A stretch of DNA of 19,134 bases from an uncultured Caulobacterales bacterium (GTDB taxonomy: Bacteria > Pseudomonadota > Alphaproteobacteria > Caulobacterales > Maricaulaceae), in the NCBI GenBank assembly GCA_964483775.1, contig CAZADA010000053.1, positions 1-19,134 on the forward strand. Reading direction: 5' to 3'. Numbering within the stretch: the first letter of the stretch is position 1; every line of letters begins with the position of its first letter. The position numbers and the translations under genes were made by a program. Under the pieces are notes generated by a model, which ran no database searches, was not told the origin of the DNA, and worked only from the letters and a program-made list of their open reading frames with translations. Below are positions 1 to 19,134 of this stretch, in pieces.

Positions 1-178
1 CAATGGAGCCGTCCTTCGCCTGCTCGCGCAGCCATTCGCGCTCATCGGCTGAAAACCGCACCGAAAATGGCGGCGGATGCTTGCGACGTTCGCCATGACG
101 GCCCGGCGACGGTTTCGCTGTCTCAGAAGACTGAGCGCTGGCGTTGAAGGTGTCGGCGGGATCCTGTCGGTCGGTCAT
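1..178 (-). CDS. MobC-like mobilisation protein (ribbon-helix-helix), N-terminal part; the gene runs off the left edge of the window
   Basis: The reverse complement from ATG (comp 176-178) translates as MTDRQDPADTFNASAQSSETAKPSPGRHGERRKHPPPFSVRFSADEREWLREQAKDGSI. The basic stretch followed by VRFSADEREWLREQA matches the 'VRLSPEE..L...A' RHH signature of MobC-type relaxosome accessory proteins. A GGAAGG motif lies about 13 nt upstream. Not in the ORF table because it is open at the edge. Confidence 0.4.
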   Translation of the reverse strand, partial: MTDRQDPADTFNASAQSSETAKPSPGRHGERRKHPPPFSVRFSADEREWLREQAKDGSI

Positions 179-390
179 GGGCGCTGACCTTCCGTCCCAG
201 TCTGGACCAACTGATCCTCAACCTGGTGCGGCGCAGATCCGCGCAACGCTTGAAGTTGCTGCTCCCAAACGGCCAATTCTTCAAAGAGCGGGTTCGAAAC
301 CTCTCCCCAACTCCCCGCCACTTGTATTTGATTTAATTGGAAATTTTTGCAATAGTAGAATTCTACTAATAACCTACTGCAAGTTTTCAC
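175..390 (-). CDS. Hypothetical 71-aa ORF (possible relic 3' end of a gene disrupted by the island)
   Basis: Its stop TGA (comp 175-177) overlaps the ATG of the MobC-like gene as ATGA, a typical translational-coupling junction. Its 5' third lies in low-GC island DNA and its 3' two-thirds in high-GC DNA, so it is compositionally chimeric. Confidence 0.2.
   Translation of the reverse strand: MKTCSRLLVEFYYCKNFQLNQIQVAGSWGEVSNPLFEELAVWEQQLQALRGSAPHQVEDQLVQTGTEGQRP
353..368. promoter_or_regulatory. 16-bp perfect palindrome TAGTAGAATTCTACTA, a putative operator in the promoter region of the island cassette
   Basis: Perfect dyad read directly from the sequence. It lies 35-110 bp upstream of the candidate starts of ORF 403/478. 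Flanking -35-like hexamers (TTGATT at 328-333, TTGCAA at 347-352) place it over the -10/spacer region. Confidence 0.5.
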
Positions 391-402
391 TTAGTATTTT
401 CA

Positions 403-927
403 GTGGTAGGGCTTGCAGTGAACGTTCTTACCTGCGTTGTTTTGACTCACCTAAACAAGACTATTGAGGCAAGCAAGTTGACTACGCGCGACGAACTTTA
501 TGCTAAATTCGGAATAACCGCAGAAGCAGCGCAACTCTTTGAGACAGAACTTGGCACCCTTCTTTTAGCTGTAAACGCGCTGGAAAACGGCTGGCACATT
601 GAACCGGACCCAATGCAAGCGCGAAAGGCGCTCAACCAGATTGAGAAACACACCCTTGGTCGGCTGATTGGTGCATTGCGTGGGAAGGTGGAGTTTGAAG
701 GCGACTTAGAAGGCCGCTTCGCTTCGGCCTTGAAAGCACGTAATCGGCTTAACCACGGCTTCTATGAGCGACACAACTTCAAGATACAGTCGGACGAAGG
801 GCGTGACGTTATGTTTGCTGACTTAGATGTGTTACACGAAGAACTTTTCCAAGCATGGCAGATTGCCTCTGCAATGACTGATGCGATGTCAAAACTTGTT
901 CACAAGCTGCATTCAAGTACCAGTTAG
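403..927 (+). CDS. Hypothetical protein with a HEPN-like R-x4-H-x2-Y motif (ALKARNRLNHGFYERH); the likely true start is TTG 478
   Basis: ORF in the low-GC island. TTG at 478 is preceded by GAGG 9 nt upstream, giving 149 aa. The motif RNRLNHGFY in the C-terminal third resembles the Rx4-6H catalytic motif of HEPN RNases (compare HepT 'RNxxxHxY'). There is no other recognisable domain. Confidence 0.55.
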   Translation: MVGLAVNVLTCVVLTHLNKTIEASKLTTRDELYAKFGITAEAAQLFETELGTLLLAVNALENGWHIEPDPMQARKALNQIEKHTLGRLIGALRGKVEFEGDLEGRFASALKARNRLNHGFYERHNFKIQSDEGRDVMFADLDVLHEELFQAWQIASAMTDAMSKLVHKLHSSTS

Positions 928-1020
928 GAATTGTCACACGCATTGTTTGGTCAGCACGATGTTGTATGGGCCTTCTTTGCTTAGTACACTCTATGCGAGC
1001 ATTGAACTCAGGAGAAAACA

Positions 1021-1383
1021 TTGGAACCAATTGAAGTATTTGCCGATTTCTACCCCCCTCGTTGGGGGCATACTGACCGCTATAGGTTTGTATTTGCCAA
1101 GGACCGTTTGGAAATCGCGCATGGCGCGCGCAAATGTGCAGCCGTTTGGAGCGAAACTACTGACCCAACATGGGAAGGAGAACCGCTTGTCAGAACTATG
1201 AAGAACGATTCAATCTATCCGCCGGATGGGATTGAAGGCTTAATTGAGTTCCTCTGGCGGGCATGGCGCGACGCTCAACTCGACAGAGAACAGTTGCAGG
1301 ACGAATTAACTGCCTTTGTTAACTATGTTAATGCTTCGACAAACGCGAAGCCCGAAACCGATTTCTGGCGCGGTATATTCTAG
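1021..1383 (+). CDS. Hypothetical 120-aa protein, second gene of the island cassette
   Basis: TTG start with an AGGAG RBS 8 nt upstream. It shares strand and low GC with the 403-927 gene, separated by a 93-bp gap. No recognisable motif, and no GSx10DxD nucleotidyltransferase motif. Confidence 0.55.
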   Translation: MEPIEVFADFYPPRWGHTDRYRFVFAKDRLEIAHGARKCAAVWSETTDPTWEGEPLVRTMKNDSIYPPDGIEGLIEFLWRAWRDAQLDREQLQDELTAFVNYVNASTNAKPETDFWRGIF

Positions 1384-1419
1384 CAAGAAGACGCGATCAG
1401 TTAGCGAGAACTAGAGTGC

Positions 1420-1451
1420 GGCGGCGGTACTCCAACGAAGATACCGCCGCC
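1420..1451. terminator. GC-rich hairpin (10-bp stem GGCGGCGGTA/TACCGCCGCC, 12-nt loop) between convergent genes; possible bidirectional terminator
   Basis: Inverted repeat read directly. A nested alternative pairing CTCCAACG (1430-1437) / CGTTGGAG (1460-1467) exists. There is no U-tract. Confidence 0.25.
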
Positions 1452-1497
1452 TACGAACGCGTTGGAGGGCAGTACCAGTACCCCGCCGCGTTCGATG

Positions 1498-2748
1498 CTA
1501 TGGGTGCTTGCACAGGCGGGTGACTTCCGCCCGGTCGGTCGCAGGAATTGCCCACAGGGGGCAGGCAAGCACGGCCACGTCGTCTAAGTCCAGATCGCCC
1601 AGCCCTTCCGCTGACAAGGCGTCCGTAAGGCTCACAGCAGGGTCTTCTAGGGCGATGGTTAGCAAATCCGGCAATTCGACGCCCATCTTATGCCCAAACA
1701 GGTGATTGAAGCGCTCTACAAGCGCCCCGTGCCCATACGGCTCCATTTCTAGCCGGGCTTTGGGCATCGCGGCGGGCATCTGACCTGTGGGCACCAATAG
1801 GGCAAGCCCGTTTTCGGCCAACTCCGACAGGTCCGGCCAATCGGTGCTGCCGGGGTCTACCGGCAACAGTGTGGCATACGGGCCTATAAGCACTTGGTCT
1901 TTGCCCAATGGCGTGCGCCGCATACGCGACGTTTCTCGCAGGTCGGCGTGGGTTAGCACCCAGATGTCGCGCGCGGGCTTGGGCGTCATGTTCGGCGCCC
2001 GTACGAGCCTCTTGTCGCTATCGCCGATCACGGTGGGAATGTACGCCATGCCCAGCTCCGCCAGGGCGGCGTGATGCTGCAATTCGGCATGGTTATAGGC
2101 GCCGCGCGCGGGCAGGTGCGCATAGGGCGTCTCGGCGATCCAGCGTTGCGGCGCTCCCGATTTCCATCCAAGCCACACCGCGCCGCCCAAGGGATCCGAC
2201 AGATCGTAGCGCTCCAGATAGGCCGGGGTGGCGTAGCCGGTGGCCGCGCTCTGCAGCACCTTGCGTCCGACAAGTCCTTCGGGCGGGTTGTCATCGAGAA
2301 GGGTCATGCGCACGGCGATATCCGCCTCTCTGCGCGTGAGATCGGCGGCCTCATAGGTGATGTCGACGTGAAGATCGATCGCAGGGTGGGCGTCCTGAAA
2401 CGCGCGCCAGGGCTCAAGCAGGCAATAAAATGCGAGAAAATCCGGGACGCTGAGACGGATGGGCCCCTCCAAGCGCTCGTCCTTGCCGATGATTTTTCTG
2501 ACGCCGTCATCGATGGCGTCCTGCGCCCGAAGGAGTGCGCCCAACAGCGTGCGGCCCTCCTCGGTTAGGGCGAAGCCACGGGGTTGGCGATCATAAAGCC
2601 TCGCGCCCAGCTGCGCCTCCAGGGCGTGCAGTCTTCTGAGCAAAGTCGAATGGCTGACCTTAAGCGCCCCAGCGGCGCTGCGCAGCGTTGTTTCTTCGCC
2701 CATAGCGAGAAAACAGCGCAAATCGTCCCAATCCAACTGCGCGGCCAT
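1498..2748 (-). CDS. LysR-family transcriptional regulator (416 aa) with an atypical ~120-aa C-terminal extension
   Basis: N-terminus MAAQLDWDDLRCFLAMGEETTLRSAAGALKVSHSTLLRRLHALEAQLGARLYDRQPRGFALTEEGRTLL is a canonical LysR HTH. ATG at comp 2746-2748 has GGAG 7 nt upstream. The table ORF (to 3102) adds 118 aa that overlap the divergent gene and is taken as an artefact. The LysR fold ends near aa ~290, but the frame stays open to 1498. Confidence 0.8.
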   Translation of the reverse strand: MAAQLDWDDLRCFLAMGEETTLRSAAGALKVSHSTLLRRLHALEAQLGARLYDRQPRGFALTEEGRTLLGALLRAQDAIDDGVRKIIGKDERLEGPIRLSVPDFLAFYCLLEPWRAFQDAHPAIDLHVDITYEAADLTRREADIAVRMTLLDDNPPEGLVGRKVLQSAATGYATPAYLERYDLSDPLGGAVWLGWKSGAPQRWIAETPYAHLPARGAYNHAELQHHAALAELGMAYIPTVIGDSDKRLVRAPNMTPKPARDIWVLTHADLRETSRMRRTPLGKDQVLIGPYATLLPVDPGSTDWPDLSELAENGLALLVPTGQMPAAMPKARLEMEPYGHGALVERFNHLFGHKMGVELPDLLTIALEDPAVSLTDALSAEGLGDLDLDDVAVLACPLWAIPATDRAEVTRLCKHP

Positions 2749-2771
2749 GACGGCTCCGATGGTCTGTTTGC

Positions 2772-2786
2772 GCACCATAACGGTGC
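2772..2786. promoter_or_regulatory. Inverted repeat GCACC-N5-GGTGC in the lysR/SRPBCC divergent intergenic region (possible LysR box)
   Basis: Read directly from the sequence. It lies in the 108-bp divergent promoter region. It is not a textbook T-N11-A site. Confidence 0.25.
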
Positions 2787-2856
2787 AGTTTGGTCCATTT
2801 TCGTAAGGCTCTTCCCACTCCATGTCACGTTCGGAGCAAGAAACAGGAGGCCTCCC

Positions 2857-3288
2857 ATGAAACACTGCCGAGCCGAAGCGAGCCGCGACATCGCAGCGCC
2901 CGCCGATACGCTTTGGGCGACCATCGATCAGATGACGGGAATGGAAACCTGGTATCCAGGCCTGATCAGCGCGTCGCGTATCGAACAGAGCAACGGCGTC
3001 ACGCGACGCCTCTGCACGATGACCAATGGCGGGCAACTCGAAGAGCGGATTTTGCTCCGCGATCCCAAGACCCGAACCTTTGTCTACGCCATCGACAGCC
3101 ACCCGCTACCCGCTCGCGGCGTTGTCGGGTGTATCCGCATCGATGATCTCAGCGGAAAGAGCCATGTGACTTGGGACAGCCAGTTCATCGTTGACGATGC
3201 GGCGGCCGCGCAAACGCTGGAGATGGTTCGCGGCATGTATGTCGCCGGTCTCGACAGCCTGGCTAAACACCACACTGTGGGAGCATGA
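2857..3288 (+). CDS. SRPBCC-superfamily protein (polyketide cyclase/dehydrase-like, Bet v1 fold)
   Basis: ATG at 2857 with AGGAGG 6 nt upstream. The sequence IAAPADTLWATIDQMTGMETWYPGLISASRIE...TFVYAI...VTWDSQFIV is typical of the Polyketide_cyc2/SRPBCC family. It is divergent from the LysR gene. The table ORF from 2584 is an artefactual 5' extension. Confidence 0.7.
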   Translation: MKHCRAEASRDIAAPADTLWATIDQMTGMETWYPGLISASRIEQSNGVTRRLCTMTNGGQLEERILLRDPKTRTFVYAIDSHPLPARGVVGCIRIDDLSGKSHVTWDSQFIVDDAAAAQTLEMVRGMYVAGLDSLAKHHTVGA

Positions 3289-3518
3289 ACGCCATGTCGC
3301 TGATCAAACGCTTCACGACGCCGAATGTCGGGTCTGTTGACCGCCTCGTGCGGGCGCTTCCCTTCCTCGCGACCGTGGGCCTGTGGCTCGCCGGCGTTCT
3401 CTCAGGACCAGCTCTCATCATCGCCGGCGTTGTCTCGGCGATGCTGTTGCTGACGTCGATTATGGGACTGTGTTCGATCTACGCCATGCTCGGCATCAGC
3501 ACGCGGCGCGCCAGGTGA
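3285..3518 (+). CDS. DUF2892 (YgaP-like) small inner-membrane protein
   Basis: 77 aa. Motifs NVGSVDRLVRA and LLLTSIMGLCSIYAMLGIST match the DUF2892 consensus (N.G..DR..R ... G.CP.Y..G). Two hydrophobic helices. The start ATG overlaps the upstream stop (ATGA). Confidence 0.65.
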   Translation: MNAMSLIKRFTTPNVGSVDRLVRALPFLATVGLWLAGVLSGPALIIAGVVSAMLLLTSIMGLCSIYAMLGISTRRAR

Positions 3519-3688
3519 TGAGGGCCCTTGCGATCAAGCGTTTCGGAGGTGCGGAGACATTCGAGGCGATCGTCCGTGTCCGCGCCGACGGGTCGGAGCT
3601 GAAGAAGGCTCGGCCTGGATCGTTGTCGGCAAATGTCCAGGTCGCCGGGTCGTCAGGCGCAAACCCGCTCGGCGCCCAGCGTCAATAG
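3518..3688 (+). pseudogene. Truncated N-terminal fragment (56 codons) of an MDR-family quinone oxidoreductase / Zn-alcohol dehydrogenase-like gene
   Basis: MRALAIKRFGGAETFEAIVRVRADGSELKKARPGSLSANVQVAGSSGANPL resembles the N-terminus of Qor/MDR proteins (MKA.V...FGGPEVL...V.V.AAGVNP.D), then stops. The ATG overlaps the DUF2892 stop (TGATG). No continuation is seen in any frame downstream. Confidence 0.3.
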
Positions 3689-4286
3689 TCCTGCAGGCTC
3701 GCCTGTTTGTGGGCGCCCTCCCCCTCGCCAACAACCACAGCGCCGGCGCCCGGGAACCGCGCCGGCGCCCGCCAACGCTTGAGTCGCTGTGCCGGAGTCC
3801 CACCAGATCTGACGTCCCAATTGGCGTGCGCCAGCCCGGTCCAGGAAAAGACAGCCTCTTCCCAACGCTTCACCCATTCGGCATGACGCCGCGCCTTCTC
3901 CGCCCGCCTCTCCTCGTCTGACCGTTCCGCCATCGCGCCCTCCCCGCCGCCGCGTTATGGCCGCCCCGACCACGGCTCGCGACGGTCGAGCGCGCAGCGG
4001 CCCGCGCGGGGGACCCTGGCTTGGCGCACATCACAACGCGCGGATGCGCAAGGGACGCTTAAGACTGAGCGCGTACTCAGCGGATGGCGCCTTCAACGCG
4101 CATGACGACCATCGCCCAGAAACAGTCTTAAAGAGCCTGGACATAAGCCATCAACCGCCACGCCGGCCGTTCGTCCTGACGGCGACAAAGACCGTTGACG
4201 TCAGCCGGTAATCAGCCGACAGAAAACCGGCGTGACGAGGAGTATTCAATGGAGCGTTGGTAATCCAACGTCCAAGGGAGGTATGT

Positions 4287-5510
4287 GTGTCCAAGTCACC
4301 AGTGCTTGGCGCAGTGACGGGTACAGCCGCGATAGCGGTGTTGACGTGCACAGCGCCCGCCCAAGATCTCAAGGCCGTTCTCGACGATGGCAAGCCCATC
4401 CTCGATGTGCGCCTTCGCTATGAGTTTGTCGATCAAGATGGTTTTGCGCAGACGGCGAACGCCGCAACGCTCCGCACGAGGCTGGGGTTTGAGACCGGCG
4501 AGTGGGCTGGTTTCCGCGTGCTTCTTGAGGCGGAGAACATTACCGACCTCTCCGACGACGGGTTCAACTCGACCACAAACGGGCAATCCCAGTTCCCCGT
4601 TGTTGCAGATCCAGAGGCCACCGAGATCAATCGCGCGCTCGTCTCCTACACGGCAATTCCCAATACGGATGTCGTATTGGGGCGCCAGCGGATTATCCTG
4701 AACAACTCACGGTTTGTGGGGAATGTGGGATTTCGCCAGAACGAGCAGACCTTTGACGCCGTGAGCATCAGCCACAAACCGGTCGAGCCGGTGGAGCTCA
4801 CTTACATTTACATCGATCGCGTGCATCGCGTTTTCGGCGATGAAAACCCGGCCGGAGAGTTCAACAGCAACTCGCACGTTGTCCAAGCTGACATCACAAC
4901 GCCCATCGGCGACCTAAGCGCCTATGGTCTGCTTTTCGACTTTGATGATGCGCCCGCAGCATCCACCAATACGCTCGGTGCGCGTTTGACGGGTCCATTA
5001 GCGACGTTAGGCCAGATCACAACACGCTACACAGCAGAGTACGCGCATCAAACAGACGCCGCCGACAACGCCAACGAGTTTGATTTGAGCTACGCCTCAG
5101 CGTTACTGACAGCTCAGCGCAATCACTGGTCCGCCGGCTTCGGAGTCGAGTGGCTTGAGGGCGACGGCGCTGTTGGATTTTCAACGCCTCTCGGGACTTT
5201 ACACGCCTTTCAGGGCGCCGCGGATGTGTTTCTGACAACACCAGCGCAAGGCGTTCGGGATCTCTACGTTCAAGGTGGAACCACCCTTCCCAAGTCGCCA
5301 ATTGGTCGCGGCGCCAAACTGTTTGTGCGATATCACGACTTCACGAGCGATGACGGCGATCTGGATTTCGGGAGCGAGCTCAACACCGTCTTCGACATGA
5401 AGCTCACCGAGCTCGTCGACTTTCAAGCCAAGGCCGCCATCTATGATGGCGGTGACGATGGGTTCGCAGATCGCACCAAAGTGTGGGTCGCACTCCAATT
5501 GCGCTATTAG
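4287..5510 (+). CDS. Outer-membrane beta-barrel protein, alginate-export (AlgE-like) family
   Basis: GTG at 4287 with GGGAGG 5 nt upstream. Signal peptide MSKSPVLGAVTGTAAIAVLTCTAPA|QD. Family-typical segments ILDVRLRYEFVDQDGF, ATLRTRLGFE, RQRIILNNSRFVGNVGFRQNEQTFDAVSI. The protein ends in the aromatic residue ...LQLRY. Confidence 0.65.
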   Translation: MSKSPVLGAVTGTAAIAVLTCTAPAQDLKAVLDDGKPILDVRLRYEFVDQDGFAQTANAATLRTRLGFETGEWAGFRVLLEAENITDLSDDGFNSTTNGQSQFPVVADPEATEINRALVSYTAIPNTDVVLGRQRIILNNSRFVGNVGFRQNEQTFDAVSISHKPVEPVELTYIYIDRVHRVFGDENPAGEFNSNSHVVQADITTPIGDLSAYGLLFDFDDAPAASTNTLGARLTGPLATLGQITTRYTAEYAHQTDAADNANEFDLSYASALLTAQRNHWSAGFGVEWLEGDGAVGFSTPLGTLHAFQGAADVFLTTPAQGVRDLYVQGGTTLPKSPIGRGAKLFVRYHDFTSDDGDLDFGSELNTVFDMKLTELVDFQAKAAIYDGGDDGFADRTKVWVALQLRY

Positions 5511-5607
5511 TCACAGGTGCGACTGCTTACAGCAGCTGACCGTCAAGCCATTGAAATGAAAGGCCAGGCGTCCTGAGAACGTGCGCCATTGCCCAACAGG
5601 CTTGCCT

Positions 5608-5625
5608 GATCACAGACGTGTGATC
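5608..5625. promoter_or_regulatory. Inverted repeat GATCACA-GACG-TGTGATC upstream of the RTX gene (possible operator)
   Basis: 7-bp perfect arms with a 4-bp spacer, read directly from the sequence. It lies ~75-95 bp upstream of the candidate starts at 5696/5714. Confidence 0.3.
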
Positions 5626-5695
5626 GAATAGATCTCCCCTCTGCCGTGTTCTCCCACCGTGACGGGCTCCAAGGCCCCGTGCACCGGGGACCAAC

Positions 5696-8600
5696 ATGGC
5701 AAGAGGGACCACCATGCCACGCAACACTTCGAAGGCTCGCCGCCGCGGCGGCGCAGGCTTACTCGCCGCCCTGGGCGGCTTGGCGTTTCTCGGCGACCGT
5801 GCGGCCGCCGAGCAAAACACTGGATTCACCGCCGCCAGCGAGATCGAAGGCGTCGATCAGATTCAACGCAACGCGGACGGCTCGGTCACTCTGATTACCG
5901 AGGACGGGCGGACGGCCACCATCCCGGCCGAACAGGTCAGCATCCAGGACGGTGCGGTGTTGATCGCCAACGAAGCGATCGCCAACGTCGAATTCAGCGA
6001 TGGCGGCAACAACGCTGTGCTGGTCGGTCTTGGCGTCGCCGCGGTGGCGGGCGGCATCGCGTTGGCGGCAAGCGACGATGATGATGACAATGACGTACCG
6101 GTCGACCCGATCGATCCCAACACCAACGACACCTTCGTTGTGAACGCGGTCAATGACGGCGAGACCATTGACGGCGGCGGCGACACCAACGGCGCCACAG
6201 CGACATCCGCTGATGACATTGCGACCGGCGACACCATCGACCTGTCGGGCCTGACCGAAGGCGTGAATGTGGACCTCGACAGCTCCAATCAAGGCGCGCT
6301 GAACAACGCGCCGGAGAGCCAAACCGGAGCGCTCATCCAGGGGGAGAACACCGTCACGCTCGAAAACATCGAGAATGTGATCGGCACCGATCAGGACGAC
6401 ACCTTGTTCGGCAACAACGAGGCGAACGTGATCCTGGGCGGCGCCGGGGATGACAACATCCACCCGTTCGGCGGAACCGACTTTGTCGATGGCGGCGAGG
6501 GTGTCGATACCCTCAACCTGTCGGCGGCCACCGGCGTCACCGTGGATTTGGAGGCCGGCGTGGCTGGTCCGAACACCTTCGTGAATTTCGAGAACGTGCT
6601 CGGCTCGGTGAACGGCGACGACCAGATCTTCGGCGACGACGGGGTGAACGTTCTGAACGGCCGCGATGGCGACGACCTGCTCAACGGCCGTGGCGGTGGC
6701 GATACGCTGATCGGCGGAGCCGGCCAGGACGTGTTCGCTTTCTCGGGCGATCCCTTCGACGGCGCGGACGTGTCGGCGGCGGGCCGGCAAATCATCGGAA
6801 ACGAGGACTTCATTGAAGACTTCGAGTTCGGCGTCGACACGTTGACGGTTCAGGTGGACAGCGCCCCGTCTTCAGCGGCCGTGCTCCAGGCGGCGCTCGA
6901 CGGCGACATCTACTACAACATCCACTCCAGCGACTTCCCGGCCGGCGAAGTCCGCGGCCAGCTCACTTTGGTCTCCGACGACCGTGACGAGAATGGCGTG
7001 GGGGATGTGACCTTCACCGCATCTCTGGACGGGGCCCAGGAGGTTCCGCCAGTGGCGACCGACGCTGCGGGCACGGGCGACATCACTTTTTCCGTCGCCG
7101 CCGACGGCACGGTGACCTACACGACCACGGTCGAACTGACGGATTTCGACATCGCCCGTCTTACTGTCGGCCACCTGCACCAGGCCCCAGTCGGCCAGAA
7201 TGGTCCAGTGGTTGAGGACATCCTCGCGGACGCCCGCAATGACGGCGAGATCGAAGGCGGTCTCATCGACTTCGACCGTTATCAGCTCGATGCGACGGAC
7301 TTCGGCGTGACCGACGATGTGGCCTTCGCGGCGGTTGACGCCAACGATCCCAACGCCACGATCCCGACCGGCGCCAATGTCATCGTTCTGCTGAACAGCG
7401 ACAACGACGCCGATCCGTCGACCCCCTTCCTCGCCGGCACGGCGGCGGGCCAGATCGCGGCCCTGGTCGACGAACCGGGCGCGGGCTTCTTCGTCTACTT
7501 TAATTCAAATCTCGAGGTGAACCGGCTCGTCTACTCGACCGATCTCTCGGATCCGACGGCTGATCTGAAGATCGTCTCCCGCCAGACCGATCTCACCGGT
7601 CAGGACGCCATCGACGCGCTTGCGAGCTTCTCGGCTGAGAACTTCGAGTTCGTGAACGTGGTTCCGACGGACGACACCTTCGTTGTGGGCGCGGTCGTCG
7701 ACGGCGACGAGATCATCGGCGGCCTCGACAACAATGTCGACGGCTCCGACGACGCCGGCGACATCGCCACGGGCGACACGATCGACCTGTCGACCCTCGG
7801 CGCCGGCGTGTCCGTGGACCTCGACGCCTCGAACCAGGGCGCCCTCAATCCCGCGCCTGAGAGCCAGTCCGGCACGCTCACGCAGGCTGGCGCGACGGTG
7901 ACGCTGACCGACGTGGAAAACGTCATCGGCACCGACTTCGACGACGTTCTGTTCGGCAACAATGAGAACAACGTCATTCTCGGCGGGGCCGGCAACGACA
8001 ACATCCACCCCTTCGGCGGTGTTGACTTCGTGGACGGCGGCGACGGCGTGGACACGCTGAACCTCTCGGCGGCCACCGGCGTGACGGTGGATCTTGAGAC
8101 CAGCTCGGTGGGTCCGAACACCTTCGTGAACTTCGAGAACGTGCTCGGCTCCGTGAACGGCGACGACACCATCCTCGGCGATGCGGAGGTCAATAACCTC
8201 AACGGCCGCGACGGCGACGACCTCCTGAACGGCCGAGGGGGCGCGGACGTCCTCACTGGCGGAACGGGCGCCGACGTGTTCGCTTTCGACGAGGCCGGCG
8301 TGAACGACGGCGCTCAGGAAGACGAGATCACGGATTTCGACTTCACGAACGATCGCTACCAGCTCGACTCCGGCAGCTTCGGCGTGGAAGGCGACGTCAC
8401 GTTCCAAAGCCTGGATGCGAACGCGGCCGGCGCAACCGTGGATCCGGACGCCAACGTCATCGTCCTGCTTAATGGCGACAATGACAGCGATCCGAGCACG
8501 GTGTTCAATGCTCGGTCAGCGGCGACGCAGATCGCTGATCTTGGCGGAGAGGGCGCTGGTTTCTTCGTCTACTTCAACAGCGCGCTGAACATTAATCGCT

Positions 8601-8932
8601 TGGTCTTCTCGGAAGATCTCGCCGACGCCGACGCCGCGCTGCAGATCGTGTCGCGTCAGACAGACCTCACCGGCCAAGACGCCATCGACGCCCTGGCCAA
8701 CTTCTCCGAAGACAACTTCGCCTTCGTCAATGTCGACACCGCCGCCGCAGCCCCAGCGAGCACCGATGTGGCGTTCGTGTCGTTGACCGACGGGGACGAG
8801 ACCGACCTTCGCACCGTCAACGACGCCAAAGACGTGATGGCTGAAGCGTCAAACGCCCCGGCAGGCGCGCACGAACACGCCGACGTCGACGCCGCGCCAA
8901 CCCCGCTGCCTGAAAGCAGCGACGGCTGGTAG
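5696..8932 (+). CDS. Large RTX-type calcium-binding repeat protein (1078 aa) with CHRD-like motifs; putative type I secretion substrate
   Basis: Many GGxGxDxUx nonapeptide repeats (LGGAGDDNIHPFGGTDFVDGGEGVDTL; LNGRDGDDLLNGRGGGDTLIGGAGQDVFAF). CHRD-like segments (AALDGDIYYNIHSSDFPAGEVRGQL; LDGAQEVPPVATDAAGTGD...VGHLHQAPVGQNGPVV). It sits immediately upstream of the ABC/HlyD/TolC genes. An alternative start at ATG 5714 has a GAGGGA RBS. The N-terminus is signal-peptide-like (RRRGGAGLLAALGGLAFLGDRAAA), followed by a second hydrophobic helix and a DDDDDND tract. Confidence 0.85.
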   Translation: MARGTTMPRNTSKARRRGGAGLLAALGGLAFLGDRAAAEQNTGFTAASEIEGVDQIQRNADGSVTLITEDGRTATIPAEQVSIQDGAVLIANEAIANVEFSDGGNNAVLVGLGVAAVAGGIALAASDDDDDNDVPVDPIDPNTNDTFVVNAVNDGETIDGGGDTNGATATSADDIATGDTIDLSGLTEGVNVDLDSSNQGALNNAPESQTGALIQGENTVTLENIENVIGTDQDDTLFGNNEANVILGGAGDDNIHPFGGTDFVDGGEGVDTLNLSAATGVTVDLEAGVAGPNTFVNFENVLGSVNGDDQIFGDDGVNVLNGRDGDDLLNGRGGGDTLIGGAGQDVFAFSGDPFDGADVSAAGRQIIGNEDFIEDFEFGVDTLTVQVDSAPSSAAVLQAALDGDIYYNIHSSDFPAGEVRGQLTLVSDDRDENGVGDVTFTASLDGAQEVPPVATDAAGTGDITFSVAADGTVTYTTTVELTDFDIARLTVGHLHQAPVGQNGPVVEDILADARNDGEIEGGLIDFDRYQLDATDFGVTDDVAFAAVDANDPNATIPTGANVIVLLNSDNDADPSTPFLAGTAAGQIAALVDEPGAGFFVYFNSNLEVNRLVYSTDLSDPTADLKIVSRQTDLTGQDAIDALASFSAENFEFVNVVPTDDTFVVGAVVDGDEIIGGLDNNVDGSDDAGDIATGDTIDLSTLGAGVSVDLDASNQGALNPAPESQSGTLTQAGATVTLTDVENVIGTDFDDVLFGNNENNVILGGAGNDNIHPFGGVDFVDGGDGVDTLNLSAATGVTVDLETSSVGPNTFVNFENVLGSVNGDDTILGDAEVNNLNGRDGDDLLNGRGGADVLTGGTGADVFAFDEAGVNDGAQEDEITDFDFTNDRYQLDSGSFGVEGDVTFQSLDANAAGATVDPDANVIVLLNGDNDSDPSTVFNARSAATQIADLGGEGAGFFVYFNSALNINRLVFSEDLADADAALQIVSRQTDLTGQDAIDALANFSEDNFAFVNVDTAAAAPASTDVAFVSLTDGDETDLRTVNDAKDVMAEASNAPAGAHEHADVDAAPTPLPESSDGW
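6128..6745 (+). repeat. Intragenic repeat A1 (RTX beta-roll module), diverged direct repeat of 7674-8292
   Basis: The peptide DTFVVNAV...GGAGQDVFAF aligns residue-for-residue with DTFVVGAV...GGTGADVFAF. Sampled DNA stretches are ~80% identical. Coordinates are approximate. Confidence 0.6.
7262..7668 (+). repeat. Intragenic repeat B1 (post-RTX 'DRYQLD...FFVYFNS...IVSRQTDLTGQDAIDAL' module), copy of 8338-8733
   Basis: DFDRYQLDATDFGV...ANVIVLLNSDNDADPST...AGFFVYFNSNLEVNRLVYS...LKIVSRQTDLTGQDAIDALASFSAENFEFVNV aligns with DRYQLDSGSFGV...ANVIVLLNGDNDSDPST...AGFFVYFNSALNINRLVFS...LQIVSRQTDLTGQDAIDALANFSEDNFAFVNV. Confidence 0.6.
7674..8292 (+). repeat. Intragenic repeat A2 (RTX beta-roll module), copy of 6128-6745
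   Basis: See A1. Confidence 0.6.
8338..8733 (+). repeat. Intragenic repeat B2, copy of 7262-7668
   Basis: See B1. Confidence 0.6.
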
Positions 8933-8942
8933 CCGACCTTGT

Positions 8943-8975
8943 CCCCGGGGCATGTCCCCCCTCTCTGCCCCGGGG
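8943..8975 (+). terminator. Stem-loop (10-bp stem CCCCGGGGCA/TGCCCCGGGG, 13-nt loop) followed by ATCATTTGT, between the RTX gene and the ABC gene; putative intrinsic terminator/attenuator
   Basis: Read directly from the sequence. It starts 11 bp after the RTX stop and lies 44 bp before the ABC start. This is the classic position of the substrate-transporter attenuator in T1SS operons. Confidence 0.45.
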
Positions 8976-9018
8976 ATCATTTGTCAACTCACTCCCAGCA
9001 GCTTGAAGGACGCCATCC

Positions 9019-10749
9019 ATGTCCAGTTCTCCGCAACGCATCGGCGTATTTTCATGGCTCGCCAAGCTGCGCAACGAAACGCGCGGGTCCTTCACCTTGA
9101 TCCTCGCCTTTAGCCTGGTCGCCAATCTGTTGTTATTGGTGGCCCCGCTTTACATGTTGCAGGTCTATGATCGGGTGCTGGTCTCGGGATCCACCGACAC
9201 CTTGATTTGGCTGACATTGCTCGCGGTGTTTTTGCTCAGCGTCTATGGCGCAGCAGAAGCGGGGCGTCGGCGCGTTTGCGGACTGGCCGGCGCGAAGTTG
9301 GAAGCCCGCGTGTCCAAACGGGTCTTCCAACGGTTTGAAAACGCCATGGGGCCCGGCGCGCGCCTTTCCGGCCAGCTGCACACCGTCGCCCGCGTCCAGG
9401 GCGTGTTTCAGAACAACACCCTTTTGCCGTTTTTCGACTTGCCATTCGCGCCGTTGTTTTTGGGCGTGATGTTCTTGATCCACCCTTCGCTCGGGCTGTT
9501 GGGGTTAAGTGGTGCGGGGTTGATTTTCATCGTCGCGATCATCGCCGAATTGAGCACGCGGCGATCGAGCGAACTCGCCTCATCACGCAGCGCACAGGCG
9601 CTCGAGTTCGCCGCAGGCCTTGACCGACAACGCTCAGCGATCGTGGCCATGGGCCTTGCCGGCCCGGTGTTTGGCCGGTGGGCGGAAATCAAAGCGGCCG
9701 GTCGCGGACAAGGTTTGCGGGCGGCCAAGCGCGACGCGTTTTTCACCGCGTCGGCGCGGTCAACGCGGCAAATCCTCCAAATCTTGATCCTCGGCGCCGG
9801 CGCCGCGTTGGCGCTGGCCCAACAGATTTCTCCAGGGGCGATTGTCGCAGCATCGATCATTTTGTCCCGCGCGCTAGCCCCCATCGACCAAATCGTCGGC
9901 GGCTGGCGGTCGCTCACCCAATCGCGCCAGGCCTGGGCGGACTTGCAGCACAGCTTGGCCGACGACACCGAGCCGGCACAGTACACCGAGCTGCCGCGTC
10001 CCGACGCGCACCTCCAGATCGACCGATTGTCCGTGGTCACACCGGGGCGCAGCGCCACTTTGATCCGTCCGTTCAGTTTTGAAGCGACAGGCGGACAACT
10101 GATCGCCGTGGTCGGCGACAATGGTTCGGGTAAGACAACGCTATTGCAGACCTTGGCGAGCGCCTGGCCGCCAGGGTCGGGCGCGGTGTCGCTAGGCGGA
10201 CGATCAGTTCACGAATGGCCCCACGCCGACCGCGGTCCGTATGTCGGCTATGTGCCGCAAGATGTTGAGCTCTTGCCGGCCACAGCGGCCGCCAACATCG
10301 CCCGGTTGGGCGCGCTTCAGTCGGACGCCGTGGTCGACGCGGCGCGGCGGGCGGGCGCTCACGCCACAATCCTCAGCCTCAGCGACGGCTACGACACGCT
10401 TGTCGGCCCTGGCGGCGCCCATTTGTCGGCCGGACAACGCCAGCTCATCGGCCTGGCGCGCGCGCTGTATAACGATCCAGTCTTGCTGTTGTTGGATGAA
10501 CCGACCGCCAATCTCGACGCTCAAACCGCCGCGGCCGTGTGCGCCACCTTGCGAGAGACCGCGGCGCACAACGCGATTGTGATCGCGGCGACCCATGACG
10601 AGCGCCTCATCGGCGTGGCCGACATTGTGCTGGTCGTCCGTCACGGCGCGGTCATGGCCGCCGCCCCCGATCAGGTTCTCGCCGTCAACGAACGGCAAAC
10701 GCCGACGCCGCTGTTCCCCAACACCGTTCAAAGAACACGAGGTGCGTGA
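9019..10749 (+). CDS. Type I secretion system ABC transporter ATPase/permease (PrtD/HasD type, no C39 peptidase domain)
   Basis: N-terminal LYMLQVYDRVLVSGSTDTL signature of T1SS ABC proteins. TM region then NBD with Walker A GDNGSGKTT, Q-loop, signature LSAGQRQ (A for the usual G), Walker B LLLLDEP and H-loop ATHD. AAGGA RBS 8 nt upstream. Confidence 0.85.
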   Translation: MSSSPQRIGVFSWLAKLRNETRGSFTLILAFSLVANLLLLVAPLYMLQVYDRVLVSGSTDTLIWLTLLAVFLLSVYGAAEAGRRRVCGLAGAKLEARVSKRVFQRFENAMGPGARLSGQLHTVARVQGVFQNNTLLPFFDLPFAPLFLGVMFLIHPSLGLLGLSGAGLIFIVAIIAELSTRRSSELASSRSAQALEFAAGLDRQRSAIVAMGLAGPVFGRWAEIKAAGRGQGLRAAKRDAFFTASARSTRQILQILILGAGAALALAQQISPGAIVAASIILSRALAPIDQIVGGWRSLTQSRQAWADLQHSLADDTEPAQYTELPRPDAHLQIDRLSVVTPGRSATLIRPFSFEATGGQLIAVVGDNGSGKTTLLQTLASAWPPGSGAVSLGGRSVHEWPHADRGPYVGYVPQDVELLPATAAANIARLGALQSDAVVDAARRAGAHATILSLSDGYDTLVGPGGAHLSAGQRQLIGLARALYNDPVLLLLDEPTANLDAQTAAAVCATLRETAAHNAIVIAATHDERLIGVADIVLVVRHGAVMAAAPDQVLAVNERQTPTPLFPNTVQRTRGA

Positions 10750-12053
10750 TGATTGATCCGCTCAATCCGCCGGTCAAAGACCGGTTCACGATCGCAATGG
10801 CGCTTGTGTGCCTGATAGGGTTTGGCGGTTTTGTCGCGTGGGCGGCGCTGGCGCCGTTGGAAGAGGGCGTGGCGGCGGCTGGACAGATGGTCGTGGAGAC
10901 CGACCGCCAGGTCGTTCAACACCTCGAAGGCGGCATCATTCGCGACCTCAACGTCAAGGAAGGCGATCTGGTCGTCGCTGGCGATGTTCTGGTGGTGCTT
11001 GAGGACACAGCCGCCCTCGCGCGTCGAGATCAGGTCCTGCAAAACCTTGCTGCGCTCATCGCCACGGTGTCCCGCCTGCGCGCCTTGCAATCGGGCGCGG
11101 ACACGGTCGCGTTCGCCGTGCTCGACACGTGGAGCTTGGGCGACGCCGAGCGGGCCGACATCATCGAGCGCGAAACCAGCCTGTTTGATCAACAACGCGG
11201 CTCGGCCCGCGCAGATATGGCGGTGCTGAGCGCCCGCCGCGACGCGGCGCTGACGACCCAAAGCTTGAGAGCGCAGGAAATCGCCTTCACAGAACAGGCG
11301 TTGACCGCGGCGCAAGAAGAACTCGCTCTCGCCCGAGATCTTGCCGCCGAACAACTGGCGCGACGCGATCAAGTCAGCGGCCTGCAGCGGTCTGTGGCGA
11401 CGCTTGAGAGCGAAATCGCCCGCTTGACCAGCGAGCGCGAACAGGCGGGCGCGCAAGCGCGTGATCTCGATGGGCAGATCGCACAAACTGAAGCTGATTT
11501 TCAACGCGATGTGTCCGCGCAGTTGCGCGATGCGCGCGCCGATGTGTTGGCGGCTGAGGAAAGTCTCAGCGCGGCCCAAGATGTGCTGGACCGCGCGGTG
11601 ATCCGCGCGCCGGTGTCGGGCCAAGTGTTGAACCTAGCGTTTTCGACCCGCGGCGGGGTTATTCGTCCTGGCGACACGCTTTTGGAGATTGTGCCGGAGG
11701 TTGAAACCTTGACGGCGTCTGTGCGCATTCGGCCGGCTGATCGAGCCTCGGTGTATGTCGGCCAACCGGTGCGTACGCGCGTGCTAGCGTATCGCAGCTG
11801 GCGGGCCCCGCGGCTGCAGGGCGAGATCGTCACCATCAGCGCTGATCTCAAAAACGATCCACAAACAGGCGCGCTCTATTACGACGCGCGGATCAGGATC
11901 CCTCATGACGAAGCAACAAAAGCATCTGAACTTGAGATCACGCCGGGAATGCCAGTAGAGGCCTTCCTGTTTTCTGGATCAAGCCGAACAACTCTCGATT
12001 ACATATTTGAGCCGATTGCGGAATCCATGTTTCGCGGCTTTCGGACCTCTTAG
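10746..12053 (+). CDS. Type I secretion periplasmic adaptor (HlyD-family membrane fusion protein)
   Basis: N-terminal TM, then LAPLEEGVAAAGQMVVETDRQVVQHLEGGIIRDLNVKEGDLVVAGDVLVVLEDT and long coiled-coil (Q/A/R/E-rich) segments typical of HlyD. The start GTG 10746 or ATG 10749 overlaps the ABC stop (GTGATG). Confidence 0.85.
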   Translation: MMIDPLNPPVKDRFTIAMALVCLIGFGGFVAWAALAPLEEGVAAAGQMVVETDRQVVQHLEGGIIRDLNVKEGDLVVAGDVLVVLEDTAALARRDQVLQNLAALIATVSRLRALQSGADTVAFAVLDTWSLGDAERADIIERETSLFDQQRGSARADMAVLSARRDAALTTQSLRAQEIAFTEQALTAAQEELALARDLAAEQLARRDQVSGLQRSVATLESEIARLTSEREQAGAQARDLDGQIAQTEADFQRDVSAQLRDARADVLAAEESLSAAQDVLDRAVIRAPVSGQVLNLAFSTRGGVIRPGDTLLEIVPEVETLTASVRIRPADRASVYVGQPVRTRVLAYRSWRAPRLQGEIVTISADLKNDPQTGALYYDARIRIPHDEATKASELEITPGMPVEAFLFSGSSRTTLDYIFEPIAESMFRGFRTS

Positions 12054-12073
12054 CGCCCATCGGACGGGGACCC

Positions 12074-13420
12074 ATGATGCTGACACCTTTCTTGACAGCC
12101 GCCATGACGGCCACTTGCGCGGCGATCGCCACCGCGATCCCAGCCATGGCGCAAGACGCCGACGCCTGCCTGCTGCTCAACGACGCGATGGAACGGGCAG
12201 CGTTGCGTGACCCTGGCGCCGACCTTGCGGCGGCCCAACGCGACGCCGCTGCCGCCAATGTGAGCGACGCGCGAGCATTGCGCCGCCCGCAAGTGTCTGC
12301 GTTTGGCCGCACAGGGATTGGCGACTCCGACCTGGTCGAAAACCGAATTGAGAACCAAGTCGGCTTGCGCGTCTCCCAACGGGTGTTTGATTTCGGCGAT
12401 TCCGCATTTGCACGCCGGGCGGCGCTGGAAAGCGTCGCGGCGAGCGAGTTCACCATGGCGGCGGCCAAACAGGACGCCGCGCTTCGCGCAGGTCTCGCCT
12501 TTTTCACCGTCCAAGAGGCCTATGCCAGTTTGATCGCCACCCAAGAGCGCACGGCGTACTTTCGGCGCGAGCTTGGCGCGGTTGAGGCGCTGCTGGCGCG
12601 CGGCGGCGCCACGCGGCCCGAACGTGCAGAAGTCGCCGCCGAACTGGCCGCTTCCCAGGCGCTGACTCTGGAATGGGAGTTCATACGCGACCGAGCGATG
12701 ACCCAGGTGGCGCTCGCCGCCGAGCTGGACACACCGCCGTGTGCGAACGGGGATCGTCATGCCGCCGATCTGGGCGATGTCGGCCTGCAGCCAGCACAGG
12801 TTTCAGTACGCGACGCGATGACGCGCAATCCGACCGTGCGCGCGCTCGGTCGGGAAATCGACAGCCTAACGGCGAGCCGTGATCGCGAACGGCGCAATCG
12901 CCTGCCGGTGTTGGATGTGGTGGGCGTGGCCGCCTACACCTATGACGATTTCACCGGTGCTTGGGAGTTGCGCGATCGGGTCGGGGTTGACGTGTCGGTC
13001 CCGATTTACTCCGGCGCCGCGTTGCGCGCGCAGGTCGAACGGGCGGATGCGCGACTGTCGGAGGCGGTCGCCCGCAGGCGCGCAGCCGAACGTCAGCTTG
13101 AACAAGACGTTCGCATTGCCCACCGCCGTGTGGCGTCGTTGGCTGAACAATATGTGTTTCGCCGCCGGGTCGAGATCGAAAAGTCCAACCAATTCGCCGC
13201 GGCCGAACGCGAACATGAGCGCGGTTTGTTGACGCTCCCGGACCTTGTGGAGATCCGACTGGAATTTGAGGACGCCGCCCTGGCGGCCATCCGCGCACAC
13301 TACGATCTGCAGCGCCAGCGGCTGCAACTGGCGTCTTTGACGGGCGGCCTTGCTCAACATCTCGCCCTCAACGAGCCGGCCGAGGATCCCACACGGTTTG
13401 CGACCCTCATCTTGGAATAA
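12074..13420 (+). CDS. TolC-family outer-membrane efflux protein, T1SS outer-membrane component
   Basis: Signal peptide MMLTPFLTAAMTATCAAIATAIPAMA|QDA. Two-repeat alpha-helical/beta-barrel OEP-like pattern. Position directly after ABC+HlyD. The start could also be ATG 12077. Confidence 0.75.
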   Translation: MMLTPFLTAAMTATCAAIATAIPAMAQDADACLLLNDAMERAALRDPGADLAAAQRDAAAANVSDARALRRPQVSAFGRTGIGDSDLVENRIENQVGLRVSQRVFDFGDSAFARRAALESVAASEFTMAAAKQDAALRAGLAFFTVQEAYASLIATQERTAYFRRELGAVEALLARGGATRPERAEVAAELAASQALTLEWEFIRDRAMTQVALAAELDTPPCANGDRHAADLGDVGLQPAQVSVRDAMTRNPTVRALGREIDSLTASRDRERRNRLPVLDVVGVAAYTYDDFTGAWELRDRVGVDVSVPIYSGAALRAQVERADARLSEAVARRRAAERQLEQDVRIAHRRVASLAEQYVFRRRVEIEKSNQFAAAEREHERGLLTLPDLVEIRLEFEDAALAAIRAHYDLQRQRLQLASLTGGLAQHLALNEPAEDPTRFATLILE

Positions 13421-13470
13421 GGGTTCACCAGTCCCCGCGGCGCTTTCACCCGTCACGCGCGCCGTTGGGA

Positions 13471-13507
13471 TGGCGCCGACCTCGATCTTCCCTTGAGGTC
13501 GGCGCCA
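13471..13507. terminator. Perfect 12-bp GC-rich stem (GGCGCCGACCTC / GAGGTCGGCGCC) with an 11-nt loop between the convergent tolC-like and anti-sigma genes; putative bidirectional terminator
   Basis: Read directly from the sequence. There is no U-tract on either side, which is common in high-GC genomes. Confidence 0.4.
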
Positions 13508-13529
13508 CCAAATTGGCCATCAGCAAAAT

Positions 13530-14387
13530 CTAGATGAAGCGGTCGGCGAGCGTCTCAGCCAGGCTCTCAAGCTCCGCCGTTGGGCGATCGCCGATCACAA
13601 GATAGCCGCGCGGCTGAACATCCCACAGCACCGCGTTGAGATCGCGGGCGCTTGCGGCGCGGAAACTCACCGGCGCGCCATCAGGCTCGCGGCCAGTGCG
13701 GAAGATCACACAAAACGCTACCGGCGTGCCGTCCTCATGAGTGTAGGCCAACTGCGCCAAGGGAAGTCCGTTGAGCTGCAACAACTCCGCCCGCTGAAGG
13801 GTGAGGTTAGGCAGGTCGGCGGCCAGAGCCAGATCGACTCCCACAGCATCGCTCACGCGTTGGATTTGGCCGGCCAGTTCGCCCGCATCGACCACGGTCT
13901 CGGCGAAGGTATCCGTGTTGAACAGCGCGACATAATCGGCCACCGCCATCATCCAGGTGCGCGGAGCCGGTTCGATCTCGACTTCGACAATTTGCGTCGG
14001 CCCCGGCACGGGAACTTCGCGCGCCGGCGGCGCGAGCGGACCGCGGCCAATGAACACACCGGTGGTCAAAACGGCGGCGATACCGGCCGCCAGGGCCGCC
14101 CATTCGCGCGCGCGCCGCGGATTTTTTGGATCGTCAGCATAGCTCGCTGCGGCTCGTTCGGCGGCCGCCAGACGTTCGACAAGCGCCTCGCTCGGCGCGT
14201 TTTGCAAGACAAGGTCGAAAGCGGGACGAACCAACTCAGCAAAATCATCCAACGCCATCAGCCGCGTTTGCAGCGCATCATCGGCGTCAACTTCAAGGGC
14301 CGCGTCGATTTCGGCGCGCAAGACATCGTCGGCCTCGTCATCGAGATACGCCCGCAGCTGTTCGTCGGTGAACCGGAGACTGCTCAT
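13530..14387 (-). CDS. Transmembrane anti-sigma factor partner of the adjacent ECF sigma
   Basis: The true start MSSLRFTDEQLRAYLDDEADDVLRAEIDAAL... (ATG comp 14385-14387) overlaps the sigma-factor stop as ATGA. A single TM helix (WAALAAGIAAVLTTGVFIG) is followed by a ~130-aa extracytoplasmic domain. The table ORF (to 14519) carries a 44-aa artefactual extension. Confidence 0.6.
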   Translation of the reverse strand: MSSLRFTDEQLRAYLDDEADDVLRAEIDAALEVDADDALQTRLMALDDFAELVRPAFDLVLQNAPSEALVERLAAAERAAASYADDPKNPRRAREWAALAAGIAAVLTTGVFIGRGPLAPPAREVPVPGPTQIVEVEIEPAPRTWMMAVADYVALFNTDTFAETVVDAGELAGQIQRVSDAVGVDLALAADLPNLTLQRAELLQLNGLPLAQLAYTHEDGTPVAFCVIFRTGREPDGAPVSFRAASARDLNAVLWDVQPRGYLVIGDRPTAELESLAETLADRFI

Positions 14388-14908
14388 GGCGTGTCCCCCG
14401 TCTTCGGTTCGGCCATCTCGTGTTTGAGATGCGCAAGCGCTTTTCGCGCCGCGGCGAGCCGGCTCATCACCGTCCCGATCGGAATCTCCAGCGCCGCCGC
14501 CGCGTCCTTGTATGTCCATCCTTCAACGTACACCAGCATGACCACAATACGCTGCGCTTCGGGCAACGCTCCTACTGTGGTCAACACCTGTTGCGCCAGA
14601 ATATTCGTTTCAAGTTGACCGGTATAATCGACCGTCAGGGCTTCGGTTGCGTCCAAAAGGCCGGAGCCGCGGCGAACAGCCTCACTTCGGATCTGATTTT
14701 TCCAAATCGATGACAGGATTGCGAAGGTCCAATGATCCAGGCGTGAGCCGGGTTGGAATTGGTCGGCGCGTTGTAACGCCCGCTCACACGTCGCTTGAAC
14801 CAGATCGTCCGCTGTTGACCGGTCGCCGCAGGTCACCACCGCAAACCGCCAAAGGCGGTCGAGCAGAGCTGGCAAGCCCTCTCGAACGGCGGATTGCGTT
14901 GAGGACAT
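14384..14908 (-). CDS. ECF-subfamily RNA polymerase sigma-70 factor
   Basis: Region 2 (DRLWRFAVVTCGDRSTADDLVQATCERAL) and region 4 HTH (YKDAAAALEIPIGTVMSRLAAARKAL). ATG at comp 14906-14908; the TTG at 14911 would add one residue. Confidence 0.85.
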   Translation of the reverse strand: MSSTQSAVREGLPALLDRLWRFAVVTCGDRSTADDLVQATCERALQRADQFQPGSRLDHWTFAILSSIWKNQIRSEAVRRGSGLLDATEALTVDYTGQLETNILAQQVLTTVGALPEAQRIVVMLVYVEGWTYKDAAAALEIPIGTVMSRLAAARKALAHLKHEMAEPKTGDTP

Positions 14909-15114
14909 CAATTCAGATCCGTGGGGTCCATGGGATCGACGTTTAGCGCACTGGCGTCAATTTATCGGCTGATTGGGGAAGATCGAGCGGCAAATGCAGC
15001 ATCCGGTGCACAAAAGCGTGAAGCCGCCCTTTGGTTTGTGACGCTCCACGGATCTGACGAAGACAAAGCCGCCTTGATCCCACCGCGCCGGCCGCCAATC
15101 GCATCATCCGCGTT

Positions 15115-16017
15115 TCAACCGGACAAGCATTGGCGCAAAAACTCCGCGAACCGGACTGTCTTGGCCGGCACGAAAGAGCGAGACGGCAACATCAACCACA
15201 GCGCGGCGTCAGAAACATCCTGAACACCGCCCACCGCCCATCCCGGCAACACCTCAGTCAACGCACCATTGGCGATGTCATCATCGACCATCCAGTCGGC
15301 CAGCACCGCCAGCCCCATGTGTCGCTTCACGCACTCGGCAATCGCCAACGCGTTTGTGAGCGTGACATGCGCGTCAATCTTCACATCAACTGGCGGGCCC
15401 GCTCGGTCGCGAAAGCGCCAATGGGATTGGAATGCCGGATAGCTGAACGTCACACAGCGATGGCGAGCGACATCGTTTGGGTGCGTGATGGGTGGCGCAC
15501 CCTTCAGATAGCCAGGGCTCGCCACGAGCCTGTACCGCACGGTTTTGAGGCGCTGCGCAATGAGCGAGTTGTCCGCAAGCGCCCCATGGCGGACCGCCAG
15601 ATCGATCCGCTCGCCGATGAGGTCGGCGATTGAGTCCGACAGGAGGAGATCAACGGAGAGGCTGGGGTTTTGCGCGCAGAACGCATCCAGGCGCGGCGCA
15701 ATAACGCGCTGACCGAACGACACCGACGCACTCACGCGGATCCGGCCGGACAAAGCGCCCGCCGCGCCCGCAACGTCGTCTTGGGCGGCTTCGATTTCCT
15801 CTAAGGCCGGGCCGATCCTTGCCAGCAACCGTTCGCCCGCTTCGGTCAGCGAGACTTTCCGGGTGGTCCGCTGAAACAATCTGACGCCGACAGAACGCTC
15901 AAGTCCAGCAACAGCGCGCGTTACCGATGAGGGCGCAACATTGCGAGTCTCCGCGGCGGCGGCGAACCCACCGGCGCGGGCGACCTCAACGAAAGCTCTG
16001 AGTTGCGTCAGCTCCAT
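15115..16017 (-). CDS. LysR-family transcriptional regulator (300 aa)
   Basis: MELTQLRAFVEVARAGGFAAAAETRNVAPSSVTRAVAGLERSVGVRLFQRTTRKVSLTEAGERLL is a canonical LTTR HTH. ATG at comp 16015-16017. The 34-aa N-terminal extension in the table ORF is not supported. Confidence 0.85.
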   Translation of the reverse strand: MELTQLRAFVEVARAGGFAAAAETRNVAPSSVTRAVAGLERSVGVRLFQRTTRKVSLTEAGERLLARIGPALEEIEAAQDDVAGAAGALSGRIRVSASVSFGQRVIAPRLDAFCAQNPSLSVDLLLSDSIADLIGERIDLAVRHGALADNSLIAQRLKTVRYRLVASPGYLKGAPPITHPNDVARHRCVTFSYPAFQSHWRFRDRAGPPVDVKIDAHVTLTNALAIAECVKRHMGLAVLADWMVDDDIANGALTEVLPGWAVGGVQDVSDAALWLMLPSRSFVPAKTVRFAEFLRQCLSG

Positions 16018-16038
16018 AATTGCGCACAATGCAATTAT
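16016..16038. promoter_or_regulatory. LysR-type binding site: perfect 8-bp inverted repeat ATAATTGC-N7-GCAATTAT containing the T-N11-A core (TGC-N7-GCA)
   Basis: Read directly from the sequence. It lies in the lysR/SDR divergent region and abuts or overlaps the lysR ATG. Confidence 0.5.
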
Positions 16039-16131
16039 CATATGTTCGGTGTCCAGTTTATTGTTCCAGCGACATCGGCAAACCAGGTCGCATCGCAACT
16101 GAACCAAGCTCGACCCCAAAGAGGCGACATC

Positions 16132-16905
16132 ATGATTGATCTGACAAACAAAGCCGCGCTGATCACTGGCGCGAGCCGCGGCATCGGCCTGGCGACCGCG
16201 CGTGCGCTATCCGCCTGCGGCGCATCCGTTGCGTTGGCGGCGCGCAGCGAAACGGACATCGCTCGACATGCCGATGACATTGTCCAAGCCGGCGGCAAAG
16301 CCATTGCCGTGCGCTGTGATGTGACCTGTTTCGCCGATTTGAAGACGGCGGTGGTGCAGACGCAGGATGCGTTCGGCGCGCTCGATATTCTGGTCAACAA
16401 CGCCGGCGCCATCGACCCGATCACACGGATCAGCGATAGCGACCCTGACGCATGGACAAACGTCTTAAACGTCAATGTTCTCGGTGTTTACCATGGCCTC
16501 CGCGCCGCCATTCCGGTGATGGAGGCGCAAGGGTCCGGGGTGATTGTCAACATCAGTTCGGGTGCTGCTAACAGCGCTTTGGAGGGATGGAGCCATTATT
16601 GCGCGAGCAAAGCGGCGGCCAAGAAACTGACGGAATGCGCCCACACCGAGGTCGGCGCGCACGGCATCCGAGTGGTTGGGCTGAGCCCTGGCACGGTGGC
16701 GACCAACATGATGGCGAGCATCAAAGAGTCAGGCGTCAACCCGGTCAGCCGTCTCGATTGGTCGACCCACATCCCCCCTGAATGGGTGGGCAAGGCGGTC
16801 GCCTTTCTGTGCGGACCAGAGGGGGACGAGTTTGCGGGAACAGATTTCTCCATCAAGACAGACGAAGGACGCGCACGGGTCGGCCTGCGCGCTGGGGGTG
16901 GTTAG
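16132..16905 (+). CDS. SDR-family (short-chain dehydrogenase/reductase) oxidoreductase
   Basis: ATG at 16132 with an AGAGG RBS. Cofactor motif ITGASRGIGLATARAL, NNAG, and catalytic S...YxxxK (YCASKAA). 257 aa. Confidence 0.85.
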   Translation: MIDLTNKAALITGASRGIGLATARALSACGASVALAARSETDIARHADDIVQAGGKAIAVRCDVTCFADLKTAVVQTQDAFGALDILVNNAGAIDPITRISDSDPDAWTNVLNVNVLGVYHGLRAAIPVMEAQGSGVIVNISSGAANSALEGWSHYCASKAAAKKLTECAHTEVGAHGIRVVGLSPGTVATNMMASIKESGVNPVSRLDWSTHIPPEWVGKAVAFLCGPEGDEFAGTDFSIKTDEGRARVGLRAGGG

Positions 16906-17370
16906 CGGGCCCTGTCAAAGACGCAGAGTTGAGGCGTCCCTTGTGAGCGCGGACGGATTCAGCGGCCGGACGACTGAGTCACGTTCGCGATCGTTCCGTT
17001 TCGGTTCGCAGGCGGCCCTTGCCGCCGATGGTGATCCAATTGCCGGTATGGGCTCCCTGTCGCTCTGCTAGAATCAGCCACTCGCACACTCGGCTTAGAA
17101 CCGCGCGTCGACCGGTTCCGCTCACGGAGCCAAAGCGAAGAGCGCGCGCTCGCGCAAAGAGGCGACGTGCATAAGCGGCTGCGGCTCCCTCGCCACAGTA
17201 CGTGTTTTTTTCGCCACACCCGTGGTCCAACGCCGGATCAAGGCGTATAGCCCTTCGCCGATCAATGAGGTTTCGTTCCGGCTCATGAGACCGGGCGGGC
17301 GCGGGCGCTGTGCGTCGCCGTGTTCCACTTCAGCGATCGCAAGGCGTCCCGATGGGCGGGGCGTCTGACC

Positions 17371-17446
17371 GCTTGGATAGCTCAAATGGGAGAGCACATG
17401 CCTTTTAAGCATGAGGTTTCGGGTTCGAGTCCCGTTCCAAACTCCA
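17371..17446 (+). tRNA. tRNA-Lys (anticodon UUU)-like, 76 nt, with two non-Watson-Crick stem pairs; possibly a degenerate copy
   Basis: Hand-folded. Acceptor GCTTGGA/TCCAAAC has a C2·A71 mismatch. U8. D-arm GCTC-AAATGGGA-GAGC. Anticodon arm CATGC-CTTTTAA-GCATG (U33, anticodon TTT, A37). 5-nt variable loop. T-arm TCGGG-TTCGAGT-CCCGT has U49·U65. Discriminator U73, then CCA. The minus-strand reading shows the GGGACTCGAACCC hallmark. Confidence 0.5.
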
Positions 17447-17680
17447 GCCATCAGCTTGAGGTGCTGACCGGGCTACCGACTGTAAATCGGTTCCAAGCCA
17501 ATTGGGGCGGTCGTCGGGACCGCTCACGCCCCCGTGTGTTGCCGATATGCCACGGCTATCGACGGCTCACGGACCGGCAGGACGTCTCCGCGCTTTGCGG
17601 TGAGGCGGATACCGCCGGTGAGAAACGGCCCAGAGGGGCCGCTGCCCGGAGGATGACGGCGTAAGCTGAATTCCTCCCTG

Positions 17681-17709
17681 CGGCGGGTCCAACAGGCCGG
17701 GACCCGCCG
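17681..17709. other. Stem-loop (10-bp stem CGGCGGGTCC/GGACCCGCCG, 9-nt loop) between the tRNA and the SPFH gene
   Basis: Read directly from the sequence. There is no U-tract, so the function is unknown. Confidence 0.2.
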
Positions 17710-17815
17710 GCTCAAGTCACACCCCGCATGGGTGCGTCCGAGCGGCCCCGGCGATCTCCTCGCCTAAGCCCAGAGTGCAAACGGCGCTGCGGCGCCAAAC
17801 CAAACGAGGCCTGAT

Positions 17816-19069
17816 ATGGTGCAGAACAAATTGGCGTTTAACGCAACGCGCTCGCCCGCCAGCAACCCCGCCGGCGACACAGCGCGCGGCCAAAGCCCCC
17901 CGCGCGGCGCCAATGCGGCGACCCCGCTGTGGGGCGCGTGGAAAACCGTGACCGTGGCCGACTATGAGCGCGGCCTGGTGATCCGTGACGGACGGTTCGA
18001 GCGGGTGCTGGAGCCTGGCCGTCATGTCTGGCGTGACGTCTCCAACCGGACGGGCGCGATCCTGTTCGATTTGCGCAACCCAGTGGTCCCCGGCGATTGG
18101 GGGCTGATGCTGGAGCGCAGCCCGATCGAGGAGGTCGCTGCTTTGCTCACAGCCGTGCGTCCGGACACCGATGAGATCGCTCTGGTGCGTGTCGATGGGC
18201 AACCGGCAGCCGTGGTCCCTGGCGGGCGGGTCCAGCACTTTTGGGCGCCGTTGCGTCCGGTGGGCGTGGAAACCGTGCGCGTGGAGGGCCTGGGCCGGGT
18301 AGACCGGCGCATGTTCGACGCGTGGGCCAGCTTGGCTGGCCGGGCGATCGCCTGGGAGATGGTCAACCATTCCGAAGCCGGCTTGGTCGTCATTGACGGT
18401 GAGCTGGTCGAGCGGGTGGGTCCGGGTCGTCACGCCTACTGGGCGTTCAACCGGACGGTGGCGGTTACGCGGGTGGATCTGCGGCCAACAGCGGTCGAGG
18501 TGTCTGCACAAGAGATCCTGACCAAAGACCGGGTCTCAGTGCGGTTGACCTTGGCGGCCATGGTCCAGGTCACCGATCCAGAGCGGCTCGTCGGCTCGCT
18601 AAACGACCATGAAGGCCACGTCTACCGGTTGGTGCAGTTCGCCGCCCGGGAAGCGGTGGGCGGACGCACGCTCGATGAGATGCTCAAAGAGCGGGCTGAG
18701 GTCGACCGTGAGATCGCGGCCGGCGTGGCGGAACGGTTGGGCGATGTGGGTCTGCGCCTCGGTGAGGTGCGCGTCAAAGACGTGATCTTGCCCGGCGAGA
18801 TGCGGGCGCTCATGAACCGTGTGGTCGAGGCGGAAAAAGCGGCGCAAGCCAACTTGATCCGCCGGCGCGAGGAAACCGCGGCGACGCGGAACCTGCTGAA
18901 CACCGCCCGGTTGATGGACGACAACCCGACGCTGATGCGCTTGAAAGAGCTGGAGGCACTCGAACGCGTCACGGAGAAAATCGGGCTGATCGAAGTCCGC
19001 ACCGGCCAGGATGGATTGGACTCGGTCCTGACCAACCTGGTGCGGCTGACCGACCGCGATGCGTCCTAA
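17816..19069 (+). CDS. SPFH/band-7 (stomatin/prohibitin-like) domain protein with a triplicated N-terminal beta-hairpin motif
   Basis: C-terminal two-thirds carries the canonical SPFH pattern (AQEILTKDRVSVRL...VQVTDPERLV...VKDVILPGEMRALMNRVVEAEKAAQANLIRRREE...). The N-terminus carries three copies of the SPFH 'G.V.R.G...R.L.PG.H...P' strand motif: YERGLVIRDGRFERVLEPGRHVW, IALVRVDGQPAAVVPGGRVQHFW, AGLVVIDGELVERVGPGRHAYW. No N-terminal TM segment is present. Confidence 0.8.
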   Translation: MVQNKLAFNATRSPASNPAGDTARGQSPPRGANAATPLWGAWKTVTVADYERGLVIRDGRFERVLEPGRHVWRDVSNRTGAILFDLRNPVVPGDWGLMLERSPIEEVAALLTAVRPDTDEIALVRVDGQPAAVVPGGRVQHFWAPLRPVGVETVRVEGLGRVDRRMFDAWASLAGRAIAWEMVNHSEAGLVVIDGELVERVGPGRHAYWAFNRTVAVTRVDLRPTAVEVSAQEILTKDRVSVRLTLAAMVQVTDPERLVGSLNDHEGHVYRLVQFAAREAVGGRTLDEMLKERAEVDREIAAGVAERLGDVGLRLGEVRVKDVILPGEMRALMNRVVEAEKAAQANLIRRREETAATRNLLNTARLMDDNPTLMRLKELEALERVTEKIGLIEVRTGQDGLDSVLTNLVRLTDRDAS

Positions 19070-19134
19070 GCGGAGGGTGGATCGGGCCCACGGCCCGGTC
19101 CACTACGCCCGCCCACGGCAGGACCGGCTCGGCG

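Follow-up and report, generated by a model that had tools for sequence, protein, structure and literature searches.

A HEPN-like gene and its separable PF21648 neighbour at a tRNA-Ser remnant of an alphaproteobacterial contig

A survey of the HEPN superfamily locates the Rx4-6H motif of these proteins where the third main helix ends and gives a polar residue (N, D or H) as the direct neighbour of its arginine; the survey also records fusions of the DUF4145 family with restriction nucleases as well as with UvrD and SF2 helicases (PMC3710099). In P2 prophages, the interval between gpA and gpQ is a hotspot for defence genes (Rousset et al., 2022, PMC9122126). Vch_cass3, a Vibrio integron cassette protein (PDB 3FY6), is a dimeric alpha+beta protein with a proposed binding site (PMC3548836). 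The locus described here lies in a window that comprises an entire contig of 19,134 bp and holds two genes, A and B, for which an earlier note had proposed a toxin-antitoxin or defence module. The comparisons presented below lead us, with slightly better than even confidence, to regard A as a stand-alone minimal HEPN-type metal-independent RNase at a tRNA-Ser hotspot and B as an unrelated gene that merely lies downstream. A is plausibly a new HEPN-like defence cargo gene, and the pair does not represent a new toxin-antitoxin module.

Composition and layout of the locus

The GC content was 40-50% across 290-1383, compared with about 63% elsewhere. For the individual parts, values of 0.404 (290-477), 0.493 (gene A), 0.441 (928-1020) and 0.499 (gene B) were obtained, whereas the flanks reached 0.619 (1-289), 0.605 (1384-1497) and 0.634 (rest of the window); likewise, the GC3 of A (0.51) and B (0.50) was lower than that of the adjacent LysR gene (0.75). 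The low-GC stretch pointed out in the earlier note is real, and the two co-directional open reading frames placed in it (403/478-927 and 1021-1383) were found as well.

Gene A (478-927, forward strand) likely starts with the TTG at 478, since its homologues are about 150 amino acids long and begin with MATRDELY. It would thus encode a 149-residue all-helical protein that, based on homologues, conservation, an AF2 model and sub-threshold HEPN matches, is predicted to be a minimal HEPN-like RNase. The gene is preceded by an AT-rich region (322-477, forward strand; GC 0.40) that carries GAGG as ribosome-binding site, 8 nt ahead of the TTG; this region is about 87% identical to loci L001 and L063 only and unrelated in the other tRNA-linked loci. 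The spacer between A and B (928-1020, forward strand) harbors the AGGAG ribosome-binding site of gene B (1010-1014), and neither a terminator-like site nor attC-like R''/R' boxes were detected in it. Gene B (1021-1383, forward strand) encodes a protein of 120 amino acids and is followed by a GC-rich inverted repeat, GGCGGCGGTA-N12-TACCGCCGCC (1420-1451), located between B and the convergent LysR gene. The repeat is kept in L063 with compensating changes; it has no T-run, and a terminator scan gave it no intrinsic-terminator score. It is possibly a transcription stop. An Rfam scan of 150-1550 revealed no RNA element at E<=1, and no DNA near-identical to the locus was obtained in a plasmid search.

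The low-GC block begins at a remnant of a tRNA-Ser 3' end (290-321, forward strand; GGGTTCGAA...CCGCCA), which contains a 5-nt insertion and four substitutions; in an alignment it is in register with intact tRNA-Ser genes over their T-arm and acceptor 3' end. An intact tRNA was not found when the locus was searched for tRNAs. Intact tRNA-Ser genes precede gene A in L001, L002, L003, L006 and L020, and L063 begins with the same tRNA end as the remnant. At the junction marked by the remnant, the GC content changes from 0.62 to 0.40. In the high-GC DNA to its left, the 5' part (59 amino acids) of a gene truncated by the contig end occupies 2-178 on the reverse strand. This fragment had been taken for a MobC-like relaxosome gene, which could not be confirmed: Pfam returned a NikA-like match with an E-value of 0.15 over 24 of the 59 residues, and neither an NCBIfam match nor a tblastn match in plasmids was obtained. 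The fragment possibly encodes a ribbon-helix-helix relaxosome accessory protein. Gene A had further been considered cargo of the element on this side. Since the low-GC block starts at the tRNA remnant and relatives show the tRNA adjacent to A without that element, A is placed outside of it.

Gene A and the HEPN superfamily

At least 455 close homologues of gene A were found, and its uncharacterised family, which comprises 1,466 representative clusters at 50% identity, is distributed over Alphaproteobacteria, some Gammaproteobacteria and P2-like phages. Gene A matched PHROG_12893 at 3e-21. No significant match was obtained in Pfam, NCBIfam or PADLOC (2023 version), none of which has a model for it. 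The previous statement that neither gene resembles a well-known family was wrong for B, which belongs to PF21648, and A has the homologues and the PHROG match just named.

The sequence RNRLNHGFY was indeed present in A (nt 739-765), but with the start at 478 it spans R88 to Y96, so that the numbering R98/H103 given before has to be replaced. Within it, R88-N89-x-L91-x-H93 (nt 739-756) corresponds to the family signature RNxLxH. In a set of 77 diverse members that share 23-60% identity with A, H93 and G12 were invariant and R88, N89, L91, Q19 and E22 were conserved in at least 90%; the R88-x4-H93 motif is also retained in gp38 of phage PsP3 and in a Pantoea plasmid copy of A. As an R-x4-H in a single sequence is not significant, the weight of the motif comes from this family-wide conservation. 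In the AF2 model (pLDDT 93.7), R88-N92 close the helix formed by residues 77-92 (helix 3) and H93 opens a loop, beyond which lie two further helices, one short (95-98) and one long (106-148); the first and the last helix are both very long. HEPN proteins have a second conserved acidic residue near the active site, often within Ex3[KR]; here E22 is located in helix 1, not in helix 2, and as K and R are both absent from position +4, it does not form an Ex3[KR] motif.

Features of HEPN proteins are found in A, namely a conserved Rx4-6H, a polar residue (N89) after the arginine and, in the predicted model, a motif placed where helix 3 ends. Moreover, the weak Pfam matches of the A family cluster on the HEPN clan, with at least eight HEPN families that all stayed below their cut-offs. 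The best of these sub-threshold matches was obtained with the family consensus for DUF4145 (residues 55-98; E=0.001, 19.5 bits versus a cut-off of 23.1), and others were LA2681 (0.0026), HepT-like (0.006) and HEPN_Apea (0.01); Swt1, Cthe2314, RiboL-PSP and DUF4209 were also among the weak Pfam matches. In PADLOC, the family weakly matched Cas13-ApeA, Cas13a/b, CARF_HEPN, Csx1/Csm6 and RTasHEPN. Protein A of the window itself matched no HEPN family of Pfam, sequence and profile searches of the PDB with A returned no HEPN protein, and no Foldseek match in PDB or BFVD had an E-value under 0.04, with generic helical bundles as the only matches. When the A family alignment was compared by hhalign with Ymh (PF09509), a bona fide HEPN family for which an alignment was built from the neighbour of gene A in L007, a probability of 0.5% was obtained; this Ymh alignment is shallow (Neff 2.3). 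The result is one failed test and not a refutation, and HEPN families are highly divergent among themselves.

The HEPN reading of the earlier note is therefore backed by the conservation of the motif and its position in the model, whereas profile and fold matches were never significant. A is most likely a HEPN-like protein, which the clustering of the weak matches suggests but does not prove. An RNase that is free of a conserved inhibitor should be toxic, which counts against A being a HEPN RNase. We infer HEPN membership, RNase activity, dimerisation and a role in defence for A: the protein would dimerise via its long first and last helices, and the dimer would form a composite active site from two R-N-x-L-x-H motifs. 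Upon a trigger, A might cleave cellular or phage RNA and thereby cause growth arrest, i.e. abortive infection. If A is an active HEPN RNase, its 1,466 clusters would constitute a new large family.

Gene B and the proposed A-B module

Gene B is clearly a member of PF21648 (1.5e-29, 102.7 bits versus a cut-off of 27, residues 6-106 of 120), that is, an M1E1E6-like 'integron cassette protein', and it matches PDB 3FY6 (Vch_cass3) at 3.1e-26 over residues 5-120. Given that the B family and a HEPN family (3JRT) both stem from integron cassettes, A and B were considered as such cassettes. This idea was rejected, as the RYYYAAC...GTTRRRY pair is absent from the intergenic regions; an integrase was not found in a Pfam scan of the main open reading frames of the window.

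It appears improbable that A is a HEPN toxin and B its antitoxin or immunity partner, together forming a palindrome-controlled, autoregulated toxin-antitoxin or abortive-infection cassette. Such a pair would be in line with the co-directional arrangement of two low-GC genes that are only 93 nt apart and have no detected terminator-like site between them, with the retention of A, B and the spacer in one related genome, and with the dimerisation and proposed binding site of the B family (PMC3548836). In addition, a HigA-like antitoxin-type HTH gene follows A in the distant locus L044, so that A can hold a toxin-like position. However, B adjoins A in none of the 51 genome loci with an A homologue, nor in the further contigs examined, and B homologues occur without A in four loci (L064-L067, two pairs of near-identical places). 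In L001, the closest tRNA-linked locus, blastn homology extends from 315 to 966 and hence ends between the two genes. The pair was detected elsewhere in only one closely related locus, which shows about 90% identity and a synteny that extends through the LysR gene; being a close orthologue, it lends no independent support to the pairing. The proposed operator is not conserved either.

This palindrome (TAGTAGAATTCTACTA, 353-368) is perfect over 16 bp, as reported in the earlier note. A second perfect 16-bp palindrome is present at 5738, and in a shuffling test at least one such palindrome occurred in 36% of the trials for the whole window and in 0.4% for 290-477 alone. In the closest relatives 6 of 8 pairs (L001) and 5 of 8 pairs (L063) survive, with all changes in the left arm. 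It had been placed over a promoter, whereas a consensus scan of 180-1520 gave no sigma-70-like promoter, and its interpretation as an autoregulatory operator is not supported, as it is perfect only in the window and tRNA-Ser loci have other upstream regions than tRNA-Glu loci. A function as tRNA terminator or as conserved operator was rejected, as conservation, a loop and a T-run are all lacking.

Taken together, the idea of A and B as one module does not hold, and on these comparisons the two genes are separable, unrelated passengers and not a toxin-antitoxin pair. B would be a gene of the Vch_cass3 family that moves independently and came to lie downstream by chance, and it would not be a dedicated antitoxin. 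For the window this means that the 'cassette' consists of two unrelated cargo genes at a tRNA-Ser integration hotspot and that annotation as a toxin-antitoxin system is unwarranted.

Genomic company of gene A and known systems

A GajB-like UvrD helicase gene, which matched the GajB models of PADLOC at 1e-44, lies directly before A in 14 of the 51 genomes, and the two genes touch or overlap, their offsets ranging from -43 to -6 nt. Other immediate neighbours of A homologues encode a Mrr_cat nuclease, a CAP12/Pycsar TIR protein, a HigA-like HTH protein, a WHH nuclease and AbiJ_NTD3/4 proteins. The adjacency of A to the helicase and to Mrr is mirrored by the known DUF4145 fusions. Homologues of A are located at the edges of tRNA-adjacent islands, and the GC content of A is consistently below that of the host genome. 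In phage PsP3, gp38 (39% identity to A) lies between P2 gpA and the portal gene gpQ, and its E. coli homologue WP_001576649 was found at the same gpA-gpQ position in 31 E. coli genomes. The supplementary table of the hotspot study contains the E. coli homologue with the label 'hypothetical', and the available text does not include it among the systems named as tested (PMC9122126). Among alphaproteobacterial A homologues in IMG/VR, only one contig was found, with the order helicase-A-tRNA-Met at the contig end. The neighbourhood census thus bears out the defence context suggested earlier, as relatives of A are found in conflict and defence settings at the edges of mobile elements.

One tentative possibility is an undescribed defence system in which the A family supplies the RNase effector. 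Its ancestral operon would have paired a GajB-like UvrD helicase as sensor with a mini-HEPN as effector, a counterpart of Gabija with RNA rather than DNA as its target, and solo copies such as those in the window and in the P2 hotspot would act as autonomous abortive-infection RNases. A UvrD helicase was not found by the Pfam scan of the main open reading frames of the window, and a literature search for a two-gene system of UvrD and HEPN gave no match. Through this pairing, the known helicase-plus-DNase systems would gain a helicase-plus-RNase counterpart.

The same pairs could mean that A is not a nuclease but a helical subunit that assists or regulates the UvrD/GajB-like helicase, acting for example in helicase loading during replication or maintenance of mobile elements, with the solo copies as orphans left after helicase loss. 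This is unlikely in our view, even though helicase-linked copies occur in several clades with the solo tRNA-linked clade nested among them, the helicase and A genes overlap or abut, fold searches returned generic helical bundles and the Ymh comparison failed. Against it stands that the conserved residues are the catalytic HEPN R, N and H together with Q19 and E22, and no helicase-binding surface. Furthermore, solo copies have stayed intact, with 60-89% identity, across many genera and in helicase-free phage hotspots, which argues for an autonomous function.

It is very improbable that A is a counter-defence or element-establishment factor that acts on host defences. Its small, single-domain nature and its position, which is the outermost edge in tRNA-integrated islands and the genome end in a P2-like phage, would fit such a role, but the P2 gpA-gpQ locus and the neighbours (Mrr, TIR, AbiJ-NTD, GajB-like helicase) are of defence type, and a conserved catalytic-type motif suits an effector.

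In the favoured reading of A as a stand-alone RNase, the gene would in this lineage be solitary and immediately follow the 3' end of a tRNA-Ser integration hotspot, where another element may have inserted in this genome and left only the tRNA remnant. The A family occupies sites of defence-gene exchange.

Among known proteins, B resembles Vch_cass3 in its full-length homology, its size of 120 amino acids and the conserved C-terminal aromatic helix (DFWRxxF), but its locus differs by having no attC site, integrase or cassette array. The A homologue of P2-like phages occupies exactly the gpA-gpQ hotspot of accessory genes such as old and tin, whereas A of the window is chromosomal, tRNA-adjacent and alphaproteobacterial and does not lie in a P2-like phage. 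The helicase-A pairs echo the helicase-plus-nuclease layout of Gabija (GajA OLD nuclease and GajB UvrD helicase), except that the partner would be a HEPN-like protein of 150 amino acids instead of an ATPase-TOPRIM OLD nuclease.

With HepT/MntA (type VII toxin-antitoxin), A shares the small stand-alone HEPN-like protein and an RN...H followed by an aromatic residue. It differs in having R-x4-H-x2-Y instead of R-x4-H-x-Y, and HepT-like PF01934 gave no match for A of the window and matched 2 of 77 family members at E=0.006. A nucleotidyltransferase partner is absent here and in 51 of 51 loci, and there is no conserved two-gene unit. The earlier judgement that this is not a canonical HepT/MntA pair therefore stands, with a PF21648 gene downstream and no MNT gene seen among the annotated genes flanking A. 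The closest HEPN families are DUF4145 (PF13643) and ApeA-like HEPN (PF18739). A differs from the superfamily by scores below every Pfam cut-off, a conserved acidic residue in helix 1 and its very long first and last helices; what it has in common with HEPN proteins is an all-helical domain of about 150 amino acids, an R-N-x3-H located where the third main helix ends and having a polar residue next to its arginine, and neighbourhoods of conflict systems.

Sequence composition and separability of the two genes

The claimed low-GC block was borne out with sharp edges, as GC changes from 0.62 (1-289) to 0.40 (290-477), 0.49 in gene A (478-927), 0.44 in the A-B spacer and 0.50 in gene B (1021-1383), and returns to 0.61 and then 0.63 after gene B. 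GC3 is 0.51 in gene A and 0.50 in gene B, compared to 0.75 in the convergent LysR gene. Both predicted ORFs are present. TTG at 478 rather than GTG at 403 is the likely start codon of gene A, since homologues are about 150 aa long and begin with MATRDELY, and a GAGG lies 8 nt upstream. The motif RNRLNHGFY (739-765) corresponds to R88..Y96, and the residue numbers R98/H103 of the earlier note match neither start codon. Since the window is one complete contig of 19,134 bp, the upstream minus-strand gene is truncated by the contig end. Elsewhere the window contains a type I secretion locus (5696-13420; a gene whose 1,078-aa product carries CHRD and RTX repeats, then an ABC transporter, HlyD-family adaptor and TolC-like outer-membrane protein), an intact tRNA-Lys (TTT) gene (17371-17446) followed by an SPFH/Band 7 gene, and two long ORFs lacking a Pfam match at E<=0.001 (4257-5510, +, 417 aa; 13530-14519, -, 329 aa).

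The statement that neither gene resembles a well-known family is wrong for gene B, which matched Pfam PF21648 ('integron cassette protein', M1E1E6-like; 1.5e-29, 102.7 bits, cut-off 27) and, over its full length, PDB 3FY6 (3e-26). The latter, Vch_cass3, originates from an integron cassette of Vibrio cholerae and is a protein of unknown function with a dimeric two-layer alpha+beta fold (PMC3548836). Gene B is a member of this structurally known cassette-protein family and unrelated to A. No attC-like site was found at the A/B locus and no integrase among the main ORFs of the window scanned against Pfam.

By tblastn, B was detected at none of the 51 genomic loci carrying A, and it was likewise missing from the further A contigs examined. 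B homologues occur without A at four loci (L064-L067), their neighbors being transposases, T6SS-type toxin genes and small orphan genes. The pair was seen again only in a 1,316-bp contig (L063), which represents the orthologous locus, as it is about 90% identical and shares both the spacer and the LysR gene end with the window. Nucleotide homology to the closest tRNA-linked A locus (L001; A 89% identical) covers 315-966 and ends 39 nt past the A stop codon, beyond which L001 carries a different ORF and a WHH nuclease gene. The A loci lacking B, the B loci lacking A and the homology break at 966 argue against a two-gene toxin-antitoxin or defence module; the underlying observation was largely correct, this reading of it was not.

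The palindrome thought to overlie a promoter, TAGTAGAATTCTACTA at 353-368, is a perfect 16-mer, but a scan of 180-1520 revealed no consensus promoter (and no terminator), and pairs are lost in relatives, with 6 of 8 kept in L001, 5 of 8 in L063 and every change in the left arm. At least one such palindrome arose by chance in 36% of whole-window shuffles and in 0.4% of trials when the same test was applied to the 188-bp upstream region; a further perfect 16-bp palindrome lies at 5738-5753, just within the start of the RTX/CHRD gene. The 353-368 palindrome was not found in the upstream regions compared at other A loci. It may bind something in this lineage; judged from these alignments, it is not a feature of the A family.

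The tRNA junction at 290

A tRNA (Ser-CGA, Ser-GGA, Glu or Thr) precedes A in about ten genomes, with 140-450 bp between its 3' end and A, and in others a helicase-A pair abuts tRNA-Met or tRNA-Ser. Close sister copies are found at different tRNAs (e.g. Ser in L002, Glu in L005) with unrelated upstream regions, and the A coding sequence therefore moves between sites. Intact tRNA-Ser genes are located 5' of A in L001, L002, L003, L006 and L020, and window 290-321 (GGGTTCGAAACCTCTCCCCAACTCCCCGCCA) can be aligned in register with their T-arm and acceptor end, differing from them by a 5-nt insertion and four substitutions. L063 starts with an unaltered tRNA end, and no intact tRNA was found at the 290 junction. 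In the simplest reading, A would sit directly downstream of a tRNA-Ser integration site, and another element, with the truncated RHH-like gene, would have inserted into this tRNA-Ser, leaving an attR-like remnant in this genome. On this insertion reading A and B would lie outside the other element, contrary to the proposal that they are cargo of a MobC-side element. The MobC-like call itself is tentative, being based on a NikA-like match at E=0.15.

The gene A family and its probable relation to HEPN

A word-indexed search returned 455 homologues of A, mostly 60-78% identical, from Rhodobacterales, Hyphomicrobiales, Sphingomonadales and others; none of them contains a Pfam domain or is informatively named. 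An exhaustive profile search (E<=1e-3) yielded 1,466 representative clusters, nearly all stand-alone proteins of about 150-170 aa, and gene A matched PHROG_12893 (unknown function) at 3e-21. The family is large, unnamed and open to testing. G12 and H93 are invariant among 77 diverse members, and conservation is at least 90% at Q19, E22, T59, G61, A84, R88, N89, L91, G108 and L116; owing to this conservation RNxLxH is the family signature. Three kinds of other RNxxxH proteins cluster beside A: a Ymh/TIGR02391 HEPN protein (8e-38; L007:2169-3601, -), a 212-214-aa family with RNEIAH lacking a Pfam match (L009:858-1502, -) and, immediately 3' of A, a 215-aa protein with RNEIGH (L018:6460-7107, +).

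HEPN domains are four-helix bundles whose helices 2 and 3 are often separated by an insert; a polar N, D or H follows the R, and an acidic residue often lies upstream (PMC3710099). The confident AlphaFold model of gene A (pLDDT 93.7, pTM 0.86) contains helices at 4-37, 45-56, 60-68, 77-92, 95-98 and 106-148; the third main helix ends with R88-N92, N89 is next to the R, and H93 starts the loop. In this model motif, adjoining residue and position fit the HEPN description. Sub-threshold Pfam matches gather on the HEPN clan: DUF4145 (best E 0.001, 19.5 bits, cut-off 23.1, residues 55-98; family consensus and 4/77 members), HEPN_Apea (0.01; consensus and 4/77), HEPN_LA2681 (0.0026; 2/56 close homologues, alignment A1), HepT-like (0.006; 2/77), HEPN_Swt1 (0.013; 1/77), HEPN_Cthe2314 (0.014; 3/77), DUF4209 (0.028; 1/77 and 5/56 close homologues) and HEPN_RiboL-PSP (0.036; 3/77). 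Where the matched region was printed, most span helix 2, helix 3 and the motif. Sub-threshold PADLOC matches were to Cas13-ApeA, Cas13a/b, CARF_HEPN, Csx1/Csm6 and RTasHEPN. The HEPN-like claim for A is thus backed by motif, position and weak clan matches; however, no Pfam or PADLOC HEPN match reached significance, Foldseek against PDB and BFVD found nothing, profile searches of PDB were empty, and an hhalign comparison with a single bona fide HEPN family, Ymh (alignment built from the L007 neighbor), gave a probability of 0.5%. On balance, A probably belongs to HEPN.

Genomic contexts of gene A

A neighborhood census of A homologues, as had been suggested, revealed a recurrent helicase partner, tRNA edges and defence-type neighbors. 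A UvrD helicase of 640-760 aa, encoded on the same strand, directly precedes A in 14 of 51 genomes (offsets -43 to -6 nt), and it matches PADLOC GajB models at 1e-44. Fusions of HEPN domains of the DUF4145 type to UvrD helicases have been described (PMC3710099). The helicase-A pair could be an undescribed helicase-plus-HEPN defence system. In a neighbor-joining tree the solo tRNA-linked clade, to which the window belongs, is nested among helicase-linked clades, and GC of A is below that of the host genome at most loci.

The pair was observed at L007, L008, L011-L015, L019, L021, L028, L029, L034, L052, L057-L059 and L068 (e.g. L014:4072-6459, GajB-like helicase then A) and often adjoins tRNA-Met or an integrase. 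In Sphingopyxis (L057:10519-15987 and L058) it faces an imuA-imuB-dnaE2-type mutagenesis cassette head-on, with a large serine recombinase nearby. An 87-aa ORF with a weak Cas2-like Pfam match (E=0.001) lies directly 3' of A in two genera (L003:6540-6803, L005:6575-6838).

Other neighbors are an Mrr_cat protein that overlaps A (L024), a CAP12/Pycsar TIR protein (L042) and a HigA-like HTH protein (L044). Identical copies of a mobile block of about 7 kb occur at three different chromosomal sites (L054:4702-11949; same coordinates in L055 and L056) and encode, in order, a 439-aa protein, AbiJ_NTD3, AbiJ_NTD4, a 203-aa protein, A, a 306-aa membrane protein and a 183-aa protein. The trio of A, 306-aa and 183-aa proteins is also present in L009 and L022, and in L055 the block has a ubiquitin-like/ThiF/BubE gene set and a UvrD-PDDEXK gene as neighbors.

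A is 39% identical to gp38 of phage PsP3, the last gene of the phage genome, homologues of which are present in 31 of 5,426 E. coli genomes. In the P2-like prophage of E. coli SaT040 (L069:2099-5420) the A homologue shares the gpA-gpQ hotspot with genes for a 380-aa hypothetical, a 158-aa hypothetical and a DUF2971 protein, an arrangement listed by Rousset et al., with no test of it found there (PMC9122126). At the one E. coli locus inspected, the A homologue occupies the interval from the P2 replication endonuclease to the portal gene. This interval is exactly the hotspot defined by Rousset et al., whose supplementary table enters the E. coli homologue at it as 'hypothetical' (PMC9122126). 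A credibly represents a new family of HEPN-like proteins, and its defence-hotspot context is strong. To specialists, a predicted new effector of HEPN type at such a site would come as no surprise.
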